Shown here: piece after piece, positions 1 through 64,000 of the stretch | Numbering within the stretch: position 1 is the stretch's first letter | Layout: each line of letters starts with the position of its first letter | Source of the DNA: Basidiobolus meristosporus CBS 931.73 | Lineage: Eukaryota > Fungi > Basidiobolomycota | Assembly: GCA_002104905.1 (NCBI GenBank) | Contig: MCFE01000505.1 | Span: 1 to 64,000, forward strand | DNA length: 64,000 nucleotides | Direction: 5' to 3' | Translations under genes and position numbers: made by a program | The notes under the pieces: generated by a model | Database searches by the model: none | What the model saw: only the letters and a program-made list of their open reading frames with translations | Told to the model about the DNA's origin: nothing

Positions 1-385
1 CAGGATTAGTCAGTATGAACATTTAGCTGAGTGGGAGTGTTGTAAAATTTGTATTTCCACCTAAATATTCATCTAACTTAGTCACTTAGATCATTACCTT
101 CATATCCTACAGAATACTGACCAAATTCCTTGTTGGGATTTACTTAGAATATTTTCACCAAAATACCAGGTACCCAGAACATGAAAATTCTCAAAGTTGT
201 CCAAACAGCCCCAAACTTTGCACACATGTTCTTGGGACATTTCTTAGCCTATTCTATGTGTTTGTAATGCCTAGATCAGGTAAAAGTATAAATACTACTT
301 TTACATTCAATAAATCATTAAGTGAAAACCAGATAATCTACTTGTTCACCCAATCACTTCCAATATCTCCAAGACACTTACAACA
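1..385 (+). mobile_element. 3' end of a Ty1/copia element: pol tail, polypurine tract and 3' LTR (LTR 38-385)
   Basis: The LTR starts TGTTGTAA at 38 and ends TTACAACA at 385 (348 bp). It is preceded by the purine tract GAGTGGGAG and is near-identical to the LTR at 61947-62296, which fronts an intact copia gag-pol. Confidence 0.9.
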
Positions 386-784
386 ATGATAACATTCTCA
401 TCAGTAGTAAGTACACCCACAGATTCCATCTCATCTACCAGCAAGGTAATTCTGTTGATTAGATTTTACATTTCTTCTCCTAGCAGCATCTTTGTAGTCA
501 AGAATTTTTGTATAAGATGCATTTTCTTAGCAGCTGAACATGACTGGTATGTATCTTCTAATACCTTCTAGGCATTCTTTACCATTTTTGCTCTTGCGCA
601 TTAAGTTAGCAATGTCTTTGATGCTTAGGCAAATGCATGTAAAGGCACTTTATTCTTTCTTCTGGTACTTTAAGGCTTCTTCTACATTTTTAGGAGGGCA
701 TTATTTTCCCATGTCTACATCCCAAAGACCTCTTTCTTGTCACAGCATCTTCATCTTCACCTCCTGCACTTGGTAGTTTGATCC
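386..784 (-). pseudogene. Degenerate copia gag fragment (same family as 62328-64000)
   Basis: The reverse complement aligns by eye to about 62378-62790, with nonsense changes (e.g. TGG>TAG, CAA>TAA) and small deletions. Confidence 0.9.
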
Positions 785-1295
785 TGTTGTAAAAATTTAT
801 ATTTCCACCTAAATATTCACCTAACTTAGTAACTTAGATCATCACCTTCATATCCTAGAGAATACTGACCAAATTCCTTGTGGGGATTTACTTAGAATAT
901 TTTCACCAAAATACCAGATACCCAGAACATGAAAATTCTCAAAGTTGTCCAAACAGCCCCAAACTTTGCACACATGTTCTTGGGACCTTTCTTAACCTAT
1001 TCTATGTGTTTGTAATGCCAAGACCATGTAAAAGTAGTATTTATACTTTTACATGGTCTTGGCATAATATATATGCAGAATAGGTTTAGGATGGTCCCAG
1101 GAGCATGTAGGTAATATTTGGGGTTATTTGAGCAACTTATCAAATTTTCATGCTCTGAGTTCCTGATGTTTTGGTGAAATTATTCCAAGTGAATCCTGCC
1201 AAGGAATTTGGTCAGTATTCTCTATGATCTGTAGGTAATGATCCAAGTAACCCAGCTAAGTGAATATTTAGGTGGAATTACAAGTTTTTACAACA
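785..1295. mobile_element. Fold-back structure: two 5' LTR halves joined in inverted orientation
   Basis: 785-1036 is the LTR 5' part on +; about 1037-1295 is an LTR 5' part on -. The ends are TGTTGTAAAA...TTTTACAACA, with a perfect 20-bp inverted repeat at 1017-1036/1044-1063. Confidence 0.88.
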
Positions 1296-2167
1296 GACTT
1301 AACATTTGAAGAATAGAACTAGATAAACCTTACACAACAATAATGTAAAGTGGTTACCAATTCCCATATCATCACAAGTAAAAAACTTTAAAAATCAACA
1401 GCTATGGCCTGTTGATGAAAAGAATACATGTATAAACTGAGTCTAGATTATACTCTAAAACTACTTACTCAGGCAGTTATCACAAATATATTTGATTAAT
1501 TCTGTCAGGAACCATATAGCAGATATCATGTTTTGATTCATATATCAAATCGTAATAGTCATGAATTTGGAAATGAATATCATACCAATTTGGTGATGAA
1601 TCTGTTGAACATATATGTATCTATCAACTGTTCCCATCCCAACTCTCCGTAAGCTGTCATAGATTCTGCCCTGGTGTAAACCTTACTTACTAGACAGATC
1701 ATAGTTATGCTCTGGCGATTCCATAAATTCTTGGGAGCCACCAGGGCTGACACATATTGGTCGAAATATCCAGCAGAAGGATCTATGCAACACAATTAGG
1801 CAATCGCTATGAATAAACACAAAAGGTTTACGGATGAGTTTTTCTTATTATCAGATAATCTGTGAAATGCATTCAAGATGGGCCAATTAGGTTGTGTCAT
1901 CGATCGGAACACGGTGATTTACTTGGGTGGAATCACAGGGGATCAAAATGTATAAAAGCAAGCAGTAGCCGTCAATAACAAATTGCTTTACAACCCGTCT
2001 TATTCACTGCACCAGCGCTTCAACCATGAGCTAGTGGAGGGGAAAGGATGGGGAGAGTTGGGTTCTATTGAACCGCGTTTCCTCATGGTCTTATGACAAG
2101 CCTTTGTGTCATCAGATCAACTAAGAGACGATAAATTCTTTCTATTTCGAATGAAAACAATAGTAGT

Positions 2168-3041
2168 TTACTTGTAACTTGGCATATACGGGTTAAGTTG
2201 AGGATCCCACGAGGATTGAGTGATTTTGCCAAGGTCCCACTCCCGTACCGTTGGTGTTGGGGATACCTCTTTCGATTTTTTCTTTTTCTTTTCCTTCTCC
2301 TTTTTGTGTTTCTTTTTCTTCTTTGAAGATTTCTTGGTGTCCTCAAACAGAGCGTAGTCTGGTATTGTACAATTATTATCCATGATGAACTCTTCGATGT
2401 CTAAACGCGGGTCATAGTCCTCTTGGAAATATTTATCCATTTTTGAGGGACCACTACTTCGTCGCTTCTCAGCCACTGCTTCAGTGGAGAATGAGTCTCG
2501 ACTGCCCTCTGATCTTCGACGTTTGGTGGTTTCTTCGTTAAGTGTGGGATATTCGTTTTCATTCGTCCTCTTTCGTTTGTCTTGCGAACGAGAACAGGAA
2601 TGGTATCGTTTGGTTTCTTGAGGGCTTGGGCTTCTATTTCTTCTAGAATCGTTCTCTTTGTACTCACGTACACGGTCGTGTTTGTGTCGTTGATCTCTTT
2701 CTCCCGAATACCGATTTTCACGTCTCCTCTGCCGATCTCTCTCAGCCTCTTGTCTCAACAAAGCTTGGTTGTGTCCGTCAGTGTTTCGGATCAGAGCGTT
2801 GAGGAATCGTGTGTTTGGTTTTGGCTTGCTGTGGGATTGTCGAGTTAGCAGTAGTAATTAGTAACTTACAACTTTGTGGTCGAGTTTACCTGCTTGAAGG
2901 AGAGCTCTTATAGACACCAACACCAAATGTCTGGTAGTCCAGCTCTTTAGCTTTACTCTCACGAGCTATTAGGGAGGCTACATACGCATCGAAATCCGGG
3001 ACCTCTAGTGAGTTCGAATTCGACTGGGCTGAACGAGACAT
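2168..3041 (-). CDS. Arg/Ser/Lys-rich nuclear protein of a conserved fungal family (often labelled splicing-factor-38B-like); 2 exons
   Basis: ATG at 3041, GT-AG intron 2889-2829 with a GCTAAC branch site. The spliced product has DAYVASLIARE...KPNTRFLNALIRNTDGHNQALL and C-terminal poly-K plus VREWDLGK. Confidence 0.7.
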
Positions 3042-3329
3042 GCAGGAAATGGTGAGAGGTATATCAGCACAGGTGGCTATATATATAAGGGATATTTTAT
3101 TATAACTTGCCCAAAATGATTTCCGTGTCTTCACCCTAAAATTGGAACCAACAAGGCCCAGTGGTCCACAGATCAGTAGGAATATTATCGAATTAACAAG
3201 GCCAAGTGGTTCACAAATCGGGATGATTATTTCTGATCAAAACACGTTTATTTGCGATCAAGACAGGAGAAGGAGAAAGGGCGTTGATTGTTATATATTG
3301 TTTTTGTGGCATTTGTGATTTTCTTCGGA

Positions 3330-6300
3330 CTATGGTTTATTTCCTGCAGTGGTGGTAGCATATGTAACAGGCGCAGGTTGGAAGGACGAGAATGGGTTCA
3401 ATCCGGGCACCGGCTTCCAGTTGTATTTCATTCCTACATTGTAGATATCTTCCAGAACTTGCTCAAAAAGACCCTGTTCCTTGAGCAGCAGATACTTCTT
3501 GTAAATCGCCAATGCCTTCAACAAAAGATGTTAGTGGATGTGGTGACAAGGGGAAAATCTTTAGCTTACCGTTCTAGCATCCTCAATACTATCGTGCATG
3601 TCAGTTTGGATGTCTTGATTAAGGAGGTACCAAGCCAGAAACTTGAGGGAGATCTTCCGGTGTCTGTTTTTGATGTGAAAGATATCTACGGTATCGATAA
3701 CTTGGCTCGGCGGGACAATGATGTTGATAATTCTAAAATCCTTGTTTAGGCCGTGGCCCACGAATATACTGCCCATATCCAAGAGCAGCCTCAGCTTCTT
3801 ATAGGCTGCTTTAAGAGGCACGACAGTATGCTTCGATAGCGATGGATCCAAGTCTCCGGCAGAGATCCCCGAATACTCAGTCAAATAGTCGACAACAGGC
3901 TCGGAAGTCGCGATGTAATCATCAATGAAGGGGATCATTTCCTTTGGCCCTTCCCCTCGCAGAACACTGACCCGGGCCAAGGCAAGACGGCTTGGGCGAA
4001 TGAGGCGTCTGGAGCCGTCACTCCAGATCTCGGTTTCTTCTTTCGTCATGGCAACAAATTCAGCATCGATACCACAGAGAAATCCCGGATTGGGCATTTC
4101 GTCGACCGTGAGCGGCTTGTATGATCTAGGGAGCTTATGGCGAAGCCTAGAGATGGAATAGTCTTTGAACAGAATTGTATTGTCCACCACGTCCGGGAGA
4201 GCGCTGACGTCGACCTTGGAACTCAGATCGGTCCGGACAAAATACAGCACTGATGGTGTCTTCCAGGGGTGTTTGAAGTTGGTCACCTCTTCTTCAGGGA
4301 TATTTTTCACCATAAAGTCATTGAAGTGATACCATTCACTTTTCCCGTCTTCCATCTCACTTTTCCCTACCTTGATGTGAGCTACCAGGTGGGCAATCTC
4401 CTTCTCGAATTGGATCTGAGAAACGACCGCGTAAAGTTCGTAGGTCGCCACATTCGACGCGCGCTCATTGTTCTCGTCATCGTGCACAGGAGGTTGTGGA
4501 GAGGGATTGGTAATGTGGACTTCATCTCCCTTTAACTCCATCTGTATAGCGAGGGGCAACCACGAGTTGGTGCCGGCGACAGCCGAACTTCGCCAGAGAT
4601 CTAGATTGCTCTGTGTGAGGGTGGAGCAGTTCACGCTGAATATGTTGGGCAGCTCCTGAAGGCTTTTCTTCTGTGTGCTAGATTGGTAGCGCTGGCATGA
4701 ATTGCACCAGGCCTTAGCTTGGGTTTGTCTACTAATACTCGATTGCAATATCTCCACCAGTGAACTGGGCTTGGGTGGGGAGGAGCTTGTAGTGGAGTTC
4801 TTGGGATAAACAAGATCGATCGCAAACGGGTACGTGGTACGATCGATCTGTGCACCACATAGGCACTTGTTCGATGACACCGTTTTGAGTCCAAATACTT
4901 GTTGAATGATTGACGGAAGGGTGGGGTCGTTGCCCGATATATCTTTTCGAACACAAATGTTAAGGCCCATGGCATTCGATTCTTGATGGAGCTGCTCCAG
5001 GATGAATCGGTTGAAGTTCTGGATCAGGGTAGAGTACGAGGTCTCAGCGGTGGGTTGGTCTGGCTCAAACAGTCCCAGGGCAACCGCCTGGGGAATCGTA
5101 CTGAAAGCACGCAAGAAATTGGTGGCTTGGCAGTTTCTTCCCTTCGCGTCCTCCAGCATCTGGAACAGGAATCCTAGTTCGCAGAGCAAGCAGAATTCCT
5201 TGGGACAATTCGATTTGACGTGGGACTTGGCGATGTTCTTCAACGTAGGTATGAAGAACAGCACTTGGAGCAACGAGTTACAGTATGAGTTGGTGATGTG
5301 GGTCTCCAACCCAGAGAAATGAGTTTTGTTGTAGTAGCCAAAGTCAAAATCCTCGACACCGAATCTACTGTATTTGATTTCCACCCGACGGTACAGCTTG
5401 AACACAGCCAACGGGTTATTCTGTAAAGAAATGTCCTCCTCTTTAGGCGATGCCAGTTCAGACTTCTTTCGGAGACGTCTGAGGTGCTTTTCTCGCTCTT
5501 GTTCGGAGCGGAATTTTGGTGTGTCGGAGCTTTTTCTATCTCTACCTGGCCTTGGAGGGATTTGATTACGAAGCCTTGTGCGGGGATTGGGGGCATATCC
5601 AACAAAATCAATGGTTTTCATGTTTTGCAGGACCTCAGGTTCTATCGAGGGCGCAGGCTTTCCAACCTCGAAGGTGAAGTGAGCGGGCCAGACTGAGAGC
5701 AGAGGCTCTGTATAATATGGCATCCCAACGGAGGACAGGGGGCTTCAAATTACAAAAGTTAGATGCTGGCGGCGATGCTGATTGCAGTATTCACTACCTC
5801 TCCTCGTCGACGATAACATCGGGGTACTCTACAGGGTCTGGCAACTCCAGAGGTCGGGAGTAATTGCTAGCAATCGGTTCATCACGGTCACTCCAGACAT
5901 GGACGATATTGGAGGCGTCGCCGAAGCCGATAAACTCGCCAGATACGGATGTGTCGAGGCAGTTGATGTAGCTGTTGACATTCACCTTGGCGAAGGGTAA
6001 ATCGTGGGGAAAGAGTGCTACACTACTAGTGAAATGCTTACCTGATGAAAGCATATGTCCGCTGATTGGTTCGATACATCGCAAAGCTGAAATTGACCAC
6101 TTTGGGAAGCAACAAACACTGAGGTCGGAATCTTCGGGTGAAATTTGATCATCGTTGGTCCCATAGGGAAGGCGATCGGGGGTAGAGGCTGCATGGTTCT
6201 TATGTCGTACACCTTCACAATCGGGTCACTTATCAAGCTGCCTGCTCTTTTGAAGTATTTGGCATTGTTAGGGGCGTTTATCAACGGCTGGCAGGGTGCG

Positions 6301-7121
6301 TGACTATTACCTGTATGAGAAACCACAGGTTATAAACAGATTTCCACTAACATCCAAGTCCGACATGGTTCCGGTATGCGCTTGGACTCGGTGCTCGGCC
6401 TTGAATGTGCGCGAGTCACGTAGCGTAACTTCACCTGAAGTGGATCCACAGCAAATCAAGCGCGAGCGTTTCATCACAAAGATGCCACTGTCAGTGTCAA
6501 TCTGAAGTAGGTTAATCTACCTGAGACGGGAAAGTATATCATTCTGGCGCTTACTTGGTTGATAATCGCTCCACGGTCGAGATTCACGACCAAAGTCCGG
6601 CTTTGATTTCCTGCGACAAACAGTTCTGATTGAGGAAGGGCGGAATTGACCATCGCGTGAAAGTCATGAACATGATCCCCTCTGCGTAAAATACTTTTAA
6701 TTTTTCCGCAGGATTGGTGGTGGGCTTTGCCAATACTCTCTACCTAACGATGCTTTGTGGGACGCCTCGTCGATTTGTCATGCGGATGCTGTTTGGTCCA
6801 AGTGAGATAACTGCTCGATCAGTAACCGTTATTTGCCTAACTGGTCCGGTATGTCCTTTGAAGCTAGTGTATTTTTCAAGAGTTTCTATGTCATAAGAGC
6901 ATACACGTCCCTTGTAATTGCAACCACATCAGTTCAAGAATCTTTACCATCAAACGAATCGCCAATTGCTAGAATTGAACATAGGGAAGGAAGAAGCCAC
7001 GTACGTTCTCATCACCAATCCAAATCAATTCAGCGTGCGGATCAAAGGCACATGTTGTTATTGGGAAGGCTGATACAGGATTGGGATCACAGATAGTGGC
7101 AAATTCATACCACTCTTCCAT
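3330..7121 (-). CDS. PAN2: PAN2 poly(A) nuclease catalytic subunit (WD40, inactive UCH, DEDDh exonuclease); multi-exon
   Basis: N-terminus MEEWYEF...AFDPHAELIWIGDENGRV; UCH-like GLETHITNSYCNSLLQ; exonuclease motifs GIDAEFV, GHGLNKDF and HDSIEDA. Introns are GT-AG, with the last exon at about 3330-3515. Confidence 0.95.
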
Positions 7122-7730
7122 TTCTTAATTGGTCTATCGAATACAGAGTATATTAGGACACGATGACAACTCGCCGGGGATGTAGCACCATCCAGGAAAA
7201 CGAAAGGTAATCTGGAATGGCCTAAAAAAATTCTCACCCTCTATAAACAAACCACTAAAGGAGCTTTTCTGATTGTTAGCAAACCCGTCACGAACCACAA
7301 GGAAAATAGAAGTGATCATTTAGATGGAATCGACATCCCATTACCATTCATGCATCGATTTGATTGGGAGTCGATGTTGGAGCCATCATGTGATCGGTGG
7401 AAAATGATATATATATGATTTTAATGTAAGTGGCCGAGAAGGTCTGTCGAAAGATGGTTAGGCGAGTTGAATCCATTATGCAATAAAAATATCATTTCAT
7501 ATACATGTTGATGTCGGTCGGTTGTAAATTTAAGGCAACGGAGGTGTGGAGCACAATTTTACGACAAAAAGCAACGGAGGTGTGGAGTGAAATTTAAACG
7601 ACAAAAAGGCGCCCCCATAGAGTCTCCACGATCGATGCCCTGCACATCCTATTTTTACATCGCCGACACCTCTATAAAACCCCCGCCAAGAGGCCATGAC
7701 TGACAACAAACTCAAGTTACCAACTCCACA

Positions 7731-8882
7731 ATGAAATCTTTCAACATCAATGCTATCTGCTTGCTGGCTCTTGGTGCTATTGCCATAACTACCGTTGAAG
7801 CTAGTCCTTTGGGATCTAAAGCTGTTGCTGGTGCTGAAAATGTTGCAAGGGAGGTTAACAATATTGTGCTTAATAACAACAACGAGGACTGGGAGAAATG
7901 TGACGAGCCCAAGCCTACTGACGACTGTGACGATGATGACGACCGTGATGATGATTGCGATGATGGCGATGATCATGGTAAATGTAAAGTTACTACTACT
8001 GTCAAGAAATGCGAGGCAACTTCTACCACCCCAGGAGAAAGTGGGGTTAGCTCCAGTGCTACAGGGGAGCCTACTTCGGGAGAGACACTTTCTGAACAGC
8101 CTACCTCTGAAGAGTCTTCATCTGCGGAACCTTCTTCAGGAGAGACACCTTCTGAGCAGCCTACCTCTGAAGAGTCTTCATCCGCGGAGCCTACTTCCGA
8201 GGAGCCCACATCTGAAGCTTCAACTTCTGAGGAGGCGACGTCTGAAGAGCCCACATCTGGAGCTTCAACTTCTGAGGAGGCGACGTCTGAAGAGCCCACA
8301 TCTGGAGCTTCAACTTCTGAGGAGGCGACGTCTGAAGAGCCCACATCTGGAGCTTCAACTTCTGAGGAGGCGACGTCTGAAGAGCCTACATCCGAAGAAG
8401 CAACCTCGGAACAACCCACTTCTGGAGAACCTACCTCGGAACAACCCACTTCTGAAGAGCCTACCTCAGAGCAACCTACCTCTGAAGAACCTTCCTCGGA
8501 GCAACCCACTTCTGAACAACCTACTTCTGAAGCCCCTTCCTCGGAGCAACCCACCTCTGAACAACCTACTTCTGAAGCCCCTTCCTCGGAGCAACCCACC
8601 TCTGAACAACCTACTTCTGAAGCCCCTTCCTCGGAGCAACCCACCTCTGAACAACCTACCTCAGAGCAACCTACTTCGGAACAATCAGCCTCCGAAACAA
8701 CACCAGCCGAATCGTCACCTACCACCCCTACTACTTCTCCAACTCTATTTGTTGCTCAACCAGTTGAAGATACAAAAGCCAAGGCTGATCATGTCAATAA
8801 GGTTAATGCCGGAGTATCGACTCACGCAAATTTAGCTATTGCAGCGGTTCTAGCTTTACCTGTAGCCCGTATGTTGGTATAG
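7731..8882 (+). CDS. Secreted, probably GPI-anchored Ser/Thr/Glu/Pro-rich mucin-like cell-surface protein
   Basis: 383-aa single ORF with a signal peptide, a short Cys/Asp-rich head, SEEPT/SEQPT repeats and a hydrophobic C-terminus (LAIAAVLALPVARMLV). Confidence 0.85.
   Translation: MKSFNINAICLLALGAIAITTVEASPLGSKAVAGAENVAREVNNIVLNNNNEDWEKCDEPKPTDDCDDDDDRDDDCDDGDDHGKCKVTTTVKKCEATSTTPGESGVSSSATGEPTSGETLSEQPTSEESSSAEPSSGETPSEQPTSEESSSAEPTSEEPTSEASTSEEATSEEPTSGASTSEEATSEEPTSGASTSEEATSEEPTSGASTSEEATSEEPTSEEATSEQPTSGEPTSEQPTSEEPTSEQPTSEEPSSEQPTSEQPTSEAPSSEQPTSEQPTSEAPSSEQPTSEQPTSEAPSSEQPTSEQPTSEQPTSEQSASETTPAESSPTTPTTSPTLFVAQPVEDTKAKADHVNKVNAGVSTHANLAIAAVLALPVARMLV
8080..8700 (+). repeat. Coding minisatellite: 15-nt units organised into 45-nt higher-order repeats
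   Basis: Three identical 45-nt units start at 8221, 8266 and 8311 (STSEEATSEEPTSGA). A second 45-nt set (SSEQPTSEQPTSEAP) runs from about 8493. Confidence 0.9.
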
Positions 8883-9027
8883 GTGGAATGTGATATAAAT
8901 TAAATAAAGTAGTATTTATATGTCTTTACTCAAAAACCCATATTTATATATATATATACAAGAACACAGTTAAAAAGTAAGCAAAATACACGCTCGACTA
9001 TTAACATATAAGTATTTAAGCGACTTT

Positions 9028-12000
9028 CTAAGCCCCTTCCTCTTCATCTTCTAACCAGATCATCTTCTGAATTTTCACTATTTCGTGATCAAGCGATTGT
9101 GTGTATCGTCTCTTGACAGTGGAAATACAGGGCGTACCCGAGGGCTTTTTGGCTGCCCTCGTAGGGGTGGACTTCTTCGATCCAATCGATACCAACAATG
9201 GATCCCAGTTAACTCGTTTTCGCTTGCAATCTTTGGTCCTCACACCATTGTTGGGATGCGCGGGCGCTTCTTCGATGATCTCAGTAATCTCCCGTCTTTG
9301 CTCCAACCTATCGATGAGCTTTTTGGTCGGACTAGGCGGTCTGGGAACTCCCATGCGGATGGGAACCAGCTGGAGAGTAGCTAGGTGATACCCAGAGTTG
9401 AACTGAGTAAGGTTCTTAGTTACGGCACGTACGTATGAGGCATTGACCTGGTTGAGGGGACGATCAAACGAAAAAGGTGGCTTGCGCTTCAAGGGATTTT
9501 CATTTGAAGCCTCGATTGTAATGACTTCGGAAAAGGGATCAGTTGGCTCGGCCTCACTCTCAGGCTCAGGCTCCGGTTCAGGAGTCACCTTGCGTCGACG
9601 TTTGCTGGTGCTTTTGGGAGTTACCACCTTGCTTGTTTCGGTCGGCTGAGCTACCTCAGACTGTACTTTCGTCTTGGAGCGAGTAGAACAACGAAGAGAA
9701 CGTCGAACATTTAGCGACTGATCAGGTGTAATACAATCTATCGGTTCGACAGGGGTGTCGGTTATTGAGTCTTCCGAAGGTAGTTCTTGTGGATGCTCTA
9801 GTAAATCTTGATCTGTATCCTTCTCCGGTGAGGATTTGGCCGATCTCAAGATTCGACGAGGGCCAGATTTGATTCCAACCTTCCTATCTAGTGACTTGCG
9901 TCTTCCAGCAGACATTCTCCTCTGATGTAAGGTATCCTGTAAATTCAACATGCTGTTTCGCTTGCGTGGGATGGAAAGTCTCCTGTTCCCTGACTCAGAA
10001 ATCTCTTTGTGACCATCCAACGTTGGTGCCTTTGGTGTCACCAGCAGATGGGCGTGAGTTACTTGTTCGCTAGTGGTCCCTATTTCAGTTTTGGTAGGGC
10101 CTTGGGAGCCTTCTCCTCTAGTTATTTCGCTATGATGGAAACTAGACTCCTGAGCCTTGGCTTCCTCAGCTGATTCCGAGTCACTCTTTTTGAAAGAAGA
10201 ATTGGTACTAATCTCATCATGATCGTGGATCTGGGGACTGCTTGGACAGGCAACCGTGCTATTGGTGCAACTCTCAATCTTCGGGCTATCTAGGGCGTTC
10301 GTTGCCAGACTATCTGGGCAATCTTCTTGGGAGTTCACCCGAGTCTCACTCTCGTGAATTATCTCTAATGTAACTACTTCCATGGCCATGTCGTCAGTAG
10401 GTTTGTCTTCATCCATTAAATCTGGTAGATTGATATCTTGAAGACTTTGACTCTTATCATGCAACTTCTCTTCCTCTTGTCGATTGTGATCAATTTGAGC
10501 ATTCACTGGATCTTCAAGAGTAACAACAGCATTTTGACCATGGGTGACTCCTGGGCAGTCAATCGGGTCACTGGAAACACTCATATCCATCACAAAGCCA
10601 TGGTGGTTTTGGATGTCTTCCCCCTGCGGATCATATTGATCTGGGCAGCTAGTCGAAATTTCAAGATCAAGAGCGTCTCCTGGAGAGTTGATCTGTTCTC
10701 CGAGGGTGCCCGGTTCACCCTTATTGTCATTAACCTCCTGTGAGTCCGCCTGTTCTTCAACAAACTCTGGAATTTGTTGATGGGAATTAAATTGCTCATC
10801 CGTATTTGTGCGATCGACAATCTCCATATAGCTATGGGCATCATCTTGAGAGCCCTGGTGACCTTCGAAGTTATTTGCATTACTAACATCTACTTGATGA
10901 TCTTCACGTTCTCCTTGTAGAGAGAGGACTTCGTCTTCAGGAGCATCTGAGTGAGCGGCAACGTCGGGATCAACTCGTGGATTGATTTGTTCGTCTGATA
11001 TCTCGATGCCCTCTTGGGCTTCATCTCCTTGAGTGCCTGCGGAAGCGGCATCACACTCAAGCTCTTGGATAGCACCCTGCGAAGAGTCAACCCACTCCGC
11101 AATCGTATTGGGGCAAAGGGTAGCATTCTCATCGATCTTACCGCGTCCTTGTAATTCCAGTGCGTTTATACAGGCAACAGTATCCTCACAAGCTTCATTA
11201 CCGTGAGAACAATTAACTTGCTCTTCAACGGTGTCTATGCATATGGTGGTGTTCTCGCTATCTTCATTGACTTTGTCCTGCGAAGAATCGGCTTGCTCTT
11301 CAGCAGTATCCGTACCAATGGCAGTATTCTCGCATTCTTCATTAACTTTGCCCTGTGAGGAATCGACTTGCTCTTCAACCATATCGGTGTCAATGGCAGT
11401 ATTCTCGCAAACTTCATTGACCTTGCCCTGTGAGGAATCGACTTGTTCCTTCAGCAACGTTTACATAATTAGCAGCCTTCTCCCGACCGACACTGTCCTG
11501 AAGAGAATCGATTTGTTCAGCAGTATCTGGGCCATTGTCAGCATCCTGGCAACTCTCATTGATGTATAGAGAATCGGCTCGTTCGGTATTGTCTACGCAA
11601 TTGGTAGCACTCTCACGGTCTTCATTATCCTGGGTAGAATCGAGATGTTCTTCAACCGCGTCTGTGCAAGTGGTTGTATCACCGCGGTATTCATTACTGT
11701 GCGGAGAATCGACACTTTCTTCAACTGTATCTGCGCAAGTAGCATAGCTCTCACGATCTTGAAGGATTTCTTGCACAGAGTCATCTTGCTCCTCAGCAAT
11801 ATCCATACTAGCAGCGGTGTTTTGATCGCTTTGAACGCCTTCTTGAGGAACGTCGATACTAGCACCTGGTTGCTTTTCAATATCTTCCTTCGAGTTGGCA
11901 TCACCTTGAGCCATCTGAGCGTTTGTAGCAACAAACACATGGCCTTCATTATCCTGATCCTGTGTGCTTGGCATGGCTTCTGAATCCATTCGATCAATGA

Positions 12001-14034
12001 TAGACTCATCATCATCCCTGTGCCCTTCTTGAGAGGTATCACAGAGTTCTTCCATTGCTAAGTTTGGTGTCGCTAAAGCCTGATTACTACTATCCTCCTG
12101 ATTTTGAGCTTTACTGTGTTGGAGTTCCTCCCCATCAGGCTCGAGGTGTTCATTTTGAATATCCTCAGCGACTAAGGTGGCTTGAGAAGGTGGATTTGAT
12201 TCTACCAGAGATTGATCAATATCTATAGCTGCGTCTTCGGTAGTAGATACATTTGCATTTACAGGCTCACAGGAATTTTCAAGATCGCTTGACGGACAGG
12301 TTATTAGTTCGGAATTTGGCAGACTAGGTTGCTCGCTAATTTCCTCATTCGCCATATTAGCTTCAGCGCGATCATCTTCGACTCCCGCATGGGTATTGCC
12401 ACTGGATAACTTGGTGGTAAAGTGCACCTCACCTGGCCTTGGGATCTTCGAAAGTTGAGATATTTGCGTATTCGCTTTGAAACTAGGATCAGGCTTTTGA
12501 AGTTTGGACTCGACAGAGGGTTTGGTGCCCGATGAAGCTGTCTGCCCGTGGCCCTGGAGGGGCTTGACTGAACCAGGATTTTTTCTGCCAGAGACCGGCT
12601 TACGCAGAGTAATATTGGGAGGGGGATGTTGAAATTTCGAGGAGATTGTAGGTCTCATCTCAGGTTTATGTGCAGGAACGGCTTTTGGGGGGATAGCAGT
12701 GGCCTTTGAGCTTTGTGGAATACCACTCACTTTCGATTTTGTATCCACTACTTTGGTCTTCGTAGGATTTACACTAGCTTCTTTACGTGCAGATACACCA
12801 TTAACTAGTCGACGAGGCTGAGTATTGACAGGTTGTGATGAAGCCAATCGTTTAGAGGTGGCCTTTTGTGCTATATTAGCATCAGAGAGTGTGGATCTTG
12901 AAACAGTAGTGGAGCTCTCCGCGATTGATGTCCCTGTTCTGTTTGTGTTGTGCTTCTCTTGAGCCAGACTCGAGTCTTTATCGGATGTGACTTTTTTGCT
13001 TCTCGTAGTGGATACCAAAGGCTTGCGAAGAGTGACAGGCTGCTTTAGCTTGGCTATTCTGGGAGCTGGCACAGCTTTGTTTTGGCTGAGATCTGGTTTG
13101 ATACCAGACCTTTTATCGACGGATTTCTCTCGACTAACTGCAATCTTTTTCCGATCTTGTGATTCGCCAGAACTTGCCACTATACGTCTCTTCTGTGTTG
13201 ACGGTAGCGGATTACTGCTGCTGTCGCTGTGCTTCATAGGGGCTTTTCCTTTCCCTGCGATGCGTAAGCCGACTTTTTTGGGATCAGCTTTGGAATCTTC
13301 AGGTACATGCTGTTTATCTACTTTGAGGTGTGATGTAGATGCTTGATTACTAGATATCGTTGAAGCAGTATCCGGTAATGCGGCTATAGTGTCTGCTTCA
13401 TTTGTCACTCCCGTACTTATTGAAGGCTCTGCTTCGGATGCTTCAACCTTTCGTAGGTCTGAGTTTTCGATTTGATTGTCGTCAGTGGTTTCCATTGCCA
13501 GACCATCAGAAGAATCTGAAGGCGAAACTAGCTCAGCCTTGTCCGTGGATGTAGTATCGGATATATCCTCCTTGGCCTCTATTAGATTATGTGATGCTTC
13601 TTCGCTGCGGCGAATATTCAATATACGCCTCCACCACCTTTGGAGCACAGGGGCAACTTTCTCTATACGTTGCAAACGAGCCATAGCTGACAACTCTTCG
13701 GAGCTGATCTCATCTCCACCAAAAAAAACATCTTCTTCGTCGACCTCCATATCAGCAGTTGTCGAAGTGCTATTTAAAGAATCGTCAATGAGAGTCGGAA
13801 CTTGTGTACACAAAAACGAGGCAAGAATCTTACTGGCTATCAAGTGCAGCAATCTCCTCGGAGGAGCCTTCTTCCATTCTGTAACTAATATATATGCATT
13901 AGCTTGGCCTCGGAAAGGGCAGGGCGTTAACGTGAATATACATACCTTTCGTTTTCGTCGAGTTCGTTGTCAAGGTCGACAGCGTTTCCTCTTAGTCTTC
14001 CGGCAACTGTGTGACGCCGTTTATGGCCAATCAT
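9028..14034 (-). CDS. Large (~1650 aa) intrinsically disordered protein of unknown function, split by a 1-nt frameshift near 11449
   Basis: Proposed ATG at 14034 with two short 5' GT-AG introns. ORFs 11414-13852 and 9028-11457 share the same acidic repeat across their junction. There is an IQ-like LQRWWRR near the N-terminus and a structured-looking C-terminal motif (NSGYHLATL...RPPSP; KRVNWDPLL). Confidence 0.7.
11230..11720 (-). repeat. Degenerate coding repeats of about 69-75 nt (EEQVDSSQGKVNEECENTAIGTDTA)
   Basis: GAGGAATCGACTTG recurs at 11357 and 11432 (75-nt period), with more degenerate copies on both sides. Confidence 0.8.
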
Positions 14035-14509
14035 GATGTGAATTAATCGAATGTTCTCAACAATAACAATTGAGCTAAAACTATAAAGTTGGCTAAGAAA
14101 CTAAAGGAAGTGCGCAGAGGGCCCGACAATGTGCAGGTATTTTCACCAAAATTAATGCTATTGTTTACGGATTATTGACTTGGAACGGATGGATGCTATT
14201 GGTGGAAGGAGACTGGTCCATTTGTTTACATTTCTTCGACTACAGTAAATACCCGAAAGTAAATTGGGTTTTTACTCGACTCCACAGTTTATTCAATCCA
14301 CATGCACTATCCACTACAAGGACCATAATCAAATTTTGTGTTTAATTATTCAAAATAGACAAAATTTGCCAGTGAGTAGGTGATATAGGAATGAATTAGA
14401 TCGGCTGAATTAAGTAAAATAAAATGAGGATGTATTAAATAATGGCTAATGAGGGCCTGATGGGTACTAGCCACAACCATGCCCAGGACCGGTATAGAAA
14501 ATTGAATCC

Positions 14510-15504
14510 TCACGCCCAAGGCTCCAGACAATGTTTAGGGAAGACCCCTTTGACCTTTCCGCGGGTTTCGTTGATACCTTGGGCCCAACCATCGTTGTAC
14601 TCGCAAAGTATGGTCACCATATCGCCGGGAAGAACCTCTATCTCATCGCCCAAAGTAGGAGTATAAGTACTGACCACAAGGAATGGCCCACTTGAATCAG
14701 GTGCTTTTTCTGTTGGGACGTAGCCGCTTATCAAACCACTCGAATTGCTTTCCAACGTGGCGACTTCATTCATCTGAGCTTTGAGCTGGCGAGAAACAGA
14801 GCGTTTACGTACTATGAACAACCCTGCCGCCAGGAGGCCTACACAGCCCGCAGATGCTAGACCCGCAATAAGCCCCTTAGGGACGCCGTTACTATCAGTC
14901 TTGGTTTGGTTGCCTGAAACCTCAACTGCGGCAACTATCGATTCGTTGCCTTTTCCTTGCTCCAATTTCTTGGCCGCCTTTTTTCCTATTATTTCGTGGT
15001 TGTGCTCTGCGATAAATACACGAGTAATCGATCAGCTTGCCAAGATCGTTTAATCAATCGAAACTGCAAGATATCCTTACCAGCGGAAGTGTCCTTTTGG
15101 AGGCCACTACATTGAACAGTCTTATTACCAACATCACATAGGAATTTTTTACTCTTGCTATTCTCTGCATAGCACCCATGAACCTTTCCTGACGGTGTAT
15201 TCGACCAAGGGTTACAGCTCACCGAGTTTCCCTTTTTATCTATACTGGAGGCCGTGGGAACGCTATCTACCTTACAGAAGCCTCGAATTTGTTTGTCTTT
15301 TCCATGAGGCTTGGCCAATTGGCACCAAGGCCTTCCGGGGGAGTCGACTTCGATGCAGCCAAGGTACTCCCTCTGCTTGTAGTGGAAGGCAGGCGCACAT
15401 AGGTTGTATTCTACCTGTGGAAGCTTATCGAAAATTGCATTTTTTTGACCTAATGTCAAGCTTGTAAATAGCGTAGTGGCAAGTAGGGTTAAAGACAACC
15501 GCAT
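14510..15504 (-). CDS. Type I membrane protein: signal peptide, two Cys-rich FN2-like modules, TM helix, C-terminal SH3
   Basis: GT-AG intron 15080-15007 joins ORFs 14989-15504 and 14510-14965 in frame. TM: GLIAGLASAGCVGLLAAGLFIV-RKR. SH3: YTPTLGDEIEVLPGD..YNDGWAQG..GVFPKHCL. Confidence 0.85.
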
Positions 15505-16132
15505 GGTAATGTAAACGCTTTAGGGAAAAAGAGTATTAGTGTGGACAGGTTGCTAGGAAAGAGAAAGTACTGATACAAGACACCGGGAGAGGTGGACTCT
15601 TCTGGAGCCAGTCAAGTGAACAGAAAACACCAATGCGGAAAAATGACAAATAAAGTGGTTTGAAAAGTTGTAGGGGCGAGAAAAGAGGGGGAACGCTAGG
15701 TAGAAAGATCATATAACCAGACTGAGGATCTGTTTGCACGTTTTGTCTTAATAATAGAATGCATGCATTACAACTACCCATTTATATGTAGGGAAATATA
15801 TTTTGGTACACCGTTTGGGTTACCAAACTCAGCTCCGCGTGTAACAAAGCTCATAAATAGGGTGTTATTCAAGACGAGGCAATTAACTACTGTAACATTT
15901 ACATCTACAGCTTAGTCAGAGTGAAGGCAAATCCATGTCATTGTTCGTGGACGCATTGCTTTGTTTACTTGGCATGTGGTTCTAAGTGTACTCCTGTAAC
16001 AAAGACAGAAGAAATCCCGGTTTTTATGTACGCTGTGTGCGATCCATCAAGGCTCATCTGCTTTATGCTAAGCGTAATGCCTATTAATCAATCGCACCCT
16101 GCTAATCACAGCTAGTTTTCGATAGCTGCACA

Positions 16133-16537
16133 TTAGCGCATATATGCATATGCACAACATAAACGGTGACAATAACATTGATGGTTTATTTTAGATGCAC
16201 ATGTGTGTGTTGATTCTTTTGTGGATATTGCATCATAACTAGGGAGCCGCTCACTACTGTATGGTGGGACTGGATCTATACTCCACACTGGTTGATATAT
16301 AATTAACATGGCCGACTCCTCCGACAATTCGTCCTCGCAGTCCTGCCAAGGAAACAGCCTGATGGCACACAGGTTAGCAATAGTGAGTCCAAGAAGACAT
16401 ATACTAAACCCTACAAAGGTGGCCACTAGGCCGTGAGATACATCTGGGGGTAGGGTTGGAGTAATGGGGTAAGGGCTGGCATGGCAGCCATCCAAATAAA
16501 AAGGAACCATTATTGAAATAACAAGTCTGAACGACAT
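16133..16537 (-). CDS. Small single-pass membrane protein with PPxY/LPxY motifs
   Basis: 134-aa ORF with a true ATG, a signal-like N-terminus, TM GLVATFVGFSICLLGLTIANL, and cytosolic PVPPYS and LPSYDA. Confidence 0.55.
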   Translation of the reverse strand: MSFRLVISIMVPFYLDGCHASPYPITPTLPPDVSHGLVATFVGFSICLLGLTIANLCAIRLFPWQDCEDELSEESAMLIIYQPVWSIDPVPPYSSERLPSYDAISTKESTHTCASKINHQCYCHRLCCAYAYMR

Positions 16538-16859
16538 ACTAGGCTTTTACGCGACGAAGAGAAAGCCAGAGAAATATATATTTAACCTGTAACTATGCAA
16601 ATGAAACAACGTATCTAATGTTATTCCACAACGGAAACAGTTTTGCGTGATGCACAAAGTTAATCATATTCGCCTAGTAATATTCAAAGCTAAACATGTA
16701 GGTAAGCGTAATCACGAAGTTATGAAAAATAACAGCATAGAATATTCGCCCTAAACCCGTTGGATCTGAGCCAGTCCCCTGTCACGTTTTAAAAATCAGA
16801 TCTATTAAAGCAAATTAATATTCTGGCGAGTCTTTCTCTCTCGTTCAATAAGGTTCAAC

Positions 16860-17348
16860 ATGGTACGTCCACTTTAATCATTTTCGAGCCAGCAACCAAG
16901 GTGGAATGACGATGGATGGATGAATGGAGCATTAGATTTGGATAAACTGTTAGTTTTGGTTGTTTGGTTGCTGGTTCCACGTTTTAAAGCGGATGCGCCC
17001 AGAACTATCACTTACTTACTCCATCATTTGTAGGCCAAGAAGGACGCCCCTGCCAAGCCCAGCTCCGGAGGAAAGAAGACTAAGAAGAAGTGGTCCAAGG
17101 GAAAGGTCAAGGACAAGGCCAACAACTTGGTTGTCTTCGACCAAGCCACTTTGGACAAGTTGATGAAGGAAGCTCCTACCTACAAGCTCATCACCACCTC
17201 TGTCTTGGTTGACCGCCTTCGTATCAACGGTTCTCTTGCTCGTGTTGCTCTCAGAGAATTGGAATCCCAAGGTTTGATCCATAAGGTGTCTACCCATGGC
17301 TCCCAATTGATCTACACTCGCGCTACTGCTGTCGAAGAAACTGCTTAA
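16860..17348 (+). CDS. RPS25: 40S ribosomal protein S25 (eS25)
   Basis: ATG-only first exon (16860-16862) and intron to 17033, then [44 protein letters not shown]. Confidence 0.97.
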
Positions 17349-17729
17349 TATCCCCAAACCATTCATAGACATGCACCAATAAATCGTTCTAGCCCGACAT
17401 ATTTTACCATGATGCCCAGTTGTTACTTTCAATATTGTATGCACATATGCTGAATAAACTAATGTACCAGTCATGTTGAGCACTGTATGTCCAATCCGCC
17501 ATCGTGTTTATCAAGTCGGAAAACTAAACACAACATTAAGTCGACTCACGGGTGGATTTTTTACAAATCAACGGTAAAAAAATTTATTTAGATGCTTTGG
17601 ATTTAGTTTTTTTTTTTGGCTCCAATATTTTTCTTGTTAATTCGAAAGCTAATTTCGGTCCAATATCTAGATATTATTGAGGCCTAAGTGTGAGTCTAGC
17701 GTTGACCCGCCATAACACACCCAGTCCAA

Positions 17730-20700
17730 ATGTCTACTACGCTTTCACTCTTCTGGGATCTTGCTGCTGTTGACGCCAAAACACGTCAAGCTGCAGTAAA
17801 AAAGCTAATCATCTCTTTAGTTTCCTTCCAGCAAGCCTTCAGGGATGAGAAGGGAAGTGAGTACGAGGCCCTTTTGAAAGAGCCTATCACCGAAGAGCGT
17901 TTGGACGTTCTCTGTGCTCAGGATGTATCCTACTCTATCAAGCGTTTGATTCGTGGTCTTCCTAGTTCAAGACAAGGTGCAAGACAAGGCTTTGCTCTGG
18001 CTCTGACCGAGGTACTTGAGACACAGTGGCTCCCATGGCTATCTTTCGAGATCCACTCTAACTTTATTTTCTTTTGCCCTCGCTAGCTTTTATCGTTCCT
18101 TGACTTCATTCCAGTGAAAGTGATTATCGACTTGATTTTTAAGCATTCCGAGATAACCGGTAGCATGAAGGGCCAAGAGGAGCGTGATATGCTTTTCGGT
18201 AGAATTTTTGGTTTCATGGCTATCATTCAGTCCGGAATGCTTTCACGCGACTCAACTGAACTTGCTGATACACAAAGACTAGTGGAGAGCTTAGTTGAGT
18301 ATTCCAACGCTAAAAGTTACTTGAGAGAGCCCTGCTATCAGCTCATCATTGCCATGCTTCCCCACGTCCAGAGACTCTCTTTCAAGGACGAGCTTCTCAA
18401 CTACATTCTTTCGGAGGCTCTCAAGGGCGGTGTAAAGACTCCGGAAGAAATCGACCTTGCACTTTCTATGCAATCTCAATTCTCCCTTGATTGGCCAGCT
18501 TTGTTGCCCCATTGGAAGCATGGTGAAATCTTGCATTCTTCCAATCTTCACAAGCTCGCGCTTATTTTGAAGGAAACCTCCACTGAAGAGCCTCAATTGT
18601 TCTCCAGCTGGCACCCTCACCTTCACTCTGTCTGGAAGAGAATCCTTGGATTGTATCTTGATGCTTCCCTCGAGGCACCTGTGACACCAGGCGTGAAGAA
18701 AAGCAAGAAGTCGAAGGCTGCTGTTGCTCCCGTTACTAAGCGTGCGCCATTCCCTGAATTCTGGAAGACTGTTGTTGATGACGGACTCTTCAATGCCAAC
18801 TCCTCTCACGAACGTAAATACTGGGGATTCTTGGTGTTTGAAGAAGCGCTTCCCCGCCTACCTTCATCCCAGATGCCACTGATCTTCACGTCCAATTTCA
18901 TGAGATGCTTCATCAACAACCTCACTTCCGAAGATAGATTCCTCAACAAGAGCGCCAAGCATACAATGAACGTGATCTTGGAAGTTGCGGAAAACAACAA
19001 GGATGTCGCTCTCACCTTGGTCATGCAGCTCCAAGGCAAGAATGGTAACCAGCAATTTGACAAATTCACCAAGACCAAAACGGTGGAAACCATTCTTGGA
19101 TCCATGGACAACGAGGGAGTCACTTCCTACATTACGTATCTTAAGAGCGTATTCAACAATGACGCCGATTCCTCAGCAGCCGAGGATGATCGCGTGAAAG
19201 CTATTGAGGCACAGCGTTTCTGGGCAGTCGATCAGCTGTTCGCCCTAGTTCGCAACACTCGCATTCCTCGCGAGGAGTCATGGCTTTTGTCGATCCTCCA
19301 ATTCTTCTTGGTCCATTCGTTCTTCGAGGTCAACAAGGTCAATGCTAAAAGTGCCATCCAAGAGGCCCGTGTTAAGCCTACACCAGCTGTTTCGGAGGCT
19401 ACCAGGGAGCTTTGTCAAAAGAGATTCTTCAGTATGTTGGCTGAGTTGAGTCGAATCCCTCCACTCTCCAAGGTTTCCGAACTCTCCAAAGAGAACAACG
19501 CTTCCAGAATAAGCAAGAAACTTCACGGTACCATGAATGATGGTGATTTCTGGGCTTTCAAAGTTGTCGAATTGTTGTTGAAGCTTGAAAAGGATTCCAA
19601 TCTCGAGTCACTCTACGAGCTTTCCCCCGAGAGTCTTGAGGCACGTAAGAAGGCTTTGGACACTGTTAAGAAAATCAAAGATCAACTTCGCAAGTTGGAG
19701 GCCAAGGGAGACAAGCAAGCCGACTCCCAGTACAAGGCATTCGAGTTGCTCTTCCTATTCCCTATCTTACAGTTGCTGGTAGAGCCTAAGGAAGCTACCG
19801 GTGTGTTGGAGGAATTGCAAGATTGCTACCAAAGAGTATTTGCTCCAAAGAAGCCCAAGTCTAAGAAGAAGAAGACCGATGAGGATGAGGTTGAACCTGA
19901 ACCAATTGAAGTCTTGGTCGATATCCTTCTCAGTTTCCTCGCCAAGCCCTCCGTGATGCTTAGAAATTTGACCGAACAAGTCTTTGAAACCTTCTGTGAC
20001 AGAATGACCAAGACTGCCTTGGATCTTTTGTTAGACATTCTTGAGACCAAAGAGGACGTCTCTGGTCAGCAAGAACTCTTTGAAGACGATGAGATGGAAA
20101 TGGACGAGGATGAGGATGAGGATGACGAGAACGATGATGAGGATGAAGAGGAAGAGGAGGAGGAGAGTGAGGATGACAGTGACATCGAAGATGCCGTTGA
20201 TGATAATGAGGAGGTTGATGAGGAGTTGAGAGCCAAATTGGCTGCTGCCTTCGGTCAAAAGGAAGGAGAATCCGATGACGAAGACGAACTCCTCGGGGAC
20301 GAAGAGATGGCAGACTTCGATGCCAAGTTGGCCGAGATCTTCAAGCACAAGAAGATGATGAAGGCCGAAAAGAGAGATGCCAAGCAAAGCGTCATGCACT
20401 TCAAGAACAAGATCTTGGATCTGTTGGAAATCTTCATCAAGAAACAAGCTCAAAGCGAGCTCATTCTTGACTTGGTTATTCCTTTGTTGAGATTCGTCCG
20501 TAACTCTACCGCCAACACTGCCAACAAGCAAGCAGGTGAGAAGGCCACTGCCCTCTTGAAGAATAAGTTGGTGAAGGTCAAGGAAACTCCCAATGTTTCG
20601 GACCTCGCCAATGCCTGTGGCATTCTCGAAGAAATCCATCAGTTTGCTCGCAAGGCACCCAACTCTACCATGATGCAGCTCTTCAGTCACTGCAGTCTAT

Positions 20701-21314
20701 TCGTTGTTCGTGCAATCATTGCCGTCGAGGATCAAAAATCCACCGAGAAGGTTGTGGAGATTTACAAAGCCTCCCTGAACGATTACATGACCAAGAAATC
20801 CAGCAATCTTCAGCCCGCCTTCTTCCTAGACCTTCTCAACCGTTATCCCGCCCTTGGATGGGAGCTCTTTGAGAGCCTTATTGAGCTTACCAAGCCATCT
20901 GTTAGCGCGAAGGGATACAGAGAAGCTCAGGCGTACAACATGCTCTCTACGCTGATCCGTAGCCACATCAAGGATGGTGAGGAGCTCTTTATCAAATCTC
21001 TTCCCAACGTCAAATCGACCATTCTCTCGACCCTCGAATTTGCCGTTAGCGAGGAGAACAAAGGAAGCAAAACTCTGAATACAGCCCGCCTAAAGGACAT
21101 CCTCAAATTCACAAACTTGGTGCAACAAACCTCCTCGAAGAAGCTGAAGAACGACCAATTCAAGAAGACCTGGGGTCCAGTTGCCTTCGAAAAGGTCATC
21201 AAGTCGTTAATAGCTGATAAACGCTTTGAGTCCCCAGCAATCCGCACCTTCAGCCAGCAGATATTGGTACGTTTGGGGCGCAACGTTGAGTTCTTGAAAA
21301 ATAGCAAGAATTAG
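17730..21314 (+). CDS. POL5: Pol5 / MYBBP1A rRNA-biogenesis protein (DNA polymerase phi family)
   Basis: YSIKRLIRGLPSSRQGARQGFALALTE, EERDMLFGR, HERKYWGF, acidic tract, HFKNKILDLLEIF. One intron at 18012-18086. Confidence 0.93.
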
Positions 21315-21660
21315 ACTGGGCTCTAGATGGGATGGCAAGGGGACCTATGCGCCTATACATACTCTTCCCCATTGCTCAGCTGTGTGATTATTGTTCTTAG
21401 ATTATTTAGAGAGTTTATTTTCCATTGACAGAAGACCAAAGTCCTTTTTTCCTATATTTCTAGACAAATATATATGCTCATTTCTCTCCAGTAACTTAAT
21501 CTTTTCATTCTGAATAAACAGAAATCAAAAAACTCGGAGTTTGTACACATACGAGGCTTGCTTGTTTACTCCATTTTTACTTTACAAAAAGGTGGTCAAA
21601 TAGTACATAAGCAGGAGTGGTGATGCAATGGGTGTTGCTGCGTGTAGCTGCGGGTTTCCG

Positions 21661-24615
21661 TCACTTGGTAAGGGTTTTCAGGAAGCCGACAATTTCGCTG
21701 AATGAATCTGCTATGGATTTTGGTTGCTCCGCAGGTGGCTGCTCTCCTGTAGCCGCCTTCTCTAATTCAGCAATGCTGGAGAACTCGTATAGCTCACTTG
21801 CAGAACCACCACCGATCATTTCGTTGAATTGCAAGAATTCCTCCAGGATCGATACCAAACTGTGAACTGAGCATTCAGGCAGTAGACCCACGATAAGCCG
21901 CTGATTACTTTGATTCTTCTTCATGAGACATCCAAGAAGAAGTGCTACGTAGGCAACCAAAACGTTGTGATCTGTCTGCAGGGCGCAAGAAAGGGTTAGA
22001 CTCCGCAGGAAATCGTACGGGGGGTTAGCAGTAACGTACCGAGCTTGGGGCACTCTGGATACGGACGTAGAACTCTACGAGATACTCCAATGCCGGCTTT
22101 TTACCGCAACAGCAGCCCATGGCGAACTTTGCTTGACACACCCTGTTGATGCAAAATTCTACGGGAGGCTTAGTCCACGTTCACGAAGCCTGGTTGACCC
22201 ACTTACCGGCCTCTCTTATAGTATTCTTACACTCAGCATTTGCGTCTACAATGTTGATCAAAAGCCCAACGGAAAGCAAAGCAACATCGTACTTGAAAGC
22301 AGAGAGCGCTTCGTGTAGATCCGTGTTAGTGAAGGGCTCTTCGGTGCTTTGACTGAAGTCGAGTAATTGCATAATAATATGGACTCCTGGGGCCTCGGAT
22401 ATCAAATATGAGCATTTCTCATGGTCATTGGAAAGGTTTATGAGTAAACGGAGAATGCCGCTAACAGTGTCCATAGCCTGCGCAACCATCGTAGCGTTTC
22501 CTGACGACACAATTCCTTGGAAATACAGGGCCAATATGAGAAGATGTCGGTGGATCTTGCTGTTTTGGGCGATGACATCTTGATTAGCAGGGCAAAATTG
22601 CGAAGAATTTTCAAGGATTCTCAGATAGGGCGTCAGTTCAAAAGCCTTCACGGGATCCAGCTCTATCTGGCGCACACCCAGGAGTTTTTGCTCCATGGGG
22701 TCTAGCTGTTTCTCAACAATATCACAGACAACCTCTAGCAAACCCGACTCCCGAACTCTTTGTCGAATTCCCTCCTCATGGCGTGTTTTTCCTGAAACAA
22801 TGGAGAGCAGAGCACGGGCGGCGAGCGACTTGATTGATACCTGTCACGGAGATTAATCTGCTGTGTCCGCACTAGAATGATGCTTGACTTACAGTGAGAA
22901 CAACTCTGCAGGAAGCGACGATGTCGCGAAGTTCTTTGATCTAGAAAACATACACAACTCAGCGATACGCAGCAACCCAAGCAAACCATCACGTGATACC
23001 AGTCTTTTTTCCGATTTGGTAGAGCCCCAATCCAACTGCGCTAGCGGATCTGGTTCGGTAGTCAGGAGGTCTTTCAACAGCTCCATGCAATGGTCTTCGA
23101 GAGGTAGAAACTCTAGATTTCGCTTGTCTCGCATTAGAAGACAAAGCATGAGCGCCCTACACCCTAGCATGATCTAACCCTCTGGTTAATCATCTGACAA
23201 AGACACTAGACATAAGTCCAACGAAGCATACTGGGTCAATCTGGTCACGTAGCAGCTCATAAATCTTGGGGATACAGTTGTGCGCGCGAAGCTTCATGCT
23301 AAAACTTGAGGAGAGCAGTTTGCGTACAAGCTCGAGGCCACTGTAGCAATTGGCGTAAGTTTGTGGTGCAGATAATATGCAACGTGCTATGCAAACCTGG
23401 CTCTTCGAACACTCAATGCTTGCGTGGGATCTAGACCGTCCAACACGTACTCCATTTCATCGCTAAATCGTTTACTCTCACCGAGTTCTCGTAATTCGTG
23501 CTGACTCTTGATGTCAGTGGCGCACTCCTGTGTTGAAAATTGGCGGTGAATCATTTACAAGACTGCGAGCAAAGACTGATTCGTTCTTACATCAGCATCA
23601 TCAACCAAATCCCGCTCCACTGTATCTTCATCCCACCAGCCAACTCCCTCGGTAAAAGTGATTGCTCTATCGCTAGATGCAAGTAGCTTCCTAGCGAAGA
23701 TGGATTTCCTCGGGGTAGCATCCAAGTCGGTTTTTGCTCGAGAGAATGTAGGCGGGGTTGAGACAGCAGTCTCGGATGTGTCTGGTTTTTTCTGTCGATA
23801 GGTGTTTGTTGCTTTCTTTCCCTTTGAGTGACAATGGGTAGTGTCGACGTCTCTGTTTTTTTCCTTAGGTCCTTCTACTTTGATATCAGCGACACTTGGG
23901 ATTATGCTCCTACGAACTGTAATCTTGTCAGTGAATATGACTGGTGTCCAGGTGTCTACTTCAAGGTGGCCATCGTCGGAATCCGAATCATCAGATAGCA
24001 TTCCTCTTTTTGTTTTCGCTATTGCATGCTCCCCGTCTGTATGCGCTCGTTTGAGGGATTGGGCAATCTTCAAGGGCTTGGGCGTTGAGCTATGTGAGGG
24101 CACCACCTCAGGACTGCCGAGAAAATCTGCAAAAATATCTTCTAGCGAATCCTGCGACTGCTCGGGTGACTCCGTGTATTCTGAAATGGGAGTTGACCGC
24201 TTCTTGGAGAGGCGGGTCTCAGCTTGTTGGGCATTTTTCCGGGGGGTTCTGGTTGGGTTTTGTAGACTCTTAATATGTTTAGGCTTGCTTAGTGGCGGCA
24301 CTTTTGGTCTGAATCTTAAATGTGTTATACCTTGCGTTGACGTGGTTTTTTAGTAACATTGTCTTCTTCACTAGTTCTTGGCATTTGCTTACGCTCTCTA
24401 ACCCGTCTGATCAAAGAAACATATTCGTTACAAGTTATAGCACTTTTTCGAACTCCATCCTTGGTTCCCTTCTCGATTTCTTTTACAGAAGACGCTGGAT
24501 CCCATATATCGGTCTCAGTAGCGGTGGTATTTGTGAAGTTGGAGAAGGATCTTCTATTTTTTCTTCCAAACCTCACTTTAACCTCCCGGTTTCTCAGGCC
24601 AAATTCAGTAGTCAT
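21661..24615 (-). CDS. WAPL: Cohesin release factor WAPL (Wpl1/Rad61); multi-exon
   Basis: Spliced WAPL-domain motifs IKSQHELRELGESKRFSDEMEYVLDGL, ILRLLINLSNDH and VAYVALLLGCL, after a long disordered N-terminus. The start codon and the first junction (about 24331-24392) are uncertain. Confidence 0.88.
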
Positions 24616-24974
24616 CTTCCGGCGACGAAAGACCAGAGGAGAATTTCTCAAACTAAATACGCGTATCGCGTACGCTGTATTTTTGTATACTTACAAAGAC
24701 TGTTTATTAAACTTCCTTGAGACATAAATGAACCCTTTCCCAAGCCCATTTCGTAAACCTAGATCTAAGCAAATATTTACCAGCATTCCCTAGGCTGGGA
24801 TTGTGAGTGTTTATTTTGAATCTATTCAGCATTGTATTCCTCAATAACCTGCTTTGATTCTGGTTAATCACCAAACGATTTAGCCTGCTTAATTACAAGC
24901 AAAGCGCAGCATTGTTGAATTCTATACTGCAACTTCCCTCAAGCCACACATACATACACCCTCCATTTTACTAC

Positions 24975-27900
24975 ATGGATTCTTTGAGACAGGATATCTT
25001 AAATCAACGCAAGAATTCCTTACCTTCGGATTCACTGACACTTTCCCAACTGAAACAGATTATCCATCAGATTCCCAACAAAAACAAGGTTTTTCCCAGC
25101 TCGTGGTTGAGACTCGTTGATGGCGTTACCATTAATCCTTGTTTCTTTAGCAACTACATTATCAATTTACCTATGGTGATACAGATGCGCTTCCTAGGGA
25201 GTTGGACGAGTTTTTTGGTTACCGCGAAATCAACAAGCTTCTAGAATTAAGACATGTTATGGACGATGTCAAGGAATCAGGTAGATCCGTAAAGCACTGT
25301 TGCACCATTCCTTTCGGGAAAACTCGCCCCTAAAACACTCCAAAGATTGGACAGAACGGACCCTGAACGAAAGGAGAGATTATATTGAGGTGTTGTTGGA
25401 AACCCTGGAGCTAAAGATTGGCGACATACGACAGTTGGCGGCCAAAGCCCTACTATACATATCATTAGGTACTCTCACTAGCAGCAGACATCACTATGTT
25501 AGGCTAATACATCCATAACAACAGGCACATTCGGCGAGTGTAGCACACCACATCAGCATTTAATATGGATAATAGAAAACAACAAAACTCTGAGATCTTG
25601 TGGCGCACTGGTTAGTTTTTACCAAGGATTGAAGCTAGCCTATGCCAACTACGAGCAGATGCGGTAAGAGGTTCTCAGAATGAAGCGGTACTACTGATGG
25701 CCGTCTAAGCCCTCCAACCAGCGACGCTCGCTTAGATTCGGAAGAGGAGGCCGAATGCTCGGATAAGATGGGACAAGCGTTCAACGAGATCGACCTATTC
25801 CTGACGTTGATCTATTTTCTCATCGAGACGCACCGCGGAGAGAAGAAATTCGGAGACGAGTTGGGTAGCGAGCGAACTTTCCAACGTGGTGATCTCCCGC
25901 TCAAACTAATTGCTTCGGTCACATCTAGCTGCCTTGGATACGCCGATACTGGAGTTTTTGTTCCATATGCTAGAAAAGCTGAAGTACTCTAATCGACGCT
26001 CTTTCTGTCCGAAGAAAGTAAGGTAGTTTCCATCTGACGCGTGTATCAGCAGAGTTGTAACCGAGCTTTCGAGAAGCTTCTTCTAGTGATTTGGAAAACC
26101 ATGCTGGCTATGCTTGGTGGCTTCGACAATATAGAATTGTTAAAGAACCCAACCAGAAGCCTTAACGACCTGCCGTTCTACTATAATCAGCGTAAGCCTA
26201 GCTTTGGCCACCGTTTTACTCTACCACCGCTTTACCAACCTAAATCCCAACAGCCACCAAGCCAAAAACCACCCCATTCGATTATCATCACTTCTGCTTC
26301 GACATGTCCCTCAAATTCCCGTCATTCTTTTCTGACCCCGAAGAAAACCCTCTGGTACACCAATTCGAACGCACCTGCGGGTTGACGAAGACATCTTCGT
26401 TCAACAGGCCCTTTGTGCTGCCCCTGACGCTTGACTCTCCAGTCATACCCGAGTCGATCTCCGAGGCCAAGGAGATGTATGAGAAGTTTATGTACATAAG
26501 CCCCGGGATGATCCAGATGCATAAAGAGACCGAGCTGATACGCAGATACGAGAGAGGCTTCCTGGAAAAGGATGAGCGGTTCACCGAATACATGGACCAA
26601 TCAGATGACATCGCTTGGAAGATCAATGCGAAGCAGACAACAGAGCAAATCCAGGATGAGGAGAACAAGATCCACGAGGCGCGAGGAATCCTAAGCAGAA
26701 TCGAGAATCTATACGTGAGTGTTGTAGGCTACGTTCACCAATCCAGACCAGCTAACAGCGCCTCTGTGTAGACATCGTTGTTGCCCATCACTCAGAATAT
26801 GGTGGTGATCCTGTTGAAGATGCTTCTTGCCACCATCAACAACAACAACAACAACAGCGATGCGTCGAAGAAAGGCAAAACCACCAAAGGTTAGTACTCG
26901 AGTATTGATTGGACCAATGTAGGTCTAATTCGGACCACAGGCGACCCTGGCCCACTTTTCAATCCGGAGACCTTGGACATGCAGACGATCGGAGCGATCG
27001 AAACTACACGCTACAAGGAGATCATAACCAAAGCTATCTCGGCCATCATCCTGTTGCTGCTGAAGTATTACAAACTAAATCGTATACATACATTCATTGT
27101 GATCTACCCAGCAGAGTCGATATATTGACCACCTGTTTCATGAGCAGATATTCTGAAGTTTGAATACCTTTGCCAACTCTTGCTTGATTCCAATTGTCTG
27201 CTCCTGATTTTGAAGATCTTTAGTGAGCAAGACGTGTCAGTAACCACTAGCGTTCGTAACGATATCAAACAACTAAAGTCAGTCACTCTTTCCGGACATC
27301 TGCGTGGACCAGCCGACACTAACGTCTTTGAAGCTTCATGCAGTACAGCAGATATTCGTCAGCGAAGCTGCCGGTAGACATCAATACGATAAAGCAGGAG
27401 ATTTTCAAAGCTCAGGAAAGGAACGAAGCCAAATACGGATCCAAAGAAGGGCGTCAAAAGCATGCAAACGCGATGGTCGTCTCTTGGAGAAATATGTTCT
27501 CTGCCATCAACTTGTTCCGAATTCTGCAGAAGCTAACCAAGCGCAAAAAGCATCGGATCCTGCCCACCGTCCTGACCTACAAATCGACGGTATGTTTTGA
27601 GCAGCTCGGGTGTCAGCCACCACCCATTAACCTTCTTTCCATGTACAGAATATGCTCAAGAGAGTTTTGAAAGTTACTCAGCCTCAGCTGCAATTGTATG
27701 CCTTGAAGTTTTTGAAAAATCAGATTCCCTATCTTGGGAGGAAGTGGAGACAGAGTAAGCTGCTCCGCGCACACCCTTTACTTGTCCCTCGGCTAAGCGA
27801 GCATTTATGTTAATTAGGCAATATGAAGCTGGTGACCTCTATCTACATGTACTGCCGACCAGAGCTAAAGGAAGACTGGATGTGTCTGATCGAGGGAGAA

Positions 27901-28493
27901 GAGCAACTTGACGAAGCGATGGTAAGTCTGCACTCGCAAGCATTCCCCTGGTCAAGGCTCCTTCTAATATTTCCACTCTCTAGGGACAAGAGCAATCCCT
28001 GCGAGCAATCATATCATTCTACAACGAGGTCCGCTACCCACAAATCTTTCCGAAACCCGCCTCATCGGGAGAGACCAAGCGTTCTTCAGTGGGCTCCACG
28101 GAGTCCTCCCTAGAGCACAGTCTGCCGGAGAACGAGTTGCTAGACGATAATTTCAAATTGAATTACGAGAAGTGGCTACAGGACGAGGTATTTTACAACA
28201 CACCCCCAACCGAAGTGATTGTGGGCGTCAGTGATTATTATGAGGATGATCTACTGGAGCATGCAGGTATACTCTCACCAAGGTCTCCGGATACCCCCCA
28301 TTTCTTCGCTGACGACGGGAGCGACGAAGCAGCTGGCTTGTCCACCGATCTAAACTCGGAAAGCATAAGTCGGATAGAACGTGAGATCAAGGCCAAGCAC
28401 GAGATGTTAGAAGACGAAGACGCTGATCTGGATGATGGCTACATGCAGTGTCGGCAGATCGACCTTGCCTCCCTCCAAGAACACCCCCAATAA
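24975..28493 (+). CDS. FAR11: STRIPAK subunit Far11/STRIP (N1221 + DUF3402 domains); many introns
   Basis: YQFTYGDTDALPRELDEFFGY, RYKEII.KAISAIILLLLK, LLLDSNCLLLILK, SWRNMFSAINLFRILQKLTKRK, KLVTSIYMYCRPELKEDW. Confidence 0.92.
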
Positions 28494-28591
28494 ATGAACT
28501 TGACAATTTCGTAGATGTCCACCAGCTGGTGGCTAGCTTTATATATTTACGAGCTATGTTATTTACAATGATGGCGGGGATGTTCACTGAT

Positions 28592-29495
28592 TCACCTGGA
28601 GGAAACACTACAATCTCTACGCCTGAGGTATCTTGTCAGGTTCCTGGCGACATCGAACTCCGAACGGATGGTCTTTTTGTTTTCATAATACACTTCAGCA
28701 ATCTCCAGTATCTCATCCGGGCGGAATTGGTGACTCCAATGGGGACTTGCCGGAGCGATAGCTTTCATTTCGGGTTGACCAGCGTCGATTGGGTTAGGTC
28801 TACGGGCCATGATATGCGAGTAGAAAGCTGCAGCGTCTTCCACGATGATTGTTGATAAGGTAGACATGTTCAAGCGAGGGGATGCTGGGATGATCGAAAT
28901 CAAGGTTGTTTATATATCAACCTTGTTGATTCACCGAACAATGCCCATCTCTCTATCCGACTTTGTTGGAATGTGAAACTCCACAATGGATTTGACAGCT
29001 TTGGCTTGGTGCCGGTGCTCTATCGCCAGCTGTCAGATCCATCAAAAAATTAATTAATTGGAAACAACGACGATTCCGCTGTCCTTCCGAACTAAATGAA
29101 TCCCTTCAATTCAGACCTGCATAAGTGGATGTTTAAAACTCTGGTGGGAATGGAATATCCGAAAACTCTGGTGGGAATGGAATATCCGTCTGGCTGTTGC
29201 GTGTCGAATCACCCCGTGAGTCACCCACACATACCATCCTGTGCATTGTATCGAGTTGGAAGTTTCCACATGTTCTCACAGCTTTCCCTAGGGAACACAA
29301 CCCCAACTCCATCACCAGTTTCGATAAAGAACGAAAGCCCGCTCAATGCGATACTAGACCTTTAAGGAATCCAACTTGATATTTTTCCTCGTAAATGTGA
29401 GCTGGTGGCATGATACCAACGATACCCTACCCGGCGTGTCCAACTTACCGTTTGTCTGGTTGGAAACAAGATAATGAAGCATGCTCAAGTGCCAT
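28592..29495 (-). CDS. Possible multi-exon hypothetical gene or pseudogene
   Basis: TATA-like sequence near 29610, ATG at 29495 with a consensus GTAAGT donor at 29447, and an open protein-like segment at 28592-28903. The exon chain could not be fully closed. Confidence 0.3.
29135..29188. repeat. Perfect 27-bp tandem duplication
   Basis: AAAACTCTGGTGGGAATGGAATATCCG x2. Confidence 0.95.
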
Positions 29496-30098
29496 TCCTG
29501 AATCAATCTTCAAGTACTTGTTAGATCGATAGGTTCGAATGGATTTGAAACCTAAGTTGGCACTCCAGCTACCACCTAGCCTACTCTGGCGCCACCAGCG
29601 AAATGAGGTATATATAGCACGACCAATAATAGACACGTGGACCCCAGATGACAAGAAATGAAGGGCACCAGATATGGCAATGGACTAACACATTAATGTC
29701 ACACTACTCCAACTCTAACCCACACCTCCGTCCACAAATATCACTTGTGGGATTATGTAGGGGGTTTTATTGGTATTCTTGAACGTCTAAGGGATCATTC
29801 AATTGGATGGTGGTGAAATGGCCGAGCAGTGTGAAGAACCAAAAAGAAGCCCGGGGTGAATAAATAACGAGGTACATATATAGATATATAGATGGATGCC
29901 GAGGTGAATTAGGGAGGAGCTTGCGTTGCGTGAAGAAAGAATTATTGAATGATGGGTTAAGTGTACATGGTGGGTGTCCTCTCGAGTGCGAGTGAATATT
30001 AGATTAGGCTCGTATTGAAATACTCATACAACGAAATTTACAGATTGAAATGGCTGCAAATTGGATGAAAGCCAACCCCCGGGTCGCATGGGTTATTC

Positions 30099-32104
30099 CT
30101 AAACGACGATGGTGCTTTGCTCTCCATTGAAAGGGTGCCTCCAACCACATTGGAATTCGTCTGCATTGTAGGACCTGGTATCGCTTGTACTAGTGTTATA
30201 CCCAATATGGTGCATCAGCAGGCTCTTCGATATAACCAAGGTCTGGCTGCATTCTTGGCATTGCGGGTCCACGCCCAGCAAGCAATTCTGAAGAATGATA
30301 TCCGGTGGGGTTTGGCTCGAAGAGAGAAGCAACTGGTGGGCCTTCTCCGCGATGTGCCGCTTAAAGATCAGTCCGCTTCCACCAGTACCAACGAATGCGC
30401 CGCAATGCTCGGGTACATGCTTGTTGGCATGGTACAGCACTCGCAAGAAGTCTGGCCAGGTATTCTCGCACAGCGGGAAGTCATCCTCGACGATCTCGAT
30501 GTACGAGGTCTGATACGTCTCGCTCACGAGCTTCATGGCTTTGGAGAAGTGGAGGTGTTGGTTCTTTTCAGAGCCGGGCTCCTGTACCCACCTCAGATAC
30601 CTCTGTCCTTTACGCGTATTCTCAAACTTCATCTTCGCTCTCTCGAATGCAGGGTGATCATCGAAGTGCGTATACACCACCATTTGGACTCTGGAGTAAA
30701 ACGACTCCAACGCAGGCTCTGCCGGGAAGTGAGCCAAGTAGGATTCGATGGTGTTGGTCAAGAAGTCGGGTTGGCCGGGTCGAGGGGCAGTCATAACCAA
30801 GAATGTCATCAGATAGCGGTCCTCGCTGATAGAGGTAAGCGTTTCAGGGTCCACCTGAACGGGTCTAGTGTAGATCACATTACAAAATAGGAGCAGAACG
30901 GCAGCAATGCCCAAAACGAATGAGCACCGCTTGATTGCTTTCACAACGAGCTGCTTGATTGGCACGCTGAAGTAGCATTTCGAAATGCTGGGCATCTGTC
31001 TCATGATTTTTTGCCGCTTCATGACCGAGTACGATCCGATGGTCGCGACGAAGCCAACCAGTAGACCGCTGATGCTCCACCAAAAGGCGTTCTTTGGAAG
31101 GAAATTCAGCATGCACATAAACAACTGAATCCATACTTTCGACACCTTGATGCGAGTATCGATCTCCTCGCCGTAATACAGGATGTACTTGTCGTGAAGG
31201 TTCACCGACTGGAAGACCAGCATGGAGAACAAAAACGGCGCCATTCCTAAAAGCTGCTGGTCAGCACCCCGTCTCAATGATACTAGTGAAGTGTGGTGGG
31301 TTTACCTTGGCTGCACTCGTGCAATGAATCGCTGAAGAATAGTATGGGAAGCGCCCAACCGGTTCCGCGGGAGAAAAGGTACCCGATGAACTGCCTTACT
31401 GCGCTGACTCCAACCAAAAGGCCGACAAAGGTGATCAAGAAACGCTTCGTTCCGCCCAGAAAATGGGACAACGACTCTTCGAACAGGCCCAGGGTGAGAA
31501 AATTGAGGCCCGATATCAGGAGGCCAACAGGGGTGAGCGGGATAAGGAACGGAGACAAAAGTAGACCAAGATATTCTTTACGGTAGAGAACAAATGAGGG
31601 GGCAGAACACACTTTGGTGGGAAGTAGGTTGAACAAGTTTAGTATGGAGAGGAGGGCGGAAAGGATAATGATTTGACGAGTGACCGTGGGCAGCGGCCAT
31701 AGTGCAAGAATCCGATACTGCTTTCGCTTCAGCGGATTGTTCTCCTCCCCAGGAGGGGCCTGCGTGAACTGTGAAACATCGAAATACGGGGATTTTGCGT
31801 TTTCTTTGGAAAAGAAACCCTCGAGAAAACCTCTGGACTCCATTTTTTCCACACTCTCGTTGGCCTTGAAAGTGAGCTGGAAAGTAGGCCCGGAAGTTTG
31901 TAAGGAGATGGAGGTGGCTCTGCCTCTTGAGTGGCTTCTAGGGTGTGGGGAGGTGTTGCTATTGTGGTGGTTTTGGCTATGGTCATGCAAAGGTAAAGGA
32001 GTGTCGGTCCACTCCGAGAGCCGTAGAAAGTCGTCCTCCTGCACTAGGCGTACAGACCGGCATAAGTGAAGAAGGTTCCGATAGTTCGTTTCGTTCCCAC
32101 CCAT
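30099..32104 (-). CDS. Fusion protein: rhomboid-superfamily-like multi-TM domain + MGAT4/GT54-like glycosyltransferase
   Basis: A 59-nt GT-AG intron (31305-31247, GCTGAC branch) joins the two ORFs in frame. There are about 7-8 hydrophobic segments, then TFLVMTAPR..DFL..TIES, EIVEDDF, PPDIIL and SLLMHHIGYNTST. Confidence 0.75.
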
Positions 32105-33257
32105 GATTCTATGATAAAAATGGTGTAAAGGAAAGGATGAGAAGGAACGAGAGAAGGCAAGGAAAGGAGATGGAGCCTACGAGTAATTAAATAGGCCCAA
32201 TGCAGCCTCCAGCTAATATATAAACCAAGGAGATTTCAGCGAGCGTTGGAGGGCGAATGGATTTCTCACTCGCCGACTGCTAGATTAGGAACGAGGACTG
32301 AATTGCTTAATCGATACTTCAATATATGGATCAAACGGGTATTCAATTGTTTACGGAGATAAACGCAGGTTGCCCAGGGTGAAGGAACATTAGCGGTACC
32401 ACGGTATGAAACCGGGGCTTAGATAGACGCGGCATGGGCAGACGAGTGGTAATTAGGCGGTATAAACATCCACCATAGGCACCAGCAAGCAAGGGGATGC
32501 AAGATTAGTCTGATTGAGCGGGGTAACTAACGGTCCAGTGTGAGTAATCTTACCTTTCTGATGGTTGGATTTGGTAGCCACATTTCGTGTAGCCAGAGTG
32601 AGAGGTGTGATTCGCCCGCCGTGCTTCACAGATGCTGTATATCACCACGGCTGATGTAACTATATGCAATGCAATTATGTATATTGTCCAAGGGTGACTT
32701 TTCCCTAACTTGTTGCGCATGAGTAAATGCAAAGCCTCAGCCGTCGAAAGGTAGGTTTGGTTTTGCGCCGATGCCTTTTGTGGCAGGTTGGTATGTAAAT
32801 CCGTTCTTGATAATCAGTAGTTCAACGTAAATCCGGGCTAATTAAACCGAATGATTAAATCTGCCAACGTAAATCCGGACCAAAAGTGGGCTCGTCTAAC
32901 CATATGATTAAATCTGGCTCAAGTTTGATAAGCCCACACTGATGCCCTCTTGAATCACTATGATGGGATGGGATGACAATTGTTTATTTACTGCTCCAGA
33001 AAATCACCGGTATTGGATCACACTGATCTTGCCAATGAACGATCCATGGATTCGATTAATTAATGTTTAATTCCGATTTTTAGCTTTCAATTCTGTAGTC
33101 CTGACGCGAAACCATACCTCCTTTTCACTTCAACGCGACACTGTGGTTGCCTTGACTTTCATTTTGGTAGATCTGCTATTGATATCCCTCATATACAGTC
33201 TACAGAGTAGTATTCTTTACCGAGTTATCGCCGTTATACGTGCCTTTCGTTTACACA

Positions 33258-34914
33258 ATGCCCCCCAAGAAGAGCACCAAACCAAAAGCAACCGCCTCAC
33301 CGGTAGGTTCAATCCCAAAGTGTCTGCTCTTGGAGCTTCCCCTTTTCTGATCAGCGCGCAAACAGGTTTCCAAAAAGTCTGCTAAAAGCCGTGAAAGTCG
33401 GCACAAAGCTGGTGAGTATTCAATCGGTCCACAACTATCAAGACATCTTCTCATCGCTCTACCCACCACCACATAGCTGTACACGACGACGACGACGAGC
33501 TTGCCAGTAGGTTTTTTCCCATTTTACTCACGCCCGCTCGAGGTTTTGATCTTTCTTCTCGTTCGTTGTAGTTTCAAATAACAGCGTATCCCCTGTACGT
33601 CGTTCTCCACGAAAGATCACCAAAGATGCCACAAAAAGCCAGCCGAAAAGAGGAAAAGTCTCCAAGATTAGCCCAGATAATACTCCTGAGCGTCCCAAGA
33701 CGACCTCAAAGCCTAAATCTCGCCAAACACAAAAGGCTGAGGTTCAAGAGATTTCCACTAGTAGAGAAGATACCAAACAAGCAACAAAGAGCAAGGCTGG
33801 GTCCAAGAATGAGCCAACTAAGCCTTCTAGAGGTAGACCATCCAAGGCCACAAACATAGAACCTATTTCAGAAGCGGAGCAGAGCCCGGAGCCGAAAACT
33901 CGTTTGTCGAGAAAAAGAGCATCTTTATCCACTGATGATTTACCACCGGCGAAACGCGGCAGAACACGGTCTGTTGCAGACACCCCGGAGTCTCCGTCCG
34001 TCGATATTTCTCTGAACGCGTCAGCCCAAGAGGAATCTCCATCTACTGGAAATGGTAGGAAAATTTCCAAAGTGTCCCTTTCACATAGAGCAGTAAATGG
34101 AAAAAAGCGAACCGCCTCCATTAATGATGCCGGTAAACCGGAGGAGCTGAAGCGAGTCAATAAGCAATTGGAGGAACTGACCAAGAAATACGAGGAGTTG
34201 AAGAGAATTGGCATCCAGGATGCCGAGAAGACATTCAGCGAGTACAAAAATAATGCTGAATTGCGATTCAAAGCTTCAGATGACGCTATCGACCGTTTAA
34301 AAAAGGAGCTCGCAAAACTCAAGGAGCAGAAGAGTGTAAAGAAGCAACTCGAAAATCAGAAACTTTTAGAGCAGCAAGCTGAGGAATTGGAGTCTTTGAA
34401 CAGCGAAGGTAGGCTTTCTAGCTTAGCCTTTTTATTATTCATGCGGATGCTAACGTTCTGAATCTTCGTTCAGTGGCCAAGCTGAGGTCTGAAAGTGAGA
34501 AACTCAACGAAGAGAAGGTTTCCAGCGACACTGCGGAGATGGATTTGTCGCTTCAGCTTTACAAGGAGCTATCCCAACTAAAGATCATGCAGATCGAGAA
34601 GACCGATCAAGAATTGATATTCACCTGCGAGCAGACTGGTGGTAAAGGAAGTAAGTGGCCAAATGATTCAGCAGAGAGGATTCACGAAAAGCTAAACAGG
34701 CGCTATTGTAGCATTGAAGTATCTTCTGCGTCAGGATTTGGACGATTTGGAAACATTCCACTACGAGCCACTGCTGGATGAAGAAAACGATGCGGATTTA
34801 ATCGAGCAGATTCCTGGTTACTTCAACGAGGCGATCTCCTTCAACAAAGCATATGCCAGTCTCTTCTTCTGGCGAGCTCTTGATTCGTTGAAAAAGGAGG
34901 CCAAGAAGCACTAA
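33258..34914 (+). CDS. CSM1: Monopolin subunit Csm1/Pcs1-like kinetochore protein
   Basis: Basic disordered N-terminus and coiled coil, then C-terminal FTCEQTG...FHYEPLLDEENDADLIEQIPGYFNEAISF..ASLFFWRAL. Confidence 0.8.
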
Positions 34915-35295
34915 ACGATGATTCCCCCATTTTCCTTCCACAAAGCCCATATTTTTGTTTCCCCACTGATTTGTACATTGCTTGCGCTGTCTCTTTCTTT
35001 ACATAACGTTTGCTCCGAATACTTTTGAGGTGGCCAGTTTGTTCAACCACCTAATACACACGTATACATATCTTCCGGTATATGTCTGAGCCTGAGCGTG
35101 CCAAAATTTTGCTAATAAAGTGCCAATGAATATGAAGACTGCTTATCGGGTGGAGGAGGCAAGCTCGATCATTTCCAGGGATCTCATTGGTGGTTGGCCG
35201 CTGCTGGGTAAACCCATTCGAACGAAAATTTCACTTGACTGGTTTGTAGGGCACAGGTTGACTAATACTACCGGTGTAAAGCATATATTAAGACG

Positions 35296-36798
35296 ATGTC
35301 GTCGCAGGCAAATTGGAAAAACGTGAATAATTGGTAATCCAGGGTTTATTTGCTCACCTGAAGAACACTCTCACTGACTTTTCCTTGCCAACGACTCGTT
35401 TAGGCATTGGTATGATTTCTCCACAACTTCTCTTTACTTGGCGATGATATTCAATTCTTCTGTTCACTGCTAATCCAAGGACGGAAAAAAACTGTGCTCC
35501 GTGGGCCAAGGAGTATTTCTCCCGGGAGCTGAGGGACATTGGGGTTGTTGACAATGGGATCGAGGTGAAGACGACTTCGGTGACCGAAGTAATAGGCGAT
35601 GTGGACCTGAATCAGAGGAAAGGAAAGATCTTCACTCTGTTTGATCTGAAGATTACTTTGAATTGGGTTGGTTCCGACAAGAGCGGACTGCAGGTGAGCG
35701 GGAGAATCCACATTCCTGAAGTAGCCCACGATAGCGAGGTAGACGATTATGTGGTACGTAGAAGAGCATGTTCATTCTCCCGGATAGTATTTTATTTCCC
35801 CGTGGCTGACCATTTTTCTGTTTAGTTCAATATCACGGTGAACGACGACACCTCAGATAAATACGATATCAAGCAAGTTGTACATAAAAAATTAACCAAA
35901 GAATTGCGCAAAAAACTCTCCAAATTCTCAAAGGATTTGGCTGACGGTAGCGTTGCTTGAACGAATCGCTTGTATGTCCACCCGTTTCTAAACTTGTATG
36001 ATCTATTTAGCTCACAGCAAAGACGTCTACATTGACCCTGCTGAATTAAGAACCCAACCAAGCCCCAGTGTTTCTGTCCCCGCTGCTACTGCCTCAGTCA
36101 CCTCCACCCCCGCCGTTGGCACACCTGCTGCAGCTATGAAACCACATTCAGTCGTAAGCAATCCCGCAAAGAAAACAAATGATTATTCAGAGCGTATCGA
36201 GTTCCCCACCAGCCCGAAGCTTCTCTACGGCTTACTCATGAACCAGAAAAGGGTCAAGTCTTGGTCTCGAGCAACCACCAACATTGATGACCAAGTGAAT
36301 GGTAGATTTGAGCTCTTCAATGGGGAAGTAACCGGCAAATTCCTTGAGATTGTATGTTGCAACCTTATTTGGTACTCTAGCCTTGGCACTGAACTGTATT
36401 TAATGTAGGCCCCTGAAGAAAAGATTGTAATGGAGTGGCGTTTGCCAAGTTGGGCTGAAGGTAAGGCAACACTCTAATGCTACCCCAACAACCTTTCACT
36501 AATTTATGGCCGTTTAGGCACCTGTACACGTGTCACACTCACCTTTGAGCCCCAAGACGATGGGGACAACACAACCCTTATCCTCCACCAGACCGATATT
36601 CCCAAAGGCCAGCTGAACGTAGTCACTCACAAATGGAAGCTTCACTACTGGCAGCCATTGCAGGTCCTGATGGAGCGCAAGAAGAAAAAACAAGCCAGGG
36701 CTGAGCAGCGCGCCAGGGACGAGAAGTCCCTCTACATGTACTCAGCAGCAAGTGTGCTACTGGTGGGCGCAAGCTACTTGGCATACAAATTACTTTAA
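35296..36798 (+). CDS. AHA1: Hsp90 co-chaperone Aha1 with an extra C-terminal hydrophobic anchor
   Basis: Spliced KNVNNWHWTEKNCAPWAK, NQRKGK motif, IPEVAHD and a START-like C domain. It ends RKKKKQARAEQRARDEK-SLYMYSAASVLLVGASYLAYKLL*. Confidence 0.9.
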
Positions 36799-36973
36799 CA
36801 TTCCCTTCACCATTTGCTGGAGAGGTTTCCCTTACAACTCAACGCATTTAACCTGGCATCAAATAAATATTGCAGAACAACCTAAGCTTGGTTTTATTGT
36901 TTCCTCTCTCAAAACGGCATGATTTCTAACGAGGTCTAAGATGAATGGGTATGCTTGTGCAATGGTCCACCGC

Positions 36974-38478
36974 TTATCTGAGTCTAGGCTTTTGCCCCAT
37001 AACAAAGGCTCGACTAAACACCATGAGGCCGAGTGGAACACGGGGCTCTGCCATGAGGTGAAGTTCAATCCAATCTTCCAACGAGCGACGCAACTGAACT
37101 GGGGGAAGATCGACGCCCCGCCTACATCAATCAACAATGTTAATGGCCTGAGAATGGTATGATTGATGTGGTGTGAAATAGCTGACATTCCGCGTTCTTC
37201 GTTCGCAGCCTGAAGCTCCTCGAACGTCAAAGACTCTACTCCTTCTTTTTGGATCAACTGTAAAAAATTCATCCGGGTAAGTATACAGCATCAGGGGGGG
37301 GGGAAGGTGAGATTGGTTCCAAGTAAAACACGAACTTTGTCGTCGATTGTCAAATATTCGAAATGCTTCTTGAGTCTATTCTCTAGCATTTTCCTGGTAC
37401 CAATCTCCGACAGGCCCATGTATCTGACGGGAATGGTCGACATGATTAGTTGGTAGAAAACGTGACCTACTCCCACAGTTCGCTTTACCTGCAGTATCCC
37501 TTTAGCCAGTTGCGATTGATGTTGGCCAAATCGAAGTCCCCTGGGAATTTCTTGGCTAGCTGAGCCACCTTACTCATGTCTTTGAAATCCTTCAACTTGA
37601 TCTGATGCGCACCCGTTAGCTCTTTGGCAAGGGTTTCTTTACCGACTACACCCTACTCACTTGATTCTGCACAGATGACTTTAGTACATTTCTGGTGATG
37701 ACCGCACGTTTCTCGTTAACTTTGTTGCGTTGCTTCTCCTGAATATTGGGCGATTGTTAGGTTGGTTCGATGAACGCAAGATGAGATATCATGGGTACCA
37801 GTTGGGATGCGGTGACACAAGTTGATGGTACAAAGCGAGGGGCAAAGCCGATAATAAGAGGGATGACCTCTGGTAGAACAAGAGCAAGCATACCAAAGGG
37901 AATAAGCTTACGAAAATCCCTTGGAGCTTTGCTAACCTAAAGCCCGACCGAACCGAGCAAAAGAATCCCTTCCTGTTAATAAACATCCCTGACCGGTTCG
38001 AGAAGTGACTGTCTTACCAGTTGGAATTCCTTTCTGGTCAGCTGGTATCCCTGGGATTGCCGGATTTTCAGCAGCTTGGTTTTCTCGTTGTTCACCCAAA
38101 CCTGCTTCAGGCCGTTCTTGTAAAAACGGGCGAGCTCCTTCATCTTCTCCCAGCTGAGGTTGTCCGCCCAGCTCTGGATCCTCTCTTGGATGGTCATAGG
38201 CGGCTTGGCCGTTGAGTACACGCGAGAGTAGGCGCCGTTTCTGGAATACGGTTAGCTACACAGACAACAGTTGAAGTCTCCAGTGTAGGAAACACCTACC
38301 TGACAAAACCGACGTGTCGTGACCAGGTACTATTTGTAGAGTGGTCGGGTTAGTGGCGGCCCTAATGCGGGTGAAGAAATACCGCTACATACTAGTTCGT
38401 GGACACTCGAGGCTGGAAATGGAATACACCAGGCACACGCTTAATGGGCCGAAAAACTACACGACTTGCACTCTGCAT
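36974..38478 (-). CDS. Mitochondrial LETM1-like (LETMD1/Pnt1-type) protein; multi-exon
   Basis: Presequence-like N-terminus, FYKNGLKQV, LTRKEFQL|VSKAPRDFRKLIPF..LPEVIP, EELQAANEERGM and LRRSLEDWIEL. Confidence 0.8.
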
Positions 38479-38631
38479 CTTTAACGGGAAAGCTACTCCA
38501 CTGATAGAGAAGCACTTGAATTTTAGAAATTTTCAATCTTAATTGGCATCCACGATAGGAATTATTCTGGGGGAGGGGGATTTCGTTAAATTTGTATGTA
38601 AATGGAAGGAAGCCGCCAGGAAAATGAAAAA

Positions 38632-38713
38632 GGTGAGATGGCCGAGTGGTCCAAGGCGCTGCGTTCAGGTCGCAGTCTCTTCGGAGGCGTGGGTTCGAAC
38701 CCCACTCTCATCA
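38632..38713 (+). tRNA. tRNA-Leu(CAG), type II with long variable arm, no intron
   Basis: Acceptor stem GGTGAGA/TCTCATC, D arm TGGCCGAGTGGTCCAAGG, anticodon arm CTGCG-TTCAGGT-CGCAG, T loop GGTTCGAACC, followed by a TTTT terminator. Confidence 0.96.
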
Positions 38714-39256
38714 TTTTGAATGGAGCCACTTTTGTTGACCAAATGCCGACGATCCAACCAATATATACTGGCTCCAGCAATTGTGCCACGAATATATTAT
38801 GTGTAGCCTGTTATGTATGAAATAATCGGCAACAAATGACCAGTCTAAATGCTACACTCATATTGTTTGCATGAATATGTTAAACAAATCTAGATTAGCT
38901 GCAGGTATGGGTGATTGCAAAGACTTTCTCTTAAGAAGCAGCCGTTCGCCGACACAAATGCCTTTTATCTTTACGGTCCTTGTATCTAAGTATACCCACC
39001 CTTCCCCCCTAACTAATCATCTGGGTGATACATCGTATCTCAGCAATCAATCTTGTGCGTTCTCTTATACCTCATCTCTGCATAGTTGTCGAGGTTCCAT
39101 TGAAAGTTTATTTATTTATTCTAGCTTCCCTTATACAGCACACCACTAAACTAGAGCCCACTTATTCCCCCCTTTCCCCTTCAGAAGAGAGTAACCTGCG
39201 AGCACATATAGTAGAGTTCGCTAGTAGCCAGAAAACCCTTACTCTACCCACATGCA

Positions 39257-40724
39257 ATGCGCTTCTCTCAGCTCTTTCTAATCCCTATTTCTCTTGCTGT
39301 GCTTCAACCAGCACTCGTCCCTGCAGAAACTCTACTTACCGGAGACCAAGTATGCATTGACAGTCTCACACCCTGGCTTAAGAACTCTAAAGTGAGGGTG
39401 GAATGCGGGGTGGTGGAGAATCCCAACGCCTTCAAGGGTGACCGGGTGATGACTTCCGGGCCGGAGGCGACTAACATGCAACTGAATCTCCAGTGCACCG
39501 CTAACAAAGCACAATGCAACAAGGTCCGCGCGGCATTCGACACCGCCTTCAAACTGATCTCCAACACGGTCGTGTTGAATGAGCCCTTAACGGTGAACGC
39601 ATCGTTCGTGAGCTTTTGTCAGGAGTACAAGGAATGCAGCTCGCAATACAAAATCCTGGGTAACTATCCCGCTTGCTCCCATGAGCCGCAAGATATACTA
39701 ACCACTCGCCGTCTAAAGGAAGCGCGGGACCAGCCAGGACCATTGTTATGACTGACGACGACGGTAAGCCCCGGCTGTTTCCTCAAGCACTGCTGAAGCA
39801 GAAAGGCTTGACGAAGCATCCCAAATTCATTCCCTTTGACATCATCGCGGCATTCAACGCGGATGTGGATTTCTGGTTCGAGGTAAGTTCCATTGGCCAA
39901 TCGGTGACCACGCATCCCGCTCACCACCTCCAACGTAGGGCGATGGCTCGATCAAATCCACGCAGAGCGATTTTCTGTTTGTCATCGTCCACGAATTGAT
40001 CCACGGGCTGGGATTCTCTTCCGCTTGGATGGACTACATGAACGACGTCCCGAAGTTCCTGACCCCCAACATCCTGATCTCGAATTCCTCCGACCTCTAC
40101 GTGTTCAACGGCTTCGTGGAGAACATCTTCGATAAGTACCTGGTCGAGTACCCGTCGCTCACCCCACTCACCGAGACCACCGACTCGCTGAACGCCTTCG
40201 CCAGCGGCCCCGGAACCATCTTCAACAGCGAGGAGGAGTTCTCGACCATGTTCGCGCACTCTCCCCAGGCGGATGTGGCCAAGCGGACGTTCAGCCTGGC
40301 GACCACCGGGAAGACCCTGGCGTTCCTGCCCAAGAACATCACCGGCGCCGAGAAGCCCGTCATCCTGGAGACCTCGTTGAGCCCGTATGCCCAGGGGAGC
40401 TCGGTGTCCCACGTGGATTTCAAAACCTACTCCAACACCCCGGATTTTTTGATGAGATACATGGAGGATCGCGGGGTCTCCCTCGAGACGACCGTCTACA
40501 AGACGGGCAACAACCCCGGCGGCGCGGTCGGCCCCCAGGTGAGTTTGATCTTGCAGTCGTTGGGATACACCATCAACCCCAATCCCAGGCCACTGTTTGA
40601 AATCCTGCCCATGTCTGGGGGGTCTGACGCATCCCTACTGGGCACCAACAACAGCCCCACCTGCGGAAGGGGACTCGGCCTGATGCTTGGAATGCTGACC
40701 GGCCTGCTCTACACGACCCTCTAG
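39257..40724 (+). CDS. Secreted, probably GPI-anchored zincin-like metalloprotease (HELIHGLGF)
   Basis: Signal peptide; introns at about 39660-39718 and 39883-39939; HExxH at about 39990; downstream GSSVSHVD; hydrophobic C-terminal tail. Confidence 0.8.
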
Positions 40725-41025
40725 TCCCCACCCACCATATTCCATTGATATCTGCACCGTTGCTCGGTGGCTTCAACCTAATAGTAATCATCATCTAATC
40801 GTAATTCCTCGGTACCGTGATGTTGGATTTTTGAGTCCGCCGTCCAACCGGTCCCCCTCCCCCCTTTGACGCGTACCCTTCCCCCACTACCCACGGCAAA
40901 TAAACGACGTGTCAGTTTGTCCCGGGAACTGATAATATATTTTTATTCATGTGTGTTCTGGAGGAAACGATGAGGAGTGAATGTGAGGAAGTGGAATGCT
41001 GTTATCGAGGAGGCGTGGTGCCCCA

Positions 41026-42995
41026 TCAGTTGATCCATCTGAGTCCACCCAAGACCGATCGGGTCTTTCTGGAAAGGGTCTCCTGAACCTTCTCGACCAC
41101 CCCGTGCTTTCCTTGACGATCGGACAGGAACCATTCCACGATCCCTTGCTGGTCCATCTGCACCGTGCCCGACTCGAGGTTCTCCCCGGTGAGCAGTTTG
41201 CGGATCTCCTCCTCGCTGGGAAGCGCCATGCGGCGGTGGGGGTACTCGAGGTAGGGCAGGGCCTCGGGGAGCTCAAGGGAGTGGGCGTGGTTGGCTCCGA
41301 AGTACTTCTGCTCTATCAGTTGGTCGCTCACCCCGCTGATGGTGGATGGGCTCCACTTTGGATCCCGGGTCTTCGTGATCAGCGCCTTGGTGACCCCTTC
41401 GGTGAAGTCGTGCTCGGCCTGTGGGGAGGTGAGGTCGACGGGAAAAGGTGAGTATCGTCCCCGTGGGAGATGGTGAAGTCCGACCGCTACTTACCAGGAA
41501 CGACTGCACCAGGTGGTACTCCATCTTGAAGCAGTTGGCGATGTTCATCTTGCGGCCGGAGCGGAGCGCGCGAAGGGTCACCTTCAGACTGGTGGGGGAC
41601 ATCTCGTTCAGGGTGTTCAGCGTCTTCTTGGTGAAATCGGTGTTCTCCTTCTCGAGCGATTCGAAGATCTCCTCCACGGTGTCGTGGGCGAAGCATCTGC
41701 GCTAGGGGTTAGTGACGTCGCGTAGGGGCGTTACGCTGCCCGGGGCACTTACTTGTCGATGACGTTGCGGTGTTTGGCGAGGCTGTACTCGTGTCCGGTG
41801 GGCTCCGAGACGAAATCCTCGATGGCGAGGTTGATGACCTCCGGGTCGGATGTATCAAGCTCGCAAAGTCTCTCCTCCAATGCGTCGAGACGTGCGGCTG
41901 GTACGTAGTGAGTGGCGATACCTGCATATCTAGATGGATGGGTTAGCCCGTATGCAACTATGCTAGGCCTCGGCTTGTTCCTTACAGAGTGTCCTCTCCC
42001 TTGAGCCTGTCTCCGGTCAAGGCTAGGTAGGTACCGGTTTCACCATCCAATCTGGGAAGGAAGAAGGAGCCTCCGACATCAGGCAAGAAACCGATCTTGG
42101 TCTCGGGCATGGCGAATAGGGTGTTCTCGGTGGCGATTCTGAAGGGAGCGTGGACCGAGAGTCCAACACCGCCGCCCACTTGGTAAGCACTCGTTAGTAA
42201 AGATGGTCGTAGTCGTCCATCGCATCAATGCTCGCTTACTGGTGATTCCGTTGATCAAGGCCACGAATGGGGTCTTTAGGGTAGCAAGAGTGTAGTTGAG
42301 TCGGTATTCCTCCTCGAAGAACTTGAGGGCCCCGGGGTCCTTGTTCTGAGCTTTCTTGATAACGTCTGTTAACGGGAACTTAGTAGAATTCTTTGGGGTC
42401 AGAGACAAATATCGCAGGACCACTCACCAACAACATCGCCCCCAGCACAGTAGGCTTTAGGGCTGTTGGACTTCATGAGGATGACTTTGCAAAGCTCCGA
42501 TTGGTCCCAAGCCTAGATACGAAAGTGGAGGTGGTGGGGAGAGGGAGGAGGAATGGTTAAAGGGCAGAAACGGAGGCGCTCGTTCGAAACCATAGAATAC
42601 CTGGAGTTGGGGATAAATCTGACGAATCATGGGCAGATTCAACGAGTTCAACACCTTGGGTCTATTCAATACGAAAGTACGGCCTCCGTAGAGCTTCTGT
42701 TGGATAACCTCGTTCTAGTGAAGTTTTGCGTCAGTAACCACAGGATACCCGGGAAGTGGTGGGCGAAGGTGGATGCATACCTGTCGAGGGCTAATTGTGC
42801 TGTAGGATCTCTCAACCTTCAAGCGAAGAGGGACATGCAAGAGTAAACAACGCAAGAAACGTAAGTTGACACGAAGGGAATGCTGTATGTGGAGAATGGG
42901 CACAGTACTTGTGGGAGAGCCGGCGCTCTCGCGCTCAAGACCCTGACGGGAGAGGGGCCTTTGCCGAGGTGGTTGAGTAAGGAGGCTCTTAACAT
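41026..42995 (-). CDS. EHD3: Mitochondrial 3-hydroxyisobutyryl-CoA hydrolase (crotonase fold); many introns
   Basis: [68 protein letters not shown] and ALPSEEEI. Confidence 0.93.
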
Positions 42996-43359
42996 TATCA
43001 AAGTGACAGACAGGAACGGTCGAAGTGAAGAAACCCGAGGGGTATGTGCCTTGGAAAGAGCAAAATGGGGGGGCGGATGGGAGTTATGGTTCGATAGCAA
43101 AGAATAAATTCTCGACGTTGGCTGTCCGGCCGAAAAGGAAAATTTGCACCTTCGATGGCTCCAGTCGATCACACCACCGTGACATTGATTTGATCAATTT
43201 TCACCGACCTCACATTCCGTCAAATCGCCCCCTCCCCCTCCCGATTATGCTGAATCATTTGCTGGTTTCTCGATATGGTGGCTTATCACCACCTGGCATT
43301 TATTGGCATTTCTCAATACACTGTGCGCCTCGCATTAGATCATGTAGAGCGGTGCCGAC

Positions 43360-45623
43360 TCACCTTCGTCTCCTTCCCTTTTTCCCCTTGTCCGCTGGGC
43401 CTGGGTTGGGATTGGGATTGGGATTGGGCTCGATCAGAAGCGTGCCTTCCGCCAACTCCGGGGATTGCTGAATCTTCTGCTGCGTGTCCAGGAAGAACAT
43501 GAGGTCCCGCACTTGCTCTTGCAGATCCGCGATGGTTCGGTCCTTCTCGGCGGACTGTCGGATCAGTTGCTCTTGATTCTCCCGTAGCGCTGCGTTCATC
43601 TGTGTTTGCCGAGGTGGTCAGAGCACGCAAAGGGACGGGGCCATCGTTCACGGAACATACCTCTTTCTCTTCCTTCCACTCGGTTTCCAGCTTCCCAAGC
43701 TTCTCGCTCAGCTTCTCCTGCTTCTTCTCGCTGTTTCGCTTCTCTCGTACCAGATGGGGGATGTCGTTTTCCTGCAATGTCCGGCGTAACTCCGCCTGCG
43801 TTTCGAATTCGCCTCGGAGCACGTTGAACTGGTTGGTGATGGAGTTGAGCTGAGTGGCCAGGGCAGTGATCTGCTGCGTCAACGTGTCCAGTTGGCCTTC
43901 GTAGAAATTCCTTTGGGACTCCAGCTGCGAGCTCAACAGCGAGGAGTACTCCATGTCGATCGAGTCCAATTTGTCCTGCGTTGGATGGTATGTTACGGGC
44001 TGTACGCGAGTGCGCTATGGGAACTTCAGCCTACCTGGCTTATCGGGTTTCTGGAGATGTTCCCCGATTCGATCTGACCGACTGGCCCCGGTAGCTCCAC
44101 CAGCTTGCCATCGGATTTGTTCTGGATCAATCGATGCACGTAACTAATGACCCTGTTGTCAGTAACGCCCTTGTTGAATCCTGCTCGGCCACCTTACCCA
44201 TCGCCCGCATAGTCCCATACTCTCTGGGTCTCCAGCTCCAGAGAATAGAGATGACTCGTCTCCAGATAATGGTTGTGCGCGTGTGCATCCCGATACCTGT
44301 GAGGGAGCAAGCGTCAGTTCTGGCCAGCATCGAGGTTGGCATGAACCTGCGTACCTTCCGCAACCAATGTTGCCACATATCAGGCAGATCCAAAGATCCT
44401 CGTTGTTCCCACACTCCGAGCACCGGTTCGTCTCCTCTCCTTGATCCACCGTCTTCTGGCTGTACCGACAGACCGGGCAACTACCGTCCTGCCACTTGCT
44501 CAGGCAGTGGCAATGGAAAGTGTGTTGGCACAAGATGGTCAACAGGCCAGAGACGGACGCATCCATGCGCTCCAGACACACCGGACATGTCGGCAGCTCG
44601 ACCATCGAAAGTATCTGGTTCCCGCTGGCCGATTCCGGTGCGCCCGAACCCGGGTTCATGTCGTGGCTGGTGGGAAATGCGTACGATGGAATGGTGACGC
44701 TCCTGTAGTCGATGCTTTTGATGTAGACCACATGGCAGATCTCCGGCTAATAACGGTGGTTAGTGCTGATTTTCAGGTGGGGCGAGCCAGCTTACCTCCA
44801 TCGAGTTGAACGCACGTCCATTGAACTCCTTGTAGAACTCCCTCGCCATCTCGGCCTCTCGAAACTTCAGCAGCACCAGAAACTTGTTCGGGGAAGAGTC
44901 TCTGGCGGTAGTCCCAGGGTTAGCGAGGCCGGCGAAATCAAGTGCAACCGGAGGAAATTACCTGATGATTCGGAAATGGGACACGTCCTTTTTGTAGGAC
45001 CCAACGAAGCCGACAAAGTCCATGGGGGTCATGTAGGAGGGGACCGCCAGGACGCTCAGCACATTCCCCAAGCTCTCCTGGGCTTCGTGGGAGCCGGCGG
45101 AGCCCTCCACCGCGGCCTGGCTCTCCTCGGTCGAAAAGGAGATCTCCTTGACGTCTCTGTACAGCCTCAGCACACCTATATCCAAGCTGGTCGAGCCGAT
45201 CTTGGTCGGGACAAAATGGCCCACCGGCGTCGGGACCGGGTTTTTGGTTCGCGTTTGCGGGCCGTTGGCCTGACTTGCTTTTCTATAAAGGGGTAGTGTG
45301 GGGGCGTGGTTTTGAGGGTCAGCGACATTTGGTGCGGAAGGGGAGGTATTTACACGAGGAGGTTCACCGGTGAATTCGGGGCTATCTGTTTCCTCCATGG
45401 CGTACCAGTCGATCTTCAACGTACCGATCCGATAGTCGAAGCTTCTCAAGTCTTTCAAGTGCTGTTGTGCGGCTGCTTGTCGTCTAGAGGGATGGTCAAG
45501 AGTGCGAAGCAATTCCTGTGGCGTGTTCCCAAATAGATCCAACGGCTGATACTTGGTATGAGGGTTGTGTCGGGTGGATTCTCTAGAGCGATAGAAGTCA
45601 ATCCTCAAACGATAATAGTACAT
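43360..45623 (-). CDS. ETP1: BRAP2/IMP (Etp1) RING + ZnF-UBP ubiquitin ligase
   Basis: VLAVPSYMTPMDF, ELPTCPVCLERMD..LCQHTFHCHCLSKW..CPVCRY, LWICLICGNIGCGRY, LSSQLESQR and LQEQVRDLMFFL. Confidence 0.93.
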
Positions 45624-45863
45624 GGACTCTTCAACGTAAGACTGGATTGGGTTCGAAGTGCTGAACCCTCTGGAGCCCTAGCTGAATAATTCCCTGATCT
45701 TCCCAATTGGGAGATATCCGGAGATGTGCCAGCGGATAGGGTCCGAATTTATTGGTCGAGGCATGCCTCGCGATTCGACTGCTCTGTTGAATGTCCAGAT
45801 ACTCATGACGTAGCACTGTGGGGATTCAAGTGCCTTGGATCCTTCCGTGACGTGACGCCCACC

Positions 45864-46188
45864 ATGAATTCCTCGAGTTTGGAGCGTGCAAGAGACAGTG
45901 CCTTGATGGGCGGCACTATCGGCCTGTGCATCGGGTTGGTTTTCGGGACCGTCACCGTAATAAGGTAAGTCCAGTTATTTTGAGGTCGGCAAGCTTTGAC
46001 CCAACCAAACTCTGGCTAGAAACGGCCCTGGTCGAAACGGCGTTGTCCAAACCCTTGGCCGCTACATGATCTCGTCCTCCGCGACCTTCGGCTTCTTCAT
46101 GGGGGTTGGCAGTGTTGTGCGCAACGACGGCGCCTTGAAGCACGTCAACTCCAGAATACCCATCCATGTAAACCCCCAAAAAGAATAA
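45864..46188 (+). CDS. MGR2: Mgr2/Romo1 TIM23 gatekeeper subunit; 2 exons
   Basis: MGGTIGLCIGLVFG..|..LGRYMISSSATFGFFMGVGSVVR; GT-AG intron 45965-46019. Confidence 0.9.
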
Positions 46189-46406
46189 ACCTGACTTCTA
46201 CCCCACCTCCACCCCGCGCCAACGCTTCGTTCACCAACACCATATCGGCCCCCGTGGCCAACCAACCTTGGGCCGGGCTCGGGCTCGGGCTCTATTCTCT
46301 TATGATGTTGTCTTTTTATTATGTTGGAAGTAATCCTTGTCAAGAAAGAACAAAATGAGTACATGTACAGGTAAGTATGATTTTCAAACGGAGTCACGGC
46401 GAAGGA

Positions 46407-49400
46407 CTAAAACAGATTTTCCTGGGCAACCGCTAGAAGCATCGGGTCATCAAAGTACTTGTTGATACTGACATCCTCGCTTAAACCCTAGTGTGGCATT
46501 GGTCATGTTAGTACCGTCTCTCGAGGGACTCCCTCACGTAATGTAAACCGTACCTTTCTACGACGAGTCTTGAGCATGAAGTCACGGGCCAGATGAGGAG
46601 CTGGGCTGGGCTCCAAGGGGCGAAGCACAATACTCTTGTCCAATGGGTCTCCTGGGACAATCTGCCAGTGGTCAAAGATTTGTTGGCAGAAGGCTTGTCC
46701 TTGAGTGTGTGTTCTGAGATCCGTTTCGAACCCGCAAGCATCGATTACCGGGACGTAGGCCTTCACGGTGTAAAGCGGGGAGCCCGCCTTCGGAATGTCT
46801 TGGGTGACGTGACCTCTGATAGAAACGAGCCAGTTGGTAAGTGATTCTTTGAGTGCGGGAAACAACTTGCTTACCTGCGACGAGCCAGAACAGTGTAAAC
46901 TGCGGAGACGCAATCGGCCGGGGCCTGAACCTCCACGTAGTAAACTGGCTCCATGAGGCGAGGGGCAGCAGTCAGGAAAGAGGAGTAGCATACGCGACGG
47001 GCAGTTGGAATGATCTGACCACCTCCCCTGTAAATAGGTTCCGGAGCAAGAACTGTGTCTAGGATCTTGAACTTCACGTTTCTGATGGCTGTTCTCCGTG
47101 TAGAAACAATTTAGTCGCAATTAATAAATGCATATTTCATTCGGATTGCTTACGTTCGTCGCAGAGTGGTCCTTCACGGGTGCCCCATTGGAATCCTTGG
47201 CGGATGGAGTCCTTCACTGTCTTCAGCAAGTTCTTGTCGACCTCTGAGGGAAGGGTATCATCTAGCAATATGTTTGGACCAGCGTCGGTAGGCCCGAACG
47301 CCCAGATGGATCTGGATGCGAGCAAATCCCAGCCGTAGTTCTGCTCGAAGAAGTTGCCGACATTTTTGACCCCCATGTCCAGCGTGACCTTCTGCTTCTC
47401 GATATCCTCGGCGATTCCCTTTTCAAGGGGCTCAGCGATCATGGTCAGCTTGTTCCTGCAAGAGTATCATGAGTCAAAGTCCAGGTCAACCACCTCAAGC
47501 TACTTACTTCTTGTTGGGGGTTTCGGCGAAGCATTTGAGGGCGGAGCACTCAACAACTGTCTCGCAGAATCGAACCACTGGGTCGGCTACCTTGATGTCG
47601 ATTTCGGCATACATGCGACGTAGATCGTGAAGAACACAATCGAGGTAGATCTCGCCAGTTCCCAAAACGATGTGCTCGCCAGATTCCTCGACCTTCGTTT
47701 CGACTATGCAGTAGCTCTTGTTGATCTTTCTCAGACCATCCAACATTTTGGGGAGTTCGGTGGGATTCACCGGCTCAATGGCCACCTTCAACACCGATGA
47801 GGTGGGGAAACGAAGAGGGCGGAAGATGTAAAGATCCTCATTCGGCGCATACTCGGTCAATGTGGCGGTCTTGGTAATGGAGCTGTCGACCCCTCCAATC
47901 AGGACCCAGCTGCCGGCAGAAATGCCATCAACCTCAATACGATATCTGGAAAACGTCAAGTAAGAATACGAACGGCATTGGTTGTGAATGAAGGACAGAA
48001 ATACCTTGATTCAAAAATACTGATCTCGTTGACTTCCTGGATGGCCATGTCCTCCTCATCATCAACCGAATAACCCTCACCTAGCACTCTGATTCTCTGT
48101 CCCTTGGTCAAGGTACCGCTGAAGATTCTTCCGAAAGCATCAAAGCGAGAGCAGTCATCCGTAGGATAGAGCTTGACGATGTGAATCATGAGTGGACCAT
48201 CAGGATCACACTCACGCATTCCGCGCGCAATCTCCGAATTCATTGGGCCGGTGTAAGTGTGCTCAATCTTAGCAATAGCCCCATCCACAGGCGAAGGTAT
48301 ATGCTCCATACACATCTCAACGAAACCGCCGGGTGGCCCAAAGAACTCCTGTAGAACTGTGTAGAGGATATCCTTAATGTCCAACGAGAAGACCTTGGGC
48401 TTTAGATGGATACCCAGGCGGCCCAAGGTTTTCTTGAGGTTGGTCTGATCCTGGCTGATTGTCTAGGTGAAAAACAATCGTAAGCTTCAAATGAAAGATG
48501 ACCGGTGGTTTGGAAGAAATCTAGGGACCTGAGAGTAGATCTTGTAGATGGGCTCAAGAACAAACTGAACAAAGGTTCTTTGACTACCGCTTTCTGTAGG
48601 CTTGCGAGTAAATGAACGCTTGGTGGGGTTGAAATATACATCGCCCCAGAGACGCTTGGCAAAGTCCTCGGTGCTGACACCAGCTGGAAATGACAAAGAA
48701 TAGTTAGGTGGGATATCCACGAATGGCCTATAAAGTGTCCACTTCTTACGATATGTGTCCGAGTAAAGCTGGGCGAAGGATTTCAAGGTGAAACACCATC
48801 CCATTTGTCCGGAAGCGAAGCACACGTTGTTCCGTTCTGGTGACAGGCGATACTTCTTGCTATCAGCAACGCAGGTGCTGATGATACCGTTGACCTCCTC
48901 GATGGTATGTCTTAGCTTGAAGTAGGCGTCGGCAGGAGGAAGCTTCAGCTCGAGCATCAGTCTATCGACCTTGTTGATTACCAATGTAAGAGGGACGTTT
49001 TCTTGGATGACGTGTCGGATGATTTGCTCGGTGTTGACCATAACCTGCGTATAGAAAAATCAATACCGGTACGATAATCAAGAGATTTCTACACCAATTA
49101 CCCCTTCAACTGCATCCACAATCAGAATTGCTCCGTCTGCTATACGAAGTGCTGCCGTAACCTCATCGATAAAGTCGGTATGCCCTGGGGTATCCATAAC
49201 ATTGATGACATGAGACTTTCCCTTGGAGTCTGGGAGAACCAAAGACATGGGCATAGACTTGATACTCAACCCGCGCTCCCTTTCTAAACTATGGACATCG
49301 GTGTAACGCTCCTGATACACAAAAGTACGATGAGTAAAACTCCTTGCTGGCCTAGGCCAGGAAACCCGTATACTTACAGATTTTTCGGCGTCGAACACAT

Positions 49401-50079
49401 GAGTCTGGTTGATCAGCATGTCAACAAACGTGGTTTTTCCGTGGTGCAAATGACCCACCACAGCAACGTTACGAGTCAACTGAGGAATCTTCAACAGATC
49501 AAAAAGATATCTAATCGGGGGTAGGGGAAGGTCAATCAGGCCATCCTTGGAATAGCGATAATAGAAAGTACGAACTCTTTTTGGTAGGTGGTGGTGGGCA
49601 GGTTTTCCTCTTTGATCGCGAACGACTTCACCTTGATGGGCTTAACAATAGGCTCGCTCAAGGGCTGTGCATCTTCTTCCTGAACCAACGTCTCCACGTC
49701 CTCTCCATACACTTCCTCCGCACTAGGATAGTAACTTTTATCTTCGTGTAGCACTATTTGATTGCGTGGGATTTCTAGATACAAACAGAACGGGTCACTA
49801 CGTGATGGAGAAAAGCCAATTCGTCAAATGCCGTAAGCTACGTGGGTGACACCATCACGTTGACGCGTTTTTCTGGGGCATGATCGAGACGTTGGTCAAG
49901 CAAAGTTGGTAAATCTTACCATCAACACGCATGAGAGCAGATTCATAGTTGGATTCCTCCTCTTCTTCCAGCTCCTCCTCCTCGGGTAGTGGGTAGGAAG
50001 GGATGTCTTCCTCTTCACTGTCTGAACTAGGAAGATCAGGGCCGATATAGTTACCAAACTCGTCGTAATTGGAGTTCAT
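46407..50079 (-). CDS. SNU114: U5 snRNP GTPase Snu114/EFTUD2; many introns
   Basis: [69 protein letters not shown] and [13 protein letters not shown]. Confidence 0.97.
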
Positions 50080-50501
50080 TGCCTACGTTACTGAGCGTTT
50101 AAGCAAACCAACAGAAAAGGTATCTGAAAACTAAACACTAAGTCGATCGGACTTTTCTCTGACTACGCAAATTTCGGGATCCCCCTAAGGCTTTTTTTTT
50201 CTTATTTTTCGGAGTTCGTTATGCGACTTATGCGACCAACCCGGGGAAGTTGCTTAAGTTTATGAAGGATTGATTTCAATAGACTTAACATTGCTTGACT
50301 GCGATGCGATTGTGACACCCTAGATTGTCAAGGTTGATTTTGGATTGTGTATGTATGCATCTTGTATCTTCAAGGGATTTATTGATTGCGAATGAAACAT
50401 CGAGTAGGTATGCTATGTATAAGGTCTGTATATATGAACTATTAAAAGGTTGATTTACATGTGAATAATGTCCGCAGTGCAGGTTTGAGATGATGGCAGG
50501 A

Positions 50502-52640
50502 TTACGATGCTGAAGCCACGCGAACAGCATCCTCTAGGTCGTAATGGAAGAACGGGTATCTTTGATGGGACCATTCATCGTCGGCCTTATGGGCAATCTC
50601 GGTGCCGGCCTTGGCCACGTACTTCTCATCAACCTCATCCGCCAATGCCAGCTCGATATCCCCGGCGCCTTTGTTCGGCAGCTCGGTGGCCGAGTTTGTG
50701 GCGTGCGCAACGGGGGATTCGGAGGGAGCGTGGAGATGCTGCCCTCCGAAACCAGATGCCATGAGTTTGCGACGGATTGTTGGGGCATTTACATTGGCGA
50801 AGTGCCACTCAACCTTCCTGTCCGAGTAGCGGTCGATGGTTGTGCGTGCATCGAGTAATGCCTGGACACCGGTGGTATCCACCTGATTTACCGAGGCAAA
50901 ATCCAACACCAAAGCACGACAAATGGGAAGATTCTCAGTGGCCTGCGACGTGGAACCACTGACATCATTCCAGGGCCTATCACCGAATGACTTGGGGAGT
51001 GGCTTCCCGCGCTTGCTATTGTCCTTGACAAACTCGACAATGCGATCGGAAACATAGCTTGCATTGGGATAGGTGACCGACTCTTCGAAGCGGAAGATCA
51101 AGACTCCCTCAGGAGGCGACACCACCGTCCCAATGAGATTAGGCTCATCCAGGGGGACATACGCATAGCGCTTGGCTGGCTTGCCCTCGAGATCCTTGGA
51201 GACAACCGAGAGTCTGCCCAGTGTGTTGTAGCGGGGACGGGCGATGCGGAAGAGGAGAACCACCAATGAGATGCCGACTGTGGCGTAGATGCCATCCTCG
51301 ATGGTGGTGAAGAAGGTGACTATCACACCCACGGCGAAAATGAACAATTCAACCCAGCTGACTCGCCACAGCTCCTTGATGGTTTTGGGGCCAGCAATCA
51401 AGTCACCGACGGCATGAATGATGACCGCAGCGAGCGTCGCATCGGGGATATAGTAGAAGGCAGGGGTCAATGCATACAGGGCCAGGAGGACGATGATTCC
51501 CGCGAACACGCCGGCAAGCGGAGTTCTAACCCCGGATTTGGCCTTGATGGCTGTACGAGAGAATGATCCGGTGGCAGGATAGGCAGAGAAGAAGGACGCA
51601 ATGATGTTTGTAAAGCCGATGGCAATCACCTCCTGGTTAGGGTCGATCTTGTAGTCGTTGACTCTTCCAAAGGATTTGGCAATGGCAACGTGCTCCATAA
51701 TCAGCACAAGGGTTACCACGGGCAAAGAAGGGGCCACCAGGCCGACCAACTCGCTGTCCATGACCGGCGCATGGACTTCGCGGAAGCCTGAGGGGACACT
51801 CTTGAGGATGCTGATGGGGCTTGCGGACTTGCCGATATTGATCAGGAAGGAGATCAGCGTGGCGAAGATGATGAGAATGGCGTTGCGAGAGATTCCAAAG
51901 AAGAAAAGAGGCCGCTCGAATCTTGGATATTTCCTGGAGAAATAGCCAACACCCCAGCGGATCCCATAAAGCCAGAGCAACCCGGTCAGCCCAAAGGCCG
52001 CGTCCAGTTGGGTACGTGGGAGGCCTTTCAAGCTGTTCCCAAGCACCGTGTAGTAGGGATCTCTGGTGTTGACCCCACCAATCCCCATCAGCTTGGTGAG
52101 CTGCCCGATGATGATGGTGATGGCAGAGCCGGTCATGTAGCCAGCGATGGCCGGGTGCGGAATGAAATCCACAATAAAGCCCAGCCTAAGCAACCCAAGT
52201 ACAAAAGATACACAGCCAGACAGTAGGCACAAAGAAACGGCAATTTGCACCGGTGTGTAGGTGGTATCCTTGTCTAGGACGCTGGCGATGATTTGGGCAA
52301 GAAGCTGAGACATCACAGCAACTGGACCGATGGTAATATCCTTGGATGTGGCGAAGAAGCAATACAGGATCACCCCGACGAAAGAGGAGTATAGCCCGTA
52401 TTGTGGGGGGAGGGTAGCCAGCTTGGCGTAGGCCATGCCCTGAGGAACCACAACCGCACCTACAGTGATACCTGCGATCAGGTCGCCAACCAACCAAGTG
52501 GTGTTGTAATGGCCAATCCACTTGAAGATTGGAAGCAGAGACTTGACATATTCCGCAGCGTGTTTAGGCGCATCGCTTGAATATTGCTTGATCTGATCTC
52601 TGTAGGAAATCTGGGGGTCGTCTATGTATACAGAGGACAT
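50502..52640 (-). CDS. SLC26/SulP sulfate permease with STAS domain; intronless
   Basis: GDLIAGITVGAVVVPQGMAYA, FFATSKDITIGPVA, YPATGSFSRTAIKAKSGVRTP and LDFASVNQVDTTG. Likely ATG at 52640. Confidence 0.95.
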   Translation of the reverse strand: MSSVYIDDPQISYRDQIKQYSSDAPKHAAEYVKSLLPIFKWIGHYNTTWLVGDLIAGITVGAVVVPQGMAYAKLATLPPQYGLYSSFVGVILYCFFATSKDITIGPVAVMSQLLAQIIASVLDKDTTYTPVQIAVSLCLLSGCVSFVLGLLRLGFIVDFIPHPAIAGYMTGSAITIIIGQLTKLMGIGGVNTRDPYYTVLGNSLKGLPRTQLDAAFGLTGLLWLYGIRWGVGYFSRKYPRFERPLFFFGISRNAILIIFATLISFLINIGKSASPISILKSVPSGFREVHAPVMDSELVGLVAPSLPVVTLVLIMEHVAIAKSFGRVNDYKIDPNQEVIAIGFTNIIASFFSAYPATGSFSRTAIKAKSGVRTPLAGVFAGIIVLLALYALTPAFYYIPDATLAAVIIHAVGDLIAGPKTIKELWRVSWVELFIFAVGVIVTFFTTIEDGIYATVGISLVVLLFRIARPRYNTLGRLSVVSKDLEGKPAKRYAYVPLDEPNLIGTVVSPPEGVLIFRFEESVTYPNASYVSDRIVEFVKDNSKRGKPLPKSFGDRPWNDVSGSTSQATENLPICRALVLDFASVNQVDTTGVQALLDARTTIDRYSDRKVEWHFANVNAPTIRRKLMASGFGGQHLHAPSESPVAHATNSATELPNKGAGDIELALADEVDEKYVAKAGTEIAHKADDEWSHQRYPFFHYDLEDAVRVASAS

Positions 52641-53473
52641 GGCAGGAGAAAAGTTGAGCTCAGCATCGTGGTCGAGTGAGATTATATAGGTTGGGCTCAA
52701 GAAACAGATATGCATAGGTACATATCCATCATTCATTACACAATCGAATTGCACCATTTTCGTTAGGAATTGCTCTCACCCTGCCTAATCATTCACCGTT
52801 GCCGGTCTCACCAGCTCAGGGTCAGCACTCCGATAATATTCTCTGGAAATTCCAAATCCGGCTGATTATGGAATACAAACATTGACACAATGGCTTTTCT
52901 ATCAATCTTATTGTAACCCACAATATCTCCACCCTTATTGCGACGAAGCACGGAAAATGCCACCGTATTCGCGTGATTACACATCTATTGCGTTTAGAAT
53001 GTGGGTCTAACTACTTATGGAAGAATGGGCCGCTGCTCTTGGGACAAAAGGGTTGCAAATCTCGTTATGAACAAGAGCCATCAGCAGAAACGGTGATTAG
53101 ATGCGTCCCAAAATACCCCAGCGTTCACATGAGGGATATTGCCTTGAAATGCGTAATAATGTGTGATGTGGAATGATGGAATGATGGAATGGAGCCTGTT
53201 GGTTGTGAAAACCCGCAATGCTTATTATCAATGCCAATCAGTGTGTCAGATGGACTAATTACCCTGAATGATGAATGGGGGTGGATTATCAAATAAGCAG
53301 CCTCGAGATGACTCGATCATTCAATTTTTGCCATTTTTCCAGTTTAATCAACTTGACGAAACGTTGGCCTGAATATTGCTTCAACTAATCAGATTGCCTA
53401 GGCTTTGTTGTGTAAAAAAAATCATTTAATTAGATATCAATACTATGCGAGTCCATGGTTGTCTTGGATTGTC

Positions 53474-54059
53474 ATGTCTTTTGATATTGTAAAGCGTAGG
53501 TAGCCGTTTTTTAGGTCGTTTTCAGCAACCCAGTAGCCTCAACTTTCCGTTTTGTAGAGCAAGCTGAGCGTGAACAGCTCGCAGAGGATATTCTGACCGA
53601 CAGACAATTGGTAGGTTCTCTTCCTGTTTCCGGCCGCTCCTTTGTTGACCCACCGCCGAGGGCTAACCAGCGCAATATCCACATTTCAGATCATCGACTA
53701 TGATCGCCGGAGAAATACAAACAGAGAAGCGCTAAACAACCTGAAGAAAGCCCCCGCACCCAAGAAGGTTTGGATGAACTTGGGTGACATGTTTGTGAAG
53801 TTTGAAACGGAGAAAGTGAAGGACTTGATTCGTCAAGGTAATCATAAGGCCATCCTCTATATAAATTTCTCCAGTATTGAACCTTAATCTACCAGATCAA
53901 GATAAACTTGACTCGGAGATTAACGAAATTCGAGACGGCTTGAAAGTGAAGGCTCGTCAACTAGATGTTCTAGAGGGCGGCGATGGAACCAAGACAGCTG
54001 GTTTCGACTTGAAGAGTGTCAGCGGCGAAGAGTTGTATGGGATTACGAAAGCCAAGTAA
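53474..54059 (+). CDS. PDRG1: PDRG1-like beta-prefoldin (prefoldin-like/PAQosome subunit)
   Basis: Spliced EQLAEDILTDRQLIIDYDRRRNTNREAL..KVWMNLGDMFVK..DQDKLDSEINEIRDGLKVK; three GT-AG introns. Confidence 0.75.
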
Positions 54060-54293
54060 ACTTCGCCTTTCAGATCCATACACTCGATTTATAACTTTTA
54101 ATGTACCATAGAATAAATCTCTAGAAAGGCTATCAACCCTTTATTTTACACCTCATTTTGATATATTTCTATTCAACTCAGTAGACTGTACAATTCACTC
54201 TGCAGAACAATCTCCAACGAAATATGCACCTGCTGGAATGTTGATAAAAACCACACCATTGTCTGTAACTGAGTCGAGTGCAGATCTTTGCAT

Positions 54294-57200
54294 CTATACT
54301 TTACGCTTCTTTTGTAGAGCCGAATGCTTAATCCAAAATTGATTTTGATCGGAATCCTCATCTTTGGTAAGGAATTCAACGATATAATCTGTCTCTAAGC
54401 AAGGAACTCTTGCCTCAAGCATAGCGTGAACAAAATAGTTAGGAAGCGTTCGAACCTTGCTTGGTTCAACAAAAACGTGGGTTAGGTGATCTGTCTTGAT
54501 ATTGCGAAACGGTGCCCGTGCTACATTCACCTCTGCATTACCTGCTTGCAAGAGACGAACAAACCCCTCCCGTTTTTTATTCTCCACCACCAGTAGGACA
54601 TTCCACCCGGTGAAGCTTCCCTTGACGTCCGCATTGATCGCCTGTAGTTCCTGTAGTTTGAGACGCCAGCGTTGAGCAGCTCCAACAAGAAGTTTATCTT
54701 CAGGTTTGATGTCACTCTCTGGAGTCCATTCATGCTCCTCTTCCGAAACGAAACCCTCGGATAACACGCTTGCGTCCACAAAGGAGGGTTTGAGGACCCA
54801 AACCCCAGATGCGCATGCTGCCAGGAATTTCTCGCTTCTTGATGGATAACCCACGATTAAGTGAGTGCACTCTGATGTCCATTGATCGGTGTTGATTGTC
54901 ATCCCGCCCAACCGGCGGATAGTTTTCATCAGCCGGTTTTTGGACTCGCCACCCATAGAGGAGAGAAGAAACTTGGGTAAAACACGATTTTTGGGTAGCG
55001 TGCTCTTGGCAGATGTCTGGGAGATAATCCTATTCGAACGTCTTGACGGAGTAGGGTCTGGCTCATCTTGGTTCATCTCGTTCATGATAGATGTGGGGAG
55101 TCGCTGTAAATCCAGAGCTTTCGGAAGTGGGGAAATCTCCTTGTTGGATGATGTTTTCTGTTCAGTTGGTGCTGAAATGTCCGACATAGTTCGTTCTGAT
55201 TTGAAGGACGGTAGTGCTGTGAGTTTGACGGGTGGATTTGGTTCCGAAAGGCTATCTTCTGACTCGGTAAGAGTGTTATTCTGGCGCTGTAATGAGGATC
55301 CATCACTAGTGTCGTTTTCGCTTTCTGATCCATCATTCGGTGAGATGCGCAGTCTTTTGTTCATCAGTAATCGATCAAGTAGTTTTCGCTTTTCTCTCCT
55401 TCCTTCTGGATCATCATACATTGCTGCTGCAGGTTCTTGCGTGGAGTTGATTTCTATATCGTCAGAGGGGTCTGGAGTGTGAGTGTCTTCCTTCAGGTTG
55501 TCTGTACTAGTATCAAATAAAGAGGCGGTTTTTCCACTGATGCCACTTATGTCAGAAAACGAGGTATCTTGTTTGTAGCCACTTTGATCAGCAGCCTGTT
55601 CCGTGCTTGTCCGCACCATCCCAAAACTAGACCGTGGCCTTCTTCGCTTTCGATCGCTGGATGCTCTTCCAATCAATTCCTCAACCGCAGCAGCATAATT
55701 GACTTTAGGTGGTTCCGGTGTTTGCTTTTTTGTGGTTGATACGATGCCTTTAGTATCGGGTTTTTGATCAAACTTATCTACGGTTGGCGTCTCAGGCTTC
55801 AAAAACTCATCGTCCGAATTTGATTTCGAGCCAAGCACTGGGGGATCCACTGAAGCAATTGAAACATGCTTACGGAATCCTGCTTGTGTTGCGAGTACAA
55901 AATCTTGGTCGGAGCCTTGCGAGTTCTTATGATATGAATGCTCTAGGGTACTTGTAACCAGGTGGCTTTTGTTGGGAACATAGGTATGTGGATAGTCCCT
56001 CTCTTCAACTCTTGCTCTAAATTCCTTACACTATTGGGCTCGATGGTTTAGGAAACAAATGAAACCGTGATCAGGAACGAGGAGTTCACTTACTTTTTGA
56101 AGCCATACGGGGGAAACAATTATTTTTCCTTTTTGCTTGGCCATTTTGAAATCCTTGAAATTCTCGGTAACCTTATTACTCTGTATTTGCGAGTTAAGAA
56201 ACTGTATGATAAATCAAAATTGATGCATCTTGTAGCTAAATGTAAAGGATATGATGAACCAAGTGGGTGCAGGACTCGTCAAAAATCCATGCTGATTGTG
56301 CACCCATCTCCCTCGCCAAGTCGCAGAGCTCATTCCGACGATGCTAAAGAGCAAATACACACTTAATCAAGTTATTCTACGCTAGGATACAGTATATTGG
56401 AACATTACCGCCAATCGTTGACTCACGTAGATAGTCACGCCTTGTAGTAAACTTGAGATGTCACTCGGCTCAAAATGCTATACACATCTTGCGTATGAGC
56501 ATAAAAACAAAAATAGCTGATAAATGATGAGAAGCGGCTTACACTTTGGTTTGCTTCACCAAAAAAAGCTGTCGAGTCCATATTACTTGCATCTGGGGTA
56601 TTGGTGAACAGTGCTTGGCCTGAACCATGCAAACCATCGGGTGTCTCCAATTTTTCTAACGCTGATGTCAGTTTCCGTGCTAGAGCGGGGTCTAATGGGG
56701 AGCCCAAACTATTCGCACCTATGGGGCTTCGTCAAGATAATTATACTTGTGATATATGGAGACAATGTGATTACCTGTATCGATGGAGGCGGTATTTCGC
56801 TGAATACGTTGAAAAAATGGAGTGACTGCCGTTTTCGATACGGTGTTTGGCGCCGTTGCTATTTCATATAAGGATGTCTTAAATATGCTTAGGCCTACCC
56901 AAAAATATAAACCGCAGCTTTACCTGGTGACAACAAGGCGTTGAGCGCATCAGTGGTGTCAAAGTTGAGATTAGTCGATGTGAGACCTGGGGTCATAGCG
57001 GATGCAGATCCAACTGAATTGGCACCAGTAGTAGTTGCATGTGATGTTTCTGGTGTTTTCAGTGAGGATAAGATTCCAGTAGTATCAAACTGTGGTCGAA
57101 AGTCTTTCTTTCCGAGGAAGGTATTGTGATGTGGGGTGTCAGCACTAGCTATAGATATTAGAACAAGGTTAACGTGACAATGTTATAAAATTAGATCCCA

Positions 57201-60200
57201 AGCCAACGTAAAATACCATTTGATCCACATCTTCTAGTTGTGGGTGTATCGGTGGTTCCTGTATTGAACTATTGGAATACCGTTTGCATTGAAAGATTAT
57301 GCGAAGACTTACCATTCATGGCTGGAGGGAAGGGATTATTGTCGTGAGACTTACTACCAACTACTGATGCTACAGGATTAGATAATGCAACACAATCTAT
57401 CATATACATGTAATTATATATGAACGATTCTTACGTGCAGTCGCAATGTAGTCGTTGCCATTAGTGGGGCCACGCTTCCTATTGGCACCTAACGAAAACA
57501 AGGTACCACGCACTATTAGCCAGCATAGTGATAGAGCTTATGTAAAAATAGTCAAACCTAGATGATTTCCGTTGAGCGTGGATGTGTCTCCGATGCTCTG
57601 AGCCATTCTGCTATCACCTTCAGATTATTACTTAATTATCTACTGCTGCTACTCCGGAAAAGCACGACTGCCTTACCTATCTTGGACCCAGCTGATTCCT
57701 GAACGTCAGAATGGATACCCTAAACAGATGATTAGTTTAGTAAGTCAGAATCAAATGTAACAGCTGCTATGGGATTTTTCACAACATTTCTAGCTATATC
57801 GAAAATCCAATTGGCGTCTACAACAGGTATTCCCCATTCAATAGCACGTCTATACTTCTCTCCAGATTTTTGTTTGCATATGAGATGAGTGTATTTCTTG
57901 CTAAAGCGCTCACTAAACTTAGCGCCAAGCGTAATACAAAGGCGACCAATATGTTCTCTCTCCAATTCGGTGTAACCAGTTATACCAATGTAATAATTTC
58001 GAAACTCTGTTCTCCGGGAAATCAAGAACGGGTCAGTATCATATATCACGAATACGAGGTACACATATCTCTCCGACCTTTGATTGGAAACTGAATTTCT
58101 ATAGGGGAATATATTACTTTCTCCTCTAATGGTATCAGACGTTGCTCCTAGAGGATGTCCGGTATTAATTCAAAGCCTATAGTGGATTCTGCCAAGTAAG
58201 CCTACATCTATACAACTTTCAAGCCAACACTCGGTAGCTGATTGAAACGGAATATCCGATGTGGATGACTGTTGACTGCGTAGATAAAAATACAATTACT
58301 CTCATTAGCAAATTTGCAGAAGTCAAACTGATACTCTCAGAGGCGAATATTTTACCTTTTGAGGGGAACGATGCGGAAATACTTTTCAGTCGCTGCTGAG
58401 AGTGTGTGAGGAAATTCTGGGTGGAAAGAGCCACCGTTGTCGAGCACTACCTGCTCCACAATTTGTTTCTGTACCAAAATGAGGTTTTCGTTTTAGTAAT
58501 ATGCATTTACTCGAGCTTCTCTTGCAAAATAAATACCTGGTCAGCAGGAAAGTTCTCGCAGAAGAAGAAATATGTCGAAAAAATCCCGGATTTAGTTGGT
58601 TGCTTTGGTAAGCCTGATGTGTTTGCTCTTTTCGAATACAATGTTCCCGGGTCAAATGAAGGTTCTTGGGAATTTCCATGTGGTGTCAAACTTCTGGTGC
58701 GTTTTTCGTATGAAGGTAATTTCTCAAGCGCCTTTGCCTCCGCTGCAGACATTGTGCTTTTACTTCTTTGTAAAAGGTGTGGATTAGCGGTACCGTTTGT
58801 GTTAGGATGAGAATCCTGGTTCATATCTTCAGCTAGATCTTCCCAAAAGCTTTTGCTCTTAGCCATGGATTTATCTGCAGCCATTGTGTTCTTACGAAGC
58901 GTAGCTTTCGTACTTCCTTGAGATAATCCGAGTGATTTATCTTTGTTTTCCCTCCCGAGGTATTCAACAGAATACTGTTCTGTAGGGTGTAGTGTGCAGT
59001 CTCTATAACAATCCTGCAGCCACTTGCTATGTACAATTGTTGGCTTGTTGGTAGCCTGTCGTAATATATCCTTGTCCCTGGAGGTTAAAATTCAACGCAT
59101 ATATATATTATTATACAATAATAATGTGAAGATTCCTTAGTGTAGTCTTACTTCTCGGTCAGTGTGTTGGTGCAAGTTACGAAGTGCGTAACACATTCGC
59201 TGAAATCGGAGTGCCGTGACCCGCCGCCGTCCACTATGATTTTTTTCATGAGCATCATTTTCTCTGGCCCATAGCCATCCCCAAGATAAATATTGCATCC
59301 GTCGAGATACATCGTTGAATCTTTGGTTTCCCGAAGTAGTCGTTGACGATCCTGTGATAACGTTCCGGCTTTGCGCATATTCGAGGCTGCAAAAATTAAA
59401 TGTGAGCTGGCCATAACGATACTGGATGAGCAGGTCCTTTGCTTACCTGTTGACACAGAATCCGGGTTTGCTAAAGCTGGGTACAGGTGCTCACTAACAC
59501 AAACTACATATCCAAATCTTAGCAATCAGCATACATCCCACAGAATCCGCGCATATAATCAACAACAAAATCCACCTTTTCTATTTGCACACTCGTAGAG
59601 CCAGTCAAGGCTGACTATATGCAAATTTCTTTTAACAGCTGCTTGGTATTTCCTTCCCTCTGGAACGTTTGCATGAGTTAAAGAAGTTCTTTCCTTTACG
59701 AAAACGAAAAGCGTAACCATTAAGCAAAAGGATATTTTTACAATCAGATGTGTGCAGGGCATTGTTAGAGCAGGGGAGTACTCGCCACCATTTTCTACAG
59801 TCAGTTTCTCTACAGCTTCTCTCTCCTCTACCAACAACAAAGTGTATTATTATTATTATGAACGCAAACACTTGTAGGTGTAATATCATACCTCCGGATA
59901 GGCCTGTCACACATATGCAGCAGCCGGTCAAAGGTAAAAGTGTATGCAGTTTAGAAATCTGTCAAGTCAATAAGCAAAATAAGTAAAGATTCTAACGCAT
60001 CTCACGGAATAAATCGTACCGTATTCGGCTCAAAGTTTTCGTTGTTTTTGAAATATTCATAGCACTGCTCTGCCCAGAGTGGGGTTAAAATTGGAACCTT
60101 GCATCGAAGTGCTGCCTGAACATTGGAATTTTGATACTTAGTTATTCGTAATATTGATTTGTCGAGCCTCAATGAGCTCCCTTGCCTTGTACTTTTCTGA

Positions 60201-60448
60201 GCCAACTTTGTCTGCGATTAGATGCGTCACGTTATTAGTGAAGTCTGGCTGTATGCGTCCGCCAAGTTCTTCGACTTGGGAATACAACGCTTGCTACAGA
60301 GAGAGGACAATTCATTAGGGATCTACAAGTGGTAATCCAATCGATTTAAATTTTCTACTACTTTAGTCGCCACTGACAAGCCAGTACAGCAAATGATATA
60401 GTCTTCAAATGGCTTTCGTTGTAGAAAAGAGTTGTCGTCGTAAAGCAT
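54294..60448 (-). CDS. TOPBP1: TOPBP1/Rad4(Cut5)/Dpb11 multi-BRCT checkpoint and replication scaffold, long animal-like form
   Basis: ATG at 60448; BRCT1 FEDYIICCTGL..VTHLIA..EKYK; several internal BRCTs; a BRCT6-like unit ending YPHTYVP; and a C-terminal pair (SEKFLAACASGVWVL; FTGWNVLL). Confidence 0.92.
56183..56252 (-). other. U12-type (minor spliceosome) AT-AC intron, 70 nt
   Basis: 5' ATATCCTTT, branch TTTCTTAAC close to the 3' AC. Removal gives CTHLVHQSNKV...IVSPVWL in frame. Confidence 0.92.
59667..59735 (-). other. U12-type AT-AC intron, 69 nt
   Basis: 5' ATATCCTTT, branch TTCTTTAAC, 3' AC. Removal gives CTHLIVK|VPEGRKYQAA, a canonical BRCT spacing. Confidence 0.92.
60116..60185 (-). 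other. GC-AG intron in TOPBP1
   Basis: Donor AAG|GCAAGG and acceptor TTCAG. Splicing is required to avoid an in-frame stop and gives SEKYK|AALRCKVPILTPLW. Confidence 0.75.
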
Positions 60449-61328
60449 CGTATTACTATTAACATTGGGCCGTAGGCGAGACATGGCATATAATTAGCTG
60501 TATAATATTTGCCGTCGATTCCAATACCTAATTCTGGTTTAAGGGCCGTCACGCGAAAGTAATGAAGGAACAAGAGTCTTCCGCCAGCTCGAAGTCGACG
60601 CCAATAAAAATCAAAAGACTGTATATTTGGTGGCAAAACACAGGAATTATTGTAAATAAACAGTGCTTCCATGAATGTGTGTGATGATTAATATATACAT
60701 AATACACAGCTAGTTAATCACGGTTATCAAGACGCAGTAGCCGTAACAGTAACAGCAACAAAATCCCGATTTTGATGCTACCAGTGAATTTTCATGACTG
60801 CCCCATATTAAAACTTGAGCCTTGATCGTATTCTAGCATCTACAAGTGGAAGAAGTACAATAGCATTTCCTACATCTAGAATTGTTTAGGCCACTGTCCT
60901 AGTCGCGAGTTTTAGCTTCATTATTTAGTTTGATATCCAGATTATGTGATAAATCTCATATTTACATTCACTTTGTCTATGAACTCAAATAGTTCAAATT
61001 CTTTGTTGGTGTTTATCTCATATATATCCATTAGTGTCTAAAAACCCCAAGCTTGATATACATATCTTTAAGACATCCCTAAGCATAAGCTAGATTATTA
61101 AGTGAGTGACTTGTACTACCCCCCAACACTCTATTAACTTAGTCACTTTGACTATAGCTTAGAGGTTCAAATCCTTGCCAGTGATTATTTAGGTTATTAA
61201 GTTAGACTATATTGCTGCCATCAAGTGGATCCACAGATACATGAAAGGAACTGCTGATATCAGCTTGAAGCACATATACATTGATTTCAATCATGGTCTT
61301 TTGTGATCCTCTGATGAAGAGTGGAGAC

Positions 61329-61524
61329 TTGTAAAATTGGAAATTCCACCTAAATATTCACCTAACTTAGTCATGTAGATTGTTGCCTACAAATTTTAGT
61401 GACAACTGACCAAATTTCTTGTTGAGATTTACTTGGAATATTTTCACCAAAACATCTGTTACCCAGAACATGAAAACTTGATAAATTGCCCAAACAGCCC
61501 CAAACCTTGCACACATGTACTTGG
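61329..61524 (+). mobile_element. Older, divergent, truncated LTR (second subfamily)
   Basis: Similar to the LTR 5' half but with variant blocks (AAAACATC, TTGATAA) and cut off by the next LTR. Confidence 0.8.
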
Positions 61525-61946
61525 TGTTGTAAAAATTTGTAATTCCACCTAAATATTCACCTACTTAGTCACTTCGATCATCACCTTCAAATCCTAGAGA
61601 ATACTGACCAAATTCCTTGTTGGGATTTACTTAAAATATTTACCCAGAACATGAAAATTCTCAAAGTTGTCCAAACAGCCCCAAACTTTGCACACATGTT
61701 CTTGGGACATTCCTTAACCTATTCTATGTGTTTGTAATGCCAAGACCAGGTAAAAGTATAAATACTACTTTTACATTCAATAAATCATTAAGTGAAAACC
61801 ACATAATCTACTTGTTCTCCCAATAACTTCCAATATCTCCAAGACTCTTACAACAGGTTATGGGCCCCAAGCTGTCACTCTCTGCAATGTCTACTACTGC
61901 TACTACTGGAATTTTTCCCTCTGCTGAAAAGTTGGACGGATCTAAC
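61525..61946 (+). mobile_element. LTR (61525-61855) + PBS (GGTTATGGGCCC) + first ~60 nt of gag, interrupted by the next LTR
   Basis: TGTTGT...ACAACA with an internal deletion of about 17 bp. 61856-61946 duplicates 62297-62387. Confidence 0.9.
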
Positions 61947-64000
61947 TGTTGTAAAAATTCGTATTTTCCACCTAAATATTCACCTAACTTAGTCACTTAG
62001 ATCATCACCTTCAAATCCTAGAGAATACTGACCAAATTCCTTGTCGGGATTTACTTAGAATATTTTCACCAAAATACCAGGTACCCAGAACATGAAAATT
62101 CTCAAAGTTGTCCAAACAGCCCCAAACTTTGCACACATGTTCTTGGGACCTTCCTTAACCTATTCTACATGTTTGTAATGCCAAGACCATGTAAAAGTAT
62201 AAATACTACTTTTACATTCAATAAATCATTAAGTGAAAACCACATAATCTACTTGTTCTCCAAATCACTTCCAATATCTCCAAGACTCTTACAACAGGTT
62301 ATGAGCCCCGAGCTGTCACTCTCTGCAATGTCTACTACTGCTATTACTGGAATTTTTCCCTCTGCTGAAAAGTTGGATGGATCTAACTACCAAGTGTGGA
62401 AGGTGAAGATGAAGATGCTGCTGCAGGAAAGAGGCCTTTGGGATATTGTCATGGGAGAAGAATGCCCTCCTAAAAACGTGGGAGAGGAAGCCTTAAAGTA
62501 CCAGAAGAAAGAACAAAGTGCCTTTAACTGCATTTGCCTTAATGTCAACGACAAATTGCTAATTCAATGCTCAAGAGCAAAAACGGCAAAGAATGCCTGG
62601 AAGGCATTAGAAGACACCTACCAGTCATGTTCAGCTGCCAAGAAAATGTATCTGAGAAGAAAATTCTTTACTACAAAGATGCTGCCAGGAGAAGAAATGA
62701 AAAATCTAATTAACAGAATTACCCTGCTGGTAGATGAGATGGAATCTGTGGGCGTACCAACTACTGATGAGGATGTGATAGTTACCATCCTGAATAGCCT
62801 GACAGACGAGTTTCAGGGCCTTGTATCAGCCCTAGAGTCCAGAACTGAAGATTTGACCTTAAATTACGTATATGGAAGGCTCCTGGATGAAGAATTAAGA
62901 AAATCAAGCGCCAATAAGAAGGAAGAAGAAAATGCTTTAATAAGCAATGATAACCAACAAAGGAGGTACCCAAGACCCTACAAAGGCAACAGCAACCTAT
63001 TTTGCAACTACTGCAAAAGGAAAGGACACACATCAGACCGGTGTTTCAAAAAGAGAGATTATCAGCAAAAGAAGCCTGAATATGGAAATGCTGCAACAAC
63101 TGAAGATAGACTATTCATATCTGCACTAAATATGACCACAAACAAGGATTCTCAGACGTGGTATATTGACTCTGGAGCTTCTCAACACTTTACACACCAA
63201 AAAGAACTTTTTACCCAATATCAAGAAATTCCAATTAAGAAGGTTTTCATGGGTGACGATAGAACACTTGATGCAGTGGGAGAAGGAACTATCCAAGTAA
63301 ACCTTAGAAGCAGTGAAGGAAGCCATACACTGACCTTTAAAGAAGTACTCTATGTACCAGAAATAGCCAAGAACCTACTCTCTGTAAGCAAGGCCACAGC
63401 AGAAGGACTCAGTTTCAGTTTTGACAATTCTGGATGCAGGATCACTGATCAAAATGGTGCTCATATTGCTTCGGGCATCAGAGATCAGAACCTATACAAG
63501 TTGACTTATATTCCATCATATCTGGAAGCCAATATAAGTAACTTAAATGAAGAAACACCAATGCTTTGGCACAGGAGATTTGGACACATCAATTTTGATT
63601 ATTTGCGTAAAATGATCAAAGATCAGCTAATTTCTGGAGTGAAAATTGATCCCCCAGCTAATTTGGAGCACTGTGAAGCCTGCATATATGGGAAACAAGC
63701 CAGACAACCGTTCAAGAGCTCTGGGTTAATCAAAACTAAGAAAAAATTAGATCTAATTCACTCAGATCTGTGTGGACCTATGCAAAATTTATCCTTAGGC
63801 GGGATGAAGTATTTAATCACTTTTATTGATGATTATACAAGATACACATGGGTCTACTTCATGGAGAGAAAGGAAGAAGCTCTGTCTAAGCTCAGGGAGT
63901 TCAAAGCCATGGTGGAGAGAGAAACTGGTGAAAAAATCAAGAAAATACGCTCTGACAATGGTGGAGAATATACCTCAAAACTCTTCATCCACTTCTGCAA
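61947..64000 (+). mobile_element. Apparently intact Ty1/copia retrotransposon, 5' part (LTR 61947-62296, PBS 62297-62308)
   Basis: 350-bp LTR, PBS GGTTATGAGCCC, then an open gag-pol frame to the window end. Confidence 0.97.
62328..64000 (+). CDS. Copia gag-pol polyprotein (partial): gag, zinc knuckle, aspartic protease, integrase
   Basis: KLDGSNYQVWKVKM; CNYCKRKGHTSDRC (CX2CX4HX4C); WYIDSGASQH; LWHRRFGH..CEAC; HSDLCGP, DDYTR and RSDNGGEY. No stop before 64000; the integrase-before-RT order is copia-type. Confidence 0.97.
   Translation, partial: MSTTAITGIFPSAEKLDGSNYQVWKVKMKMLLQERGLWDIVMGEECPPKNVGEEALKYQKKEQSAFNCICLNVNDKLLIQCSRAKTAKNAWKALEDTYQSCSAAKKMYLRRKFFTTKMLPGEEMKNLINRITLLVDEMESVGVPTTDEDVIVTILNSLTDEFQGLVSALESRTEDLTLNYVYGRLLDEELRKSSANKKEEENALISNDNQQRRYPRPYKGNSNLFCNYCKRKGHTSDRCFKKRDYQQKKPEYGNAATTEDRLFISALNMTTNKDSQTWYIDSGASQHFTHQKELFTQYQEIPIKKVFMGDDRTLDAVGEGTIQVNLRSSEGSHTLTFKEVLYVPEIAKNLLSVSKATAEGLSFSFDNSGCRITDQNGAHIASGIRDQNLYKLTYIPSYLEANISNLNEETPMLWHRRFGHINFDYLRKMIKDQLISGVKIDPPANLEHCEACIYGKQARQPFKSSGLIKTKKKLDLIHSDLCGPMQNLSLGGMKYLITFIDDYTRYTWVYFMERKEEALSKLREFKAMVERETGEKIKKIRSDNGGEYTSKLFIHFC

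What the first reader, a model, noticed from the sequence alone, without database searches (positions are those of the whole stretch)
14510..15504. Receptor-like protein with two fibronectin-type-II-like modules, a TM helix and a cytosolic SH3
Seen: the ectodomain reads C36-APAFHYKQREYLG-C50-IEVDSPGRPW-C61...RGF-C77. This closely follows the FN2 pattern C-x2-P-F-x-Y-x7-C-x8/10-W-C...[FYW]-x-F-C. A second module (C97, C111, C123, C132) repeats the 13-residue C-C spacing. Established: FN2 domains are best known from animals (fibronectin, MMP2/9, mannose receptors, seminal plasma proteins) and bind collagen/gelatin or choline phospholipids. Fungal TM-SH3 proteins (Fus1, Sho1) are signalling scaffolds. 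Inference: a surface sensor that couples collagen or lipid recognition to an SH3 output. I know of no described fungal protein with this architecture.
Basis: partly seen in the sequence, partly recalled or inferred. Interest (0 to 1): 0.78.

Follow-up and report, generated by a model that had tools for sequence, protein, structure and literature searches.

The report
Fus1-like fungal protein with FN2 ectodomain

Summary
The gene is on the minus strand at 15504..14510, with one 74-nt phase-1 intron (15080..15007). It encodes, in order:
- a signal peptide
- an 8-Cys ectodomain
- a TM helix followed by RKR
- a C-terminal SH3

Module 1 is a true FN2 domain by sequence: Pfam is just above its cut-off, and the family profile hits MMP9, MMP2, PDC-109 and fibronectin at 2e-22 to 1e-12. 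Module 2 has no detectable sequence similarity. Its AlphaFold model, however, matches only FN2 folds and then kringles among 48,161 PDB chains.

The window is B. meristosporus CBS 931.73. The deposited gene model stops inside the intron (171 aa), so the TM and SH3 half is unannotated. No RNA run was listed. The splice rests on annotated paralogues and orthologues with the same intron position and phase, and on purifying selection on both exons.

The family occurs in Basidiobolus, Entomophthorales, Zoopagales and Olpidium. Mucoromycota keep the same TM+SH3 without FN2.

New here: the SH3 has the Fus1 hallmarks (invariant Cys54, non-aromatic position 8). It is 65% identical to the Mucor sequence that a published study lists as a Fus1 orthologue.

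The scan found paralogues of this gene before on other DNA of the same genome. The ligand and function are untested. The exons were never joined.

The parts
14510..15504 (-). Whole gene, start codon to stop codon. Inferred product is about 306 aa (141 + 1 split codon + 164). The joined protein was not built.
15081..15504 (-). Exon 1 (141 codons plus the first base of a split GAG codon)
   Evidence: Collinear with P0068 residues 17-138.
15448..15504 (-). Signal peptide, residues 1-19 (hydrophobic N-terminus ending ...TLG|QK)
   Evidence: Read from the sequence. N-terminal hydrophobic segments are also present in homologues.
15274..15399 (-). FN2 module 1, C36-C77 (C-x13-C-x10-C-x15-C; F40, Y42, Y47, W60, G75-F76 conserved)
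   Evidence: Pfam fn2 22.9 bits. Family profile A2 against PDB: MMP9 2e-22, MMP2 2e-15, PDC-109 3e-13, fibronectin 1.5e-12. PDC-109 aligns to model residues 15-63, Z 2.5-2.6.
15109..15216 (-). Module 2, C97-C132 (C-x13-C-x11-C-x8-C). FN2 fold by prediction only, with no detectable sequence similarity.
   Evidence: All four Cys are invariant in 22 homologues. No sequence hit. The models match only FN2 and then kringle chains.
15007..15080 (-). Intron, 74 nt, phase 1, GTAAGG...CAG
   Evidence: Annotated P0068 and P0002 have a single phase-1 intron at the homologous codon, 78 and 66 nt long. No RNA evidence.
14510..15006 (-). Exon 2 (last two bases of the split codon, 164 codons, TGA)
   Evidence: Collinear with P0068 residues 149-312.
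14810..14875 (-). Transmembrane helix (22 residues, GLIAGL...GLFIV) followed by RKR on the cytosolic side
   Evidence: Sequence. Hydropathy of homologues. Aligned in A4.
14519..14683 (-). C-terminal SH3 domain of Fus1 type (Ser at standard position 8, Ala at 37, Cys at 54)
   Evidence: Pfam SH3_9/SH3_1/SH3_2. A5 invariants. Comparison with Fus1 rows of PMC5823434.

Best explanation
The locus is a functional two-exon gene of Basidiobolus meristosporus. It encodes a type I plasma-membrane protein of about 306 aa: signal peptide, two fibronectin type II (FN2) modules packed into one compact 8-Cys unit, a short stalk, one TM helix, an approximately 40-residue linker and a C-terminal SH3. It belongs to a conserved family of early-diverging fungi. 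The TM+SH3 half of that family is homologous to the yeast cell-fusion protein Fus1p. Shown: the anatomy, the FN2 homology of module 1, the family and its distribution, purifying selection, and the Fus1-type SH3 residues. Predicted: the FN2 fold of module 2. Inferred: like Fus1p, the protein is a membrane-anchored scaffold at sites of polarised surface remodelling, most plausibly cell-cell fusion or conjugation. Its SH3 would recruit cytosolic partners, probably through non-PxxP peptides. The FN2 pair would replace the Ser/Thr-rich stalk of Fus1 with a structured binding unit for an extracellular ligand that is still unknown. My sub-odds are: architecture 0.95, module 2 being an FN2 fold 0.8, Fus1 homology 0.65, a role in cell fusion 0.35.
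For: Gene model: both ORFs align collinearly to annotated P0068 (B. meristosporus) and P0002 (B. ranarum). Both of those have one phase-1 intron at the homologous codon. pN is 0.17-0.26 against pS 0.66-0.81 on each exon. FN2: for module 1. The AF2 model of residues 20-141 has pLDDT 91.2 and pTM 0.81. In the unbiased VIA search only 10 of 48,161 chains reach Z>=2 and all are FN2. Module 2 folded alone gives 24 chains at Z>=2: 20 FN2 (Z 2.9-4.1, 38-43 of 43 residues aligned) and then 4 kringles. Both Piptocephalis species have lost C2 and C4 together, as expected if these two pair as in FN2. Fus1 link: the family SH3 has invariant Cys54, near-invariant Ser8, and Cys37 in most members. PMC5823434 states that among yeast SH3 domains Fus1 is exceptional for Cys at positions 37 and 54 and for non-PxxP ligands. 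Its Fus1 orthologue table lists Mucor, Mortierella and Lichtheimia sequences with the same TYTP.L.DE...EYDDGWC motif. The window SH3 is 65% identical (58.5 bits) to that Mucor row and 42% (33.5 bits) to S. cerevisiae Fus1. Three other yeast SH3 domains give 23.9 bits, 21.9 bits and no alignment. Mucoromycota members have a short Ser/Thr-rich ectodomain, a TM helix and a C-terminal SH3, as in Fus1p.
Against: There is no transcript evidence for the splice or for expression. The deposited annotation calls only a 171-aa product. All structural Z-scores are low (at most 4.1), as is usual for 45-residue domains. Foldseek E-values never pass 0.03. Module 2 has no sequence signal. The Fus1 link rests on the SH3 domain and the overall architecture. 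The published 'orthologues' were one-way BLAST hits at E<1e-5. I compared only 4 of the 28 yeast SH3 domains, and position 37 is Ala in this gene. My own profile search returned no Dikarya protein. The yeast cytosolic tail is far longer (416 aa). Function is pure inference.
Confidence: 0.6

Rival explanations
1. This is the first reader's reading: a free-standing receptor that recognises collagen/gelatin or choline phospholipid through its FN2 modules and signals through the SH3, with no specific relation to Fus1.
For: Module 1 is a true FN2 domain. Most family members keep the pocket aromatics, including the W of W-G-[FY]-C. Basidiobolus and the Entomophthorales live in or on animals (my own knowledge).
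Against: In this paralogue and its three closest relatives the residues matching PDC-109 Tyr100 and Trp106 are His67 and Arg74. The family is also in mycoparasites (Syncephalis, Piptocephalis) and in Olpidium, a plant-root parasite. The SH3 shares Fus1's rare residues.
Confidence: 0.2
2. A cell-wall or surface-stress sensor of the Wsc/Mid2 type. The Cys-rich ectodomain would contact the fungus's own wall polymers, and the SH3 would couple this to polarity or MAPK components.
For: The layout is the same: signal peptide, Cys-rich head, stalk, TM helix and a short tail. The ectodomain is swappable on the same TM+SH3 chassis: Ser/Thr-rich in Mucoromycota and a different Cys-rich domain in P0112. 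Yeast Fus1p is compared with Mid2p as a type I protein in PMC2063912.
Against: There is no WSC or other wall-binding domain hit. No evidence of glycan binding by FN2 was obtained here. The SH3 conservation points to Fus1 rather than to Wsc or Mid2, which have no SH3.
Confidence: 0.15
3. Not one functional gene: either a decaying duplicate, or two unrelated ORFs, as the deposited 171-aa model implies.
For: The deposited annotation stops in the intron. No RNA run could be listed. Basidiobolus carries at least four paralogues.
Against: Both exons are intact. All 8 Cys and the SH3 core are conserved. The splice sites are canonical, with position and phase shared with annotated relatives. pN is well below pS on both exons.
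Confidence: 0.04

Closest known systems
Saccharomyces cerevisiae Fus1p (YCL027W), pheromone-induced type I membrane protein required for cell fusion
   Same: N-out single-pass topology with the SH3 at the C-terminus. The SH3 surface is non-canonical (Cys54, non-aromatic position 8, Cys37 in most family members). It is 42% identical over 33 SH3 residues. Mucoromycota proteins that a published study lists as Fus1 orthologues are 65% identical to this SH3.
   Different: Fus1p has a short O-glycosylated Ser/Thr-rich ectodomain without Cys modules, a 416-aa cytosolic tail and a proline-rich region. This protein has a cleavable signal peptide, two FN2 modules, an approximately 40-residue linker, and ends six residues after the SH3. 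Position 37 is Ala. Function is untested.
Animal FN2 domains (fibronectin 1-2FnII, MMP2/MMP9 inserts, PDC-109/BSP and ELSPBP1, mannose-receptor family, factor XII)
   Same: Module 1 is homologous by sequence and both modules by predicted fold. Both have four Cys with FN2 spacing. The two modules are tandem, as in PDC-109 and fibronectin.
   Different: The host is a fungus and the context is membrane-anchored with an SH3. Module 2 has a shortened C3-C4 loop (8 residues against 14-15) and lacks the W-C and aromatic signature. Two pocket aromatics of module 1 are replaced in this paralogue.
Bacterial PhoD-family phosphatases carrying a Pfam fn2 region (ESM Atlas cluster)
   Same: The whole two-module ectodomain superposes on part of this cluster's model (TM by query 0.75, 105 residues, rmsd 2.4 A).
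   Different: These are bacterial, secreted enzymes, with no TM+SH3. Their sequences could not be fetched, so homology of the two-module unit is untested.
Sho1 and Wsc/Mid2-type fungal surface sensors
   Same: Membrane proteins that couple the cell surface to cytosolic scaffolds. Sho1 also ends in an SH3.
   Different: Sho1 has four TM helices and a canonical PxxP-binding SH3. Wsc and Mid2 have no SH3. None has FN2.

Membership tests
Fibronectin type II domain (Pfam PF00040) | Score at or above the Pfam gathering cut-off, or significant profile similarity to solved FN2 domains | tested here: met
   Module 1 scores 22.9 bits against a cut-off of 22.2, which is borderline for the single sequence. 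The family profile A2 hits MMP9 at 2e-22, MMP2 at 2e-15, PDC-109 at 3e-13 and fibronectin at 1.5e-12. Module 2 does not meet this by sequence.
Fibronectin type II domain (Pfam PF00040) | Four conserved Cys with spacing about C-x13-C-x8-12-C-x14-15-C | tested here: met
   Module 1 is 13/10/15. Module 2 is 13/11/8, so its last loop is short. All eight Cys are conserved in 20 of 21 homologues.
Fibronectin type II domain (Pfam PF00040) | Disulfide pairing C1-C3 and C2-C4 | tested here: inconclusive
Indirect support: both Piptocephalis proteins lost C2 and C4 together and kept C1 and C3.
Fibronectin type II domain (Pfam PF00040) | FN2/kringle-like fold | tested here: met
   These are predicted structures only. 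For the whole ectodomain, all 10 chains with Z>=2 out of 48,161 are FN2. For module 2 alone, the top 20 are FN2 (Z 2.9-4.1) and then 4 kringles. The Z values are low in absolute terms.
Fibronectin type II domain (Pfam PF00040) | Aromatic ligand pocket (PDC-109 Tyr75, Trp93, Tyr100, Trp106 equivalents) | tested here: not met
   Y42 and W60 are kept, but the other two positions are His67 and Arg74 in this gene. Most other family members keep the Trp.
Fus1 family (type I membrane protein with C-terminal non-canonical SH3) | Single TM helix, N-terminus outside, SH3 at the C-terminus | tested here: met
   Signal peptide, a 22-residue hydrophobic segment followed by RKR, and an SH3 ending 6 residues before the stop. 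The topology is predicted, not measured.
Fus1 family (type I membrane protein with C-terminal non-canonical SH3) | SH3 surface I deviating from the canonical aromatics: Cys at standard positions 37 and 54, non-aromatic at 8 (PMC5823434) | tested here: inconclusive
   Cys54 is invariant in 28 family sequences, and position 8 is Ser. Position 37 is Cys in most members but Ala in this gene and its closest paralogues.
Fus1 family (type I membrane protein with C-terminal non-canonical SH3) | Closer to Fus1 than to other SH3 paralogues; orthology | tested here: inconclusive
   33.5 bits to Sc Fus1, against 23.9 bits, 21.9 bits and no hit for Nbp2, Bzz1_b and Lsb1. 58.5 bits to the Mucor row listed under FUS1. 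Only 4 of 28 yeast domains were compared and only the first 43 residues. The published assignment was one-way BLAST.
Fus1 family (type I membrane protein with C-terminal non-canonical SH3) | Induced during mating, localised to the fusion zone, and required for cell fusion | not testable with these tools
   No RNA run was listed. No genetics is available.

The most novel reading that the evidence does not exclude
In zygomycete-grade fungi the Fus1 cell-fusion scaffold carries a structured tandem-FN2 head. If so, partner or surface recognition during conjugation would be mediated by a domain thought to be an animal (even chordate) invention. FN2 would then predate animals, or have been exchanged with bacteria, where PhoD enzymes carry a superposable two-module unit. 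The Fus1 chassis would be a general platform on which early fungi swapped ectodomains (Ser/Thr-rich, FN2 pair, other Cys-rich domains, perhaps LRR).
Probability: 0.25. Interest if true: 0.75.

Novelty: new variant of a known kind. Interest (0 to 1): 0.6.

Why it matters
FN2 is treated in the literature as an animal module; one domain-origin study places it at the chordate node (PMC1654190). A conserved fungal family with a genuine FN2 pair, together with a superposable bacterial unit, changes that picture. It also gives Fus1, whose extracellular part has been regarded as a mere glycosylated stalk, relatives with a real binding domain. That makes it testable what the outside of a Fus1-type protein recognises. 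Practically, the deposited B. meristosporus annotation truncates this gene and hides its TM and SH3 half.

Tried and rejected
RNA evidence: no run could be listed for the locus.

Searches that gave little:
- The word search with exon 1 found only the window's own 171-aa ORF, because full-length relatives fall outside the length filter.
- The profile search with the full-length family alignment was swamped (8000 candidates scored). It returned no Dikarya protein, so it neither supports nor refutes the Fus1 link.
- hhalign of module 1 against module 2 gave 13% probability.
- The module 2 profile against PDB sequences gave nothing meaningful.
- The SH3 profile against PDB gives only generic SH3 domains (vinexin, p47phox, sorbin); no Fus1 structure is deposited.
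- Language-model look-alikes of exon 2 scored below 0.9, so they are leads only.
- Literature searches for FN2 in fungi, Basidiobolus or early-diverging fungi found nothing relevant.

Foldseek against PDB: the whole ectodomain gives FN2 proteins on top but only at E>=0.035. Module 2 alone gives no FN2 row at all. The exhaustive VIA search was needed.

Limits and steps left out:
- Disulfide distances could not be measured because model coordinates are not exposed.
The joined protein was never built, searched or folded.

Full report
WHAT IS THERE

On the minus strand an ATG at 15504 opens a 141-codon stretch. It is followed by GTAAGG at 15080, and CAG ends at 15007. The frame that continues from 15006 runs to a TGA at 14512-14510. 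Exon 1 ends one base into a codon, and the split codon reads GAG.

Exon 2 encodes:
- a lysine-rich stalk
- a 22-residue hydrophobic helix followed by RKR
- a short linker
- an SH3 domain that ends six residues before the stop

Pfam gives fn2 at 22.9 bits (cut-off 22.2) for residues 40-73. It gives SH3_9, SH3_1 and SH3_2 above their cut-offs for exon 2. The FN2-like Cys pattern occurs once in all six frames of the window. The joined protein was never built, searched or folded.

WHOSE GENE, AND IS THE SPLICE REAL

The window's own ORF is on record on scaffold MCFE01000505.1 of assembly GCA_002104905.1. The deposited gene there has a 171-residue product, which is exon 1 read through into the intron. 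That assembly also carries K493DRAFT-tagged proteins of Basidiobolus meristosporus CBS 931.73 (taxonomy). So the TM and SH3 half of this gene is unannotated.

No RNA run could be listed, so the splice rests on comparison:
- The annotated paralogue P0068 (B. meristosporus, 312 aa) aligns collinearly with exon 1 (62%) and exon 2 (68%).
- P0068 and P0002 (B. ranarum, 308 aa, 69% identical to exon 1) each have a single phase-1 GT-AG intron at the homologous codon, 78 and 66 nt long, against 74 nt here.
- On each exon separately, non-synonymous differences (pN 0.17-0.26) are far below synonymous ones (pS 0.66-0.81, saturated).

This is a functional gene, not two ORFs.

THE FAMILY

An exhaustive search of 1.84 billion representatives with residues 20-141 found 66 proteins. 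One group is about 300-380 aa with a single full-length match. The rest are canonical tandem-FN2 proteins of animals and unnamed environmental sequences.

The first group shares the whole architecture: signal peptide, 8 Cys, TM helix and SH3. It comes from:
- Basidiobolus (at least four paralogues in B. meristosporus and three in B. ranarum)
- Entomophthora muscae
- Neoconidiobolus
- Conidiobolus coronatus
- Syncephalis
- Piptocephalis
- Olpidium bornovanus
- metagenomes

In a tree of the ectodomains the window gene sits with B. ranarum K7432_001668, K7432_003811 and B. meristosporus 341313 in a 99/100 clade. A second Basidiobolus clade holds the other three.

Umbelopsis, Jimgerdemannia and Paraglomus have proteins with the same TM helix and a 55-70% identical SH3. 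Their ectodomain is short and Ser/Thr-rich, with no cysteines.

The scan had already followed up two paralogues on other pieces of this genome and reached the same architectural conclusion. I re-derived it independently for this locus.

MODULE 1 IS FN2

Beyond the borderline single-sequence Pfam hit, a profile of module 1 from 22 family members hits solved FN2 domains strongly:
- MMP9: 2e-22
- MMP2: 2e-15
- PDC-109: 3e-13
- fibronectin: 1.5e-12
- Endo180, factor XII, mannose receptor, and then kringles

Language-model features also place the ectodomain among fn2 clusters (score 0.90).

MODULE 2 IS AN FN2 FOLD WITHOUT FN2 SEQUENCE

Its four Cys are invariant in the family. Even so, a profile finds nothing in the PDB, and hhalign against module 1 gives 13%.

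AlphaFold2 on residues 20-141 with the 22-sequence alignment gives pLDDT 91.2 and pTM 0.81, a single compact unit.
- Foldseek ranks fibronectin 1-2FnII, MMP2, MMP9, Endo180 and PDC-109 first, but only at E>=0.035.
- The exhaustive VIA search of 48,161 chains finds only ten with Z>=2, and all are FN2 domains. Nine align to model residues 64-116 (module 2) and one, PDC-109, to 15-58 (module 1). The second-look run agrees.
- Module 2 folded alone is less confident (pLDDT 76.9), and Foldseek finds nothing.
- VIA again returns only FN2 for that model (top 20 chains, Z 2.9-4.1, 38-43 of 43 residues aligned, rmsd 2.7-3.6 A), followed by four kringles, the known sister fold.

The Z values are small, as expected for 45-residue domains. 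The argument is that the hits are exclusively FN2 and kringle. I could not measure S-S distances. Both Piptocephalis proteins lost C2 and C4 of module 1 together, which fits the FN2 pairing.

The ESM Atlas search adds that a bacterial PhoD-family cluster, in which 98% of members carry Pfam fn2, superposes on the whole two-module unit (TM 0.75, 105 residues, 2.4 A).

LIGAND

Aligned to PDC-109 domain b, Y42 and W60 match the choline-pocket Tyr75 and Trp93. Tyr100 and Trp106, however, correspond to His67 and Arg74 in this gene and its three closest relatives. Most other family members keep the Trp. (The pocket residue roles are from my knowledge of the PDC-109 structure.) The family's hosts include mycoparasites and a plant-root parasite. 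So collagen or choline-lipid binding is not supported for this paralogue, and the ligand is open.

THE SH3 IS FUS1-TYPE

This is the new point. The SH3 is the best-conserved part of the family, with 75% mean column identity across phyla. It has Ser at standard position 8 and an invariant Cys at position 54. Position 37 is Cys in most members and Ala here.

PMC5823434 reports that positions 8, 10, 37 and 54 are normally aromatic. It reports that yeast Fus1 is the notable exception, with Cys at 37 and 54, and that Fus1 binds non-PxxP peptides. Its supplementary alignment shows Fus1 alone with Gln at position 8 and Cys at 37 among 28 yeast SH3 domains. Under FUS1 it lists sequences from Mucor, Mortierella, Lichtheimia, Batrachochytrium and Rozella. 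These carry the same TYTP.L.DE...EYDDGWC motif as my family.

| Compared with the window SH3 | Result |
|---|---|
| Mucor circinelloides row listed under FUS1 | 65% identity over 40 residues, 58.5 bits |
| S. cerevisiae Fus1 | 42% identity over 33 residues, 33.5 bits |
| S. cerevisiae Nbp2 | 23.9 bits |
| S. cerevisiae Bzz1_b | 21.9 bits |
| S. cerevisiae Lsb1 | no alignment |

Fus1p is a type I membrane protein with an O-glycosylated ectodomain and an SH3 near the C-terminus. It is held at the mating-projection tip by its cytosolic tail and is required for cell fusion (PMC2063912). That layout matches the Mucoromycota members.

Caveats:
- The paper's orthologues were one-way BLAST hits.
- I compared only four yeast domains.
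- My own profile search did not reach Dikarya.

HOW IT MOST LIKELY WORKS

Shown or predicted: a surface protein with a rigid double-FN2 head, a short stalk, one TM helix and a cytosolic Fus1-type SH3.

Inferred: it acts as a membrane-anchored scaffold at sites of polarised wall and membrane remodelling, most plausibly conjugation or cell fusion. The SH3 would bring in cytosolic partners through non-PxxP motifs. The FN2 pair would bind something outside the cell.

Rivals are a collagen or lipid receptor unrelated to Fus1 (0.2), a Wsc/Mid2-like wall sensor (0.15) and a non-functional locus (0.04).

NOVELTY

The FN2-TM-SH3 proteins sit in public databases as hypothetical proteins, and I found no paper on them. 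FN2 has been assigned a chordate origin (PMC1654190). I rate this a new variant of a known kind: a Fus1-type protein with an FN2 ectodomain. Interest is moderate to high, tempered by the total lack of functional data and by the fact that the scan has already reported paralogues.

Noticed in passing
window 14989-15504 (-): The deposited annotation of scaffold MCFE01000505.1 calls only a 171-aa product here, which is exon 1 read through into the intron. The TM and SH3 exon (14510-15006) is unannotated.
   Followed up: yes
P0021, P0022, P0031, P0038, P0080, P0081, P0084, P0087, P0091, P0094 (C-terminal tails): Many family members, but not the window gene, carry a conserved K-R-x-S-S-[LMI/S] motif 15-45 residues after the SH3. 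From memory it resembles the non-PxxP R-[ST]-[ST]-S-L ligands reported for the Fus1 SH3. It could be an intramolecular or trans ligand, or a kinase site.
   Followed up: no
P0077 and P0107 (Piptocephalis), module 1: Both Piptocephalis proteins have lost C2 (to Gly) and C4 (to Met) of module 1 together while keeping C1 and C3. P0107 also has an approximately 220-residue C-terminal extension that looks like a read-through of the gene model.
   Followed up: partly
P0112 (517 aa, Logan assembly): This is another protein with a TM helix and a Fus1-type SH3 (...FPAVC), but a different Cys-rich ectodomain of about 200 residues with no Pfam hit. Together with the earlier scan note on LRR+TM+SH3 genes in Basidiobolus (s1-209755), it suggests ectodomain swapping on one chassis.
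   Followed up: no
ESM Atlas cluster 'alkaline phosphatase D family protein': Bacterial PhoD enzymes, 98% of which carry Pfam fn2, have a region that superposes on the whole fungal two-module ectodomain (TM 0.75, 105 residues, rmsd 2.4 A). The sequences could not be fetched.
   Followed up: no
P0003, P0004, P0005, P0007, P0008, P0009, P0013: The strongest non-family hits are tandem-FN2 proteins (up to 10 repeats, some with EGF or PAN). They come from short environmental contigs without taxon or name, and so may be non-animal eukaryotes.
   Followed up: partly
window 9028-14034 (-), 16860-17348 (+), from about 17730 (+): The neighbours are a 1612-aa low-complexity protein without a Pfam hit, ribosomal protein S25, and a DNA-pol-phi/Mybbp1a homologue. 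There is no functional link to the finding.
   Followed up: no
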